Below, piece after piece: positions 1 to 64,000 of a DNA stretch of 64,000 nucleotides. Every line of letters begins with the position of its first letter. The first letter of the stretch is position 1. The DNA is taken from NCBI GenBank assembly GCA_965198115.1, contig OZ240241.1:7200001-7264000 (forward strand), written 5' to 3'. The notes under the pieces were generated by a model. The model saw only the letters and a list, made by a program, of their open reading frames with translations, did no database searches and was not told the DNA's origin. The position numbers and the translations under genes are program-made. The stretch is from Candidatus Latescibacterota bacterium. GTDB taxonomy: Bacteria > Latescibacterota > UBA2968.

Positions 1-122
1 TTCGCGGTAAGTCCTTGCAAGTGGGGAGAACAAGAGGCAAAGTCGTAATCGGAATGGTAGTGGATTGGATCTAATTATATTGTGTTGCTTCACGATGACC
101 TGAATCGAAAGTATCTCACCGG

Positions 123-1258
123 ATGTCCGATACAGCCGTGTCTCAAAATCGATGGATCGTCAATCCTGGTCGATCTCTCGTGCTTCTCCATCGGGTGGAC
201 CGTGATTTTCCTGCTGCCCCTGATCGTTCCCGAGCTGGAGGAGGACGCGACGTTCGTGGCGGTCACGTTCTTCATCGCCCACCGATATTTCACGTTTCCG
301 CTCGTCTACCTGGACCGTGCGGAGTATGCCCGTCGAAAATCGACTTACCTGATCGTGCCTGTGGTTTGTCTCGTCGGCGTGTGGCTCTGCTACTTCTTCC
401 GCGTAGCAGAGCCGGAGATGTTCATCTTCTGGTCGTTTTTCAACTATTTCCATTTTGTGAAACAGAAATACGGTCTCCTCAGGATCTATTCGAGCAAGAC
501 CAGGTGGGGGATCAAGCGTCTGGATGAGGTGGTGGTTTATGGCTGGGGCGCCGCCGGGGTGCTGCACGTCCTGGCTTTCCAGGGTGGTGTCGAAGGTCGG
601 CTGATGTTCTATCTGTCGAGCAACCCGGCCTGGATCTATGGGATGGTGATCCTCGTGGGCGCGTTCTGGACGGTCGACGAGCTCTGGGGGTGGACGGGCG
701 AGACAAAACGTTCGACGATCGTTGCGCTGGGTACGGTGTTCATCGTCGCCGGCAAGACCATCGGGATGTTTGCGATCGATCCCGTGACAGGGCCGACGAT
801 GGTCACCGCCACCTACACGGCCTTCGGTGTGCTGACGCTGATCTGGCTCGTTCACGAATGCCGTGCGCCCAATGGTCCCAGCCTGCCCAAGATTCTGTTC
901 ATGGCGGGGGTGGTGGTGATGTATGGCTACGGGCCTATCGCATCCGCGACGGCGTTCCTCATAGCAACGAGCTTCAGCCACGCTTTCGAATACTTCGCCA
1001 TCTGCGGGTTCGCCCTGCAAAACAAAGCCCAGAGCTCACGAGGCGGATGTCCCTCTTCTTTCTCTTCCGGCACGTCACATCGTCATCTACACCGTCCTGG
1101 TGATTGCCGTGATGTCGGTGTTCCACAAGGGACTGAATGCGCTCTCGCCCTACCTGTATCTCGTGTTCATTTACAGTACGTCGTTCATGCACTTTGTGTA
1201 CGATGGTATGATCTGGAAATTGCGGAGGCCGAGGGTGGCAGCAGAGGTGGGGGCGTAG
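123..1258 (+). pseudogene. His-motif polytopic membrane protein, copy 1 (two frameshifts, possibly sequencing errors)
   Basis: ATG 123 gives MSDTAVSQNRWIV, matching paralog 2774-3910. Against the paralog there is a 2-nt loss near 166 (aatcctgg) and a +1 C near 1030 (gccc). The corrected frame ends ...AEVGA TAG at 1258. Confidence 0.8.
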
Positions 1259-1290
1259 ACATTGAGGATGTGGACATCGAAGATCGAACA

Positions 1291-2382
1291 ATGAGGATCG
1301 AGACTCGAGCATTGAAGGGCGTTACCGCGTGCTCGCCCGTTCGCCGCCGTAGCTCTTTCAACGATCGCGGCCGGAGTTGCGCCCTGGTGATGCTGGCGCT
1401 TGTCATCATCGCTGCCTGTCGGGAGCGGGAGATCCGGATTCACTACGAAGAAGCGGAGGCACATCGTGCCGCTGGCCGGATCGATGCGTCGATCGATCAC
1501 TATCGACAGATCCTTGTGTTGGATTCGACGGATGTGAACGCGCGAAACAACATCGGGTTTCTGCACGCCCGGATGGGCAGGACGGACAGCGCGCTGAACC
1601 ATTATCAGTTCGCGATCCGGATCGATTCGACGGTGGCCGAGGCGCACTACAACGCAGGTGTTCTGTTCGTCGCGATCGAGGCGTTCGACAGTGCACGAGC
1701 CGCCTACGAGCGGGCAGTTCGTCACGATCCACGGCACGTTCAGGCCCACAACAACCTCGGAACAGTGTTGGAACGGGGTAGACGGTTCGATGCGGCGCTC
1801 GAGCACTACGAGCAGGCGGCAGCGGTCGACTCGACATTCGTCACGGCCTGGGCCAACGTAGGACGCATCCAATTCATGATGGGGCAGATGGAGGAAGCTG
1901 CCAAAGCATACTCAAAAGCGCTGTCGCTGAAACCCGACCTGACCGAAGCGCACGCGGCCCTGGCTAGCCTCTATGTCGAATCGGGCGATCTGGACAGAGC
2001 GATTCAACAGCTGGAACGAGCAACTCGACTGGCTCCCGATTCGAGTCTCGTGAAGGACAGCCTCGTTGAAGTCCTCGCAATGCGAGAGGATCGCGATCGA
2101 CGACGAGCAGGTGGGGAGATGCGGGCTCGTCATATCGTCGTGAAGAGCGAAGAACTGGCACGTTCGCTCCTACAGAAAGTCAGATCGGGGGAAGACTTCT
2201 CCGCCCTTGCGCGGACACACTCGACCGACCCCTCGGGAAGAGCCGGTGGTGACATCGGTGCCTTCAAACCCGGAGACCTGCTGCCGGCATTCGAAGATGT
2301 GGTGAAGGGGTTGCAGCCGGGAGAGGTTGGGGAACCGCTGCGGACGGCGGTGGGGTGGCACGTCATCGAGCGCATTTACTGA
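1291..2382 (+). CDS. TPR-repeat protein with C-terminal parvulin (PpiC-type) peptidyl-prolyl isomerase domain, possible lipoprotein
   Basis: TPR motifs (ARNNIG, AHYNAG, AHNNLG, AWANVG); parvulin motifs RARHIVVK, DFSALARTHS.D, GGDIG, GWHVI; hydrophobic LVIIAAC segment. Start is uncertain. Confidence 0.85.
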   Translation: MRIETRALKGVTACSPVRRRSSFNDRGRSCALVMLALVIIAACREREIRIHYEEAEAHRAAGRIDASIDHYRQILVLDSTDVNARNNIGFLHARMGRTDSALNHYQFAIRIDSTVAEAHYNAGVLFVAIEAFDSARAAYERAVRHDPRHVQAHNNLGTVLERGRRFDAALEHYEQAAAVDSTFVTAWANVGRIQFMMGQMEEAAKAYSKALSLKPDLTEAHAALASLYVESGDLDRAIQQLERATRLAPDSSLVKDSLVEVLAMREDRDRRRAGGEMRARHIVVKSEELARSLLQKVRSGEDFSALARTHSTDPSGRAGGDIGAFKPGDLLPAFEDVVKGLQPGEVGEPLRTAVGWHVIERIY

Positions 2383-2773
2383 AGAAAGGTGAGATCGCCG
2401 GGGCGGGGTAGTAACGGATTGCCTGCAGATGCCGACTGATGTTCGCGGCGCCGCGACAGACCGCGTATCCGAGTCTACATCAGTTGGGGGACTACGATTT
2501 ACGCGATGACGCCGCCTGGGGATTCGGGATCACGCTGAGATTGTGTGGGGCTTGGGAGAATGTGGGAATAGAATATCGAGAGTCGAACATTGGGGCGATG
2601 GCTTCGGGTCATCGCCATCTTTTTTGCCTGGTGTGCAGGTCGTTAGAGATGAGCCTAACCGATTAAACCAGCGAATGAAGGCGAGAACAGGCGTCTCCCT
2701 GTTGGGTGGGTGGGTGGATCTGATTACATTGGGCTGCGTTTGCGATGACCTTGAATCGAAAGTCCCTCACCGA

Positions 2774-3910
2774 ATGTCCGACACAGCTGTGACTCAAAAT
2801 CGATGGATCGTCGGTCCGCTGGTCGATCTCTCGTGCATCTCCGTTGGGTGGACCGTGTTTTTCCTGCTGCCCCTGATCGTTCCCGAACAGGTGGAGAACG
2901 CGCGCATCGTTGCGATCACGTTCTTCGTCGCCCACCGATACTTCACGTTTCCGCTCGTCTACCTGGATCGTGTGGAGTATGCCCGTCGGAAATGGACGTA
3001 CCTGATCGTGCCAGTGGTCTGCCTTGTCGGCGTGTGGCTCTGCTTCGTTTTACGAGTCGCAGAGCCGGAGATGTTCGCCTTCTGGTGGTTCTTCAACTAT
3101 TTCCATTTTGTGAGGCAGAAGTACGGACTCCTCAGGATCTATTCCGGCAAAACTAAGTGGGGGGTCAAGCGTCTGGATGAGGTGGTGGTTTACGGCTGGG
3201 GCGCCGCCGGGTTGCTCCATATGTTGGCCTACCAGGCCGAAGTCGAAGGACGGCTGATGCACTATCTGTCGAGCAACCCGGCTTGGATCTATGGAATGGT
3301 AGCCATCGTGGCGGCGGTCTGGACGATCGACGAACTCTGGGGGTGGACGGGCGAGACGAACCGGTCGACGGTCGTCGCGCTGGGTACGGTGTTCATCATC
3401 GCCGGCGTGGGCGTCGGGCTGTTTGCGATCGATCCTGTGACAGGGCGAACGATGGTCTACGTCGCCTACGCGGTCTTCGTCGCGCTGACGCTGATCTGGT
3501 TCGTTCACGAGTGCCGAGCGCCAAACGGTCCCAGCCTGCCCAAGATTCTGTTCCTGGGGTCGGTCGCTCTCCTTTACGGCTACGGGCCTATCTATTCAGC
3601 GACGGCCGTGGTCATTGCGACGAGCTTTAGCCACGCTTTTGAATACTTTGCCATCTGTGGACTTGCCGTCAAGAACAAAGCCAGGATTCACGGGACAGAT
3701 GCGCCTCTTCTCTCTGCTGCGGCACGCCACATCGTCATCTACTCTGTTCTGTTCATCGCCGTGGTGTCGGGGCTGCTCCAGGGCTTGAAGACGCTTTTGC
3801 CCCTTGCGTATTTTGTGTTCATCTACGGTACGTCGTTCACGCACTTTGTGTTCGATGGTATGATCTGGAAACTACGGAGACCGAGGGTGGCGGCAGAGGT
3901 GGGGGCTTGA
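2774..3910 (+). CDS. His-motif polytopic membrane protein, copy 2 (intact)
   Basis: Many hydrophobic segments; motifs HRYFTF, HFVRQKYG, SHAFEY, HFVFDG.IW. Start placed by alignment with copy 1. Confidence 0.85.
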   Translation: MSDTAVTQNRWIVGPLVDLSCISVGWTVFFLLPLIVPEQVENARIVAITFFVAHRYFTFPLVYLDRVEYARRKWTYLIVPVVCLVGVWLCFVLRVAEPEMFAFWWFFNYFHFVRQKYGLLRIYSGKTKWGVKRLDEVVVYGWGAAGLLHMLAYQAEVEGRLMHYLSSNPAWIYGMVAIVAAVWTIDELWGWTGETNRSTVVALGTVFIIAGVGVGLFAIDPVTGRTMVYVAYAVFVALTLIWFVHECRAPNGPSLPKILFLGSVALLYGYGPIYSATAVVIATSFSHAFEYFAICGLAVKNKARIHGTDAPLLSAAARHIVIYSVLFIAVVSGLLQGLKTLLPLAYFVFIYGTSFTHFVFDGMIWKLRRPRVAAEVGA

Positions 3911-4009
3911 GGATCGATATCAAGGATCGAGAGACCAACAGAAGAGGCGATGGACTCATCCATCGCCTTTCGCATTCGTATCGTACCAACGGTCGACCGC
4001 CGGCGGTAT

Positions 4010-5329
4010 CTAGTCAGCGACCACGGGTTCATCCGCGAAGTATTCAATGAGTTCATCCGTCGCTTCCAGCATCTGCCGGACGCTGTCTTCCATGAACGAA
4101 GTGAGCATATCCTCAGCGTCGTCGGTGTTGCCGTTATCGAGCAGGCGTTTACCCTCCTCGGCGATGGCATAGGCGCCGCTGAAGCACGCGCGCTGTTGCA
4201 TCGCCCATTGATTGCGGACGAGACCGACCCGATTCTCGGTGTCCTGGCGGACGAGATGAGCGAGGCGGTGAAATTGCCACCACGTGCTCTCGATGCTCGG
4301 CTGTTCGTCACCCACGCCCAGGGCGCCTGGAAGCTGGCCCTCGATGAAAATGGGTAGAAAGAGGCCGAGACACGGCGAGTAGAAGCTACACCAGTAGACA
4401 GGCAGACGTGATCCGTCGTTGCACAGATCGGCGACGAGGCTGGCGGCGGTGTTGCCGCCGGTTCCGTCTTCGTTGAAGTGAACGCAAATGCCGCCCTGGC
4501 GAATGTCAGTTTGAAAATCCTCGTCGGGCACAACTGCGTCGCTGTGATCGGACAGGGTGGCCATCATCGTCCTGGCATCGATTTGTCCCGATCGCGTGGT
4601 GAGCAGAGCGCAAGCGCGGCGCCGACGCGATGCTCCACTGCCCTCTGTACGATCGGCTTTGCTGAAGGCGTCGGCGAAGTTGAATTTTCCGCCGCTCTTC
4701 CACCAACCCTTTTCCCGGGCGATGGCTTCGGCGCCCGGCGATATCCGTTCGTAATCCGTCTCGACACTGTAGACGTTGCTGATGCCGAGTGCCCCGTCGA
4801 CGCGTTTGACGACCCATTCGTGCCCGGCCGTTTCGATGACGTAGGCTTCGTTGGGATCCGCGACGATGTATCCGTTGTCGTAGGTTCTGACGCCGGCGTC
4901 GTTTTCGAACTTACCCTGGCCGTATTCGGTGATGACGCCCGTCATCACCTCCACGGCTTCCTGAGCCGTCTTGCCGCGCTCCAGACCGAGACGCAGGACT
5001 TCCATTCCGATCAGCTTTGGTTCGGTCCAGACATCGAACTTCGACCCCAGTCCTTCGTTGCCGATGACGACCTGATGCTCGTTGAACCCGTGTTCGTAGC
5101 CCCAGCACCACCAAGGGCGTGAGCCGACGTGACGGTAGACGACTTCGGCCTCGGGAAGCGTGACGCACTGACAGTGGGTCTCCGAGTCGGTCGGTCGATC
5201 TATTCTGGCGTGGAGCTCGAGTGGTTGGCACTCGTCTGCGGGGCGATCGCTGTTTTTTGCGAAGATGGTCTGCCCTTGTATCGTCGCGGACGGGAGAGCG
5301 ACCATTGTGTCACAGGATTTATCGAACAT
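4010..5329 (-). CDS. C69 family (secernin/dipeptidase) Ntn-hydrolase
   Basis: N-terminal SCDTMVAL...IFAKNSDR; WCWGYEHGFNEHQVVIGNE; LRLGLERGKTA. Confidence 0.9.
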   Translation of the reverse strand: MFDKSCDTMVALPSATIQGQTIFAKNSDRPADECQPLELHARIDRPTDSETHCQCVTLPEAEVVYRHVGSRPWWCWGYEHGFNEHQVVIGNEGLGSKFDVWTEPKLIGMEVLRLGLERGKTAQEAVEVMTGVITEYGQGKFENDAGVRTYDNGYIVADPNEAYVIETAGHEWVVKRVDGALGISNVYSVETDYERISPGAEAIAREKGWWKSGGKFNFADAFSKADRTEGSGASRRRRACALLTTRSGQIDARTMMATLSDHSDAVVPDEDFQTDIRQGGICVHFNEDGTGGNTAASLVADLCNDGSRLPVYWCSFYSPCLGLFLPIFIEGQLPGALGVGDEQPSIESTWWQFHRLAHLVRQDTENRVGLVRNQWAMQQRACFSGAYAIAEEGKRLLDNGNTDDAEDMLTSFMEDSVRQMLEATDELIEYFADEPVVAD

Positions 5330-5547
5330 CGTGAACTCCAGTGGCGGCCTGGGGCCGCCCAGCGTTCCCTTCGGGAACCAGTTGTCAGCAGAAGTGGAAA
5401 ACAGCTACTTCGCTCGGGATAGGCTCCGTCGCTATAACCACTCGATGTCGATTTCGCCTTTCGATGGAACGGAATTCGGGGTCGCCTGTCAAGATGGTGG
5501 CAGGGAGCTCGATGCCCGGTCTCGACAAGATCAACACTCGGAACTCG

Positions 5548-6843
5548 CTATTCGGCATTCGGAGATTCGGTCCGTCTTCTTTCGGGTTGTTTGCCGAACG
5601 CAAAGTTAAGCAGAGCCAGGATGAACGGAATGATCGCGAGGTAGGTGAGGACCGGCTTGTAGCTGCCCATCAGGTCTCGCGCGATACCGAACGGCATCGG
5701 ACCGAGGGCCGAACTGGCGACTCCGATGGTGGTCGTTACGCCTGTGATGGTGCCGAGATAGCGCCGACCGAAGAATCTCGCCCATACGGTGCCGCCGACG
5801 AGTGCTTGAAGACCGGTTCGAATACCCATCGCCAGGCCGATGGCGTAGGCGACCTCGACGGTCGAAATACGGGGCACGATGATCATAACGGCCGTCAACA
5901 TCAGTAAGCAGGTGCCCAGCACGAAGCGAATCTGTACTCGATCGATGATGACACCACCGGCGAGTTGGACGAGAGCACGGGTCGCTGCGATGGGCAGAAA
6001 GATGCCGGCGATGACGGTCGTGGATAATCCGTTGTCGGAGAAGATGCTGAAGAAGTGGAAGGTCATTCCCGTTCCCAGCGCGCTGATTGCGGACAGGCCT
6101 GCGATCACCAACCAGAAGGCGGGCGTACGAATCGCTTCGTTCAGCGTCCAGTTGTCTTCCTCTGGATACGCGCCATCGCTCGATTGTTCAGGGTGACCTC
6201 CGTCAGGCAGGAGCCCATAGTCTTCGGGGCGATCGTGAAAGAGGAAAAAGCTGACGGGGCCCATCACGCAGGCGACGAGGCCGCCGAGCAGTGCGTAAGC
6301 CGTCCTCCAACCGTAAATGGGGATCAGCCACTTGATGAAGCCGGGAAAGGAGCCGGTGCCCAACAGCGACGAGGCCACTCCGGTGATGCCGACGGCCATC
6401 CCGCGTTTTCGGCTCCACCACTGGTTGATGATGACGCGGCATACCATCTGCAGACAGCCCTGTCCGAGCATTCGCAGCAACCAGAATCCGATGAGCAGCA
6501 TCACCGCGTTCTGCAGGAATCCCATATAAATACACGTCAGCCCGAGCAGAAGACTGACGATGGTGGCCACGTATCGAGCACCTCGCACGTCGATCTGTCG
6601 GCCGACAAACGGCATCGCGAAACTGCCAGCGAGTGAGCCGGCCGTGTAGAGCGTGCTGACGAGAGTCCGGCTGACACCGAGATCCTGGATGAACGAATCG
6701 ATGAACGCGGATATGGCATACGTCTGGCCCGGGCTCGTCAGCACGACGCCGATCGTGGCGGCGACGAGGATGACCCAGCCGTAGAAGACGGGACTGGCTT
6801 CGATTAAGCGACTGCGACGGATGGTTGGTGTTGGGTCGGTCAA
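5548..6843 (-). CDS. MFS transporter (OFA-like)
   Basis: About 12 TM segments; FYGWVIL, PGQTY, GRQIDVRGAR loop motif, ARFFGRRYLG. Confidence 0.9.
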   Translation of the reverse strand: MTDPTPTIRRSRLIEASPVFYGWVILVAATIGVVLTSPGQTYAISAFIDSFIQDLGVSRTLVSTLYTAGSLAGSFAMPFVGRQIDVRGARYVATIVSLLLGLTCIYMGFLQNAVMLLIGFWLLRMLGQGCLQMVCRVIINQWWSRKRGMAVGITGVASSLLGTGSFPGFIKWLIPIYGWRTAYALLGGLVACVMGPVSFFLFHDRPEDYGLLPDGGHPEQSSDGAYPEEDNWTLNEAIRTPAFWLVIAGLSAISALGTGMTFHFFSIFSDNGLSTTVIAGIFLPIAATRALVQLAGGVIIDRVQIRFVLGTCLLMLTAVMIIVPRISTVEVAYAIGLAMGIRTGLQALVGGTVWARFFGRRYLGTITGVTTTIGVASSALGPMPFGIARDLMGSYKPVLTYLAIIPFILALLNFAFGKQPERRRTESPNAE

Positions 6844-6875
6844 GTGAGATGGAACTGATTGATGAGATGAGGCAA

Positions 6876-7016
6876 TGTCACCCCGGCATGCTTCTTAGGA
6901 GCCTGTCCCGAACGAATGTGAGGGAGGGTCTATTCTTTGTTTCCGCAGGGTTCGAAGATGGATCCCCCTTCGACAGGCTCAGGACAGGCGGCTCAAAGGC
7001 GCCTGCCGGGATGACA
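6876..7016. repeat. REP-like palindromic element
   Basis: Imperfect terminal IR tgtcaccccggc...gccgggatgaca enclosing cccttcgacaggctcaggacagg. Confidence 0.5.
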
Positions 7017-7049
7017 ATGCAAGAGAGTCAGAGATTCCTTTTTGAATAC

Positions 7050-8840
7050 TCAATCATTATTGGTCTCATCATCCTGCCACAGCGATCGCATCTCTTCGCA
7101 CGTGTCGAGCAGCTCGTTTAGTGAGCCGATCGCCTCGACGCGACCGTCTTTGAGGACGACGATCTGGTCGGCGCGTCTGAGAGCAGGCCGGCGATGGGAA
7201 ACGACGAGGCACGCAGCTTGACGATGCTCGAAGACTCGCTGCCAGAGGATGCGTTCGGTTTCGACGTCGAGTGCGGATGAGAGGTCGTCGAAGACGAGGA
7301 GGTCTGCCGGCCGGATGAACATTCTCGCGGCAGCCGTACGCTGGATCTGGCCGCCGGAGAGCTTGACACCACGAGGACCGACGACCGTGTCGAGGCCATT
7401 TTCGAGGGTTGGAACGTCGGTTTCCATCACGCCCTGGCGGAGGGCGTCGCCGAGGGCCTCTTCGTCGTCGGCCAAGCCCAGAAGGATGTTGTCGCGAAGC
7501 GTTTCGCTGAAGAGCCGGGGAATCTGCGGCGTGTATGCACAACGCGGTGGGACGAGGAACGACTTGGGGTCTTCGACACGTTCACCGTTCCATCGAACGA
7601 CGCCGGCATCTGCCGGGAGGGTTCCGAGGAGGGTACGAAGGAGGGTGGTCTTTCCCGCGCCGATCTGGCCGGTGATGACGGTGAACGACCCGGCTGGGAT
7701 GTGGAGATCGACGTCGCGGATCCCGTTTTCGGTGCCGGGATACACATAGGTCAGGCCGGTGATGTCGAGTTCACGAAGGTGATGGGACCCGGAGATGTCA
7801 GGCAACGCCGGGAGCGAGGGGGGGTCGTCCAGGTAGACGGGTGTTTCTTCGGATAGCCGGTCGCGCGGAATGTCGTCGATGGTTCGGGCCATTCGGAAGT
7901 AGGAAACCTCTGCGCGCTTGTGGTTGGTGAGGATCGTGCCGAGGAGCGATCCGCTGCGGGCGACCTGACCGACGTAGGTGACGAACAGGGCGAGGTCGCC
8001 GACGGTGAAGCTGCCGGTTTTCATCTTCTGGCCGACCATAATGAGAATTACGCCGGTCGCGAGATGACCCAGGTTGAAGTTGATCGAGTTGAGGACCTGA
8101 TTGAACAGGTTGTCGATGAGAGTAGATTTCCGTCGCTCGTCGTTGAGGACTCGGAAGCGGTCGATCACGTAGGATTGCGTCGTGGCCACTTTGATGGCGA
8201 GGACCGACTGGAACATCTCGTTGATAAAGTTCGTGGAGCGCTCGGTGGCGACACGCTGGGCGGTCCTGTATTTGAAGATCAGTTTCCGACACGCGTCGAC
8301 GATGATGACGACGCAGATGGCTGGGACGATCGTGATGAGGGTGATGGTGGGGTCGATGTTCGCCATATAACGGATGGCCAATACCGCGAAGATCAGGTTG
8401 CCCCAGATGTGGATGTAGCGGTTGAGGTAGTAGATGATGCCCATCACGTCGTCGCGAAATCGGTTGGTGACCTCGCCCGACGCACCGGCGATGGTCGTTG
8501 GATCGCGGACATCGAGAATGGCGGTCATCAGGTTCCGACGCAGAAGGGTTTCGATCGCGTACCACCAGCGTGGCCAGGCGAAGGCGGAACCGAATAGCGC
8601 GATGCGATCACCGATCTCAACGGCGACGTAGAGAGCGACGAGCGTGTAGGGCGTGAATCCGGCTTCGGCTTGGCCGGACAGAGCGTCGAAGAAGCCCTTC
8701 ATAATGACGCCGGCCAGAAACGGGGCGACGTCGTCGATGCCCCGGAAGAAGATGGTTGTGAGGAAGAGACCCGGTCGGAATTTGAGCAGGCGCCACGTGG
8801 TCTGGCCCATCGACATCGGCTTGGGCAGTTCCGTGGTCAA
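7050..8840 (-). CDS. ABC exporter half-transporter (TMD+NBD)
   Basis: Walker [10 protein letters not shown], signature LSGGQ, Walker B LLVFDD. Probable TTG start at 8840 overlaps the upstream stop. Confidence 0.9.
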
Positions 8841-10618
8841 GTGATCAACTCTTCGAGACCGGCTCTCAGGAGTTGCGAGAAGTGGGACTCTAGATTCTCG
8901 ACCAGGTCCGCCCGCCGTCCAAACTCTTGGATGCGGCCGTGATCGAGGATCAGGATGTCGTCGACCTTTTCGACGGTTTCGAGGCGGTGCGCGATGATGA
9001 TGCCGGTTCGATTGTCGAGCAGGCGTTCGACTGCAAAGTTGATCTGGCGCTCGGTGGCGGGATCCAGGCGAGACGACGGTTCGTCCAGGATCACGAGACC
9101 CGGATCCTTGAGGAAGACGCGCGTGAAAGCGAGCAACTGTGCTTCGCCGGCAGAAAGGCCGCTGCTCCCCGAAGTGATCTCCGTGTTCAGGCCGTCGGCG
9201 AGACGGGCGTACCACGCGCCTAGTCCAAGCTCTTCCAGCGTGGCGATGATGCGGTCGTCGGAAACATCGGGATGGAAGAGGGCCAGGTTGTCGCGGACCG
9301 TTGCGTTGAAGAGTTGGACGTCCTGCGTGACGAGGCCGACGTGGCGACGAAGGTCTTCGAGCTTGAGCGTCTTGATGGATTGGTCGCCGATCCGGATGTC
9401 ACCGTCCTGGATGTCGTAGAGACGGAACAGAAGACGTGTCATCGTGGTTTTGCCGCTTCCCGTTCGTCCGAGGAGTCCGAGTGTTTCGCCGGGTTGGAGC
9501 GTGAACGTGACGTCGTCGAGCACCGTTTCGTCCGGGTTGTAGGCAAAGGTGACGTGGTCGAAGGTGACTCCGAGCGGATGGGAGGTGGACAGGTCCGCCT
9601 GCCCGTCGACGATCGACGTTTCGATGCGATGCAATTCTTCGATTCGCTTGAGACCTGCGGTGGCGCGCTGGAGTTCGTTGATCTGCCTGCTGAGCTGGTA
9701 GAGGGGCTCGCGCAGCATCGATGTGTAGTGAAAGACGAGATAGACGGCACCGATCGTAAAGGTGCCTTCGCGGAAGAGCCAGATGCCCATCCCCATCGCC
9801 AGCGCGTAGCCGAGTGCGAACATCACGCCCATAATGGCGCTGAGGCATTCGCTCATGAGTTCGGATCGCTTGACACGGGCGAAGACGGCGTTGTTGACTC
9901 CGTGGAACCGCTGGAGGGCATAATCGATCGCACCGTTCGTGCGAATGTCTTCAAGACCGACGAGACGTTCTTCGAGAAAGCCGTACATCCGGGCGTAGCT
10001 CTCTCGTTCGGCGGTGTAAATCGGCACGGCGATGTTCCGTGTCAGGTTCAGAACGCAAAACGCGACCACGGAAAACAGGGCTAGGGCTGCGCCGACATGC
10101 CAATCCTCTAGCGAAACGAGGATGATGACGCCGCCGAGGAAGACGACGCTGCCGATGATTTGAAGTACGAATTGGGAGAAGAAATTGGACAGCGACGTCG
10201 TGTCTCCGTCGACACGTTCGATCATCTCTCCAGGCGTGTGGTTGTGGTGGAACCCCATATCGAGGTTGAGACAGTGGTGTGCGAGGTCGTTTCGCATCTT
10301 GTTCGTTGCGCGCCAACCCACGTCCTGGCCCAGGTAAGAGCTGACGATCTGCACGCCTTGCCGACCGATGCCGATGGCGAGGAAAAACACGCCTGCCCAG
10401 ACGAGGCTGCTCAGCGCCCCACCGGCTTGTGCCGTGTCGATGAAGTAACGGATGACCTGCGGATTGAGCAGACTGAGACCGATGCCACTCGCCATACTGA
10501 CGGCGAGGAGGGCAACGCGGCTTTTGTAGGGGCTCAGATACCGAGCGAGGAGAGAAGCGTAATGACGGAGCGGTACCCGTGTGTTCGGGGGGGTGGGCTC
10601 TGGTGCGGGGTCGATCAG
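8837..10618 (-). CDS. ABC exporter half-transporter (TMD+NBD), partner of the downstream gene
   Basis: [22 protein letters not shown]. The frame is open 41 codons upstream of ATG 10495, up to a CTG after GGAGG, so the start is uncertain. Confidence 0.85.
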
Positions 10619-10733
10619 TTGCCTCCGGACTGCGGTGAAGGGGTTGCGGTTGGCCGCGAACTCGATAGTATGTTACGCGACGCTTACTGGTGCTCTGTCA
10701 CCAAGTAGTACTCTTGCCGCCAACCCGAGCGGC

Positions 10734-10808
10734 GTCAGTTCGAGCGTAGTCGAGAACACGCCTACCACGTAGGGCGAATAGGGACTTCTCGACTCCGCTC
10801 GAAGTGAC
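10734..10808. repeat. REP-like inverted repeat
   Basis: gtcagttcgagcgtagtcgagaa pairs with ttctcgactccgctcgaagtgac. Confidence 0.65.
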
Positions 10809-10850
10809 CCTGCCACTCCTGATTCTACAGGCGATTTTGGTAACACCCCA

Positions 10851-12022
10851 CTAGTGTCACGTCCCAGGAATAACTAGAAAAATATTCGATTCTGTCGTAT
10901 GGTTCCTCAAGTACTCATTCTTGGGAGGAACCGATGGCTAGAGGTCGTCCGTTACAGCCACTGAACATCAGTGATGAGGTCCACGATCAACTCGAGTCAT
11001 TGTCTCGTTCGCGTAGCATGTCTCACGCTTTGGTGCGTCGCGCGAAGATCGTCTTGATGAGCGATTGCGGTCTGACCAATCAGGAGATCGCGGAACGAGT
11101 CGGGTTGTCCGGAGCGTCTGTCGGCAAGTGGCGTCGTCGCTTCTGCGAGCAAGGCTTGATGGGACTGTATGACGAATTGCGTCCTGGAGGGCCACGGTCG
11201 GTCAGCGACGAAGAGATCTCCTCCCTCATCTACAAGACGCTCAAGAAGCAACCGAAGGGTGCCACCCACTGGACCTGTCGTTCGATGGCCGACGAGACGG
11301 GGCTCTCCAAGTCCTCGGTTCAACGTGTATGGAAAGCTTTTGGCCTGCAACCGCATCGACAGAAGCACTTCAAACTGTCGAACGATCCCTTCTTCGTCGA
11401 GAAAGTCAGGGATATCGTCGGTCTATACCTGAACCCACCGGACAACGCGATGGTGCTCTGTGTAGACGAGAAGAGCCAGATTCAAGCACTCGAACGGACA
11501 CAACCGATTCTTCCTTTGGGTCTCGGATACGTCGAGGGCGTCACTCACAGCTATATCCGGAACGGCACGACCACCCTCTTTGCAGCGCTCAACATCGCAT
11601 CCGGCAAAGTTCTGACTCAGTGCAAGCCCAGACACCGCAACAAAGAGTTCCTTCAGTTCCTCAAGCACATCGACAAGAACGTCCCAAAGGATCTCGACAT
11701 CCATCTGGTCGTCGATAATTACGGCACGCACAAGCACCCGAACGTCAAGCGTTGGCTCGCCTCACGGAAACGATATCACGTGCACTACACACCAACATAT
11801 GCCTCCTGGCTGAACCAGGTAGAGATCTGGTTCGGTATCATCACCCAAAGAGCCATTCGACGAGGCACCTTCAGAAGCGTCAAGGACCTGATCGCCTGCA
11901 TCAAGAAATTCACTGATCACTACAACGAGAATTCTACACCCTTCGTCTGGACCGCCACGGCAGATTCAATCCTCGAGAAAGTCCATAAACTTTTGAAGCT
12001 TATACGCGGGACGTGACACTAG
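10851..12022 (+). mobile_element. IS630-family element, copy 1
   Basis: Terminal IR ctagtgtcacgtccc/gggacgtgacactag with CTAG at both ends; near-identical inverted copy at 18573-19745. Confidence 0.95.
10934..12016 (+). CDS. IS630-family transposase
   Basis: N-terminal HTH; DDE motifs VDEKSQIQA, VDNYGTH, SWLNQVEIWF. Confidence 0.95.
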   Translation: MARGRPLQPLNISDEVHDQLESLSRSRSMSHALVRRAKIVLMSDCGLTNQEIAERVGLSGASVGKWRRRFCEQGLMGLYDELRPGGPRSVSDEEISSLIYKTLKKQPKGATHWTCRSMADETGLSKSSVQRVWKAFGLQPHRQKHFKLSNDPFFVEKVRDIVGLYLNPPDNAMVLCVDEKSQIQALERTQPILPLGLGYVEGVTHSYIRNGTTTLFAALNIASGKVLTQCKPRHRNKEFLQFLKHIDKNVPKDLDIHLVVDNYGTHKHPNVKRWLASRKRYHVHYTPTYASWLNQVEIWFGIITQRAIRRGTFRSVKDLIACIKKFTDHYNENSTPFVWTATADSILEKVHKLLKLIRGT

Positions 12023-12067
12023 GTAAGCCCGCGACTAGTCCTAGGCCAGAAAAATCAAGGGTGAAAC

Positions 12068-12754
12068 GTGCACAGCAGCAGCCTAAGAGGCTCGGATTTC
12101 GAGCTTTCGGTCGATGGGGTGGACGTTGCTCACGGCGAGTTTTTCGAGGAGGTTCGGAAGACGACGCGTCTCGGGGTCGTTGCGCCCAACCGATTCGAGG
12201 GGACGGGTGCGGCGCTTCTCATGATGGCCTACGTGACGGCTTTCTACGATCGCTATCGTGCAGAGGGTGATGAGTTTTTCGCCTATCCGGATGTCTTCGT
12301 TTTTCAGGGACGGACGCCACTTGCGAGCTACGGGATGCTCGATGCGTGGCCCGAGCATAAGATGGTGCGTGTGGAGTCCGACGATATCGCCACGGCGGTG
12401 ACGGATCGAGCCATCAATGTGTTGCTGATCCCCGATCGCTGGTGGGCGGACTCTGATGGGCAACACAACAGGGTGGCCCTCGAAAGCGCACGTCGTAACC
12501 TGGCGCGATGTTTCGTTTACAATTCGCTTGGGAGCGCGACCGAGCCCAGCCTGACGATTACCTGTGCACGCGATCCGGTGTCGGAATGGGTGTTGAAAGT
12601 GTTCGAATCTGTCGAGGACAATGAGGCTGCCGAGGCACGGGATGCCTGGTTGGCGGGCATCGACGGTGCGGATACGATCGAACAAAGTTTCCGTGAGATA
12701 TCGATAGAAGAGGCGCTCGACCATCTCGTGCCTCAAAATGGAGGGAAGCGATGA
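12068..12754 (+). CDS. hypothetical protein
   Basis: 228-codon ORF with GTG start; its stop overlaps the next ATG; protein-like composition. Confidence 0.7.
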   Translation: MHSSSLRGSDFELSVDGVDVAHGEFFEEVRKTTRLGVVAPNRFEGTGAALLMMAYVTAFYDRYRAEGDEFFAYPDVFVFQGRTPLASYGMLDAWPEHKMVRVESDDIATAVTDRAINVLLIPDRWWADSDGQHNRVALESARRNLARCFVYNSLGSATEPSLTITCARDPVSEWVLKVFESVEDNEAAEARDAWLAGIDGADTIEQSFREISIEEALDHLVPQNGGKR

Positions 12755-14016
12755 TGAAGGTTGGTGTTGCGATTTTGGTGGTGGTGTCGGGCTTGATCGG
12801 GTCGAATGCTCGAGCCGGAGACTGGGGCGAGTGGCGCGGGCCGACCCGCGATGGCATCTCGAAGGAAACCGGGCTCCTGAAGTCGTGGCCCGAGGGTGGT
12901 CCCCGACTGTTGTGGCGGGTCGACCACGTGGGGGGCGGCTACTCCACCCCTTCCGCCGTGGGCGATCGTCTCTACATCATCGGCAACGAGGGAATGGACA
13001 CGGAGTCCGTCCGGGCGCTGAACGTGCTCGACGGATCGGTCGTCTGGTCGACCCGCATCGGGAAGGTCGGTCTGCCGGATCAGAACCCGAACTATCCCGG
13101 TTCGCGATCGACACCGACGGTCGATGGCGAACGAATCTACGCGTTCAGTTCCGATGGCGATCTGGCCTGTATCGAGCGGGCATCTGGTAAGATCCTGTGG
13201 AATCGAAATGTTCAGTCAGCTTTTGGCGGACAGCCCGGACGATGGGCCTACGCGGAGTCTCCGCTGGTCGATGGTGACAATGTGGTGGTCGCGCCCGGCG
13301 GGCCGGAAGCCCCGTTCGTGGCGCTGAACAAGAAGACGGGCGAGACGGTGTGGGTATCGGGGATGAGAACGGGTGAGGAGGCGGCCTACGCATCCGCCGT
13401 GGTCACGCACGCATCCGGCGTGAAGCAATATGTGCATTTTCTCCAGGGTGGTGTTGCGGGTGTGGAAGCGGCTACCGGAAACGTGCTCTGGCGTTACGGG
13501 CGTGTCGCAAAAGGGAGTCCCGCCAATATTCCCACGTCTATCGTACAAGGTGACTACGTATACAGTGCGACCAAACGTGGAGGTGCCGCCTTGCTGAAGA
13601 TCGATCTGGACCGCAAAGGCGCCTTTGAGGAGGTTTACTATGGGCAGAAACTGCCCACGCACTTGGGCGGGTCGGTCCTCGTCAATGGCCATCTATACGG
13701 GACAACGTCGTCTGCACTGCTGTGCACGGTGTTCGAAACTGGCGGGTTGAAGTGGACTGATCGCAGCGTGGGTGCCGCATCGATTGTGTATGCCGATGGC
13801 CGGCTTTATCTCGCGGGAGAGGATGGCGAGGTCGCGCTGGTCGAGGCGACCCCAACAGAGTATCGCGAGCTGGGTCGTTTCACGCCGGTCGATCCGCCTG
13901 ATCGCGGGAAGTCGAAAGTCTGGGCTTACCCGGTTGTCGCGAACGGCCGGCTATACATCCGGGATTTGAATGTGTTGTGGTGCTATGATGTTGGTGAAAG
14001 AGCGAGTTCCGAATAG
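12751..14016 (+). CDS. PQQ-like beta-propeller repeat protein (BamB-like), exported
   Basis: Signal peptide; DWGEWRGPTRDG, GYSTPSAVGD, STPTVDG, ESPLVDG, WAYPVVANGRLYIRD. Confidence 0.9.
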   Translation: MMKVGVAILVVVSGLIGSNARAGDWGEWRGPTRDGISKETGLLKSWPEGGPRLLWRVDHVGGGYSTPSAVGDRLYIIGNEGMDTESVRALNVLDGSVVWSTRIGKVGLPDQNPNYPGSRSTPTVDGERIYAFSSDGDLACIERASGKILWNRNVQSAFGGQPGRWAYAESPLVDGDNVVVAPGGPEAPFVALNKKTGETVWVSGMRTGEEAAYASAVVTHASGVKQYVHFLQGGVAGVEAATGNVLWRYGRVAKGSPANIPTSIVQGDYVYSATKRGGAALLKIDLDRKGAFEEVYYGQKLPTHLGGSVLVNGHLYGTTSSALLCTVFETGGLKWTDRSVGAASIVYADGRLYLAGEDGEVALVEATPTEYRELGRFTPVDPPDRGKSKVWAYPVVANGRLYIRDLNVLWCYDVGERASSE

Positions 14017-14122
14017 CGAGTGATGATCTCCGAATGAAGAGGTTGTCTCGAGGCACCCCTCTTTCCTTCGGCCAAACTGGAGAGAGCGTCCGCTCTTCGT
14101 TTTACTCCCACCAACGCTACGT

Positions 14123-14323
14123 GCTGTCATCCCGAACGGCGACAGGGCCGGCGTTGCTCTCGATGCCGTCGACAACAGATGCCGTGAGGGATCCCTCCTC
14201 AGCAGCAGAGGAGTCGGGAAGACCGAAGTGACGCCGTTGCCCGCGACGTGGGATCCCTCGGCACGTCATCGTGTTCGTCCACCCATTCCGTGTCCCTTGC
14301 CGGGCGTGCCTCGGGATGACAGC
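14123..14323. repeat. REP/MITE-like palindromic element
   Basis: Perfect 13-bp IR gctgtcatcccga (14123-14135)/tcgggatgacagc (14311-14323); internal gagggatccc/gggatccctc pair. Confidence 0.6.
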
Positions 14324-14380
14324 TCCTCCTGGCTTTTCCAGGCTCAACGGTCGACCCCCCACTTCATCCTTCTTATAATT

Positions 14381-15799
14381 GGCTCTATCCGGGTTTCTCA
14401 ACGGTGAAACTATAGAATGACAAGGTCATAGATCGTTCCCTACGCTTGGTTGTGTGTGTAGGACAATCAAAGCGAAGGGGGTGCGACCTATGACCGGGAG
14501 CAGATTACTATCGAAACTGCTGAGATTCAAGGGGTTCCGTGTTGTCAGCTGGTGGTTTGAGGGGAGAAGCTGTTTCGTCATCGCCGTAAAGCCACATAAG
14601 AATGGTTGTTGTTGTCCGGAGTGCGGCCGTCGAGGTAAAATCGTCCGCACAATGCCCCATCCGCGTCGGTGGCGTGACATTCCGGTGTGCGGGTGGAGGG
14701 TCTGGCTTCTCTACCATCCTCGGGAGATTCGGTGTCCTACCCACGGTCGTGTGGTCGAGGAGATTCCGTGGGCGGAGCGGTTCTCTCGGGTGACGTATCG
14801 CTTCGAGTATGCCATGCTGCGCTACTGCCAGACCATGACGCAGAAGGCGGCGTCCGAGTTGCTGCGCATCTCTGCCTCGACGCTGTCGGATCTCCTTCAC
14901 CGATCCATCACGCGGCTTCGTGAAGGTCATCGTATCCGAGGGCTCAAAACCATCGGGATCGACGAGATCTCCTACGCCAAGCGTCACAGGTACGCCACGC
15001 TCGTTTACGATCTGGACCGCTTCTGCGTGGTGTGGGTTGGCCGCGGCAGGGCGCGTAAAACGATCGATCGGTTCTTCACAGAGGCTCTCAGTCCCTACCA
15101 GAGATCCAAGATCGAGTGGGCCTGCTGCGACATGAGCGAAGCTTACATCGGAGCCATCCAGGAACACTGTCCGAATGCCAAGCTGGTCCTCGATCGCTTT
15201 CACATCGTCAAGGCTCTCAATGCCGCCGTTGACGAGGTCCGTAAGGACCAGTGGCGTAAAGCTGCCCCGGATGAGCGCAAAGCCATGAAGGGCCTCCGAT
15301 GGCTCCTCTACCGGCACTCAGCGACACGCTCCAGAGGGGATACTCGGACACTCAAAGCACTGGAGAAGGCGAACTACCGAATCTATAGAGCCTGGAGACT
15401 CAAGGACGAGTTCGAGCAGTTCTGGGAATACAAAGCGCCCTGGGCTGCCGAACGCTTCCTGAAATGCTGGACGACGTCCGCACTCAGAAGTCGACTTGAA
15501 CCCCTGCGAAAGTTCGTCAGGACCCTGCGACAGCACTTCTTCGGCGTCCTCGCATTCGTGAACACGCGTCTTACCAACGCCATCGCCGAAGGCCTCAACC
15601 GAATCGTCCAAATCGTCAAGAAACCGAGCCAGCGGATTCCGCACACTCGACGCATTACGATATGATCTTCCTTACCGTCGGAGACATAAACATCCCTGAG
15701 CAGATTCCGAAGAGGTTCCGCACACTCTAACCGCGCCCCCATGCCAGGAACCACGGCACCTTCACCCACTTCATCTCGTTGAGAGATCCGGATATAGCC
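14381..15799 (+). mobile_element. ISL3-family element, copy 1 (no target duplication; 3' frameshifts)
   Basis: Ends ggctctatccgg...ccggatatagcc; near-identical to 49323-50742; flanks do not match each other. Confidence 0.92.
14454..15730 (+). pseudogene. ISL3-family transposase, frameshifted near the C-terminus
   Basis: CPECG zinc finger, IGIDEISY, CCDMSEAY, LDRFHIVK, EGLNRIVQ; indels near 15620 and 15655 relative to copy 2. Confidence 0.85.
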
Positions 15800-15873
15800 T
15801 CTTCTTTCCCACGGTCCCTCCTTGGGCTCTGAGTTTCGAAGATTGCGAACTGACTAAAAACGCTCGGTCTCAT
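15797..15873 (-). repeat. inverted copy of the leader/start of the 16843 gene
   Basis: 76/77 identical to 16782-16858 in reverse complement, including SD AAGGAGG and GTG start; cut by the ISL3 end. Confidence 0.9.
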
Positions 15874-16439
15874 CAATCCCTCAAGACAAAAAGCCCGAAC
15901 GCCAGGAAAGGGTCGTCTTGGGGACCCCAAACCTGAAATCCGGGCGCGGGATAAACCGATCCTCGTTACCCTAAATCACAGACATGTCGATCGACTCCTC
16001 AGAGCCGATGATCTTGATGTTCGTTACTATTCCTCTTTGAGATCGATGGTGCCAAATGACGGAGTTTTGATCAGATCAAGGCATTGAAATCCCTGACTCT
16101 CACAGTGTTGTCCGAATGATCTGCTGTGCGAGGCTTGCCGTTCTGCCTTACTACTCGCAGATCTACTGCACCGTCCTCCGGAGCACTTATCTCTGAAGGT
16201 TGTTACTGAATTCGGGGAGCCCCTTTGCTACGGCGCCGTCTCTAGTCGGCGTCCTTGTATTGTCGGCCCTTCACATCATAAATATACTGATATTCCGATC
16301 ATCTCAAAGCAGCTATCCTCTCACGAGTTCTTCCCTCAGCAGGAGACAAAATAACTTTGCCATCTGCTCCACCTTGCTTTATCCAGTCCTGATGACAGCT
16401 GCATGAATATCATAATTCACTGCACAAACAATTAGTTAC

Positions 16440-16490
16440 GAAGAAATAGGACGACTGGTAACAGCAATCGGAGTGTGGTCAATAAACCCC
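16440..16490 (+). repeat. ~50-bp direct repeat, copy A
   Basis: gaagaaataggacgactggtaacagcaatcggagtgtggtcaataaacccc; matches 24999-25048 with 1 substitution and 1 indel. Confidence 0.9.
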
Positions 16491-16597
16491 CAAGATATCT
16501 GGTTTGGACGGGCCGGTGAAAGCGCTCCGCAAAACCCCTAGGGCGCACTGCGGAAGTACCACGTGGGGATGACGGGGACGAGCGCTTACTTTCCGAA

Positions 16598-16765
16598 CCG
16601 TCTTCTTCGGCGGGATCACGATCCTGATGTCGGTAGCTCCCGTTGCGACCAGCGCCTCATACATCGGTCGCGAGTCGTAGGCTCCGTCTGCAGTGAACCG
16701 CGCGATGGTGCCTTCAATTTGCTCCAGTATCGAGATGCCAACGGACGCATCGGTTACGATTGAGG
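16598..16765 (-). pseudogene. IS5-family transposase internal fragment
   Basis: LEQIEGTIARFTADGAYDSRPMYEAL...IVIPPKK resembles the IS5/IS903-type DDE core. Confidence 0.7.
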
Positions 16766-16842
16766 TGATCGGAATATCAGTATGAGACCGAGCGTTTTTA
16801 GTTAGTTCGCAATCTTCGAAACTCAGAGCCCAAGGAGGGACC

Positions 16843-17721
16843 GTGGGAAAGAAGAGGCGGGCCACGTCGGGTCTGTGTGTGGCCGTTTCGGAGGACGTCA
16901 GAGCGATCCGCCAACTGATCGATCGGGTTGTCCGAACGGGCGAGCTTCCCCTTTCCGGCAACGACTCCCCACGTGTCCGGGAGGCTCTGCAGGAACGGGA
17001 AGACACTTGGCCACGCGGCAGGCGGCGAGAAGAGGTGGGCAGACGTGCCATTGATTGGTGCAGGCGGCTGGTCGTCGCCGAGCTCTTCGCGCGGCCAACC
17101 GGCCTGCCGGCGATCGCGAGGTCTGTGGAGGCGGATAGCGAGGTCGTGCAGGACGACCTGTCGGTGGTTTCGGCGTACCGGACTCTGGCCTTGGGACTTG
17201 GGCAGGCCGACACTGCACTTTCCAGGACCCGGAGACGAATCGAGAGACTGCAGGTAGACGCCTTCCAAAACTTGGCCGAGGCAGGCGGATTGGAGCCACG
17301 GCGGAGAATCAGGAACGAGATAACCGACCGGGAGGTGAAGCTCTGCAAATTGCTGATGAAGTTGGGGTTCCTCGGACCGATCGGGCGCTACCTGCGGGAG
17401 GGGGAGTCCGACGCGGAGCGTGGCGTGAGGGATCCCGCCGGTCCTCCACCAGGTACCGGCAAACCGTATCAAGGACAAGAGTACATCGCAGCGATCAGCC
17501 AGCTGACAGAGGCCGTGGTCTACCCAGATGAACTGCCCGTATACGGCGCCGGCTCCGTGCGCGTCCTGAAGATCCTACAACAGGGCGGGGACAAGTGGAC
17601 CGCTGGAAGGAAGGAGCGAGGGTCGGATGAGCACATGGCCGTATGGGCGAGACGGCTGCTGGTCGCCGCACAGTTGGCCGGGGAGTTGGACCTGCACACA
17701 TCGCGGCGTCTCTGGACGTAG
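16843..17721 (+). CDS. hypothetical protein (orphan)
   Basis: Strong SD aaggaggg before GTG; 292 codons; no family recognised. Confidence 0.7.
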   Translation: MGKKRRATSGLCVAVSEDVRAIRQLIDRVVRTGELPLSGNDSPRVREALQEREDTWPRGRRREEVGRRAIDWCRRLVVAELFARPTGLPAIARSVEADSEVVQDDLSVVSAYRTLALGLGQADTALSRTRRRIERLQVDAFQNLAEAGGLEPRRRIRNEITDREVKLCKLLMKLGFLGPIGRYLREGESDAERGVRDPAGPPPGTGKPYQGQEYIAAISQLTEAVVYPDELPVYGAGSVRVLKILQQGGDKWTAGRKERGSDEHMAVWARRLLVAAQLAGELDLHTSRRLWT

Positions 17722-17905
17722 ACAGATCGGTCGTGTACTACGACATCAGGGCCCTCAACGAGCACGGACTCCCAACGGGAAAGCTATTGGTTTCAATTCG
17801 GACGTTTTGACAAGGCGTGTGAGACTTGGCACGTGGACAAACGCCGACTTCTGAAGGCCCTCACGCGGGAGGCGGCCTTAAGGCACGTCGACGCGTGCCC
17901 TTTCT

Positions 17906-18286
17906 TCAACAAAGAAAGGCCTGCCCGTCTTTCGCGGACTGCACATTAATGAGTTTCGCGATGGAAAAGAGGGAGAGCTTGCCGAGGCCCTTGCGGCCCA
18001 TGACCTTGCGGCCCTTCGCCGTGAACTTGCCATGTTCCGCATCTTCCTCGCGGCGACGGTAGCCGACGCGAAGATATTTCTCGTTCATGTCCTTGACCGT
18101 CATGCCGTCGTCGACGATCTCGATCCTTTTCGAATTCGGATCAATTCTGATCTCGACGTTCTCCGCGTCGGCGTCCCAGGCATTCGCGACGGCCTCCGTC
18201 AGAACCGCGGCGATGTTGCTGTAGAGATTGACGCCGAGGTGGTCGAGGACATTGAGGTCGACCGTCATTCTATAAGTGTTGGTCAT
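17906..18286 (-). pseudogene. GHKL/MORC-type ATPase, N-terminal fragment
   Basis: LYSNIAAVLTEAVANAWDADA, VDDG, MGRKGLGKLS motifs; ends after 126 aa; coupled to the upstream nuclease stop. Confidence 0.85.
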
Positions 18287-20616
18287 GCGTCCCCTCTCGT
18301 TAGGCCGAACTCGTTCTGTAACATGTCACGAACGAGCTCTGGAGTATTGAAACCGCTCGTCGTCAGAATGTCCGCAATGTCCTTCTCGCAGAAAAAGATG
18401 ATGGGATGGCGGTCTTCCCGAACTTCCTCATAGGCCTGCCTGCCGATCACCGACGTAGTTACGAGAACTCCGAACTGGCGATGGCGAATGCGAGAGATCA
18501 AGCGGGACACTTCCTTTACGCCGACGCTGTTCGAAGTTTGACCGTTCAGAGGAGGCCTATAACACTTCGCTTCTAGTGTCACGTCCCGCGTATAAGCTTC
18601 AAAAGTTTATGGACTTTCTCGAGGATTGAATCTGCCGTGGCGGTCCAGACGAAGGGTGTAGAATTCTCGTTGTAGTGATCAGTGAATTTCTTGATGCAGG
18701 CGATCAGGTCCTTGACGCTTCTGAAGGTGCCTCGTCGAATGGCTCTTTGGGTGATGATACCGAACCAGATCTCTACCTGGTTCAGCCAGGAGGCATATGT
18801 TGGTGTGTAGTGCACGTGATATCGTTTCCGTGAGGCGAGCCAACGCTTGACGTTCGGGTGCTTGTGCGTGCCGTAATTATCGACGACCAGATGGATGTCG
18901 AGATCCTTTGGGACGTTCTTGTCGATGTGCTTGAGGAACTGAAGGAACTCTTTGTTGCGGTGTCTGGGCTTGCACTGAGTCAGAACTTTGCCGGATGCGA
19001 TGTTGAGCGCTGCAAAGAGGGTGGTCGTGCCGTTCCGGATATAGCTGTGAGTGACGCCCTCGACGTATCCGAGACCCAAAGGAAGAATCGGTTGTGTCCG
19101 TTCGAGTGCTTGAATCTGGCTCTTCTCGTCTACACAGAGCACCATCGCGTTGTCCGGTGGGTTCAGGTATAGACCGACGATATCCCTGACTTTCTCGACG
19201 AAGAAGGGATCGTTCGACAGTTTGAAGTGCTTCTGTCGATGCGGTTGCAGGCCAAAAGCTTTCCATACACGTTGAACCGAGGACTTGGAGAGCCCCGTCT
19301 CGTCGGCCATCGAACGACAGGTCCCAGTGGGTGGCACCCTTCGGTTGCTTCTTGAGCGTCTTGTAGATGAGGGAGGAGATCTCTTCGTCGCTGACCGACC
19401 GTGGCCCTCCAGGACGCAATTCGTCATACAGTCCCATCAAGCCTTGCTCGCAGAAGCGACGACGCCACTTGCCGACAGACGCTCCGGACAACCCGACTCG
19501 TTCCGCGATCTCCTGATTGGTCAGACCGCAATCGCTCATCAAGACGATCTTCGCGCGACGCACCAAAGCGTGAGACATGCTACGCGAACGAGACAATGAC
19601 TCGAGTTGATCGTGGACCTCATCACTGATGTTCAGTGGCTGTAACGGACGACCTCTAGCCATCGGTTCCTCCCAAGAATGAGTGCTTGAGGAACCATACG
19701 ACAGAATCGAATGTTTTTCTAGTTATTCCTGGGACGTGACACTAGCGAGAACTCGGCATAAACAGGATCGTCACTTAAGACCGAGCAAATACTTCCCGAT
19801 CGCATCTCGACCACCATCGACGGCAGCGCGTGTGATCTCGTCGATGATGACACGATGATCGTGCATCTGGAACACTCGTGCGGCGAAGGCTTCGAACGCG
19901 CGCGGTGCGTCTTTGAAGTGCTTCCACACCGTTTCCAAAATGGCTATCTTGACCGGCGAGTCAGGAAACTGTCCTGACCACGAACGACGGTCGTGCTCAG
20001 CGGTCAAAGCGCGATAACGTCCCTTACGCACCCATTGCGACCAAGCATGGGGAGCTTTTTTTGAGGTAAGGGAATCGCCATCGGCAAGATCGCGAAGCCA
20101 AGCGCGGTCAAGCACCGGCGCATCAAGCACCGTGAAGGTCGCCTGGTAATTCTGGAACCGTTGACCCTTGGACGTTTTCCAGACGGCAACGAGGTCGGCC
20201 GTCGCAGGCAGACCGCTGAAGCCCGGTGCTGCAAGGCCCTTGAACTGAACAGACCGTGCGCTCGCGGGTGTCGGATACTTTTTGAAGATGAAGAACGGCG
20301 GGATTCGTAATCGATGGGGGGCGTCGAGTGAAGAAGATCAAATACCCGTCTCACCGGTTCCCACCGGGACCGGTGTCGTGAAGCTCGTGGCCAGGAGTCT
20401 TGTTACCACCGTAATAGAGAAATTGGCCCGTGTTGAGATCAAGCCGATCGGGCCAATCTTTGTCCTCACCACTCGTGTAAAGAACGACAAACTTCTTGTC
20501 GTCACCCCGCCCTGCGGCCCGAAAACCACCTAAGTTGCCTGTCCCAGGCAGGAGCTTGGAAAGCGCTCACCGGAAAGTTGGCCACCGGCCGCACCTTCAT
20601 AGACCGCATCTATAAG
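18283..20616 (-). pseudogene. AspBHI/MspJI-like (SRA + Mrr-cat) modification-dependent restriction endonuclease, IS630-interrupted and frameshifted
   Basis: Fragments LIDAVYEG, WPDRLD, YYGDNKTPG, PPFFIF, FQNYQATFTVLD, DGGRDAIG. Removing the IS at CTAG restores AEFSLEAKCY...SRIRHRQFGVLVTTS. Confidence 0.8.
18573..19745 (-). mobile_element. IS630-family element, copy 2 (transposase has a +1 frameshift near 19325)
   Basis: Same IRs and CTAG ends as copy 1; extra G in cactgggacc. Confidence 0.95.
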
Positions 20617-20735
20617 GGAGGATGCGGCTCTCAAACCGCTCCTCCAGACCGCGAACCCGGGGACGCCGGACCTTGATCGTCCCGCAGCTTGTCGAGAGAC
20701 GTCGAGGCTTACCGTAACCGTTTCGGTAACCGCTA
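20617..20735 (-). pseudogene. IS256-type transposase fragment
   Basis: YRNGYGKPRRLSTSCGTIKVRRPRVR...FESRILP. Confidence 0.7.
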
Positions 20736-20758
20736 GGCCCATCTACCTGGAGGCAGGC

Positions 20759-20890
20759 GGGCGCGAAGCAACAGAACTCCACCGTCACTCGTGACGGCGC
20801 CACCGGCAAAATAAGCCTCAACTACCTTGCCCGAAATGCTTGCGAATGGTAACCGGATCTGACTATGTTCTATCACGGTAGTTCCTTCCA
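20759..20890 (-). mobile_element. 132-bp fragment of the IS1380 element
   Basis: Near-identical in reverse complement to 42445-42576. Confidence 0.9.
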
Positions 20891-20944
20891 CAGACCTTGG
20901 ACTAGGCCCGGGCCAACAGACAACTGTGGGCAGAGCGCGAAAAC

Positions 20945-22332
20945 GGTCAAGTCCCATAGTCAGTTGAAACTCATCGGGCTCCGTGGTATTCATGCTCTCT
21001 GCCGAGCATCTTGATTGTCGCCGAGATTCAGGTTGTTTTTCAGTGCTTGCCTGAGCAGCGGGAGGTGTTTGTATCCGCTCACGCGTCGCAGGCGTGGTTC
21101 GATGTCGAGGAGTGCGGCCGCGACCCATCTGTGTCGCTGAGGAGAGTTGTTCCAGCGGTTGACCTTCCGTATCAGGTTGCCGGTCATGCTGTTGAGCGCC
21201 TCGATGCAATTGGTGGTTCGGAAGCTTCGCTTCAAGAACGGGAGCATCCCCAGCCGGTGGAGGGTCAGGGTTTCCTCCAGTCCTTCCTCGAGGCTTGCCA
21301 CGGCAGACTGATTCATCAGCTTGAGTTCGGGTTTGAGTGATTCGAGTGCGGCCTTTGCCTCCTCGTAGGTGTCGCAGTCATAGGCTTTCTGAAGTTTCCG
21401 TCGAACTCTTGGACGTTCTGCCTCCGGGAGGTAGCTGACGACGTTCTCGCGCTTGTGCCACTGACAGCGATGCACGCACACATCCCCTTTGAGGGCTTTG
21501 GTGACGGCACTGCGGAGTCCCTTTGAGCCGTCCAGCACAACGAGAAGGCCCTGGTTGTAGCACAGGCCTCTCCGGATGAGATCCTGGATCAGCTGACGGC
21601 AGATCCGTTCGTTCTCCGTCGCCGATTCGACGAAGCCCAGGGGGATCTTCTGGCCGTCCGTCGTGACGCCCGGAGCGATCACGATCTCTTCGTCGGCAAA
21701 GCTCTTTCCGTCGATGAACAGGGCGACCAAGTCGTAGTCGTCGAGCGGTCGTTCCTGGAACTGCTTCAGCTTCTTTGCGGTGGCTTTGATGAACCGTCGC
21801 GAGACGGAGGATGCCGAGATTCCGAACGCTTCGGGTACCGACTCTGCACAGGCTCTGTAGTTGCGACAGGAGATTCCCTTGAGCACACGAAGCAGCAGCT
21901 TCTCATCCATCGCTCTGGGCCTCTGCATCCCCCGGTATGCGGCCAGAGAAACCTCCGTATCGGACTCGACGTCGCGCACACGGGGAACGGCCACCGGCAG
22001 CTTCTGGTCCATCAGATACACGGACCCTTTCTGGCTTCCCCATCGACGATGCGACTGCTCTGAACCCTTACGCGCATACCGAACGCCTGCGAGCTGCTCC
22101 ACCTCCTGCTGGAGCACGTCGGCAACGGCCTCCAGACCCAGCGGAATCAGCGCCCGGATCACCGATAAACGCGTCTCCAAATCCATAACGTCTGACCCAA
22201 CCTTGACTTCGCCATCCCCTGCAAATAGCTTCTCCATCGTGGGCTCCTTTCTTACGGGTACACGCTCTCACACGTCTACCCACAACGTAAGTTTGGAGCC
22301 CTTTAAGTTTCAACTAGGATAGGGACCTCACC
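20945..22332 (-). mobile_element. IS256-family element
   Basis: Imperfect IRs ggtcaagtcccatagtcagttgaaact / ggtgaggtccctatcctagttgaaa; no clear target duplication. Confidence 0.85.
20990..22237 (-). CDS. IS256-family (Mutator-type) transposase
   Basis: VPRVRD, LFIDGK, VVLDGSKGL, HRCQWHK, RTTNCIEALN. Confidence 0.92.
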   Translation of the reverse strand: MEKLFAGDGEVKVGSDVMDLETRLSVIRALIPLGLEAVADVLQQEVEQLAGVRYARKGSEQSHRRWGSQKGSVYLMDQKLPVAVPRVRDVESDTEVSLAAYRGMQRPRAMDEKLLLRVLKGISCRNYRACAESVPEAFGISASSVSRRFIKATAKKLKQFQERPLDDYDLVALFIDGKSFADEEIVIAPGVTTDGQKIPLGFVESATENERICRQLIQDLIRRGLCYNQGLLVVLDGSKGLRSAVTKALKGDVCVHRCQWHKRENVVSYLPEAERPRVRRKLQKAYDCDTYEEAKAALESLKPELKLMNQSAVASLEEGLEETLTLHRLGMLPFLKRSFRTTNCIEALNSMTGNLIRKVNRWNNSPQRHRWVAAALLDIEPRLRRVSGYKHLPLLRQALKNNLNLGDNQDARQRA

Positions 22333-22667
22333 GCCCGAAGTGCGGGCATGATCTTACGAAACTTGTCTGTGAGATGAAGGACAAGAGAGAACTCATCTGT
22401 CCGGGCTGCGGAAGCATCGGATCGGTGATATTCCAGGACTCCACCGGGGCCACCAGCAAGAGCGCGTCGGAGGTCGCAGACGACATTCTCGGGAAGCTTG
22501 ACGCTATCGTTAGACGGAAGAATGGGGCGATCTCAGCTCTTCAACTTCCGCCATCAGGAAAAACGGTAATGGACAGTGTGAAATCAGACATCAATAACTC
22601 GGTGGTCATCGTTGAGCCTCGGTATGTTATGTTTTTAGCCATCTCGTTCCTCCCGAGCCCGAAATGA
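22333..22667 (+). pseudogene. zinc-ribbon protein, 5' end truncated by IS256
   Basis: Frame reads PKCGHDLTKLVCEMKDKRELICPGCG directly from the IS end. Confidence 0.5.
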
Positions 22668-22735
22668 CCGGGAGGCTTCTATGGGATTGTATATAATCCC
22701 CCCCCCAAGAGTCAAATTCATGAAGGAGAGTCCGC

Positions 22736-22936
22736 ATGCAGTGCATTTGTCCCGTCAAGGATTGCGGTGCGGTAATCAACGTTTCGCCATCGAACGATCC
22801 AGTCGTCACCCGATTGTGTCACAAGTGCGATTCCATTCTCAACATCAGGATGGCTAACGGCAGGGCGTCCAGCATCGAGATCGAATTTTCCCCAAGCCAG
22901 GATTGGAAATCGGGCATAAGGACCAAGGGGACGTGA
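22736..22936 (+). CDS. small Cys-rich (zinc-ribbon-like) protein
   Basis: SD aaggag; CICPVKDCG...LCHKCD. Confidence 0.55.
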   Translation: MQCICPVKDCGAVINVSPSNDPVVTRLCHKCDSILNIRMANGRASSIEIEFSPSQDWKSGIRTKGT

Positions 22937-23140
22937 AAAGGGCAAGCCTGCGCGAGGCGGTTCGCCGGTCGGCAGTACCCCCTGCGCTGGATCGAGGTCT
23001 TTTACGAAACGCCCCTGGGCAAGATCCTTCACGGCGACGCTCGCTGCTGGCTCTTCAACGGCGTTCCCGAGAAGTCGGTCGATTTGATCATGACCTCGCC
23101 TCCTTATGGCCTTGTCAGCAAGAAAGGGGGATTATTGAGC
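22933..23140 (+). pseudogene. N4/N6 DNA methyltransferase (beta class), N-terminal fragment
   Basis: From 23003: YETPLGKILHGDA...SVDLIMTSPPY (catalytic motif IV). Confidence 0.75.
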
Positions 23141-23415
23141 TGCGTCACATGGCCCGGGCTATGAACTCCAAGCTTATCGGCTGGATCAATAGAAAGGTTG
23201 CGGGCCGGATTCGACGAAGTGTGCCAGCCACGGGCCGTCCGCAGGCTTGTGGGGTTCTCCGGGAACGCAGACCATGTTTAAGCGGACGGGAGTGCATCCT
23301 AGGAGCCTGTCGGGTTACACCCGGAAGCTCGTTGAGATTAAGTCCAGCTGAGTCTGTCAGCGACCGGTTACCTTCGTTTTTTCCTTGAGCCGAGTTCCTC
23401 TTCGGGATCAGGTCA

Positions 23416-24998
23416 CTGGGCAAGACCCTCTGCGTACTTCTCTTCCTGCTCGCACGGGTCCGGAATACTGCACTCCCCACGCGGGTCATTTACATCGTCG
23501 ACAGACGCGCCATCGTAGATCAGACGGCGACCGCAATCCGGACATGGATTGAACGCATTGCCGAGTTGCCAGAACTCGCGGGTGTGCTCGACGCGAGTTC
23601 GGCATTTTCGTCCGATCTTCCCGTCCAGCTCGGCATTCTGCGGGGCGGCTTAGCGGACGATGGGGAGTGGCGAATCGATCCGGCCAGACCGGCGGTCGTG
23701 GTCGGCACTGTCGATATGATCGGTTCCCTCCTGATGTTCTCAGGTTACGGTGACGGACGATCACGCCGGCCGATGCACGCGGGACTTCTTTGCCACGACA
23801 GCCTCGTCATGCTGGACGAAGCCCATTTGTCACCGGCGATGGGGGTACTCATCCACACCATCAATCGGCTCCAAGGCCACCGGAAGTTCCAGACCATGAC
23901 GCTGTCGGCGACGAGCACCGATATCGATACCGAGAGCGTGTTTCAACTCCTTGTCGAGGACAAGGCCAATCCTTCAGTTCGTAGTCGCCTTCACTCGGTC
24001 AAGAGACAGAGTCTCCATCAGGTCGAGAAAACCACTGATCGGATCGGTCGCATTTGCGAGGTGGCCACCGCTCATGAATCTGGCTCCGTCGCGGTGTTTA
24101 CCCGAAGTGTCGCGGATGCCGAGAAGATTGCCGTGAAGCTGATCAGTATGCTCGACGATGGCTCCGAGCGCGTCGCACTACTGACGGGGACGCTCCGCGG
24201 AAAAGAACGCGCCGAGCTGGCAAATGGAACGGTCTGGCGGAGCTTCCTTCCGAATCGGGACCGTGACGCGAGTACAGCCTCCGTCTACCTCGTGATGACC
24301 TCGGCCGGCGAAGTCGGAGTCGATCTGGATGCCGATCACGGTGTCATGGATCTCAGCACTCTCGATTCGATGATTCAGCGCGTTGGCCGAGTGAACCGGA
24401 TGGGCCTGACTGAGGCGGACGTTGCGGTCGTCTTCACGGGGCAAGAGGCGCGGGAGTCACCGCAAGCGCCGAAGATGCACACCCGAAGACTTGCTGCGGC
24501 TCGTACGAAAACACTGGAAGAACTTCGGCGGCTTCCCGACCTTTCTCCAGCGACTCTGGGAGGCCTCGACAAGCAAGTCCTTGAAGAGTGCTTCGTGCCG
24601 CCTTCCCGGCCCGCGCGACTGCACTCGGAAGTGGTCGAGGCATTCGCGGCGACGTCCGCGACACTGCAGCTCCCCCATGTCTCGATCTATCTGCGCGGAG
24701 TGTCGGATCAGCCCGACCCGCCAGAGAGTTTCCTCCTCTGGCGCTGGGACGTGCCGCATCTAGTCCGGCTCGGCAGCGATGCGGCTGCGCAGGCGATCGC
24801 TTTCTTCCGGCCGAGCGCCGATGAGGTCGCTCGTGTCCCGGCACGCCTTGCGAGGGACTTGGTCCTGTCCGCGCTTGAACGTCAAGAGGGGAGGGGCTTC
24901 CTCTGATCGTGGTCGAACCGGGAGGCGATGTCTGTGCTATCTTCTTGAAGCGCAAGGACGAACTCTCTTCGCTCAACTACGCGACTGTTGTTCTGCCA
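23416..24998 (+). pseudogene. cas3: type I-G (I-U) CRISPR helicase Cas3 fragment, lacking the extreme N-terminus and C-terminal HD domain
   Basis: LGKT, RVIYIVDRRAIVDQ, LRGGLADDGEWRIDPARPAVVVGTVDMIGS, LDEAHL, TSAGEVGVDLDAD, QRVGRVNR; frameshift near 24900. Confidence 0.85.
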
Positions 24999-25048
24999 GA
25001 AGAAATAGGACGACTGGTAACGGCAATCGGAGTGTGGTCAATAACCCC
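24999..25048 (+). repeat. ~50-bp direct repeat, copy B
   Basis: Matches 16440-16490; lies where cas3 similarity appears to stop. Confidence 0.9.
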
Positions 25049-28000
25049 GCACATGACTCATTTGGACCGGGCAGTCTGCCAAGGGCTTTCCCGATCGGAA
25101 GCAAAAGCTGGCGATTGGTCGAGGGCGGCGACCACCGCACTCTGGAGGACCTCCTCGGTGGGTGCACCGCTACGGCACGATGGGGCGGTGAGGAGGGCAA
25201 GCAGCAGGAGAGGTCGTCCCGTTCGGTGAGCCTCGTCAGGCGACGGACGCCCCCGCCCGATGGCTGCCGACTCCACGGTCGCTTCCAAGCACCCTGGTTA
25301 CACGGTGCAACTGATGGAAAGTAGCGGGAAAGGGGCCGTACGGCGACGGTACGTGCTCACTCGAGCGCCCGCGAGGCCCGGGATGGGAAGCGTTCCGGTC
25401 GTCCAGGACGCCGGATGGTACGACCCCGCCTTGCATCCTCCGGCCCGTCGCGTCCATTCCCTGGAAACCGTGTCTCCTACCACCGCACGGTGGCCCGGCC
25501 CAGGACCCCGTTGTCCGTGCCGCCCAGCAGCGGGTTCTCCCGGCGCTGCGCGTCGACGCCCAGCTCGAAGCCCAACGAGTCCCGCTCCAGCAGGGTCATG
25601 CCGTAGCCCAGCCGGTAGTCCCGCCCGTACTCCGAGGTCGCGACCCCGAACCGCGGCGTGCCGACCAGCCGGCTCCCGACCGGCAGCCCGTAGCCCAGTT
25701 CGGCCTGCAGGCGGTTGCCAGCTGACGCGCCGCCGTGCGCCATTCCCGCCATCGTCTCGCACCCCCACAGCGCCTCGGCTCCGCTCGTAGCCTGTCCGCC
25801 CCAGGACGGGGTCACTCGCCAGAAAGAGCCCAGCGGCGTCTGGGGCGTCGGGTTGTAGCTGAACGACACCGACACGCCCCGCTCCCGGAACCCTTCCGCC
25901 TCGTGCACCAGCAGCATCCGGACCCGCACGTCGGCCGACAGTCCGCTCAGAGTGTCCGATACGATCAGCCCGCCGCCGATATCCACACCGGCGCCCGTCT
26001 CGGCGTCTCCGCCGTCGCGCCGCAGTCCGACCTCCAGTCTGGGCTCAAGCGACAACCTGCGCTTGATGCTGTAGCCGCGCGAGGCCTCCAGCCCGGTCCG
26101 GAAACGGGTTACCGTGGCTGCGGTCGCCGCCAGCCGGCCCGCCGGACCCTCCACGCCTTCGATGCCCGTGCCGACCCACAGCGCATCGGCCTTGAAGGCC
26201 AGCCCGAAGCCACCCACCACCGAATCCGCCAGCTCGCCCCGCAGGCCGCCCGCCGCCATGGCCATCGACAATCCGCTCTTGAGCGTTGTTCCCTCACCCG
26301 GTGTCAACTACAGCGCGCCCTTGCCGTATCCGGTCACGCCCCACAGCGTGATCCGGTCGGTCACCTTGTAGCCCAGCCAGGGGTAGAGGCCCGTCACCGA
26401 CGAGGTCACCACGCCGGCGTCGGCTCCCGAGTAGCCGCCCCGCCCCCGGCTGTGCGCCAGAGACAGGCCCACCAGCAGCGGACCGGTCGCATAGTCGGCG
26501 CCGAACATGGTCGTGCGACCCCGGCCGTCGAGCGACAGATCGCCTTCGCGGCCATAGAACTGCGACTGCACCCCCCGGCTCCAGAACGACAGGATGCCGC
26601 CGCTGCCGGTCTCGCGGTTGAGCGCGAAGGACGAGCCGGTGAGCAGGCTGTCGCCGCCGAATCCCATCGAGCCGAGTCCCATGTCGAGCCGGCCGCCGCC
26701 CGAAGGCCCCGGCCTCCCGAGCATTGCGCCGCCAGCCGGCGAGCCGGCCATCGGAGTGTCAGGGCCCGCACCGTATCGGTTCGCGCCGCCCAGGCCGCCG
26801 AGCCGGTTCAGGAAGCCAAGCGCCACCTCGCGCTCCATCCCCCGCCGCAGCTCCCGGCCCGCCACCCGGCCCTCGAAACCCGTCCGGCGCGGCGCCTGGA
26901 TCCGTTCCTCCACCTGCTCGACCACCTGCACCGCCACCGTCCGCCCGAACCGTGCCATGAACGCCTTCGGCAGCGGGTCCCGGTTCTCGATCGTCCCGGT
27001 CGCCTCGCCGTCGGTCAGCCGGCCCCCCACGGGGTTCGAGAGCCGCAGCGTCAACGTCTCCTCGCCCTCGTCGTGGGAGTCGTCCAGCACCGCCACCTCG
27101 ATCGTCTTCGAGGTCTCGCCGGCTGGAAACCTCAGCGTGCCGCTGGTGGCCGTGTAGTCCTCCCCCGCCGTCGCCGTGCCGTTGGCCGTGGCGTAGTCCA
27201 CCGTCACCGTGCCGCCCGCCGCGCGATCCAGCGTCACCCCGAAGGCCAGCACCGCGCCGTCGTCTTCTTCCACCTGCGCATCGGCCACCGAGATGGCCGC
27301 CGCGACGGCCACCGTCGCCGTCAGCGAATGCGACAGCGGTCGTCCGTCGCCGGTGCACACCGCGCCGCTCGCGGCGCAGTCCCGCGTCTCCGGCAACCGG
27401 ATCGTCAACGGCTCCGGCGCCGGCGCGACCGTCATCTCCCACAGGTCGCGGCGGCCGTCCACCCGCCGCGCTCCGGTGATGTCGCCGTTCGTCAACGTGA
27501 ACGACGTGTCGCGTAGCGTCTTGTAGCTGATCCTGATCTCGTCGCTGAACTCCACCCGGAAGCGGAACGTCCCCTGGCCGGCGTGCTCGCTCGGCATGCC
27601 GCTGAAGCTGGCCGTCAGCGGCTCCGCCGCCGCGGCGACGGCATCGGTCGCCGCGCTGGTGAGGCTCTCCTCGTTGCCGGCATCGTCGATGAAGCTCACC
27701 CGGACCTTCAGCTTCTTGCCCTCGTCGTCGGCCGTCGCCGTGTAGGTGGATCCGGTCGCTCCCTGAACGTCGGTGTCCGTGCGGATCCACTGGTAGGCAA
27801 AACTCGCGTTGTCCAGCCCGTCGGCGTCGGAGATGCCCGACGTCGAGGCGGTCAGCTCCTCGCCAACCTGCGGCGTCCCGCGGATCGCCGGCGCCCCGGT
27901 TGCCGCCGTGTTTCGCTCCGCCTCGGCCGCCGGACCGGCCACCGTTGCCGACGGGCTGTTGGTCAGCGGCCGCCGGTTCTCCCCCTTGGCGCAGATCGCC

Positions 28001-31000
28001 CCGGACGTCGCGCAGTCCCGCCCGCCCGGCAGCTTGATCGTCACCGCCCCGGCCCCGTCGGGCTGCACCGTGATCTCGAACAGGTCGCGCCGGTCGTCCA
28101 CCCGCGTGCCCCGCGTCACCCGGCCACCGGTCACCACGAATGCGTCCTCGCGCAACGCCCGGTAGCTGATCCCGATGTCCTCGCTGAACGCCACCCGGAA
28201 GCGGAAGGCGCTCTCGCCGTCGTGCCCAGCGGGCACGTCCTCGAACGCCGCGGTCAGCGCGGACCGGCTCGCGTCCTGGACATCGCCCAGGACGATCGTC
28301 AGCAGCCCGGTGGACAGCTCCGTGCCGTCCGCCGTGCAGATGGCGCCCGCCTCGGCGCAGGCCCGCCCCACCGGCAGCTCGATCTCGATATCGCCGGCGC
28401 CCGACGGGGTCACCGTGAAGCGCCACAGGTCATCCCGGCCGTCCACGCGCGCGGCGTCGGTCACCGCGCCGCCGGTCACCCTGAGCGCGTGGTCGCGCAT
28501 GTCGCCGGCGGCGCTCTCGAGCTCCCGCACCTGCACCGTTACCCCCGGCAGCGACTGCTCGAAGTCGTAGTTCGATTGCGCAGTGCCCTGGGTGTCCGTC
28601 GTCGTGCCCGAGGCCTCGTGCTCCAGCCTCGCCGTCCCCGACGCCGACGCGGCGGCGCGCACCGTCACCGTCTGGCGCCGGAACCAGTTCTCCTTCGTGA
28701 ACCGGATGGCCGGCGACGCCGTCACCCCGGCCGTGTCCGAGCTCGCCTCTATCGTCAGCGGATTCGTGGTGGTGACCCTTGAGTCGAGCCCGGCCATCAG
28801 GCGCACCTGATAGGTCGCCGTGCCTCCCGCCGGAACCTCCAGGACCGCGTCCGTCTCGCCGCCCGCCACCTGGAGCTTCCTGCGCCCTACCCGGTCCACC
28901 CGCAGCTCCGTCAAATCCGGCAGCACCTCGAGCTCGTCGTAGGGTAGCGAGCGCAGCGACGGGTTCTTGTACAGCAGCAGCTTCTCGAGCGACCGCAGGC
29001 CCGAGAACACTCCCGCCGGCAGCGACCCCAGCCGGTTGTTGTTCAGGCGCAGCGTCTCCAGGTCCGTCAACCCGTCGAACACCCCCGCCGGCAGCGACCG
29101 CAGCCCGGTGTCGGCCAGGTCCAGCTCGACGAGATTCCACAGGCCCTCGAAGTCGTCCTGCCGCAGGCGCATCGTGAACGCCGACTCGGTGGACGGATTG
29201 CGGCGCAGGTCGAGCGACGTCAGCTTCGCCAGCTCCGTCTCGGTCACCGCGCCGCAGCCGCCCTTGTAGCTGTGGCGGTACTTCAGCAGCGTCAGGATGC
29301 GGTCGCGCACGCGCGCCGTGCGGCCGCAGATGCCGCGGACCGTGTAGCTGCCCGTCTCGACCTCGTTCGAGGCCGGCGACCAGGCGCTCGCCTCCGCACG
29401 GTACAGCGACCGTACGCGCACCCGGTGGGGGGTGGTTCACCGCCAGCCCGGTGATGGTGGCGGTGGTCCCGGCGCCCTCGTGGGGCCAGTCGGTCCACGC
29501 CCCGCCTGTCTCCCGGTACTGCACGTCGTAGCCGGTCAGCGCCGCGGCGGCGCCCAGCGCCGGCTCGGTCCAGCTCACGTCCAGGCTCGTGAGCGAGCCG
29601 TGGGTCGCGGTCAGCTCCGGACGCACGGGCGCTTCCGGCGGCCCATCGTCGTCGCGGATGGTGATGGTATGTTCGCGCGCGTCGGAGCTCGTTGTCGAGA
29701 TTTCGAACACGATGGTCTCGTCCGCCTCGCGATCCGCGTCGTTGACGATACACGGATGTTGAAGCGATGCCGCGCCACGTAGGCCGTCCTGGCCGCATTG
29801 GGGGAGAACGCCGAGACCGGCACGATGGCGATGAGTACCGCGCCGCTGATCGGTGGGGGTGGGGTGTAGTCGTCGCCGGACGTGGCTGTTTCCGCCGGCC
29901 GCCGCCGATACAATACGTTCGCGTCGATCACCGGGGCGGTGTTCTGCCGGGTCGTGAGCGTGACGGTCACGGCCGCCGTCCCCGCGCTCTCGCTCACCTC
30001 CGCCGGTGCGTCGATCGCCATGTCCTGGGGAAGGTCCTCATCGTCGTTGATGATGGTCAGAGTCACGTCGTCGGGGTCCGCTATGGCCGCGTTCGACACG
30101 GCGCCGGAGATCGTCACCAGGTCGGTCGGCTCGGGGTCGTCTCTGTCGACCACCCGGACGTTCACAGTCCCGGTGCTCGCGGTGGCGTTCGCGGCGAAGC
30201 TCAGCACCCGGTTGGTGCTCAGCGTGAAGTCGTCGGCCGTCGCCGGCGCCACAGGGTCCGCCGAAACCGTCACCGTGAAGGCTACCGGCGAGGCCGGCGA
30301 CGCCGTCGCCGTCACCGTCACGTTGCCGACGTTCTCGAAGACGAGGCCATCCTCATCGCTGAGCTGCAGCGTCACCTCCAGGGGCGGGATCGTCACCGTG
30401 CCCCGGACTTCCATTCGGAGGTTGTTCACCACATTCATTGTACTCCAAGAAACTCCATTCCAATGATGCCTTCCATTGCGGATGCTGAATCCTTGCGTAG
30501 TCGTTTCACTGTTGGACTCGGTTATTGCAGCCGTGTAGTTACCGCTGATATCGCTTCCCGCGTCAGTCAGTACGACATAGTATTTTGTATTCGCCGCGAG
30601 GCTGAGGCCGTCGCCCGGAGCGGTGAACGTACGGTTGCCTGCGGCTGCCGGGTTGTGTCCGATCGGATCCGCAGGGTTCGTGAGCGTGATCAGTCGGGTT
30701 CCGGGATTTCCGGAACTGTCGTCAGCGTGAATCGCTGCGTGAACTACAGAGCTGCCGTTTTTTTGGGGCAAATTCAGTACGACGCTTGTGAGCGTGTACC
30801 CGGCCCCGTTGGACCCCGTCGTGAATTGCTGGGCAGCTCTATTCTCCCTTGACACTATCCCGGGAATAACCTCTTCCCCTCCGAGTCGAATAGAGATGGT
30901 ACCGTCGTGCTGTTCCCCAATATTCGAGACGAGCGCTATCTCCTGCGCCTGGCTCTCTCCGGTCGGCAGCAGCACTGCGCACGCGACCATCAGCGCGTAG

Positions 31001-31108
31001 CCGAGTGCACGCGCAACGATCCCGCCGCGGCCGGCGGCGGTAACGACGGTTCTGGAGGGGGGATTTGCGCCCCGGCGGGGCGGGATCAGGTCAGGCCGTG
31101 ATGGCGGG

Positions 31109-31322
31109 CAACAGCACTCGCGCGCGTGAGATGAACGATATACTTCTATGGTGCCATCTACATTGGATTCCAACAGCACTCGCGCGCGTGAGATGAACGA
31201 TATACTTCTATGGTGCCATCTACATTGGATTCCAACAGCACTCGCGCGCGTGAGATGAACGATATACTTCTATGGTGCCATCTACATTGGATTCCAACAG
31301 CACTCGCGCGCGTGAGATGAAC
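31109..31322. repeat. tandem 62-bp repeat (4 x 28 bp separated by 3 identical 34-bp segments)
   Basis: caacagcactcgcgcgcgtgagatgaac starts at 31109, 31171, 31233 and 31295. Confidence 0.95.
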
Positions 31323-31328
31323 TTACAC

Positions 31329-31529
31329 GCTCGGTGCTCGGTGCTCGGTGCTCGGTGCTCGGTGCTCGGTGCTCGGTGCTCGGTGCTCGGTGCTCGGTGC
31401 TCGGTGCTCGGTGCTCGGTGCTCGGTGCTCGGTGCTCGGTGCTCGGTGCTCGGTGCTCGGTGCTCGGTGCTCGGTGCTCGGTGCTCGGTGCTCGGTGCTC
31501 GGTGCTCGGTGCTCGGTGCTCGGTGCTCG
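31329..31529. repeat. heptamer microsatellite (GCTCGGT)28 plus a partial unit
   Basis: Perfect units 31329-31524, then GCTCG. Confidence 0.97.
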
Positions 31530-31864
31530 TCTATGATAGCCGAGTCAGAACGCTCGTTGGATGTCAAGACTTTTTTCGAGTATCCCATAACTTTTCCACC
31601 TCCGAGTCGTTGCAACCGGAAACCCGCACGCGCCACGCCAGCGCGCAGTATATCACTTATGTAACTTATTATAAATAATAACCATCTATTGCATAGACAT
31701 AACTAAACCTTGGTAACTAGATGCAAGCTGGTTCTGAAGCTGTGAATCGCATCTCGTGGGTAGCCGCTTAAGGCGCACGAGGCACGAATATCCTGGGAGA
31801 TCCGCTGGCTGATTAGCGACAATTAGAACTCCCACTTGGCGACCACTATAATTCCCGTTCTGCG

Positions 31865-32202
31865 GGTCGTGCGGCGGTGGTTGGGGCGCGTGGGCGTCGA
31901 GACGCTTCTTTAATTGAGCCGGGCAGCCCGTGGGAGAACGCTACAACGAGAGCTTCAACGGCAAGCTCAGGGACGAGCTGTTGAACGGAGATCTTCTACT
32001 CGTTGGCGGAGGCGGCCGTGCTGGTCGAGCAATGGAGGCGCGAGTACAATACCGTCCGACCCCACAGCGCCTGCGGCGGCTTTCCCCCGGCCCCTGAGGC
32101 GATTAAGCCGTCGCCCTGGTTCCTGAGGATGCCCGTCCTTCACGGCCCTCCACAGGTGCTGGGACTAACATAGGATGTGGTACCGCTCTTGGGGGCAGGT
32201 CA
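31865..32202 (+). mobile_element. IS3-family remnant (transposase C-terminus and right end)
   Basis: Frameshifted IEPGSPWEN.YNESFNGKLRDELLN...WRREYNTVRPHSA; ends ...ggggcaggtca. Confidence 0.8.
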
Positions 32203-32326
32203 CGACCGCTCGACACCATCCATCAGATGCGGGCCATCGTCCGGGGGCTAGAGGGAGCCGCCATTGGGTCAGAAGCCTGCAAGCATCCAAAGCTGGAACG
32301 GATGACCGTTCAGGGGAAATGCCCCG

Positions 32327-32515
32327 ATGAACAAGGAGGGCGTGGTGAGTAAGAAACCCAAGAAGGCAAAACGGGGCCACCCTGTAGAATACCCTATGCC
32401 GGAGCCGATCCCGGACACGCCCGAAAACATCATGAAGGCGTTCCTGAAGACGCCGCCACGGAAGCGTGAGGAGTGGAAATTCTTTCAGGAACGGGACAAG
32501 AAACAGGCCCCGTAA
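32327..32515 (+). CDS. small hypothetical protein
   Basis: SD aaggaggg before GTG 32342/32345; PEPIPDTPENIMKAFLKTPP. Confidence 0.5.
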   Translation: MNKEGVVSKKPKKAKRGHPVEYPMPEPIPDTPENIMKAFLKTPPRKREEWKFFQERDKKQAP

Positions 32516-32569
32516 CCACCGGGGCCGTGGTTACGATTGGATATAACCCCATAACTTATCATCGCGGAG

Positions 32570-35176
32570 ATGAAGGAGATGCATTTGTCGTCATGCGCGC
32601 AGTTTTCGCACGTGCCGCCCTACGGCCGCCGCAGGCCCGCACTATTCCAGCTTGCCGCCGCCGTGGCGATTGCTGCGGCGCTGTTTGTGGCCCCTGCGCA
32701 GGGCACCGCCGTCCAGAGGGAGGCATCGGTAGCCAGCCATATCCCCGAGGCGGCGGTGGATCCGGTACGCCCCGTGGCCGTGATCGATCGGGAGGAGATC
32801 GCGCTGTCGGGCATGCGCACTGTCTCGGACCTGCTGGTGAGCCGACAACGTTTCAACAGCTTCGGCCTTCATCGGGTGCTGTTCTTGGGCAGCCGGGTCG
32901 CTTATCTGATCAATGGCCGCCGCATCTCCGATTCCACCCTCCATCTCTCCACCCTGCCGACATCGGCGGTGGAGCGCATCGAGATCCTGAGCGGCAGCGC
33001 CGCCGCGCTGCACGGTGGGCACGCCATCGCCGGTGCGATCAACATCGTGCTCAGGCGCGGCGACGAGGGTGTCGAGGCTTCGGCGTTCGCCAGCCGGCCA
33101 ACGGACGCGGGCGGCGATACGGAGGAGGGCAGCACCTCGTGGGGAGGCGGGGTCGGCCAAGGCCACATGACCGTCGCTGTGGACGTCTTCCGACGTGAGG
33201 AAATTCCCGACGCGGCGCGGGAGCACAGCCGCGCCAAGTGGACGCTGGGTGGCACGTTCGCCGATGCGTCCGGCGTTTCCGTGGGCGGCAACACCGTCTT
33301 CATCGCGACCAGGAGCTATGACGATAACGGCGACGTCACCGCCACTCACGTTCCCGGCGTCGTGAGCCGTTCGATCGCGCGCCCCCTCGGCGACTGTCCC
33401 GGTCGCATGTACACCGGCGTGCTCGCTGATCCCCTCGGCAGTCCAGGCACAGGTTGTGGCTTCGCCTACGCCGACATTTCGTGGGCCATGGCACGGTATG
33501 GGCGGGAAAGCCTATTCCTCACCCTCGATCATCCGCTCGGCGACGGCGCCGACGCCTATCTCGATATCCGGGTTGCAAGGGACGAAACGCTGGAGCGCTA
33601 TGCTCCTTCGGTCGGCACCTTCTCCGTTTCGTCGGAGACACTCACGGACCATCTGCTGCCCGATCCCGAGATCGACTCGCTTCCCGAGACCCTTCGCGTG
33701 TCCCATCGCTTCCTCGGCCACGGCAACCGAGAGTGGCTTACGACGCTGGACGAATATGACGTCGCGCTCGGCCTGAAGGGGCAGTTCGCGGACGGCATCG
33801 GCTATGACGTGCACCTTCGCTACTACCGCCACGACGCCGTCATCGACGGCACTACCTTCGTGAGCGGGAGCGCCATTCAGCAGGTCATCGACGAGGAGCG
33901 TTATGACCTCGTTAACCCGCTCTCTCCGGCCAACCTTGACGCGATCCGAGAGACTGCACTGCGCCTGACCCGCGATCGGGTGACGGACCACAGGACGGTC
34001 CGCGCCTCCGTGGACGGACCAATGTTCGCGCTCGCCGGCGGCGAGGCGCGATGGGCGGCAGGCGCCGAGTTTATCGCCGAGGACTGGCGCGATGTCCATG
34101 CCTATCGGGACCGTTCCGGCCGTTCCTATGACGCGAGAGACGTGCTCGGGGCCGGTGGGATCCAGGCGTCTGGCGAGCGGCAGCGCTGGTCGGGTTTCGG
34201 GGAGGTGTCGCTGCCGGTGCGTGACGATTGGGATGTCACGCTCGCAGGGCGGGGCGACGATCATGACGATGTCGGCGCTACCTATTCCCACCAACTTGCG
34301 AGCCGGTTTCGCCTGCACGATGCCCTGACGCTGCGGGGCTCCTGGGACAGAGGCTCCAGGCCGCCCAGTCTGTACGAACTGCATCTGCGCAGCTCGAACG
34401 ATTTTCCGTGGGTTTGCGACAGGAAGACTCATAGGGGGGCGCTGGAGACCTGCCCCGTAGAGCAGGTCGTGCAGGTGAGTAGCGGCAATCCGAACGTGGA
34501 GCCGGACGAAGCCGAGAGCGTCAGCCTCGGCGCCGTGATCGGACTGGGGCCGCTATCCCTGAGCGCGGACTGGTTCCGGATCGCGCTTTCCGCCGTGCCG
34601 GCTCGATTGTCCCCGCAGTCGATCATGGATCTCGAGGCGAGGGGAGCGTTGCCGCCCGGTGCGGCGGTGATACGCACCCAAGAGGGTAAGATCGAGCGGA
34701 TCGATAGCCCGATCGTCAACAGCGGGGGGACCGATGCGTCGGGTGTCGATGTGCGGGCGCGGCTCGACTGGGACGCCCCTTGGGCAGACCTGGTGCTGGA
34801 TACCCGCTGGCTGCGCATGACCCAGCAAGAGACCCGGGTGGCCGGCGAGCTTCAGCCGGGCGACTACCCGCGCGACCGTATTCATGGATCGCTTCGCGCG
34901 AGCCGAGGCGGCCTCACTGCGAGCTGGAGCACATATTCGGTTTCGGGCTACTGGAACGTGCGCCGGACCGGCCGCTTCGACGGCTGGATGGGCCACGACA
35001 TCACCGTCCGCTGGCGCGATCCCTTCGGCCTGAGCAGGATGGACCTCACCGGGGGCGTACTCAATATCGCGGCCCGAGGCCCTTCCATCGATCCCACGGA
35101 CCCCGATGCCGCGGACGTGAGTCTGGACTCGGGGCGGGGGCGCACGATCTTCCTGACCGCCACGATGTCGTGGTGA
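32570..35176 (+). CDS. TonB-dependent receptor
   Basis: Signal peptide; plug motifs YLINGRR and AVERIEIL...HGGHAIAGAINIV; barrel ending in W. Confidence 0.9.
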   Translation: MKEMHLSSCAQFSHVPPYGRRRPALFQLAAAVAIAAALFVAPAQGTAVQREASVASHIPEAAVDPVRPVAVIDREEIALSGMRTVSDLLVSRQRFNSFGLHRVLFLGSRVAYLINGRRISDSTLHLSTLPTSAVERIEILSGSAAALHGGHAIAGAINIVLRRGDEGVEASAFASRPTDAGGDTEEGSTSWGGGVGQGHMTVAVDVFRREEIPDAAREHSRAKWTLGGTFADASGVSVGGNTVFIATRSYDDNGDVTATHVPGVVSRSIARPLGDCPGRMYTGVLADPLGSPGTGCGFAYADISWAMARYGRESLFLTLDHPLGDGADAYLDIRVARDETLERYAPSVGTFSVSSETLTDHLLPDPEIDSLPETLRVSHRFLGHGNREWLTTLDEYDVALGLKGQFADGIGYDVHLRYYRHDAVIDGTTFVSGSAIQQVIDEERYDLVNPLSPANLDAIRETALRLTRDRVTDHRTVRASVDGPMFALAGGEARWAAGAEFIAEDWRDVHAYRDRSGRSYDARDVLGAGGIQASGERQRWSGFGEVSLPVRDDWDVTLAGRGDDHDDVGATYSHQLASRFRLHDALTLRGSWDRGSRPPSLYELHLRSSNDFPWVCDRKTHRGALETCPVEQVVQVSSGNPNVEPDEAESVSLGAVIGLGPLSLSADWFRIALSAVPARLSPQSIMDLEARGALPPGAAVIRTQEGKIERIDSPIVNSGGTDASGVDVRARLDWDAPWADLVLDTRWLRMTQQETRVAGELQPGDYPRDRIHGSLRASRGGLTASWSTYSVSGYWNVRRTGRFDGWMGHDITVRWRDPFGLSRMDLTGGVLNIAARGPSIDPTDPDAADVSLDSGRGRTIFLTATMSW

Positions 35177-35845
35177 GGGAAGTACAGGCCGTCTGTGCCG
35201 GTTGGCGACGCGCTACGTGGTTTTGGGAACCGCCAAGGGCGGGTCGCCTACCGGTTACATGTACGCTTGGGCCTCTTTGAAGGCAGAGTTCCCAAGCTAC
35301 CGAGGGCAGCATGATGACCGAGAAGCCCGAGACGTTAGCGGAGGAGCTACACCGGATCGTTCAGGACAGGATCCCGGAGGACATGGTGCGTCAGATGATG
35401 CGGCCACCACCGAAGGACAACGGTCCCGTCAAGCATTCTGTGTAATCCCCTATATTATCCCGTATATTCTTAGCGCGATCACATGGGAACCTACGGTACG
35501 TTGGCGGAACCCGTGACAGGTGCGACCTTGGACGCCGCAGGCGTCGCGAGGGGCTGAGAAAGACCACGCAGATGACGATCCGGCGATGCCGAATGTTGCA
35601 TTTCGTCACCACAGCGCGGGCGTTCGCGAACGTACTGGTGGCGGGAATGAGGCAATCTCGAAGTACGGCGCGCCCGGTGACGTCCGGGGAGCGGGGTTGA
35701 GACGGAGCCATCTCAACTCAGCAGCCGAAGACAGCCGCCCGGGACGTTAGACACCTCTTGACCCGGCTTCCCTTGGGGGGGTCAGGGCCCGAGAATTCAC
35801 CGAGAGCCTGTCCCCCCGGGCCCAGTCCCGATTCGGGGCCGTTCT

Positions 35846-36296
35846 CTACGCTGGCCGCCGGATCTGGATGGTCCGGCCCTTCGACTCGGCGCCTTCGGCA
35901 TGCGCATGTGGAGCACGCCGTCCTCGAAGGCTGCCGAGATCTCGTCCGCGGAGACGGTGCGCGGGAGCGTAAAGGAGCGGTGGAAGCTCCCGAACTGCCG
36001 CTCCCACACGTGGTAGCGTCCGCCCTCTCCGTTCTCCTTGCGGGTCTCATCCTTCTGCCCCCGGATCGTGAGGACGTCGTTCTCGAGCTCGATCTCGACG
36101 TTCTCCTCGGTGAGCCCGGGAAGCTCCGCGGTCAGAAGCAGTTCGTTCTTCGTCTCCTCCACGTTGACCGCGGGCAGCCAGCTGGCGGCCTCCGCCTTGG
36201 GAAGCGCGGACTCGCCAAAGAGGCGATCCCACCGGCGCGTCATCTGATCCAGCGCCCTCCTGGCGCCACGCTGTGGCGATACCGTGTGATTGCCAT
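35846..36296 (-). pseudogene. Hsp20/alpha-crystallin small heat-shock protein (two frameshifts)
   Basis: WLPAVNVEET, AELPGL, ERQFGSFHRSFTLP, FEDGVL; SD gagg before ATG 36296. Confidence 0.85.
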
Positions 36297-36404
36297 GATT
36301 CCTCTCTCCTGCCTTGATGCCGGTGATCGGCATTGATGTGAACGCGCATGCTTCGACCCCCCGGAACGGGGGGCGAAGCAGCCAACAACCGAACGCTTGA
36401 GGGG

Positions 36405-36420
36405 GCAGGATCCGTGCCAA
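36405..36420 (-). promoter_or_regulatory. candidate sigma-54 promoter for hsp20
   Basis: TTGGCACGGATCCTGC fits GG-N10-GC (-24/-12). Confidence 0.55.
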
Positions 36421-36649
36421 TGGAGAGCACCCGAGACTCTGCCAAATCGTCTCTCCACAATGACTTAATGACCTCCCCAGATCCGTGTAGACATCTGTAC
36501 CTGTCACTTTGGCCGATTCGGGCGGCCCGGGTTCCGCAGGCGAGGTGGCCCCTGAGGGTCGGTGCCCCGCCCTGCGCGCACTCCCGGGCCGCTTCGGCGT
36601 CGCGCCGGCGGCGGCGGAAGACGACGCGATTGCCGGAAAGAAAGGCGAA

Positions 36650-37093
36650 CGTCCGGCCGGCGGCCGAGGCTCTGCTAGCAGCCCATCGGGAACTCGGGGA
36701 GCAAGGCTTTGGCCTACTCATCTTCGATGCTTATCGTCCATGGTACGTCACTTGGATGTTCTGGGAGGGGACGCCCAAGGATCTCCGGGACTTCGTGGCC
36801 GATCCGGCGTCCGGATCGCGGCATAACCGCGGGCGGCGGTGGATCTGACGCTCTACGACTGGAATCGGGCCGGCCCGTGGACATGGGAAGCGGCTACGAC
36901 GAGTTCACCGAGCGCTCCTACCCCGACTATCCGGGCCTGAGCGTGCGGGAGCGGGAGAACAGGAACCGCCTCAGAACGGCGATGGAGAAGCAGGGATTCA
37001 CGATCTATCCTTACGAGTGGTGGCCACTTCGACTACCGGGCCTGGTCCGACTATCCGATCCTGAATCTGACCTTCGAAGAACTCGAAGATTGA
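36650..37093 (+). pseudogene. D-Ala-D-Ala dipeptidase (M15D, VanX-like), 5'-truncated and frameshifted
   Basis: IFDAYRPW, SRHNRG..VDLTL, DMGSGYDEF, YEWW.FDY. Confidence 0.85.
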
Positions 37094-37236
37094 CGACCGT
37101 CGACCCGAGGGTGAGTCCGCCCCCGCGACCGGGAATCTAAGGGAGAAAGGGCACCGTTGTGCGAGAGCGGCGCGAGGGTGGGACAACTCAGGGGGGGACA
37201 ACTCTAAGCAGTGAGCTGCGGGAGGGAATCCGCAGG

Positions 37237-38361
37237 ATGCGGCCAACACGCCAGCCGCCCGACGGTCCTGACCATGTCGAGTTCGAACGTGTCACCAAGA
37301 GCTTCGACGGGCGGACTGAGGTCGTAAGCGACCTCGACCTGACGGTCCAAAAGGGCGAGTTCCTCACGCTGCTCGGCCCCTCTGGGTCGGGCAAGACGAC
37401 CTGCCTGATGATGCTCGCCGGATTCGAGGAGCCGACCTCGGGCACGATCCGCATCGACGGCCGGGCCATGAACGAGGTGGCGCCCCGGCGCCGGGGCATC
37501 GGCATGGTGTTCCAGAACTACGCGCTGTTTCCTCACATGACCGTAGGCGGGAACCTGTCGTTTCCGCTCGAGGTGCGCGGGCTCGATCCTGCGGCTCGCC
37601 GCGAGCGGGTCGGCCGCGCCCTGGAGCTGGTGCGGCTCGAGGGGCTCGAGCACCGGCGGCCGAGCCAGCTCTCGGGTGGCCAGCAGCAGAGGGTGGCCAT
37701 TGCCCGAGCGCTGGTGTTCGAGCCCGAGCTCGTGCTGATGGACGAGCCGCTCGGCGCGCTCGACCGGCGGCTAAGGGAGGAGCTGCAGTACGAGATCCGC
37801 CGCATCCACGCCGACCTGGGCGTCACGGTCCTCTACGTCACGCACGACCAGAACGAGGCGATGGTCATGTCGGACCGCGTCGCGGTCTTCCGGGCCGGCC
37901 GCATCGAGCAGGCCGCCTCGCCCGAAACGCTCTACGAGGAGCCGGAGCGCTCATTCGTCGCTCGCTTCATCGGCGAGAACAACCACCTGGCCGGCAAGGT
38001 CATGGCCGTCCGGGACGAGATATGCGACGTCGACGTCGGCGGCCGGATCGTCCAGGCGTTCCGCGTCGCCGAATGCGGCCCCGGCGACCGCACGACGATC
38101 TCGATCAGGCCCGAGCGGGTCGCCATCGCGCCGACGCCGGGCCTCTACACCAACGAGTTCGACGCCCGCCTCGAGGACATCACGTTTCTGGGCGACCATC
38201 TTCGCTTGAGAGTCGATGTCTGCGGCCACTCGGACTTCATCGTCAAGATTCCCAACATGGTCGGCCACGGCGCTGTTCTGGAAGGCGACCGCGTCCGCAT
38301 CGGCTGGACCCCGACCGACTGCAGGGTGCTCGACCCCGAAGACGAGGAGGACACGCCATGA
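37237..38361 (+). CDS. polyamine-type ABC importer ATP-binding subunit (PotA-like)
   Basis: GPSGSGKTT, VFQNYALFPHMTV, LSGGQQQR, MDEPLGALD, TOBE-like tail; start uncertain. Confidence 0.92.
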   Translation: MRPTRQPPDGPDHVEFERVTKSFDGRTEVVSDLDLTVQKGEFLTLLGPSGSGKTTCLMMLAGFEEPTSGTIRIDGRAMNEVAPRRRGIGMVFQNYALFPHMTVGGNLSFPLEVRGLDPAARRERVGRALELVRLEGLEHRRPSQLSGGQQQRVAIARALVFEPELVLMDEPLGALDRRLREELQYEIRRIHADLGVTVLYVTHDQNEAMVMSDRVAVFRAGRIEQAASPETLYEEPERSFVARFIGENNHLAGKVMAVRDEICDVDVGGRIVQAFRVAECGPGDRTTISIRPERVAIAPTPGLYTNEFDARLEDITFLGDHLRLRVDVCGHSDFIVKIPNMVGHGAVLEGDRVRIGWTPTDCRVLDPEDEEDTP

Positions 38362-39449
38362 CAGGCAAACACGGATGGACCATCGGTGCGGCCGCCATCG
38401 CGGCCCTGGCCCTGGGCTGCGGCGGTGAGCCCGCGGACTCGCTGACCGTCGTTTCCTGGGGCGGCTCCTACGGCGAGGCCATCAGGAAGGGTTACCTCGA
38501 GCCCTTCATGGCCGAGACCGGCATCGAGGTGCGCTTGGAGGACTACAACGGCGGCCTGGCCCAGGTGCGCGCCCAGGTCGAGTCGGGCAACGTGCACTGG
38601 GACATCGTCGACCTTGAAATTGCCGACGCGGTCAGCGGCTGCGACGAGGGCCTGCTCGAGAGGATCGACGCCGGCTCTCTCCCGCCCGCTCCCGACGGCA
38701 CGCCGGCCGTCGACGACTTCCTTCCCGAGACGCTCTTGGAATGCAGCGTGGGCATGGTGCTCTATTCCACCGTCTACGCCTACAACGACGCGCGTACGCC
38801 GGGCGAGAAGCCCCGGACGATCGAGGACTTCTTCGATCTGGAGCGCTTTCCCGGCCGCCGCGGGATGCGCCGCACACCTCTCGTCAATCTGGAGTTCGCG
38901 CTGATGGCTGACGGCGTGCCCCTCGAAGAGGTGTACGCCGTGCTCGACACGCCCGAGGGGGTGGAGCGGGCCTTGGGCAAGCTCGACGCCATCAAGGATG
39001 AGGTGGTGTGGTGGGAGGCCGGGGCGCAGCCGCCGCAGATGCTCGCCGACGGCGAGGTGGCGATGACGACGGCCTACAACGGCCGCATCTTCAACGCCCA
39101 GGTGCTCGAGAGCCAGCCGTTTGTGATCGTCTGGGACGGCCAGGTGCTCGATACGGGCCAGCTGGGCATCGTCGCCGGCACCAGAAGCCTCGAGGCCGCG
39201 CTCGAGTTGGTCCGCTTTGCCACCACCGCGGAGTCGATGGCCGCCGTCGGCGGCCACATCGCCTACAGCCCCGCCAGACGGTCGGGTCTGCCGCTCGTGG
39301 GGACGCACGTCGAGACCGGCGTCGACATGAATCCCCACATGCCGACGCACCCGGATAACATGGTGCGAGTTCTACAGAGCGACTGGCTGTGGTGGAGCGA
39401 CCACATGGACGAGATGAACGAGCGGTTCAGCGCCTGGCTGGCGCAGTGA
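38358..39449 (+). CDS. polyamine-type ABC substrate-binding lipoprotein
   Basis: SD gaggagg + ATG 38358; lipobox LALGC; LTVVSWGGSY. Confidence 0.9.
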   Translation: MTGKHGWTIGAAAIAALALGCGGEPADSLTVVSWGGSYGEAIRKGYLEPFMAETGIEVRLEDYNGGLAQVRAQVESGNVHWDIVDLEIADAVSGCDEGLLERIDAGSLPPAPDGTPAVDDFLPETLLECSVGMVLYSTVYAYNDARTPGEKPRTIEDFFDLERFPGRRGMRRTPLVNLEFALMADGVPLEEVYAVLDTPEGVERALGKLDAIKDEVVWWEAGAQPPQMLADGEVAMTTAYNGRIFNAQVLESQPFVIVWDGQVLDTGQLGIVAGTRSLEAALELVRFATTAESMAAVGGHIAYSPARRSGLPLVGTHVETGVDMNPHMPTHPDNMVRVLQSDWLWWSDHMDEMNERFSAWLAQ

Positions 39450-40630
39450 TCCGAGCGCGGCTCAGGGCCGGTGGGCTGGTCCTGCCGCTCGCGGCGTTCA
39501 TCGCGGTCACGTTCGCCCTGCCGGTAGCGACGATGCTCGTCAGGAGCGTCTACGATCCGACGGTGGCGGACGTCATGCCCCAGACGCTGGCCCTGCTCGG
39601 CGAGTGGGACGGCCGGGAGCCGCCCCCCGAGGCCGTTTACGCCGCGGCCGCCACGGAGCTCTCGCGCGCGGCGGACGAAGGAACGCTCGGCCGCGTCGCC
39701 ACGCGGATCAACCGAGTGCAGGGCGGCCTCAGGAGCGTCCTGGTCCGGACGGCGCGCGAGCTCCGTGACATGCCGGCCGGCGCGGGGCCGGAGGCGTTCC
39801 TCGACATCGACCCCGAGTGGAGCGATCCGGGGACTTGGCGCGCCGTCCGCACGGCCGGCGATCGGCTGACGGCGCGCCACTACCTGCACGCCGTCGATCT
39901 GGACCGAGCGCCCGACGGCTCTATCGAGCTCCGCCCGGCGGACGAGCGTATCTACGTGCGGCTGTTCGGGCGCACGTTCGCCGTCAGCCTAGCCGTCACG
40001 GTGTTCTGCCTGTTCCTGGGCTATCCCATCGCCTACCTGATCGCGCACGCCCCCGTGCGGCGCGCCGGTTGGCTGCTCGCGCTCGTGCTCGTGCCGTTCT
40101 GGACGTCGCTCTTGGTCCGCACCACGTCGTGGATCGTCCTGCTGCAGACGCAGGGCGTCATCAACGACCTGCTCGTCTGGGCCGGGCTGGTCGCCGACGA
40201 CGGACGCATCGCCTTGGTCCACAACATGACCGGCACGCTCGTGGCCATGACCCACATCCTGCTCCCGTTCATGGTCCTGCCCCTCTACTCGGTGATGCGC
40301 TCCATCCCCCGGCGGCAGATGGCCGCGGCCGCCTCGCTGGGCGCCGGCTTCCCCCGGGCCTTTTGGCGCGTCTACTGGCCCCAGACCGTGCCGGGCGTCG
40401 GCGCCGGCTCGCTGCTGGTCTTCATCCTGGCCATCGGCTACTACATCACCCCGGCGCTCGTGGGCGGCCAGAGCGGCCAGCTGATCTCGAACTTCATCGC
40501 CTACCACATGCAGACCTCCCTGAACTGGGGACTGGCGAGCGCGCTGGGCGGGATCCTGCTCCTGTCGGTGGCGGCGCTTTACCTCGTCTACGACCGGGTG
40601 GTCGGGGTGGAGCGGATGAGGCTGGGATGA
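39446..40630 (+). CDS. ABC permease (PotB-like)
   Basis: LGYPIAY, PFWTSLLVRTTSW, LPFMVLPLY; coupled GTGA start. Confidence 0.9.
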   Translation: MIRARLRAGGLVLPLAAFIAVTFALPVATMLVRSVYDPTVADVMPQTLALLGEWDGREPPPEAVYAAAATELSRAADEGTLGRVATRINRVQGGLRSVLVRTARELRDMPAGAGPEAFLDIDPEWSDPGTWRAVRTAGDRLTARHYLHAVDLDRAPDGSIELRPADERIYVRLFGRTFAVSLAVTVFCLFLGYPIAYLIAHAPVRRAGWLLALVLVPFWTSLLVRTTSWIVLLQTQGVINDLLVWAGLVADDGRIALVHNMTGTLVAMTHILLPFMVLPLYSVMRSIPRRQMAAAASLGAGFPRAFWRVYWPQTVPGVGAGSLLVFILAIGYYITPALVGGQSGQLISNFIAYHMQTSLNWGLASALGGILLLSVAALYLVYDRVVGVERMRLG

Positions 40631-41460
40631 GGGCGGAGGGGCTCGGTGCCCGCGCGGGGCGCGCGGCCTACCTCGCGGCCTGCGTAGGGATTTTCGCGTT
40701 CCTGCTCGTGCCGCTGGTGGTCATGGTGCCGCTCAGCTTCAACGTCGAGCCGTACTTCACGTTCACCGAGGGCATGCTGCGCCTCGACGCCGAGGCGTTC
40801 TCGCTCCGCTGGTACCGCCAGGTGGCCAGCGACCCGGTGTGGCGGCGCGCCCTCGCGAACAGCCTGTTCATCGGCACGGCGGCCACCCTGCTGGCGACCG
40901 CCCTGGGCACGCTGGCGGCCCTCGGGCTCGCGAGCCGCGCCATGCCGGCGCGCCGCCTCGCGATGGGGCTCCTCCTCTCGCCGATGGTCACGCCGCTCGT
41001 CATCTCGGCGACCGGCATGTTTTTCTTCTACTCGGCGCTCGGCCTCGCGCAGACCCACCTGGGATTGATCCTGACCCACGCGGCTCTCGGCACGCCGTTC
41101 GTCGTCATCACCGTAACCGCCACTCTCGCATCCTTCGACCGCAACCTGACGCGTGCCGCCAACGGGTTGGGGGCTGGCCCGTGGCGCACGTTCCGCCGAG
41201 TGGAGCTGCCGCTGATCGCACCCGGCGTCGTCTCGGGTGCGCTGTTCGCCTTCGCCGTCTCGTTCGACGAAGTGGTGGTGGTGCTGTTCATGGCCAGCGA
41301 GGCGCAGCGCACGATCCCGCGCCAGATGTGGGCCGGCGTGCGCGAGCAGATCAGCCCTGCGATCCTGGCCGTGGCGACCTTCCTGATCGGCTTCGCCGTG
41401 CTGCTGCTGTGCACCGTGGAGTGGCTCCGCCGCCGCGCCGGAGCCGGGGCGGCCGCCTAG
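40627..41460 (+). CDS. ABC permease (PotC-like)
   Basis: FSLRWY, SGALFAFAVSFDEVVV; coupled ATGA start. Confidence 0.9.
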   Translation: MRAEGLGARAGRAAYLAACVGIFAFLLVPLVVMVPLSFNVEPYFTFTEGMLRLDAEAFSLRWYRQVASDPVWRRALANSLFIGTAATLLATALGTLAALGLASRAMPARRLAMGLLLSPMVTPLVISATGMFFFYSALGLAQTHLGLILTHAALGTPFVVITVTATLASFDRNLTRAANGLGAGPWRTFRRVELPLIAPGVVSGALFAFAVSFDEVVVVLFMASEAQRTIPRQMWAGVREQISPAILAVATFLIGFAVLLLCTVEWLRRRAGAGAAA

Positions 41461-41664
41461 CCGGCACGGCCGGGCGGCGCCATCCCTCGTAGGCGACTCC
41501 GGGGGGCTGGCAAGCGCCGATACAAGAATCTCTCGGGGTCGTGACAGCCGGCCTGCTACATTCTCGCACGCGGCATAGGAACGACTCAAGGCCTCCGGAC
41601 GGCGGGCCCGATCGCGTGCTCGGGAGGCCCCGGGAAAGGACGCTTTACGCCAGGGCCAGGCCCC

Positions 41665-42283
41665 GTGATCGGCGTTGTTAAGGATTTCCACACCCGCTCG
41701 CTTCGCGAGAAGATCAGTCCCTTTGCGATCGTTCTCCGTCCGTATCAGTTCCGTAGCCTGGCTTTCAAGATCCGTCCAGATGCACTTGAGGAATCCGCCG
41801 ACTTTCTAGAAGAGACGTGGAACCGATTTCTCCCGGAGCGCCCGTTTACGTTCTACTTCCTGGATGAAGATTTCGATCGCCTCTACCGGCAAGAAATGAA
41901 GATGACTCAAATATTCGGCGCGTTTGCGATGCTGGCCATTCTTGTGGCTTGTCTGGGGCTTTTTGGTCTGGCTGCCTTTATGGCTGAGCGGCGGACGAAG
42001 GAGATCGGTGTTCGAAAGGTACTGGGCGCTTCAGTGGCAGGTATAACGCTCCTGTCGAGAAGAATTTGTCCAGCTGGTTGTGATGGCGAATGTTATCGCG
42101 TGGCCGATCGCCTACTTTGCGATGCACTACTGGCTTCAGGACTATGCATATCGCATTTCGCCAAGTCCGGTTGTCTTTGTCGCGAGTGGTGGGCTTGTGT
42201 TGGCGATTGCGCTTGCGTCTGTTTCCTATCAGGCCAGACAGGCGGCAACGACGGATCCGATCGAAGCGCTTCGAGCCGAATAG
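41665..42283 (+). pseudogene. MacB/FtsX-like ABC permease, C-terminal fragment
   Basis: IGVVKDFH, ACLGLFGL, RRTKEIGVRKVLGAS, DPIEALRAE; 5' part missing; frameshift near 42055. Confidence 0.85.
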
Positions 42284-42360
42284 CAGCGAGAAGATCGATA
42301 ACTTCCAAGCGTCTGAGGATTGACGGCGCTCAGCAGGGTACCCGGCTGGACCGCCGCTAG

Positions 42361-43989
42361 CCTGAATTATGCATAAAAAAGGTAGTCTCCTTGTACAAGT
42401 GTTTGTTTTTCCCTACATTAGGGCTGACACATCAAAACAACACTTGGAAGGAACTACCGTGATAGAACCTAGTCAGATCCGGTTACCATTCGCAAGCATT
42501 TCGGGCAAGGTAGTTGAGGCTGATTTTGCCGGTGGCGCCGTCAGGAGTGACGGTGGAGTTCTGTTGCTTCGCGCCCTTGAGTCTCAGATGGGATTGATCG
42601 CCAGAATGGTAGATGCTTTGCGAGATCGTCGTCACCCAAGCTATATCGATCACACGCTTTTGGATCTTGTGAAGCAGCGTGTTTTTCAGATCGCTTGCGG
42701 CTATGAAGATGCCGTCGATTGTGATGATTTGCGCCACGATCCGGGCGTCAAGGCTGCCTGCGATCGGCTTCCTCTTTCCGGTCCTGATCTCGGGAGCCAA
42801 TCAACGATGACACGACTTGAGAATGATGTGCGACGCTCGGATTTGTATCGGCTCGCACGGGCTTTTGTAGACGGGTTCATCGCATCGTATGACCAGGCAC
42901 CCCCAAGCATCATTCTCGATATCGACGACACGGATGACCCAACGCACGGTGCGCAACAATTTTCACTCTTCAACGCGTATTACAATGAACACTGCTATAT
43001 GCCGCTACATATCTATGAAGGCCAAAGCGGCAAGCTCATTACGACGATCTTGAGACCCGGGCATCCGACGAACGGTAAACAGGTCGTTTCTATTCTCAAG
43101 CGCTTGGTGGAACACCTACGCGGATCTTGGCCAAACGTGGAGATCATCGTTCGCGCAGACTCAAAGTTCAGCTCACCAGAGATGCACGATTTCTGCGAAG
43201 ACAACGGTATCTACTACGTTCTGGGCCAGGGCGCCAACTCCAAGCTCAAAGCGGCTGGACAAAACCTGATGGACCAAGCGCTACGTCTGAGCGAGCATAA
43301 GGAGACGATTCGCTTGTTCTCATCCTTCTCATATCAGGCTGGCACCTACCGGCAGCCTCGCCGGATCATTCACAAGGCTGAAGTCACAAACGGCGAAGCA
43401 AATCCAAGATACCGCGTGACCAATTTACAGAGTAATCGAGACGGCTTTATCTATGATCGTATCTACTGCGCAAGGGGACGCACGGAAGGCTTCATCAAGG
43501 ACCACAAAACATTCCTTCACTCCGATCGAACATCGTGCCACAAGTTTGAAGCCAACCAGTTCCGACTCTTTCTACACAGTGCTGCATACGCCTTGCTTCA
43601 CGCACTCCGATCACAGGGACTCAAGGGCACCGCGTGGACCAAACCTCAGGTCAACACGATACAGAACCGTTTCCTCAAAATCGGCGCGAGAGTCATTGAA
43701 AGCGCACGAAGAATCCGATTCCATTTTCCAACATCGTATCCACTCAAAAACGTCTTGGTGTCAATCATCACCAGGCTCGAAACGAACACGCAGTAACAAC
43801 GCCGATCTATACCGGGGACAGCTATGTACACGTCGCAAAACAACACCTGTTCCGGACGAAAATCGTGACTCTTGCGACTCGTAGAGACCGCTTACGGGAC
43901 CTTGGACATCCGAAGAAGCCGAGAACAAATCCTGTGCGTGATCACATCACTCCAAAACAACCTAAACTCAAATTCATGCATGATTCAGG
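42361..43989 (+). mobile_element. IS1380-family element
   Basis: IRs cctgaattatgcat / atgcatgattcagg; CTAG on both sides. Confidence 0.93.
42459..43796 (+). CDS. IS1380-family transposase
   Basis: SDGGVLLL, GYEDAVDCDDLRHDP, ILDIDDTDDPTHG, VRADS, YCARGRTE, FEANQFRL. Confidence 0.93.
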   Translation: MIEPSQIRLPFASISGKVVEADFAGGAVRSDGGVLLLRALESQMGLIARMVDALRDRRHPSYIDHTLLDLVKQRVFQIACGYEDAVDCDDLRHDPGVKAACDRLPLSGPDLGSQSTMTRLENDVRRSDLYRLARAFVDGFIASYDQAPPSIILDIDDTDDPTHGAQQFSLFNAYYNEHCYMPLHIYEGQSGKLITTILRPGHPTNGKQVVSILKRLVEHLRGSWPNVEIIVRADSKFSSPEMHDFCEDNGIYYVLGQGANSKLKAAGQNLMDQALRLSEHKETIRLFSSFSYQAGTYRQPRRIIHKAEVTNGEANPRYRVTNLQSNRDGFIYDRIYCARGRTEGFIKDHKTFLHSDRTSCHKFEANQFRLFLHSAAYALLHALRSQGLKGTAWTKPQVNTIQNRFLKIGARVIESARRIRFHFPTSYPLKNVLVSIITRLETNTQ

Positions 43990-44436
43990 CTAGGGGTTGG
44001 CCGACCTGGTTTTCGGAGGTGAGGCAGATGGTTTCGCCTGTCGTTTCTTCGAGCAGACGTGGACAATGTCGGTGGCGTGGTCGTCGAAGCCGAAGTGAGC
44101 AACGTAGATCTTCGCACCCGCGCGAATCGCGAAATCAAGAGCTCGAACCGATTCCGCGACGACTTGATCGACAGCCGCCGACGCGGAATCACCGTAGGGC
44201 AGCCCGAATGGCCCGTGCATGGCCACAACGGATACGCCGTCGTTTCGGCAAGCCGCGAGGAGCTCTTCGACCTGTTCACTATCGTGATAGTCAAAGCTGG
44301 GTGGGACGGAGGATATTTCGATTTTTGAAATACCGACCGACCGAACAGACGCGATCTGGCGGGCACCGAGACGATCGCCTTGGTAAACGGCTGTCGATAG
44401 CGCCATTCGCGATCTGAAGTCAACGGGAAAAGCCAT
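43990..44436 (-). pseudogene. sugar-phosphate isomerase/epimerase (TIM barrel), truncated by IS1380
   Basis: VGISKIEIS, VAMHGPF, GAKIYVAHFG; frameshift near 44055; cut at the IS end. Confidence 0.7.
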
Positions 44437-44468
44437 GTGTGGAATGACTCTCCAGCCACCCGGATCGG

Positions 44469-47400
44469 TCAGTCCGAGTCGTTCGGTAGCGCGGAGATGA
44501 CCTGCGGCGCGGCGCGCATGGGCGAACAGATTCCCTTGCCGACGCCACGACCTGCACGCGGCGGATTCCCGATGGCCGTCTGGATGCCGGCGAGGAGGAC
44601 ATCCCTGAATCGCTCGTTACCCGTGAATTCGTGAGCGGCCGCGATACCTTTGAGAATCCGCATGTCCGCGCCTTCGTTGACGCGGGATTCGGGGCAGCAC
44701 GTGTAGTGGAAGGCGCCCACCTCCGGGACCCACATTTGCTCGATGCAGTAGTCGGCCGCTCGAACGATGGCGTCTGCCACACGCTGGTCTTCGGTTACTT
44801 CGTGATAGCGCTTGAGCCCGATCATGAGGATGCTGACCATGAAACCGGCATTTCCCATGTGTCGGGGTGGATCGCAGTGGCAATGGCCGGGTACCATGAG
44901 ACGATCCCATCCTCCCGAGGGGCGCTGGCGTTCGAGGACGCGGTCGACGATGATGCGAGCAGCGTTGAGGAAGACGCGGCGCCCTGTTGCACGGTAGGCG
45001 GCTGAGAGATGGATGAGGTGCCAGCCCGAATTGCGACAGTTCGTGAAATCGTAGTTGTTGACCATCTGGCCAACGAGGTTTTCGCAAGCCTTCGATGCCG
45101 CATCTTGCGATCGGGGATCTCCGGTGAGGAGGTGATGGAGAAAGAGCCCCTCCACCCACGTGTGGGAGACGCTCGACCGGCCCGCAAAAATGGCGGTTTC
45201 GCGATAGCCGTCGGGATAGTAGCTGCCGACGTGTCCGACGCTGTGAAGGTATTGATTGTTTTGAAGAGCCGGTTCGCCGACGTGGCAGGTGTCGACATCG
45301 ACGAGGTGTCGAGCGGCCTGGTCGGCCCAGGTATAGAAGTCTTCGTGTCCTCCGCGCAGGTATTCCTGGAGAAAACACCACGGCGTGTCGTATTCCAGGT
45401 TTCCCCAGTTGTAGACCCGTTCCCCGTACCAGTCTCCAAAGTTCAACATGCCGTAGGAACGCGATTCTTCGCGGTCCTTCGCGTAGGCGGATCGGGCGGC
45501 GTCGACCCACGATTCGTAGGGCTCGAAGGGGGACGGGTCTTTCGGGGGGAGGCGTGTCCACGCGCCGCTGTTGTTGAGCACGGACAGGGGAAACCGATGA
45601 AGCGGCGGCTGATTGACGGTATTGACGAAGGAGGTGAGGGCGACCTTCCCGTAGTCGAGCCAGAATTCGTGGGTACGCGAGACGCCACGTCTGAAGCGGT
45701 ATCTGCCGTCGAGGAGATAGTAGAACAGTCGATCCTCGAGTTCGCCCCCTGACGGGTAGTCCTCGGTTGTGAGGGGTGGGCAGATGTCTATTGAGAGACC
45801 CCGTGTGTCGACCTGCCATCCTTTGGGATAGTTTTCCCAGAAATCTCTACAGGCAAGAGTGAGCGAGGCGCCACCCGAGACGGTGACACCGCCCTTCGAC
45901 CGTCTGCCTTCCTTGATCGTGGCGTTTTTCTGCGAGAGGACAAACCGATCGTCGTGGGTCTGTGTGAGGCTGACAGGACCGTCGGTGAGACTCGATTTTT
46001 GCCCTTCCGATCGAACGCTGGCACTCTTGCCGAAAGGCGTGTCGACGCGGAGGGTCAGTCGGCGAACACGGGTGAAATCGTCATCTGCGTCGTTCAGGTA
46101 GGTGTGGTGTATCTTGATGTGGGTGCTGTTTCGATATAAATGGACCCGGAACGTTGAGGAGAAGAGGGTGTCACCGGTCCGGTTACGATGCGGGACGTCG
46201 ATCCGTACGCACACTCGTTCGGACCCGGATTCCTCGATTCGGACGATGTCGGGTTTCAGGCTGTTGAAGACGCGACCCCGGCCGTCATACAGCGATACGG
46301 CAGGAGAGCCTTTGGGCGGCGTGATGGGCAGATAGGTGTTGGTCTTGCGGTCGAACCGCTCGACGAGACCGGGAAGCACGGTCCGGTCCTTCGGGAAACG
46401 CACACGAAGGGGACCGGTGGTTACCACGTATTCGGCCCGTCGATTCTGCGTGTGGATGCCGGCGACCGAATCCGACGGGTCGATTCTGTGGCCGTATTCT
46501 ACGGCGACACCTTCGCTGCCGTCAGAGGTGAAGTCTGTGAGCAGCCATCGGATGCTCCCGTCGGGCCAATGGCTTAGAGGACGTACCTGGGAAGGGATTG
46601 CCTCGTTGTCGTTCTGGTCGAGCAGGCGGATGGTGCGTGGGTCGGTGACGGCTCCTTGCGGAAAGGGCATCCCCATGCTGATCGGCCAGGGGATGCGCGT
46701 TGCGCGGACATCCTGAAGTGTGAATCTCCCCTCCTGTCGCGCGCGTCTTCGTCCACGGGCACGTGGCGTGAAGCTTCCAGCGTGAGTGGCGTGCAGCTCG
46801 CCTGCCCGCAGGTCGATTTCGTAGCGATAGGTTAGGCCCGGCTCCAGAGCGTCCATGCTGCTTTCGTGGGCGGACCGGTTCCGGATCCGGACGGTCTTGA
46901 ATCTCGCGCCGACTTTGCCCCAGCGAAAGGTGCCGGATGCTGGACGGTTCGTGATCCAGCTGGCGTAGGCGAAGAGATGGTCCCCTTCGTGTCTCACATC
47001 CACATCCGGTGTGGACAGGGTAAGCCGGGGCTTGAGGGTTCGAGGCAGCGTGGGCAAAAGTAGGATGGTCTCGATGCGGCACGGGCTATCCGTCTCCCGG
47101 GTGACGAGACGGATGCGTTCGCCACCCCGAAAAGCGAACTTCTCCGGAATGAAAAAGAGGTGTCGGCGATTGTCGGGATCTGGATGCTGGGCCACGGCTA
47201 CACGGCGATGACCGATCCAGATGTCGATGGATTCATCGCGGTCGGCTATGGCGTATGCGACGAAGCCGAGATGATAGCTACCGGGGGTGCGAATGACCTC
47301 GCTGAGCTCGCTGGGGAGACGCGCCTTGCAAACGGATGCAGGGCGATAGACAGATGCGTTCGCATATTCAGTGAAGGTGTCGTTGACGAATCCGTCGAGA

Positions 47401-47507
47401 CGGCAGGCAAAGGCGTGGGTGGTGGGGGTATCGTCCCGGGCGAGCAGCTCGTCGATGCGGGCGTCGCCGCTCAGTATTCCGGCTTGGGGGACGGTGTTGC
47501 GAGGCAT
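44469..47507 (-). CDS. large hypothetical protein, YetA/exo-rhamnogalacturonan-lyase-like with probable (alpha/alpha) barrel
   Basis: GMPFPQGA, HWPDGSIRWLL, YGMLNFGDW, NLEYD, RHLVDVD; start placed at ATG 47507. Confidence 0.65.
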   Translation of the reverse strand: MPRNTVPQAGILSGDARIDELLARDDTPTTHAFACRLDGFVNDTFTEYANASVYRPASVCKARLPSELSEVIRTPGSYHLGFVAYAIADRDESIDIWIGHRRVAVAQHPDPDNRRHLFFIPEKFAFRGGERIRLVTRETDSPCRIETILLLPTLPRTLKPRLTLSTPDVDVRHEGDHLFAYASWITNRPASGTFRWGKVGARFKTVRIRNRSAHESSMDALEPGLTYRYEIDLRAGELHATHAGSFTPRARGRRRARQEGRFTLQDVRATRIPWPISMGMPFPQGAVTDPRTIRLLDQNDNEAIPSQVRPLSHWPDGSIRWLLTDFTSDGSEGVAVEYGHRIDPSDSVAGIHTQNRRAEYVVTTGPLRVRFPKDRTVLPGLVERFDRKTNTYLPITPPKGSPAVSLYDGRGRVFNSLKPDIVRIEESGSERVCVRIDVPHRNRTGDTLFSSTFRVHLYRNSTHIKIHHTYLNDADDDFTRVRRLTLRVDTPFGKSASVRSEGQKSSLTDGPVSLTQTHDDRFVLSQKNATIKEGRRSKGGVTVSGGASLTLACRDFWENYPKGWQVDTRGLSIDICPPLTTEDYPSGGELEDRLFYYLLDGRYRFRRGVSRTHEFWLDYGKVALTSFVNTVNQPPLHRFPLSVLNNSGAWTRLPPKDPSPFEPYESWVDAARSAYAKDREESRSYGMLNFGDWYGERVYNWGNLEYDTPWCFLQEYLRGGHEDFYTWADQAARHLVDVDTCHVGEPALQNNQYLHSVGHVGSYYPDGYRETAIFAGRSSVSHTWVEGLFLHHLLTGDPRSQDAASKACENLVGQMVNNYDFTNCRNSGWHLIHLSAAYRATGRRVFLNAARIIVDRVLERQRPSGGWDRLMVPGHCHCDPPRHMGNAGFMVSILMIGLKRYHEVTEDQRVADAIVRAADYCIEQMWVPEVGAFHYTCCPESRVNEGADMRILKGIAAAHEFTGNERFRDVLLAGIQTAIGNPPRAGRGVGKGICSPMRAAPQVISALPNDSD

Positions 47508-47734
47508 GGGGGAGTCTCCGGGCTGAGAGCAGATCCTACGAGGCGCGGCATGATACGCACCCGGACCATGCGGCGCAAAGGAACGGATTCCGAGTAGTTG
47601 GTTGGACCCAACAGATTGCCTACCATTGAAATCGAGGATCGAAACTCGAGTATCTGAGAATCGAAAACCGATCAACGGGCGTCGAACAAAGGGATTGATT
47701 GTCGAACTCCGAGATCGGCGTTGATGGAGGACTT

Positions 47735-48412
47735 ATGAAAACGGTGAGACCCATCCTGATTACGTTCCTTGTTCTACTCTTGGCAGGATGCGGGGGGACG
47801 AGAGATCCCGTTGTAGAAATGCAGCGATCCCTGTCGTCAGCGCCCGACTACACGATTATCCTGGAGGATATGCGGGCTGAGGAGGGGCTTTTCCCGAAAT
47901 ACTACCACCGGTACCGAGTGGTTCAGGGAGAAAAGCAGGTGGAAACGAACTGGGTAGACGTCCAGGAAGAGATCTACCGAAAATATGAACCCTTCCTTGG
48001 GATGGCCCTGGCGTCGAAGACAGAAAGTGAGGTGACAAATAGTCCCCATCCACCGGGCTACAACTATGTCGGCAACCCGACCTACGGCCACTGGGGTGGG
48101 GGTGGTTTCTGGGTGTGGTACGGGCAGTATTCGATGATGCGGAGCCTGATGGGCGGAGGTATGGGGCGGCAAATCTACCGGAATGAATGGGACGACTATC
48201 GGAGCCATCGGACGAGTCAGCGTCCCTACTATGGCAAGAACAAGGATTTCGGCACGAACGGTTCGCTCACCAAACAGAGTAAACCGGCATTTTACCAGCG
48301 TAGACAACGCTCGCTCGCCCGCCAGCGGAGCGGCTTCGGGCAGAGGGTCAACAATCGCATCGGTCGCAGCCGCACAGGCTTCGGCAGCCGCGGAGGGGGA
48401 TTCGGAAAATGA
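47735..48412 (+). CDS. lipoprotein with Gly/Arg-rich C-terminal tail
   Basis: SD ggagg; lipobox LLAGC; tail SRGGGFGK. Confidence 0.85.
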   Translation: MKTVRPILITFLVLLLAGCGGTRDPVVEMQRSLSSAPDYTIILEDMRAEEGLFPKYYHRYRVVQGEKQVETNWVDVQEEIYRKYEPFLGMALASKTESEVTNSPHPPGYNYVGNPTYGHWGGGGFWVWYGQYSMMRSLMGGGMGRQIYRNEWDDYRSHRTSQRPYYGKNKDFGTNGSLTKQSKPAFYQRRQRSLARQRSGFGQRVNNRIGRSRTGFGSRGGGFGK

Positions 48413-49269
48413 CGACGGACGATCTGATTCTGACGGTGATTTATTTGGTATGCTTGTTCGCGCTGTTTTGGATCGGGAAACTGATCTACGACCTGACGAC
48501 ACCGTCTTACTCGTTGCGTGAACAGCTGGTCGAGAAGGACAATCCTGCCCTGGCCGTCGCCCTCGTCGGCTACTATTTGGGTCTGGTGATTGCGATCGGG
48601 GGAGTGATGAGCGGGCCTTCGAAGGGGCTCGAGGAAGACCTGGTCGATATCGGGATCTATGGCGCCCTGGCGATCTTGCTTTTGAATCTGTCGAGAATTC
48701 TGAACGACCGGCTGGTGCTGCGGAAATTCAGAGTTCGAGACGAGCTGATTCGCGACCACAATGTGGGCACGGGGGCCGTCGTATTCTCGGCTTACGTCGC
48801 GACGGGGATGATCGTGTTCGGGTCGGTGTCGGGCGTCGCAGTTCTGGACACGGCGGGAACGGTTCTGAGTGTGGTCGTGTTCTGGCTGTTGGGCCAGCTG
48901 GCACTGGCGATCGCCGGGATCGTGTATGATGCGATGACGTCCTACGAAGTGCACGCCGAGATCGAAAAGGACAACGTCGCCGCGGGGATCGCTTTCGGCG
49001 GGGCTCTGATCGGACTGGGCAACATTCTGAGACACGCGGCGGCAGGGGATCTGATTTCCTGGCCGATGGCGTTTCAGGAGTTCGGGTTCGAACTGCTCGT
49101 CGGCCTGATTCTGCTGCCGGTGATGCGAACCGTGACGGATATGGTGCTGCTGCCTGGTGCAAAGCTGTCGGATGAGATCGCGAATCAGGAACACCCGAAC
49201 GTCGGGGCGGGGTTCGTGGAAGCCTTTGCCTATGTCGGTGCGTCTTTTCTGATTGTATGGAGCGTTTGA
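48409..49269 (+). CDS. DUF350-type membrane protein (tandem duplicated domain)
   Basis: Repeated motifs EQLVEKDNPALA, ELIRDHNVGTG, EIEKDNVAAG, EIANQEHPNVGAG. Confidence 0.8.
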   Translation: MTTDDLILTVIYLVCLFALFWIGKLIYDLTTPSYSLREQLVEKDNPALAVALVGYYLGLVIAIGGVMSGPSKGLEEDLVDIGIYGALAILLLNLSRILNDRLVLRKFRVRDELIRDHNVGTGAVVFSAYVATGMIVFGSVSGVAVLDTAGTVLSVVVFWLLGQLALAIAGIVYDAMTSYEVHAEIEKDNVAAGIAFGGALIGLGNILRHAAAGDLISWPMAFQEFGFELLVGLILLPVMRTVTDMVLLPGAKLSDEIANQEHPNVGAGFVEAFAYVGASFLIVWSV

Positions 49270-49322
49270 GGTAGGACAAACCGCCCTCGTGCAAAGCACG
49301 AAGGCGAGAGCGTCATTTTTTG

Positions 49323-50742
49323 GGCTATATCCGGATCTCTCAACGAGATGAAGTGGGTGAAGGTGCCGTGGTTCCTGGCATGGGGGCGCGGTTAGAGTGT
49401 GCGGAACCTCTTCGGAATCTGCTCAGGGATGTTTATGTCTCCGACGGTAAGGAAGATCATATCGTTGAATGCGTCGAGTGTGCGGAATCCGCTGGCTCGG
49501 TTCTTGACGATTTGGACGATTCGGTTGAGGCCTTCGGCGATGGCGTTGGTAAGACGCGTGTTCACGAATGCGAGGACGCCGAAGAAGTGCTGTCGCAGGG
49601 TCCTGACGAACTTTCGCAGGGGTTCAAGTCGACTTCTGAGTGCGGACGTCGTCCAGCATTTCAGGAAGCGTTCGGCAGCCCAGGGCGCTTTGTATTCCCA
49701 GAACTGCTCGAACTCGTCCTTGAGTCTCCAGGCTCTATAGATTCGGTAGTTCGCCTTCTCCAGTGCTTTGAGTGTCCGAGTATCCCCTCTGGAGCGTGTC
49801 GCTGAGTGCCGGTAGAGGAGCCATCGGAGGCCCTTCATGGCTTTGCGCTCATCCGGGGCAGCTTTACGCCACTGGTCCTTACGGACCTCGTCAACGGCGG
49901 CATTGAGAGCCTTGACGATGTGAAAGCGATCGAGGACCAGCTTGGCATTCGGACAGTGTTCCTGGATGGCTCCGATGTAAGCTTCGCTCATGTCGCAGCA
50001 GGCCCACTCGATCTTGGATCTCCGGTAGGGACTGAGAGCCTCTGTGAAGAACCGATCGATCGTTTTACGCGCCCTGCCGCGGCCAACCCACACCACGCAG
50101 GAGCGGTCCAGATCGTAAACGAGCGTGGCGTACCTGTGACGCTTGGCGTAGGAGATCTCGTCGATCCCGATGGTTTTGAGCCCTCGGATACGATGACCTT
50201 CACGAAGCCGCGTGATGGATCGGTGAAGGAGATCCGACAGCGTCGAGGCAGAGATGCGCAGCAACTCGGACGCCGCCTTCTGCGTCATGGTCTGGCAGTA
50301 GCGCAGCATGGCATACTCGAAGCGATACGTCACCCGAGAGAACCGCTCCGCCTACGGAATCTCCTCGACCACACGACCGTGGGTAGGACACCGAATCTCC
50401 CGAGGATGGTAGAGAAGCCAGACCCTCCACCCGCACACCGGAATGTCACGCCACCGACGCGGATGGGGCATTGTGCGGACGATTTTACCTCGACGGCCGC
50501 ACTCCGGACAACAACAACCATTCTTATGTGGCTTTACGGCGATGACGAAGCAGCTTCTCCCCTCAAACCACCAGCTGACAACACGGAACCCCTTGAATCT
50601 CAGCAGTTTCGATAGTAATCTGCTCCCGGTCATAGGTCGCACCCCCTTCGCTTTGATTGTCCTACACACACAACCAAGCGTAGGGAACGATCTATGACCT
50701 TGTCATTCTATAGTTTCACCGTTGAGAAACCCGGATAGAGCC
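49323..50742 (-). mobile_element. ISL3-family element, copy 2 (premature TAG at 50352-50354)
   Basis: 8-bp target duplication ATTTTTTG at 49315-49322 and 50743-50750; TGG>TAG relative to copy 1. Confidence 0.95.
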
Positions 50743-50881
50743 ATTTTTTGCACGTAAAGCGATACACTCGTCCCTGTGCGCAGCACAGGGACGCATAGCT
50801 CCGTGGCGTTGTAGCGACACAACCTTTTGACAGTTTTCGGCTCACGGATAACGGCCAACGTTCCTTACGCTTATCCTGTTC

Positions 50882-52426
50882 ATGAACGAACTTCAAAAAC
50901 AGAGCATCCTCCTCAAAGCCTGCATTTTTGCCACAGGGTTGAGCGGCATCGTCGCCGAGTTCACGCTGTCGACGTTGGCGAGTTATCTGCTGGGCAATGC
51001 GACTCTGCAGTGGACGCTGGTGATGTCGATGATGCTGTTTGCGATGGGCGTGGGTAGCCGCGTGAGCCGTCACGTCGAGGATCGGCTGCTGGATCGATTC
51101 ATCCTCGTGGAGTTCGCCCTCTCGCTTCTGTGCGCGACGTCGGCGGCGGTGGCCTATTTCGGGTCGCTCGTGACGGGGGGCGCGGGCACGTTCATCTACC
51201 TCTACGCGCTGGCCATCGGAGCACTGATCGGCATGGAGATTCCGCTGGTGGCCCGTATGAATGAAGCGTATGAGGCGCTCCGTACGAACATCGCCGGCGT
51301 GATGGAGAAGGACTACTACGGAGCGCTGGCCGGTGGGCTGGTTTTCGCGTTTTTCGCGCTACCCTATCTGGGGCTGACCTACACACCGATCGCGCTCGGA
51401 GCCGTCAATTTTGCCGTCGCGGGTCTCCTGTTCTGGCGATATCGCTCTTTGGTGTCGAGGCCCGCTCGGACGCAGATGGGTTTCTGGGTGGTGGGCGGCA
51501 CGTTGGTGGCCTTAGCTGCGCTGATCCGGCCCATCGTGATGTTCGGGGAGCAGAGCCAGTACCGAGATCGTGTGGTTTATTCCGAGCAGACGCGATTTCA
51601 GAAGATTGTGATGACGGAGTGGAAGGGCGATCACTGGCTGTTCCTGAACGGAAGTGTGCAGTTCAGCACCTACGACGAGGACCGTTACCACGAGCCGCTC
51701 GTGCATCCCGCGATGCGTCTGTCAGGGAGACGGCAAAATGTGCTCATCCTGGGCGGTGGAGATGGGCTCGCACTACGGGAAGTATTGAAGTACGACGAGG
51801 TGAATCAGGTGACGCTCGTGGACCTCGATCCGGCGATGACACACTTAGGAGCGACGTATCCGGCCCTGGTCGAGGCGAACGATGGGGCGTTCGAGGATCC
51901 CCGTGTGCGCGTGGTCAACGACGATGCAGCGTTGTTCCTGGACAACACCGATGTTCTCTACGATGTGATGATCATCGACCTGCCGGATCCGAAGGGCCCG
52001 AATCTCGCCCGACTGTATACACGTGAGTTTTACACGACCTGCGCCCGCCAGCTGGCCGAAGAGGGCACTTTGGTTACGCAGAGTTCGAGTCCACTGCACG
52101 TGCGGAAGGCATTCCTCTGCGTGATGAAGACCGTGGAGGCAGCGGGTTTCTCGGTCCTTCCATACCACGTGGCCGTGCCGTCGATGGGAACCTGGGGCTG
52201 GGTTGTTGCGCGGAAAGCGAGGTCTATGACGCCGTCGGAACTACGAAAGCTGGCGGTAGAGGAGACGTATGAGGATGTCGAGACAGCTTTTCTGGATGCG
52301 GAAGCAGGTGCCGGGATGCTGAGATTCTGGCGAGGGATGTTCGACGGCCAGGATGCCCTGGCTGTGAACACGATGTTCGATCCAGTGGTGGATACGTACT
52401 ACCGTGAAGCCGATTGGGGCTTTTGA
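50882..52426 (+). CDS. speE: membrane-anchored polyamine aminopropyltransferase (spermidine synthase-like)
   Basis: N-terminal TM bundle; YHEPLVHP, LILGGGDGLALRE, VDLDP, IIDLPDP, LYTREFY. Confidence 0.88.
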   Translation: MNELQKQSILLKACIFATGLSGIVAEFTLSTLASYLLGNATLQWTLVMSMMLFAMGVGSRVSRHVEDRLLDRFILVEFALSLLCATSAAVAYFGSLVTGGAGTFIYLYALAIGALIGMEIPLVARMNEAYEALRTNIAGVMEKDYYGALAGGLVFAFFALPYLGLTYTPIALGAVNFAVAGLLFWRYRSLVSRPARTQMGFWVVGGTLVALAALIRPIVMFGEQSQYRDRVVYSEQTRFQKIVMTEWKGDHWLFLNGSVQFSTYDEDRYHEPLVHPAMRLSGRRQNVLILGGGDGLALREVLKYDEVNQVTLVDLDPAMTHLGATYPALVEANDGAFEDPRVRVVNDDAALFLDNTDVLYDVMIIDLPDPKGPNLARLYTREFYTTCARQLAEEGTLVTQSSSPLHVRKAFLCVMKTVEAAGFSVLPYHVAVPSMGTWGWVVARKARSMTPSELRKLAVEETYEDVETAFLDAEAGAGMLRFWRGMFDGQDALAVNTMFDPVVDTYYREADWGF

Positions 52427-52620
52427 GCAGAGGACTGGGAGCCTGGGGAGAAAGCAAGGTGGACGGTGGACGGTAAACGGTCTAAACGGCTTCGCTCCCT
52501 TGGCAGAGGACAGAAGACAGAAGTGCGGCTACGCCCCAAGCCTCCGAGCTGCGAAAGACTACGGTGAGAGGCAGGGTTTTCCGGCCAACGGATCACGGAC
52601 AACGGCCAACTCAGGAGCCG

Positions 52621-53229
52621 TCAGGCTCCGGGCAATATGTTACTGAACTGATACTCTTTGACGATCTCCCCGAGCGAGGCTTCGAACTCATTCTCCCCCC
52701 ATTGCTCGATGAGGAGTACCTGTCTGTCGCTGTCGTCGACATAGGTCCAGTTGACGAAGGGCTTACCGTCTTCGGCTCCGTTCCGGTGAAAGTGACCTGC
52801 GTCGCTCGACTCTGCCTCGAATTCGACGCCCTCGCACGTGACTGTCTCAGGCGGGTCCTCGTGCTCGAGGATGTGATCGGCCACGTCCTCTTCGATGGCG
52901 TCGAGAGAAATCTTGCGATAGATCACCCAGGAAACCTCGTCGTCCTCTTCCCGCTCGAGGTAACGTACCTCGTTGGCACTGGAGAGTTCCCACTCGTCCG
53001 TCCAGTCACCGTCGTAGTCGTATCGGTTGTGCGCCGTGACTTTCCAGGTCGTCAGGTCATAGTCGACGAGGTAACCGACCTGGAGCGTGGCGAGCGAGAG
53101 GTCGACAAGGGGGTCGATCTCGGGCTCTTCCTGCTTCTTTTTGAAGGGGTTCCAATCCAAGGGAGAAAACCTTTCGACGCAGGGAACGCGGTGGGTTGAA
53201 GATATCAGCCCTGAAAGGGCGTCATTCAA
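52621..53229 (-). CDS. DUF4178-like protein
   Basis: Acidic beta-rich protein (YLVDYD..W, YLERE, IEQWG) downstream of the pspA homolog; start may be TTG 53160. Confidence 0.65.
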   Translation of the reverse strand: MNDALSGLISSTHRVPCVERFSPLDWNPFKKKQEEPEIDPLVDLSLATLQVGYLVDYDLTTWKVTAHNRYDYDGDWTDEWELSSANEVRYLEREEDDEVSWVIYRKISLDAIEEDVADHILEHEDPPETVTCEGVEFEAESSDAGHFHRNGAEDGKPFVNWTYVDDSDRQVLLIEQWGENEFEASLGEIVKEYQFSNILPGA

Positions 53230-53252
53230 TAGCCCGGGGCGTCAGCCCCGGG
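53207..53252. repeat. REP-like double hairpin
   Basis: gccctgaaagggc and cccggggcgtcagccccggg. Confidence 0.5.
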
Positions 53253-53344
53253 CCCCCTTACGAGGACGTTGACGCGCGTCGCGGCTGCGATAGGCCCTGC
53301 TTGGAAGCAAGCCCCTCGACGCACAATCAGGCCACGCAGAACCG

Positions 53345-54046
53345 TTACGAGATCCCCATCTTCGCCTTGAGTGCGGCGAGACGCTCGTCGCTTGAGCCGC
53401 CTCCACCGGCAAGGGCGCGGTCGATTTCGTCGTCGGTAGAGGTCGCCTGCCCCGCGATGTCACCATAGGCCTGGGCGAGCGATTCGTCCTGGTCGACCCG
53501 CTCTTTCATTCGTTCGAGCATGGCCAGCGTGCCCGAGGAGTCGACCTTGGCCAGCTGCTTGTTGATTTTCTTCGTGGCTGCGGCTGTGCGTGCACGTGCA
53601 CGAAGCGTGATCAGGTCGTTTTCGTGGCTGGCGACGGTTGATTTGAGACGATCGACCTGCGTTTGTAGTTTGTTCGCCATCGTTTCTTGCTGTTGGGCGT
53701 CGTTGGCGAGTTGGGCGGCCCGAGTGGCCGTATCATCCTTGCGGGTGAGGGCTTCGGTGGCCAGACGATCGGCTTCGGCCGGATCGACGTCGCCGGATTG
53801 GGCGCGTTGCAGCAGCAACATGGCCTTCTTTTCGTAGTCGGCTGCCGCGTTGGCGTTGTCTTCTGCCTGTTTCTTGAGGCGGATGGCCTGTCCTTTGACT
53901 TCGGCCAGACTGGTCATGGCGGTGTTGAGGTCTTTTTTGAGATCCCGAATACCCTGCTCGGTCATCCTGATCGGATCTTCGATCTTGTCGATGGCCGAGT
54001 GGACTTCGGCCTTGCCCAGTCTGAAGACGCGCTGAAAAATGCTCAT
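53345..54046 (-). CDS. pspA: PspA/IM30 (ESCRT-III-like) family protein
   Basis: MSIFQRV amphipathic start, IDKIEDP, long coiled coil, RLAALKAKMG. Confidence 0.9.
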   Translation of the reverse strand: MSIFQRVFRLGKAEVHSAIDKIEDPIRMTEQGIRDLKKDLNTAMTSLAEVKGQAIRLKKQAEDNANAAADYEKKAMLLLQRAQSGDVDPAEADRLATEALTRKDDTATRAAQLANDAQQQETMANKLQTQVDRLKSTVASHENDLITLRARARTAAATKKINKQLAKVDSSGTLAMLERMKERVDQDESLAQAYGDIAGQATSTDDEIDRALAGGGGSSDERLAALKAKMGIS

Positions 54047-54072
54047 TTGATTGCTCCTGTCGGGTGGCGAGA

Positions 54073-54468
54073 TTAGCTGTGACTGAAAGAGATGAATTCC
54101 TCGGCATTCTCCGCCATGGCGAGGCTCAAGGCGTTGATCGAGCCCTCGAGTTCAGACCGATCGAGCGTATCGAGCCGGAGGGTGTCGCGGAAAAGAACCA
54201 TCCCGGTTTCTAAGTCGATGGCGAACGCACCGTGAATCAGCGTTCGGTTGATTTCCAGGAGCCGCTCGTAGAGCTTACCCGTATCGGACGGAAGCGGCAA
54301 AACCCCCTGCTCGAGTATGAGAATTGGGTCTTCGCAGTCGATGATGAGGTTGTGGATGCCGCGCTCATCGTCGTTGACGATGACGAGTTCCTCTGATTCG
54401 TCCTCGGATTCCGTGGGGAGTTCGAGTTCCTGCAAGTAGGCTCTTACTTTTTCGAAGTTTTCTGACAT
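54073..54468 (-). CDS. YbjN/CesT-like (T3SS chaperone fold) protein
   Basis: RLLEINRTLIHGAFAID..VLFRDTL..LDRSELEGSINAL. Confidence 0.75.
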   Translation of the reverse strand: MSENFEKVRAYLQELELPTESEDESEELVIVNDDERGIHNLIIDCEDPILILEQGVLPLPSDTGKLYERLLEINRTLIHGAFAIDLETGMVLFRDTLRLDTLDRSELEGSINALSLAMAENAEEFISFSHS

Positions 54469-54605
54469 TCTCTCACCTGGTCCCTTCTTCACTGACGCAC
54501 GGGTCGTCCTGCAGAGCACGGTGCTACACGGCGGTTCGATACCTGAAGATGGCAAAGGGTTTCAAAAAGTAAAGAGTCGACGATTCGTGTCAAGACGGGG
54601 GTCAA

Positions 54606-55609
54606 GTGGGCACGTTGAAGATGGCTGTGGTAGGATTGGGGCTGGGACGTCATTTCGTAAATTCGCTGGCCGGCCATCCGGACGTAGATCGGCTGGTTTT
54701 GTGCGATCCAAACGCGGATCGAGCCGAGGAGGTGCGTCAGGATCATCCGGAAGTGGACCAGATTTACGAGCACCTCGAGGTGATGCTGGAGACGGAGCGT
54801 CCGGACGGTGTTTGCGTCGTGACACCCGATCATATGCATCGCCCGCACTCGACGCTTTGCTTCCAGGCTGGGGCTCACGTCTTGCAGACGAAACCCCTGG
54901 CGACGAACCTGGAGGATGCCCGCGCGATCGTGGTTGCCGCGGAGCATCTGACCGCAAGTTGATGGTTGCCCACGAACGTCGTTTCCGACCCCGGGTCCAG
55001 CGGGTGAAAGCGATCATCGACGCGGGTGAGATCGGTGACCTGATTCACCTGCGAGTAGACGCCATTGACGACAAGCGAGGGCAGTTTGCACGGGCGCCGT
55101 GGTACGCGTCGTCCAAAGCGGGTCGAAGCGCACTCAACGGCACCGGCATTCACGAGGTGGATTTGACTCGACATTACGTGCAACGTCCGATCGAGGCTGT
55201 GAGTGCGTTCAGCAACAAACTGGGTGATCTGGATTTCCCGAGGGACAAGACGACTGCGGCGCTGTTCCGTTTCGAGGGTGATGTCGTTGGGCAGGTGACA
55301 GTAACTTACGAAAGCCAGCAGCCGCGCTCACATCGCCTGGATGACCATTTTCGCGTGATCGGAACAACGGGTACAATTATGGGAGACAAGGTCTACCGGG
55401 TCGGTGAAGACGATTGGGAGGATCTGAGCGGATTGGATCACGGCATACGCGCGGGTATCGCCGGCGCGGTTCTCGCCTTCATCGATGCCGTGGCACACGG
55501 GGCTCAGATTCCCGTGACGGGCGAAGATGCGTTCGCCTCGCTGGCTGCTGCCGAAGCCGCCGATCAGTCGGCCGCGACCGGGGAGACGACCCGACCCGAG
55601 TCTCTTTAA
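54606..55609 (+). pseudogene. Gfo/Idh/MocA oxidoreductase (one frameshift near 54947)
   Basis: VVGLGLG, VVTPDHMH, TKPLA, then VAHERRF and GIHEVD in the second frame. Confidence 0.85.
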
Positions 55610-55667
55610 TAGAAAGGCCCGGTTGAGGACTCAACCGGGCACAAGATTGTCGCGATGCACGGGCGTT

Positions 55668-56084
55668 TCAGGCGCGCTGTCGATACGACCGGACTTGCTT
55701 TGGAGCCTCTGCGTTGAGGTGGTTGGCGCGGTGGTTCTGCCTCGGCGGCGTCTGACCGCTGGTCTCGTCCTTCGACTGTTCTTCGGTCTCGCTCGTCGAG
55801 TTCGCGAGCGCCTCCCGAAGGATGCGGCCGGGTTTGAAAGCGACTTTCCTTCGTGCGGGTACGAAGACGCGTTTTCCGGTCTTCGGGTTTCGCGCACCCG
55901 CCTTGGCGTTGGCCTGTTTTACAGTGAACGCTCCGAAGCCACGCGCTTCGATGCGCTGTCCGTTGACGATCGATTCAGTAAGTGATTCAAAGAAGGCATC
56001 GACGAACTGCCGTGCCTCTGTTTTGGAGTAACCAAATTCATCGGCGACGATCTTGACGAGGTCCGCCTTGGTTACGGTAATCAC
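55668..56084 (-). CDS. HU/IHF-family DNA-binding protein
   Basis: TKADLV, RGFGAF, ARNPKTG, FKPG. Confidence 0.92.
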   Translation of the reverse strand: MITVTKADLVKIVADEFGYSKTEARQFVDAFFESLTESIVNGQRIEARGFGAFTVKQANAKAGARNPKTGKRVFVPARRKVAFKPGRILREALANSTSETEEQSKDETSGQTPPRQNHRANHLNAEAPKQVRSYRQRA

Positions 56085-56194
56085 GTTTCCCCCCGATCCA
56101 ACGTTCTGCGGTCGTGCACGGCGTGACGTTGCTGATCAACATTCATCGGGACGCGCCGCCGATCAGGACGACGGAGCGGTGGAAATCATTGCCG

Positions 56195-56475
56195 ATGAAA
56201 AGGATCGATGAAGTGGCTGTGTTTTTCGAAGCGGTGGGAGACGTCGAGCCAGCACATTGACCGACGTCGAGGGTGAGGTGAAGTTTTCGTTCGGTGAGGG
56301 ATGTCAAATCAAGATGCCCGTAAGGGGAATGAGGCCTCTTCACTTCGGTTATTTCTGTCCCGAATTGGAGAAGGATAATAACGCGTGGGTTCGACTCGCG
56401 CAAGAGATGTTTGCTTCCAATCGTGACCAAAATTCGAGAAATCTACCGATAGGAATCGACGAGTTCGATTTATGA
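56195..56475 (+). CDS. small hypothetical protein (probable frameshift near 56250)
   Basis: Two adjoining frames; stop overlaps the epimerase ATG. Confidence 0.35.
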
Positions 56476-57479
56476 ACACTCTTGTAACCGGGTGTGCGGG
56501 TTTCATCGGCTATCATCTCTCCAAACGTTTGATGTCGATGGGACACGAAGTCATCGGTGTTGATAGTCTCAACGACTATTACAGTGTTTCACTCAAACGC
56601 GATCGACTCGATCAGCTGACCGGCGGAGAAGATTTTACTTTTCTCGAGGGAGCTGTTGAAGACGAGGGGTTTGTCGACGACGTTTTCCACGGCCGCGACT
56701 TTCGTGCCGTGATCCACCTGGCGGCGCAGGCGGGTGTCCCCTACAGTTTGGAAGCGCCACGCGAGTTTATTCAGGCCAACGTCGTTGGGTTTGTGAACAT
56801 CCTCGAAGCATCGCGTGTGAAGTCGATTCGTCATCTGGTCTACGCCTCTTCGTCATCTGTTTACGGATTGAACGAGTCGCTTCCATCGGATGCGTCACAG
56901 ACGACGGCACACCCCATGAGTCTTTACGCGGCGACGAAAAAGTCGAACGAACTGATGGCCCACGCATACAGCCATCTCTTCAACTTGCCGACGACGGGAT
57001 TGAGATTCTTCACGGTTTATGGGCCGTGGGGCCGCCCGGATATGGCCGCGTTTCTGTTCACTGAGGCAATCCTGGAGGGCCGGCCGATCGATCTGTTCAA
57101 CCACGGCCGATCCAAACGGTCGTTCACCTATGTGGATGACGTTGTCGAAGGGATCGTTCGCATCACGGAGCGGATTCCCGAACCGGATCCGTCGTGGTCG
57201 GCGAACGACCCCGATCCCAGCCGGTCGAGTGCGCCTTTCAGGGTCTACAATATCGGCAGTGACGAGACGGTCGATCTCGAGCGATTTGTTGAGGTGATCG
57301 AAGAGGCTCTGGGATTGGAGGCCAAGCGCAATCTCCTACCCGCCCGGGCGGGAGATGTGGAAGCGACAGCCGCGGATATCTCGGATTTGGAGCGGGATGT
57401 GGGATATCGCCCGACCACATCGATCGAGGAGGGGGTCGAACGTTTCGTGGCCTGGTACCGAGACTATTACGGAAAGTGA
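56472..57479 (+). CDS. NAD-dependent epimerase (UDP-glucuronate 4-epimerase-like)
   Basis: TGCAGFIG, HLAAQAGV, YAATK, RFFTVYGPWGRPDMA. Confidence 0.93.
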   Translation: MNTLVTGCAGFIGYHLSKRLMSMGHEVIGVDSLNDYYSVSLKRDRLDQLTGGEDFTFLEGAVEDEGFVDDVFHGRDFRAVIHLAAQAGVPYSLEAPREFIQANVVGFVNILEASRVKSIRHLVYASSSSVYGLNESLPSDASQTTAHPMSLYAATKKSNELMAHAYSHLFNLPTTGLRFFTVYGPWGRPDMAAFLFTEAILEGRPIDLFNHGRSKRSFTYVDDVVEGIVRITERIPEPDPSWSANDPDPSRSSAPFRVYNIGSDETVDLERFVEVIEEALGLEAKRNLLPARAGDVEATAADISDLERDVGYRPTTSIEEGVERFVAWYRDYYGK

Positions 57480-57632
57480 CGGGAATCACTTTGAGTGACA
57501 CAATAGCACCCTCGTGCAGAGCACGAGGGCGAGCGTGGCGCATCTGACACTATCGTGAAAAACAGAAGGTTGCGCTCGTTCCGGTGCTGTGCACAGGGAC
57601 GCCCTGCCACGATTCCAGTCGCGACTTCGTCT

Positions 57633-58019
57633 TCAGTCCTTCAACCCCAGATCATCGATGGTGAAAGCGATCCATTGAGTGAAAGCGTCCGCATCGACCG
57701 GGGTCTGGATGACGTGGCGCTTCCGGACCCCCAGGTTCGCGAGTTCCGACAGCCGGTCCTGTTCGATCGAAGCGGAAAGAACGAGAATCGGCAGACGTTC
57801 GTGCAGTTGACGGATAAAGGTGATGCAGTCCGGGCCCGACACGGATGAAAGACGGTAATCCAGGACAATCAGGTGGTAAAAGGTGGGGGCCTCGTTCAGC
57901 CGATCCAGGAGCGTGCGACCGTCGCTGACGGCGTGGGTGGTGATATCGGGAAGGTCGAGCAGGGCACCTGAGAGACGCATGGCGTCGACGCCGTCGGTCG
58001 CGAGCAACAGCTGAATCAC
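57633..58019 (-). CDS. stand-alone response-regulator receiver domain (atypical)
   Basis: LIVLDYRL...G, PILVLSA; TP in place of KP. Confidence 0.7.
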   Translation of the reverse strand: MIQLLLATDGVDAMRLSGALLDLPDITTHAVSDGRTLLDRLNEAPTFYHLIVLDYRLSSVSGPDCITFIRQLHERLPILVLSASIEQDRLSELANLGVRKRHVIQTPVDADAFTQWIAFTIDDLGLKD

Positions 58020-58491
58020 GAGGATCTCCTGGCTGTTTTGGCCAAGTTGAGCCGAAAAGTTGTCGGGTTCCTCGTAAAGTTATTGGAATATCTGCCGATA
58101 TGTGCAACAATGTGCAACAGGTGGGCGAAGCCGTCTCGGTCAGCGGGAAAAAGTTTGCCCCTCTCCCTTTGAAGTGAGTAACTTCTCCGGAAGAGGGGCC
58201 TGACCAAAGCGGTGTCACATTGCTCCACGGGCCTTGACACCTGCGCCTTATCCCCTCCGAAACCAGGATAAAGCGTTGGAAGCCTGTTGCTCGAGGTCGG
58301 CTTCTCCACCTCTTAGATTCAACAGTCCATCTCCCTCTTCCCCACTTCCCATCGTCGTTCCGAGTGTGTGTGTCGGTCCCGAGACGTCGCGGTCTAGCGG
58401 TTCTGAAGGCCGGGAGTCGTTTGGGGTGGATAACTCCCTATCCTCGATATCGGCATTTACTTGAGCACTCTTTAGTCCGGAGCACACTTTT

Positions 58492-60177
58492 TTGCAGCGA
58501 TTTCCCGTTTGGAGCATACGACACGAGGGACCGTATGAGTCGCTGGTCGATGTTTTTCTGGCCAATCGGTCCCTGTCCGAGTCGGATGTGACGAACTCGC
58601 CGACCCATCTCCACGATCCTCACCTCATGGTAGACCTTTCCAAGGCGGTCGATCGAATCGAACTGGCGATTCGGTCTCAGGACCCGATCGTGGTTTTCGG
58701 GGATTACGATGTCGACGGGGTGACGAGCGCGGCTCTGATGCTCGACATCCTCGACCACGTCGGCGCCGCAGCGACGAGTGTTCTACCAGACCGGTATCGA
58801 GATGGGTATGGCATGAAGGTGCAGGGAGTGCGACGGGCGATCGATCAGGGTGCCCGGCTGATCGTGACGACGGACAACGGCATTTCTGCGTTCGATGCGA
58901 TTGCCGAGGCCCAGAAAAGCGGTGTCGATGTCGTGGTGATCGATCATCACCACCCGCAGGACATCCTCCCCGACGCCCACGCCATCGTGAACCCGAGTCG
59001 GCCCGATTGCCCGTACCCCTTCAAGGGTCTCGCCGCGGTCGGGGTGGTGTTCAAGGTCGTCCAGGCGTTGTCGGAAAGGTTCATGGAGGGACACGACCGA
59101 AGACGCTACCTCAACGACGTGCTCGGCTATTTCGCGCTCGGTACGGTCGCAGATATGATGCCGATGATCGGGGAGAATCGGCTCCTGACGCGTCGCGGGA
59201 TCCAGGTACTCGACCAGACGAAGCACGCCGGGCTCAGGGCCCTCAAAGCGGTCACGGGAGGCAAGGGAAAGCCGGTGGATGCGACGACGATCGCGTTTTT
59301 CCTCGGCCCGAGGATCAACAGCGCGGGGCGTCTGGCATCTGCCCAACTGGCGTTGGATCTACTGCGGTGCCGGCAACCCGTCGAGGCGACGCGTCTGGCA
59401 GAAGAGCTGAACGAATTGAACAGCCGCCGACAGGAGCTTCAGAACGAAGGCGTGAACGAGGCCGAACGTCGCGTCGAGGATGAGGGCGTGGACGGGAAGC
59501 GGATTATCGTCGTTCACGGAGAGGCGTGGCATCTGGGCGTGATCGGACTGATCGCCGGACGTCTGAGGGAGCGCTTTCATCGTCCCGCGATCGTCACGTC
59601 GGCTGCCCGAGGCGACGCGTATGTCGGATCGGCACGTTCGGCCGGTGGTTACAACATGGTCGAGGGGATCTTTCGGTGCGCCGATCTGTTGAGCGAATAC
59701 GGCGGACACGCCGATGCGGCCGGTTTCTCCCTCCCGGCGGAAAATTACGAAGCGTTTCGCGAGCGGATCACATCGGACGCCGATGCTTTTCTGAACGAAG
59801 CAGACCTTCTGCCTCAGCTGGACGTTGACGTCGAGTTGCAGCCATCGGATCTCACGCTCCAAACGGTCGAGACGCTGTCGGCGTTCGAGCCCTTCGGCCC
59901 CAAGAACGAACCGCCGCGGTTCTCGCTCTCGCACTGCAAGCTCTCGCGAATCGATGCGGTCGGGCAGGGGGCTCATCTCAAGATGCAAGTTCAGGCCGGT
60001 TCGCAGTCGTGCGAGGCGATCTGGTGGCGTGAGGGCGAACGGGTCTACGAGCTGAATCAGGGTGAGGTCGTCGATCTGGCGTTCGGGCTCGAGCAGAACG
60101 TGTGGAACGGGCGCTCCAAGCTGCAGATGGTGGTCGAGGACATGCGTCCGGCGCTTATACCGTCATTACCGGCATAG
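58492..60177 (+). CDS. recJ: single-stranded-DNA-specific exonuclease RecJ
   Basis: GDYDVDG, TTDNG, IDHH, GTVAD, PRINSAGR, GGHADAAG, EPFGPKN. Confidence 0.95.
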   Translation: MQRFPVWSIRHEGPYESLVDVFLANRSLSESDVTNSPTHLHDPHLMVDLSKAVDRIELAIRSQDPIVVFGDYDVDGVTSAALMLDILDHVGAAATSVLPDRYRDGYGMKVQGVRRAIDQGARLIVTTDNGISAFDAIAEAQKSGVDVVVIDHHHPQDILPDAHAIVNPSRPDCPYPFKGLAAVGVVFKVVQALSERFMEGHDRRRYLNDVLGYFALGTVADMMPMIGENRLLTRRGIQVLDQTKHAGLRALKAVTGGKGKPVDATTIAFFLGPRINSAGRLASAQLALDLLRCRQPVEATRLAEELNELNSRRQELQNEGVNEAERRVEDEGVDGKRIIVVHGEAWHLGVIGLIAGRLRERFHRPAIVTSAARGDAYVGSARSAGGYNMVEGIFRCADLLSEYGGHADAAGFSLPAENYEAFRERITSDADAFLNEADLLPQLDVDVELQPSDLTLQTVETLSAFEPFGPKNEPPRFSLSHCKLSRIDAVGQGAHLKMQVQAGSQSCEAIWWREGERVYELNQGEVVDLAFGLEQNVWNGRSKLQMVVEDMRPALIPSLPA

Positions 60178-60387
60178 TTGAGTTGTCAGTCGTCAGGGTT
60201 CAGTTGCCAGGAAACCCACGCGGGGGCTGAACCCAAGGTCTTGGGGGAGGTCCGGCGCAAGAAGGCGAAGCCCGCTGAAGCAGGCAGACCAACCGAACCA
60301 TAATCGATCTTCAGCCTTCCTGACCTCTGACGACTGTTCCTCCCTCGCCAGTAAGGCCGAAGGAGGGACTGACAACTGGTTTCAACT

Positions 60388-60416
60388 CCGGTGGTAGTCG
60401 CCATCGGGGTTTTTTG
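60388..60416 (+). terminator. candidate intrinsic terminator
   Basis: Hairpin ccggtgg-tagtcg-ccatcgg followed by ggttttttt. Confidence 0.55.
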
Positions 60417-60473
60417 TGGGTACCTTGAATGCTGTGGTGATCTGGATTTCAGTTGAGAGTTTTAGGAGGACCG

Positions 60474-61304
60474 ATGGCTGACACGTGGCGTCCGGCCGAA
60501 CCGGATATCGAAACGATTCGCAGAATAGCGCCCGATCCGATGAAAGCACTGGCCGATCTCGAGATTCCGGCGTGTGTGTTCCGAAGTGCGTACCCCGTCT
60601 CAGACTGCGATGGTCTGATCGATCGGTTCATCGAAATGGGGTTGATCGACGATCCAGCTACGTGGGACCCCGTGACGGGACGAAAACGGATCGATATCGG
60701 CACGAGTCTGGCTCAGCGCGGATCCAACCAGGATGCCTTTTTCGCCCATTCAGCGGAGACTCACAAGCTCTACGAGACGTTGTTCGATGGGTTCGAACAG
60801 CCCGTGAAGACGATTTACGACGGTTTGGCCGCTCTCGCGCGGGACAAGAAGGTCGTGACCGCCTACGAACCGGATGGACGGCAGTATGGACCGGCGATCT
60901 TCCGCATTCACTATGAAGGCCACCGCTACGCACCTCATATCGATCACGTCACGTTGCGGGAAAAACGGTTCGACTACGCCGTCACCCGGTTCACCCATCA
61001 ATTTGCTGGTGTGCTTGTGATGCGAAACACCACACGCGATGACACGGCCACGCAGTCGATCATGCATCGCTGTAGGTGGTCACCGGCGGTCCAACCACAC
61101 ATTCGGGGTGGAACGTTCTACGACTATGCCAGGGCGCAGGGCATCGATTCTACGCAGGTCGACATGGCACCGGGGGACCTCTATTTCTTCAACACAGGGT
61201 CGATTCACGAGGTGCCGGCACTGGAGGGAAACGACGCACGTGTCGTTCTCGCCGTCTTTATCGGCTATTCGGAGGATGATGATGAGATTTTCGTGTGGAG
61301 TTAA
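60474..61304 (+). CDS. 2OG-Fe(II) oxygenase superfamily protein
   Basis: HxD (PHIDH), PGDLYFFN...HEV, downstream R; SD aggagg. Confidence 0.7.
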   Translation: MADTWRPAEPDIETIRRIAPDPMKALADLEIPACVFRSAYPVSDCDGLIDRFIEMGLIDDPATWDPVTGRKRIDIGTSLAQRGSNQDAFFAHSAETHKLYETLFDGFEQPVKTIYDGLAALARDKKVVTAYEPDGRQYGPAIFRIHYEGHRYAPHIDHVTLREKRFDYAVTRFTHQFAGVLVMRNTTRDDTATQSIMHRCRWSPAVQPHIRGGTFYDYARAQGIDSTQVDMAPGDLYFFNTGSIHEVPALEGNDARVVLAVFIGYSEDDDEIFVWS

Positions 61305-61410
61305 GGCCGGCTTCGCCGGCCAGTCGGCCGTTGTCCGTTGTCCGTTGTCCGTTGACCGGGAAAACCGTTCACCGGCATCGGTGCCGGACAGAGTGCGAGG
61401 AGCCTGAATA

Positions 61411-61929
61411 GTGGCGTTCAATGTGAAGAAGCGGGGGAAGTTGACGTACTACTACACCGGGGATGAACCGGTTCTGTCTGCGTTGGTGACGGAGGAGCAG
61501 GGCGATGGGGACCTGAAGATCTATTTCTCGGGTCTGACAGGTGGATACTCGGCAAAAGGTGTCCTGGATCTGGATGAGTTGGTGGAGATGGATCCGCTTC
61601 GGGAGATCCCACTCGTTTTTCAGTCGTGGGAGCGTTGGCTAAAGGATGCTGGAATCTGCGAGTCTCTGAAGCAGATCGATTTTATCGAGGTTCACGCGTT
61701 CGGTTGTCAGCCGAAGAGCCCGAATCCCCTGGTCGATCCGGTGGGCTTCGCAGAAGCTCAGGACCGACTGCGAAAAGACTATGCCGAAGCCTATCGGGGG
61801 TTCTTTCGCGACCACCTGCCCGAGAACGGCGTCCCCGCACGGTTTACAGTACACCTTGTCGATGTCCCGGACAAAGCGGCAAGCTATGAATTCTACAGTA
61901 CCGCGTTGTATCAGAGGGCGATCCAGTGA
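61411..61929 (+). CDS. hypothetical protein
   Basis: SD gaggag + GTG; 172 codons. Confidence 0.7.
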   Translation: MAFNVKKRGKLTYYYTGDEPVLSALVTEEQGDGDLKIYFSGLTGGYSAKGVLDLDELVEMDPLREIPLVFQSWERWLKDAGICESLKQIDFIEVHAFGCQPKSPNPLVDPVGFAEAQDRLRKDYAEAYRGFFRDHLPENGVPARFTVHLVDVPDKAASYEFYSTALYQRAIQ

Positions 61930-62189
61930 AAGAGAGTCTACAAATTCGGACTCATCCAAGGTTGAATCCTGGATGGGATGATCTATACCAGTCGATAACA
62001 AGAGACTGGATCCCGGCCTGAACCCTGCCGGGATTACGATCACAACTATTCACCCCGGAAGAAACCGATTGTCACCCCGGTACGCTTCTTGGCCGGGGTC
62101 TGTTTTTCGCCATCCGAGGTCGACACGAGCGACCATACTTCCCGAACAAAGATCACCCTTGCAAGCGGAAGCAAATTCCATCGGATAGG

Positions 62190-62978
62190 TTGACCGTGAA
62201 AGCGATCGAGATCAATGAGCACTTGAACAGCCTGTTCCCGGACATCCGGGAAAATACCGTCGATCGAGTTATCTATGGCGATCCCGAGGCGGAAGTCGAA
62301 GGCGTGGCGGTGGCGTGGATGCCCTATACAGCCACGCTCGAGCAGGCGAAGGCAGCTGGCGCGAACGTGCTCGTGACGCACGAACCGACGTTCTACAATC
62401 ATTGGGACCTGGATGACGAGGATGCCGCGGGGATGGAGGAGACGGCCATTAAAATGCAGTGGTTGGATGACGCAGGCATGACGGTCATCCGATGCCACGA
62501 CGTGTGGGACGCGATTCCAGAGATCGGTATCCCGTTCGCTTGGGGGACCTTCCTGGGGCTCGAGGAGATCCAGCATCAGGAGCGCTATTACAACATCTAT
62601 CGCGTGCCGGAGCAGACGGCGGAGGCATTCGCCCAGCAAGTGGCGGGCAGGGTCCGGGCACTAGGTCAGGAAAGTGTCGGATTCTACGGAGATGCGAGTC
62701 GTAGAATCCAGAGCGTGGGTGTCGGGACCGGAGCCAACAGTCAACCATTTAAGCTCTACGAGCTCGGCGCCGATCTCGCGGTGTCGGTCGACGACACAGT
62801 CCGCTGCTGGGTTGCCGGAGAGTGGTGTGAGGACACAGGTCGTCCCGTGGTTGTCGTTAATCACTGCGTGTCGGAAGAACCGGGGATCGTGAACCTGTCG
62901 GATTACTTGAAGCAGACGTATCCGGATTTGACAGTGACACATATCCCGCAGCGATGCACGTATCGCACGATTCGGTAA
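62190..62978 (+). CDS. Nif3-like dinuclear metal-centre protein
   Basis: VTHEPTFY, RCHDVWD, NHCVSEEPG. Confidence 0.85.
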   Translation: MTVKAIEINEHLNSLFPDIRENTVDRVIYGDPEAEVEGVAVAWMPYTATLEQAKAAGANVLVTHEPTFYNHWDLDDEDAAGMEETAIKMQWLDDAGMTVIRCHDVWDAIPEIGIPFAWGTFLGLEEIQHQERYYNIYRVPEQTAEAFAQQVAGRVRALGQESVGFYGDASRRIQSVGVGTGANSQPFKLYELGADLAVSVDDTVRCWVAGEWCEDTGRPVVVVNHCVSEEPGIVNLSDYLKQTYPDLTVTHIPQRCTYRTIR

Positions 62979-63008
62979 GTGCCTGGCGAGGGAAAACCGA
63001 GGTATCTG

Positions 63009-64000
63009 ATGAGCGCTGATGAGAAACCGATGATTGGCATTACAGTGGGGGATCCGGCTGGTGTGGGTCCAGAGATCGTCGTAAAAGCCCTTGCCAACAG
63101 GGCGAGCTACGATGCGTGTCGACCCGTGGTCTACAGCGACCGGGCGATTCTGGAGCAGACGCTTGACCAGCTGGGGGCCGGTTTACAGCTGAACGTGGTT
63201 TCGTCCCCGCGCGACGGCCGGTACGAGATGGGCGCGATCGACTGCATCGACGTGGGATCGTTGCCCGAGCCAATCGCGATGGGTCAGGTGTCGAGGGAGG
63301 GGGGGCAGGCGGGCTACGCCTACCTGACCGCCGCGATCGATGCAGCGTTGGCCGAAGAAGTCGACGGGCTGGCGACGGCGCCCCTCAACAAGGAATCGCT
63401 GCAGGCTGGGGAAGTGCCGTTCATCGACCACACGGCGGCGCTGAAAGACCGTGCCGCATTACGCGAGCCGATGACGCTGTTCCTGGTTCGTGCGATGAAG
63501 ATCTTCTTCCTGACGCGTCACATATCCTTTCGTGAAATACCCGACGCGATTACGGAGGAGCTGATCGTGGATGCCGTTCCGCTGTGTGATCTCTACCTGA
63601 GGCAGCTGGGCGTGAAAGATCCGCTGTTGGCCGTCGCCGCGCTCAACCCGCACGGTGGTGAGCAGGGACTCTTCGGGCGAGAGGAGATGGAAGTGATTGC
63701 GCCGGCGGTCGAGAAGTCGAGGCTTTCAGGACAGAACATCGTGGGTCCGATTCCGGCGGATTCGGTTTTTCACCAGGCGCTGGAAGGCAAGTATGACGGT
63801 GTTCTCTCTCTGTATCACGACCAGGGACACATTGCCTCCAAGACGGTTGATTTCCACGGTACGGTGAGTCTGACGATGGGGTTGAAATTCCTGAGGACGT
63901 CCGTGGACCACGGAACGGCGTTCGATATCGCCGGGAAGGGTCTGGCCGAAGCGAAGGGCATGGTCGAGGCGATCAAAGCCGCGGGCCGTCATTCGCTGAG
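63009..64000 (+). CDS. pdxA: 4-hydroxythreonine-4-phosphate dehydrogenase family protein (runs off the window end)
   Basis: GITVGDPAGVGPEI, TAPLNKE, ALNPHGGE, YHDQGH, RTSVDHGTAFDIAGKG. Confidence 0.92.
   Translation, partial: MSADEKPMIGITVGDPAGVGPEIVVKALANRASYDACRPVVYSDRAILEQTLDQLGAGLQLNVVSSPRDGRYEMGAIDCIDVGSLPEPIAMGQVSREGGQAGYAYLTAAIDAALAEEVDGLATAPLNKESLQAGEVPFIDHTAALKDRAALREPMTLFLVRAMKIFFLTRHISFREIPDAITEELIVDAVPLCDLYLRQLGVKDPLLAVAALNPHGGEQGLFGREEMEVIAPAVEKSRLSGQNIVGPIPADSVFHQALEGKYDGVLSLYHDQGHIASKTVDFHGTVSLTMGLKFLRTSVDHGTAFDIAGKGLAEAKGMVEAIKAAGRHSL

Follow-up and report, generated by a model that had tools for sequence, protein, structure and literature searches.

The adhesin-like gene on the minus strand of the window (64,000 nucleotides of contig OZ240241.1 from a Candidatus Latescibacterota bacterium) is a pseudogene whose 5' coding region probably retains a slipped-strand switch of the reading frame, inherited from a gene family of this kind. 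According to this reading, to which we give a probability of about two in three, the heptamer tract is the switch, while the adjacent 62-bp array is a private scar of an insertion and duplication. The initial annotation had taken both arrays together as a two-tier switch, with the heptamer as a fast toggle and the 62-mer as a slower lock. The heptamer tier is supported by the leaders of the family, which carry repeats at the same codon; the second tier is not supported.

The 5' region and its two arrays

The features of the gene are listed in Table 1. Several elements had been proposed from the sequence of this locus and were recovered: the Shine-Dalgarno sequence ahead of ATG 31588, the 28-fold 7-mer, the 62-mer and the stop of the leader product in the second unit (TAG 31222). 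Both arrays are perfect (100% matches). The heptamer units begin 60 nt past the ATG, after codon 20, with 28 perfect units at 31528-31333 (28.7 copies according to TRF). The four 28-bp units of the second array (31322-31295, 31260-31233, 31198-31171 and 31136-31109) are identical to each other, as are the three 34-bp segments, and the period is 62. The 8.4-Mb genome has 11 perfect heptamer tracts, of which this one is the longest, and no other perfect array of period 62; thus, the repeats are not due to chance.

Table 1. Features of the adhesin-like gene, with positions in the window.
Feature	Position	Strand	Remark
Candidate sigma-70-like promoter, TTTATA-17-TG-n-TATACT	31647..31675	-	About 50 nt 5' of leader ATG
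Shine-Dalgarno sequence GGAGGT	31598..31603	-	9 nt ahead of ATG 31588
Leader codons 1-20, MGYSKKVLTSNERSDSAIID	31529..31588	-	Homologous to N-termini of P0151, P0123, P0050
Heptamer tract, (GAGCACC)x28 + GAGC	31329..31529	-	Reads HRAPSTE; predicted frame switch
10-nt linker including TAA (31325-31323)	31323..31332	-	
62-bp array	31109..31322	-	Four 28-bp units and three 34-bp segments
TAG closing the 122-aa leader product	31220..31222	-	In second 28-bp unit
Extended signal-peptide region (RARECCCPP...LLPTGESQA)	30946..31108	-	Cleavage site predicted from homologues
Choice-of-anchor R domain	30400..30852	-	NCBIfam NF041539, E 2.4e-28, above cut-off
FN3, LRR and Calx-beta domains	26986..29623	-	Pfam PF00041, PF13855, PF03160
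Lesion 1: +2 nt near 29752, leading to TGA 29613-29611	29611..29752	-	Homologue alignments
Lesion 2: +1 nt near 29436, end of FN3 domain	29430..29440	-	
Lesion 3: in-frame TAG in C-terminal domain	26308..26310	-	Identical in paralog L001
Rest of conserved C-terminal domain, ends ...ATVRW	25477..26307	-	

The candidate promoter is weak (one match in the scan, against 0.4 +/- 0.7 in shuffled sequences). The paralog (L001) also has a similar-looking extended -10. The leader codons themselves contain TTGACA (31567-31562) and TATCAT (31538-31533), spaced by 23 nt. Potential starts downstream of the tract are GTG 31179 and TTG 31173, both devoid of a Shine-Dalgarno sequence, and ATG 30990, which is 12 codons before the cleavage motif and falls within the predicted hydrophobic part of the signal-peptide region. 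The search against Rfam gave no match. An integrase fragment at 31810-32070, 5' of the promoter, has about ten diverged copies in the genome; by its motif, we take it to be of the IS3 type.

Reading frames were tabulated for zero to six segments combined with 27 to 29 heptamers. The gene is ON only with zero segments at n=27 and with one segment at n=28 (mod 3), and the one-segment allele is open in frame. With two to six segments it is OFF at n=27, 28 and 29, so that the three segments present here block every heptamer phase. The arithmetic of the initial annotation (ON with zero or one segment and the matching heptamer phase) is correct.

The heptamer tract and its relatives

The homologous protein P0050 has a similar leader, which is followed by (SRAEP)14 in frame. 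A search with its N-terminus retrieved 65 proteins. The tract is located within the first 80 residues in 32 of them (one being a bird protein), is internal in 25 and is absent from 8. Nine proteins have a leader like that of our gene and continue from residue 19-20 with (SRAEP)n, in frame with the adhesin. One of these sequences, P0151, reads MDFSKKGLTSNERFDSAII-(SRAEP)6-LSPPRARECCCPP and is nearly identical to our gene in this region; P0123 and P0151 continue with ...RARECCCPP and lack the 34-bp segment. Where a cleavage motif is visible in proteins with an N-terminal tract, there is mostly no Met between tract and motif (17 of 22). In-frame alleles are favoured by the way in which these proteins were ascertained, and their GAGCC unit is deduced from the peptide; at the DNA level, GAGCC was seen directly in L014, L043 and L051. 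A search for proteins with HRAPSTE in frame gave 14 matches, none with adhesin domains. The N-terminus of P0058 shows RERERERER behind a short leader, which suggests a (GA)n tract at the repeat position of the family.

Nearly all proteins with an internal (SRAEP)n (23 of 25) are type IIG/DrmMI-like or type ISP restriction-methylase enzymes (e.g., P0121, P0122, P0127, P0130, P0134, P0135, P0138, P0139, P0141 and P0145). Their tract precedes a variable C-terminus and is found around residue 1100-1130 or 1340-1400. Because it lies deep inside the gene, it can act on the reading frame only, and we consider it a candidate for phase-variable methylation specificity.

At the DNA level, the analysis covers the nine of 32 loci that have a homologous 5' end (the other 23 were dropped) and five loci from searches with the leader DNA. 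These searches detected the leader in 4/121, 2/151, 0/151, 0/5 and 0/5 genomes. Three loci (L045, L047 and L049), which matched in the upstream sequence only, were dropped. The exact leader pattern had no match in genome contigs. Its degenerate form was found in one of five genomes, this being L014 itself; the one metagenome match to that form (L052) was rejected as a chance match inside a reverse-transcriptase-like ORF. The 32 loci are assigned to taxa that include Ca. Palauibacter, Longimicrobiales, Acidiferrales, Azotimanducaceae, Nitrospirales and Alphaproteobacteria, lineages that we take to be sponge-type symbionts.

The search of other surface genes for 5' tracts, which had been recommended, revealed non-triplet units at the same codon position in homologues: GAGCC, CCGAGCA (which is the unit of our gene), GAGAGCC and GAGCGCC. 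Among the homologues, the number of units varies from 1 to 28, and the phase varies as well. Two of the six repeat-bearing leaders are in frame with the continuation native to their gene (L014 and L023), and four are out of frame (L009, L043, L048 and L051). All six intact repeat-less leaders are in frame from the upstream ATG (L010-L013, L016 and L022); these loci are not independent, since five share one leader and one lineage. The count of six excludes decayed repeat-less leaders, namely those of the paralog L001 (out of frame), L044/L046 (out of frame, gene replaced) and L050/L056 (in frame as far as the h-region, broken thereafter). In L043/L053, whose leader is the closest to ours, the 953-aa body is unbroken but out of frame with the leader, and its only downstream start is a GTG devoid of a Shine-Dalgarno sequence and located inside the h-region. 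A full-length ON product is possible in L053, L009 and L023. The Shine-Dalgarno sequence and the ATG are kept in place across phyla; GGAGG is found at an equal distance before the ATG in paralog L001 and in L014. ATG 31588, assigned as the start in the initial annotation, is homologous to the N-terminus of intact members. Of the seven repeat-bearing loci examined, three, including our gene, have a broken body, and a fourth has a broken signal region.

Two further kinds of repeats were noticed near related genes. Poly-C tracts are found 5' of related adhesin genes from Dehalococcoidia (L017:2871-2882, 12 residues; L018:5220-5235, 16 residues) and may represent a second kind of switch. A divergent ORF-like sequence with (CGCT)3.8 occurs upstream of the repeat-less leaders L010, L011, L013 and L022; in the first three, it is about 300-350 bp 5' of the adhesin start.

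If the tract is a frame switch, translation would start at ATG 31588, from which 20 codons run into the heptamers, a layout shared by the homologues. Gain or loss of units by replication slippage would then bring one third of the alleles into frame with the signal peptide, as in opa. One feature expected of an opa-type switch is present, a long perfect repeat with a unit that is not a multiple of three (7 bp x 28.7). Another is lacking in this copy: an ON allele does not give a full-length protein. It would stop at 565 or 588 aa and miss the FN3, LRR and Calx-beta domains as well as the C-terminal domain.

The main rival of the frame switch is a 5'-UTR rheostat. Here, the leader would mainly be a promoter (TTGACA...TATCAT), the tract would begin at the transcription start and tune expression in the manner of hmw1A, and gene callers would have produced the in-frame leaders of the databases by extending the genes. 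The leader is indeed without constraint at the protein level (pN/pS 0.8-1.6 in five comparisons); all four differences from the leader of paralog L001 are nonsynonymous. In most leaders, TTG-ACA and a TAnnnT-like box precede the tract, a trend to be read with the caveat that loci were picked partly by the TTG-ACA/TAnnnT motif. I-I, I-L or I-M, which a TAnnnT-like box would encode, is the end of many unrelated leaders. L023 has TTGGAA-17-TAATAT directly 5' of its tract; downstream of the tract, both L009 and L023 possess an ATG of their own. In our gene, however, the spacing of 23 nt is noncanonical (16-18 nt would be expected), and the candidate from the promoter scan, even if weak, is located 5' of the Shine-Dalgarno sequence instead. 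The preservation of the Shine-Dalgarno sequence and the ATG across phyla and the occurrence of the repeat in the middle of restriction-methylase genes also speak against the rheostat. In the RARECCC subclass (our gene, L043, P0123 and P0151), the downstream ATG is replaced by GTA or TTA. We consider the rheostat unlikely.

The heptamer tract could also have grown neutrally by background slippage after the death of the gene, never having been a switch in this copy. Nine of the ten other heptamer tracts in the genome are outside long ORFs, so the host expands heptamers anyway, and five tracts have a CCGAACA-type unit, one base off that of our gene; on these grounds, growth after gene death is conceivable. 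It would also fit that paralog L001 has a single heptamer unit, and an enrichment of intergenic heptamers is described for bacteria in the available excerpt of PMC4692102. Against neutral growth, the tract is found at the repeat position of the family, and CCGAGCA x17.9 precedes an intact 2006-aa homologue (L009) in another lineage. We regard neutral growth as rather improbable and retain the inherited frame switch as the preferred reading. Perfect heptamer tracts amid ordinary genes are found on G000:C1 at 4973808, 6568369, 2184609, 5471589, 6705103, 5177341 and 5236800; among the G000:C1 tracts, apart from the five of the CCGAACA type, there is one CCTCCTG x18.4, which ends directly at an ATG.

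No variation in copy number was seen in the read contigs. The heptamer depth is 75x against 24x expected, a figure confounded by other organisms, and it reaches 330 in X3, where the adhesin gene is almost uncovered. Twenty runs, RNA runs included, had small word shares (7-9%), which are no evidence of expression or habitat.

Gene body, lesions and origin of the 62-bp array

With its signal peptide and its choice-of-anchor R, FN3, LRR and Calx-beta domains, the gene is predicted to code for an adhesin-like surface protein. NCBIfam matches to LRR effectors were below threshold and reflect the LRR alone. The C-terminal domain has no match in Pfam or NCBIfam; from its terminal aromatic motif, which is presumably the mark of an outer-membrane beta-barrel, we predict that it is such an anchor. 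The GC content is 70% in the gene and 58-59% in the genome. As the leader DNA is found in none of 40 genomes related to this one, the gene was likely acquired horizontally.

The initial annotation had named real downstream lesions as a sign that the gene is simply dead, and such lesions were found: two frameshifts and an internal TAG. Since an ON product would end prematurely at these lesions, this gene copy is a pseudogene. Lesion 1 appears as a 2-nt gap against all nine alignments shown (seven distinct loci); it is not bridged by a read contig among the contigs listed. Lesion 2 is bridged with 0 differences by a record from run X1 (29286-29727) and one from run X2 (29194-29727). These two runs represent one sample, which may be the source of the assembly, and they therefore test for assembly error, not for generality.

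Lesion 3 is shared with the paralog L001 (G000:C1:7455939-7462447), which is itself broken and a pseudogene. Its last 2.26 kb are 98.8% identical, TAG included, due to a recent duplication or to conversion. Its leader is 86% identical and out of frame, with one heptamer unit only and a single 28-bp unit that is directly followed by the tail.

An IS1380-like fragment is located directly upstream of the paralog. The window contains a DDE_Tnp_1_4 element (42355-43995), which we assume to be of the IS1380 type; the genome has dozens of copies, complete or partial and nearly identical, several being interrupted by other elements. A helicase C-terminal domain is part of a region (24000-24998) of which at least 999 bp are 100% identical at G000:7515140; the region is adjoined by a REP-like element of about 53 bp (24999-25051) with 11 other matches. 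At 60453-61304, the window codes for a homologue of the WelO5-type carrier-independent halogenase (Pfam PF22814, E 5e-17), with a short heptamer tract just after it, at 61328.

Inflation of the 62-mer by the assembly had been raised as a concern and is contradicted by the contig data, which likely come from the source sample. A unique contig ends at 31138, precisely where a repeat loop must break the assembly. The 92-nt loop contig has depths of 38.6 and 26.7 against 11.9 and 9.05 for the flank, i.e., 3.2x and 2.95x; three segments should give 2.97 and two segments 1.97 (a rough measure). The more general possibility of an assembly artefact, with inflated repeats and spurious frameshifts, could invoke that lesion 1 and the junction between the arrays are uncovered among the contigs listed. 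The position of the contig break, the approximately threefold loop depth, the bridging of lesion 2 and the presence of the TAG in two genomic copies argue against it. An artefact is largely refuted for the 62-mer and for lesions 2 and 3 and is extremely improbable overall.

Among the loci examined, only this copy has the array. Its 28-bp unit is normal coding sequence, found singly and without the segment in L043 and in paralog L001. None of 12 loci has a second repeat (direct repeat of at least 14 nt within 400 nt behind the tract). The 34-bp segment has 38% GC inside a gene of 70% GC; its best match in the genome is 23/34, and none was found in viral contigs, metagenome contigs (both scanned for exact matches) or phage records. 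An inverted 21/34 match at 30883 was discarded, this level being reached 64 times genome-wide. Among 1.84 billion representatives, the segment peptide matched only the ORF of this window and one unrelated repeat protein. Because the segment is unmatched and the unit is single in homologues, we infer an insertion of 34 bp with a 28-bp target duplication that was later amplified. A foreign piece would have entered in this way, and misalignment between the direct repeats would then have multiplied the 62-bp period.

It is tempting to speculate on the source of such an insertion. Type I-E CRISPR systems have a 28-bp duplication and a 33-bp spacer, and off-target integration by Cas1-Cas2 in an earlier host, with later amplification, would resemble the sizes of unit and segment (28 + 34 bp) and the AT-rich insert. 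Two genomes of the same family have arrays with a 61-bp period, and their repeats start with GTTCATC, in common with the 28-bp unit. Off-target integration is described in the excerpt available for 10.1101/148544. On the other hand, the genome has neither Cas1 nor a CRISPR array, no other scar of the 28+34 geometry was found genome-wide, and the period is 62 rather than 61. The repeat-likeness of the unit is not exceptional, being equalled at 33 of 152 sites in the gene, although 3% of shuffled sequences reach it, and no protospacer was found in viral contigs, metagenome contigs or phage records. We view a CRISPR-derived origin as doubtful.

Whether the two arrays form a functional AND gate that was selected as such can be judged from these results. 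The frame arithmetic holds, the one-segment allele is open, both arrays are perfect and reversible tandem duplication has a precedent as an off-switch in pneumococcal cap3A (as summarized in the part of PMC11163986 seen). Against this, the gene has three lesions further downstream, the second repeat is present in 0/12 loci and the 34-bp segment is found nowhere else in the sets searched. The depth is that of a population with about three segments, and among the contigs listed there is no joint of the kind expected for a collapsed allele, a weak point in that contigs drop rare variants. Collapse to zero segments would be irreversible. Given the lesions and the lack of segment and second repeat in homologues, the AND gate, with the 62-mer as a slower lock, is unsupported and very unlikely. 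A bolder variant is a long shot as well: a spacer-like piece with its 28-bp duplication might have produced a real two-rate AND gate, in series with the heptamer, before the gene decayed, with intact sister alleles of zero or one segment persisting in the population or in other hosts. In that scenario, the insertion possibly came from off-target Cas1-Cas2 in an earlier host.

Comparison with known systems

Literature searches by title and start of abstract, in largely non-subscription literature, retrieved no paper on this system, either for repeats or phase variation in sponge symbionts or for two coding repeat tracts in series. The comparisons below refer to the accessible portions of the cited papers. 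Novelty had been attributed to the AND-gate arrangement, yet the occurrence of two repeats on one adhesin gene is already known from sabA of Helicobacter pylori, with a CT repeat in the 5' CDS and a T-tract at the promoter (PMC4081817). There, an on/off frame switch is combined with a transcription rheostat on a live gene, as far as the excerpt goes, whereas both arrays are in the reading frame here, the second is private and the gene is broken.

In cap3A of Streptococcus pneumoniae, the gene is switched off by a tandem duplication within its ORF, which could be reversed (PMC11163986, citing Waite 2001, in the part available). The 62-mer likewise is an in-ORF tandem duplication with an off effect. 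It differs in that it includes 34 bp of foreign sequence and in that reversion would not give a full protein.

Neo-CRISPR loci arise from off-target spacer integration (10.1101/148544, citing Nivala 2018, according to its accessible text). They share with our array the repeat-insert-repeat geometry, a repeat-sized duplication and a spacer-sized insert. In contrast to them, our array has three identical inserts, the genome contains no Cas1 or array, the repeat-likeness of the unit is not exceptional among the sites of the gene and no protospacer was found in the sets searched.

In hmw1A of Haemophilus influenzae, a heptameric SSR is located downstream of the P2 promoter (PMC8262952, available excerpt). 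In both cases, a heptamer tract heads a giant adhesin gene. The control of hmw1A is graded and acts outside the reading frame, as described there, while our tract has a Shine-Dalgarno sequence and an ATG upstream, and its subclass is devoid of a good downstream start.

The tract likely works like that of the Neisseria opa genes, where (CTCTT)n is part of the region coding for the leader peptide (PMC3960869, in the section accessible). As in opa, the unit is not divisible by three, and the repeat is part of the 5' coding region of a gene for an exported surface protein. Unlike in opa, the unit has 7 bp (5-7 bp in the family) and is placed ahead of the signal peptide, after a leader of 20 codons; the protein is a giant Calx-beta/FN3 protein, switching is predicted from sequence alone and the copy is a pseudogene. 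What the sequence comparisons suggest is an opa-like contingency leader on a pseudogene, next to a private insertion scar, with no sign of an evolved lock.

With a further unit type and a near-identical series of in-frame and out-of-frame members (our gene, L043, P0123 and P0151), the gene contributes to the case that giant surface proteins are randomised by repeat switches in the style of pathogens in sponge-type symbionts from several phyla. The locus also shows a route by which such surface genes decay. A more promising lead is the (SRAEP)n repeat inside the type IIG/ISP restriction-methylase genes.
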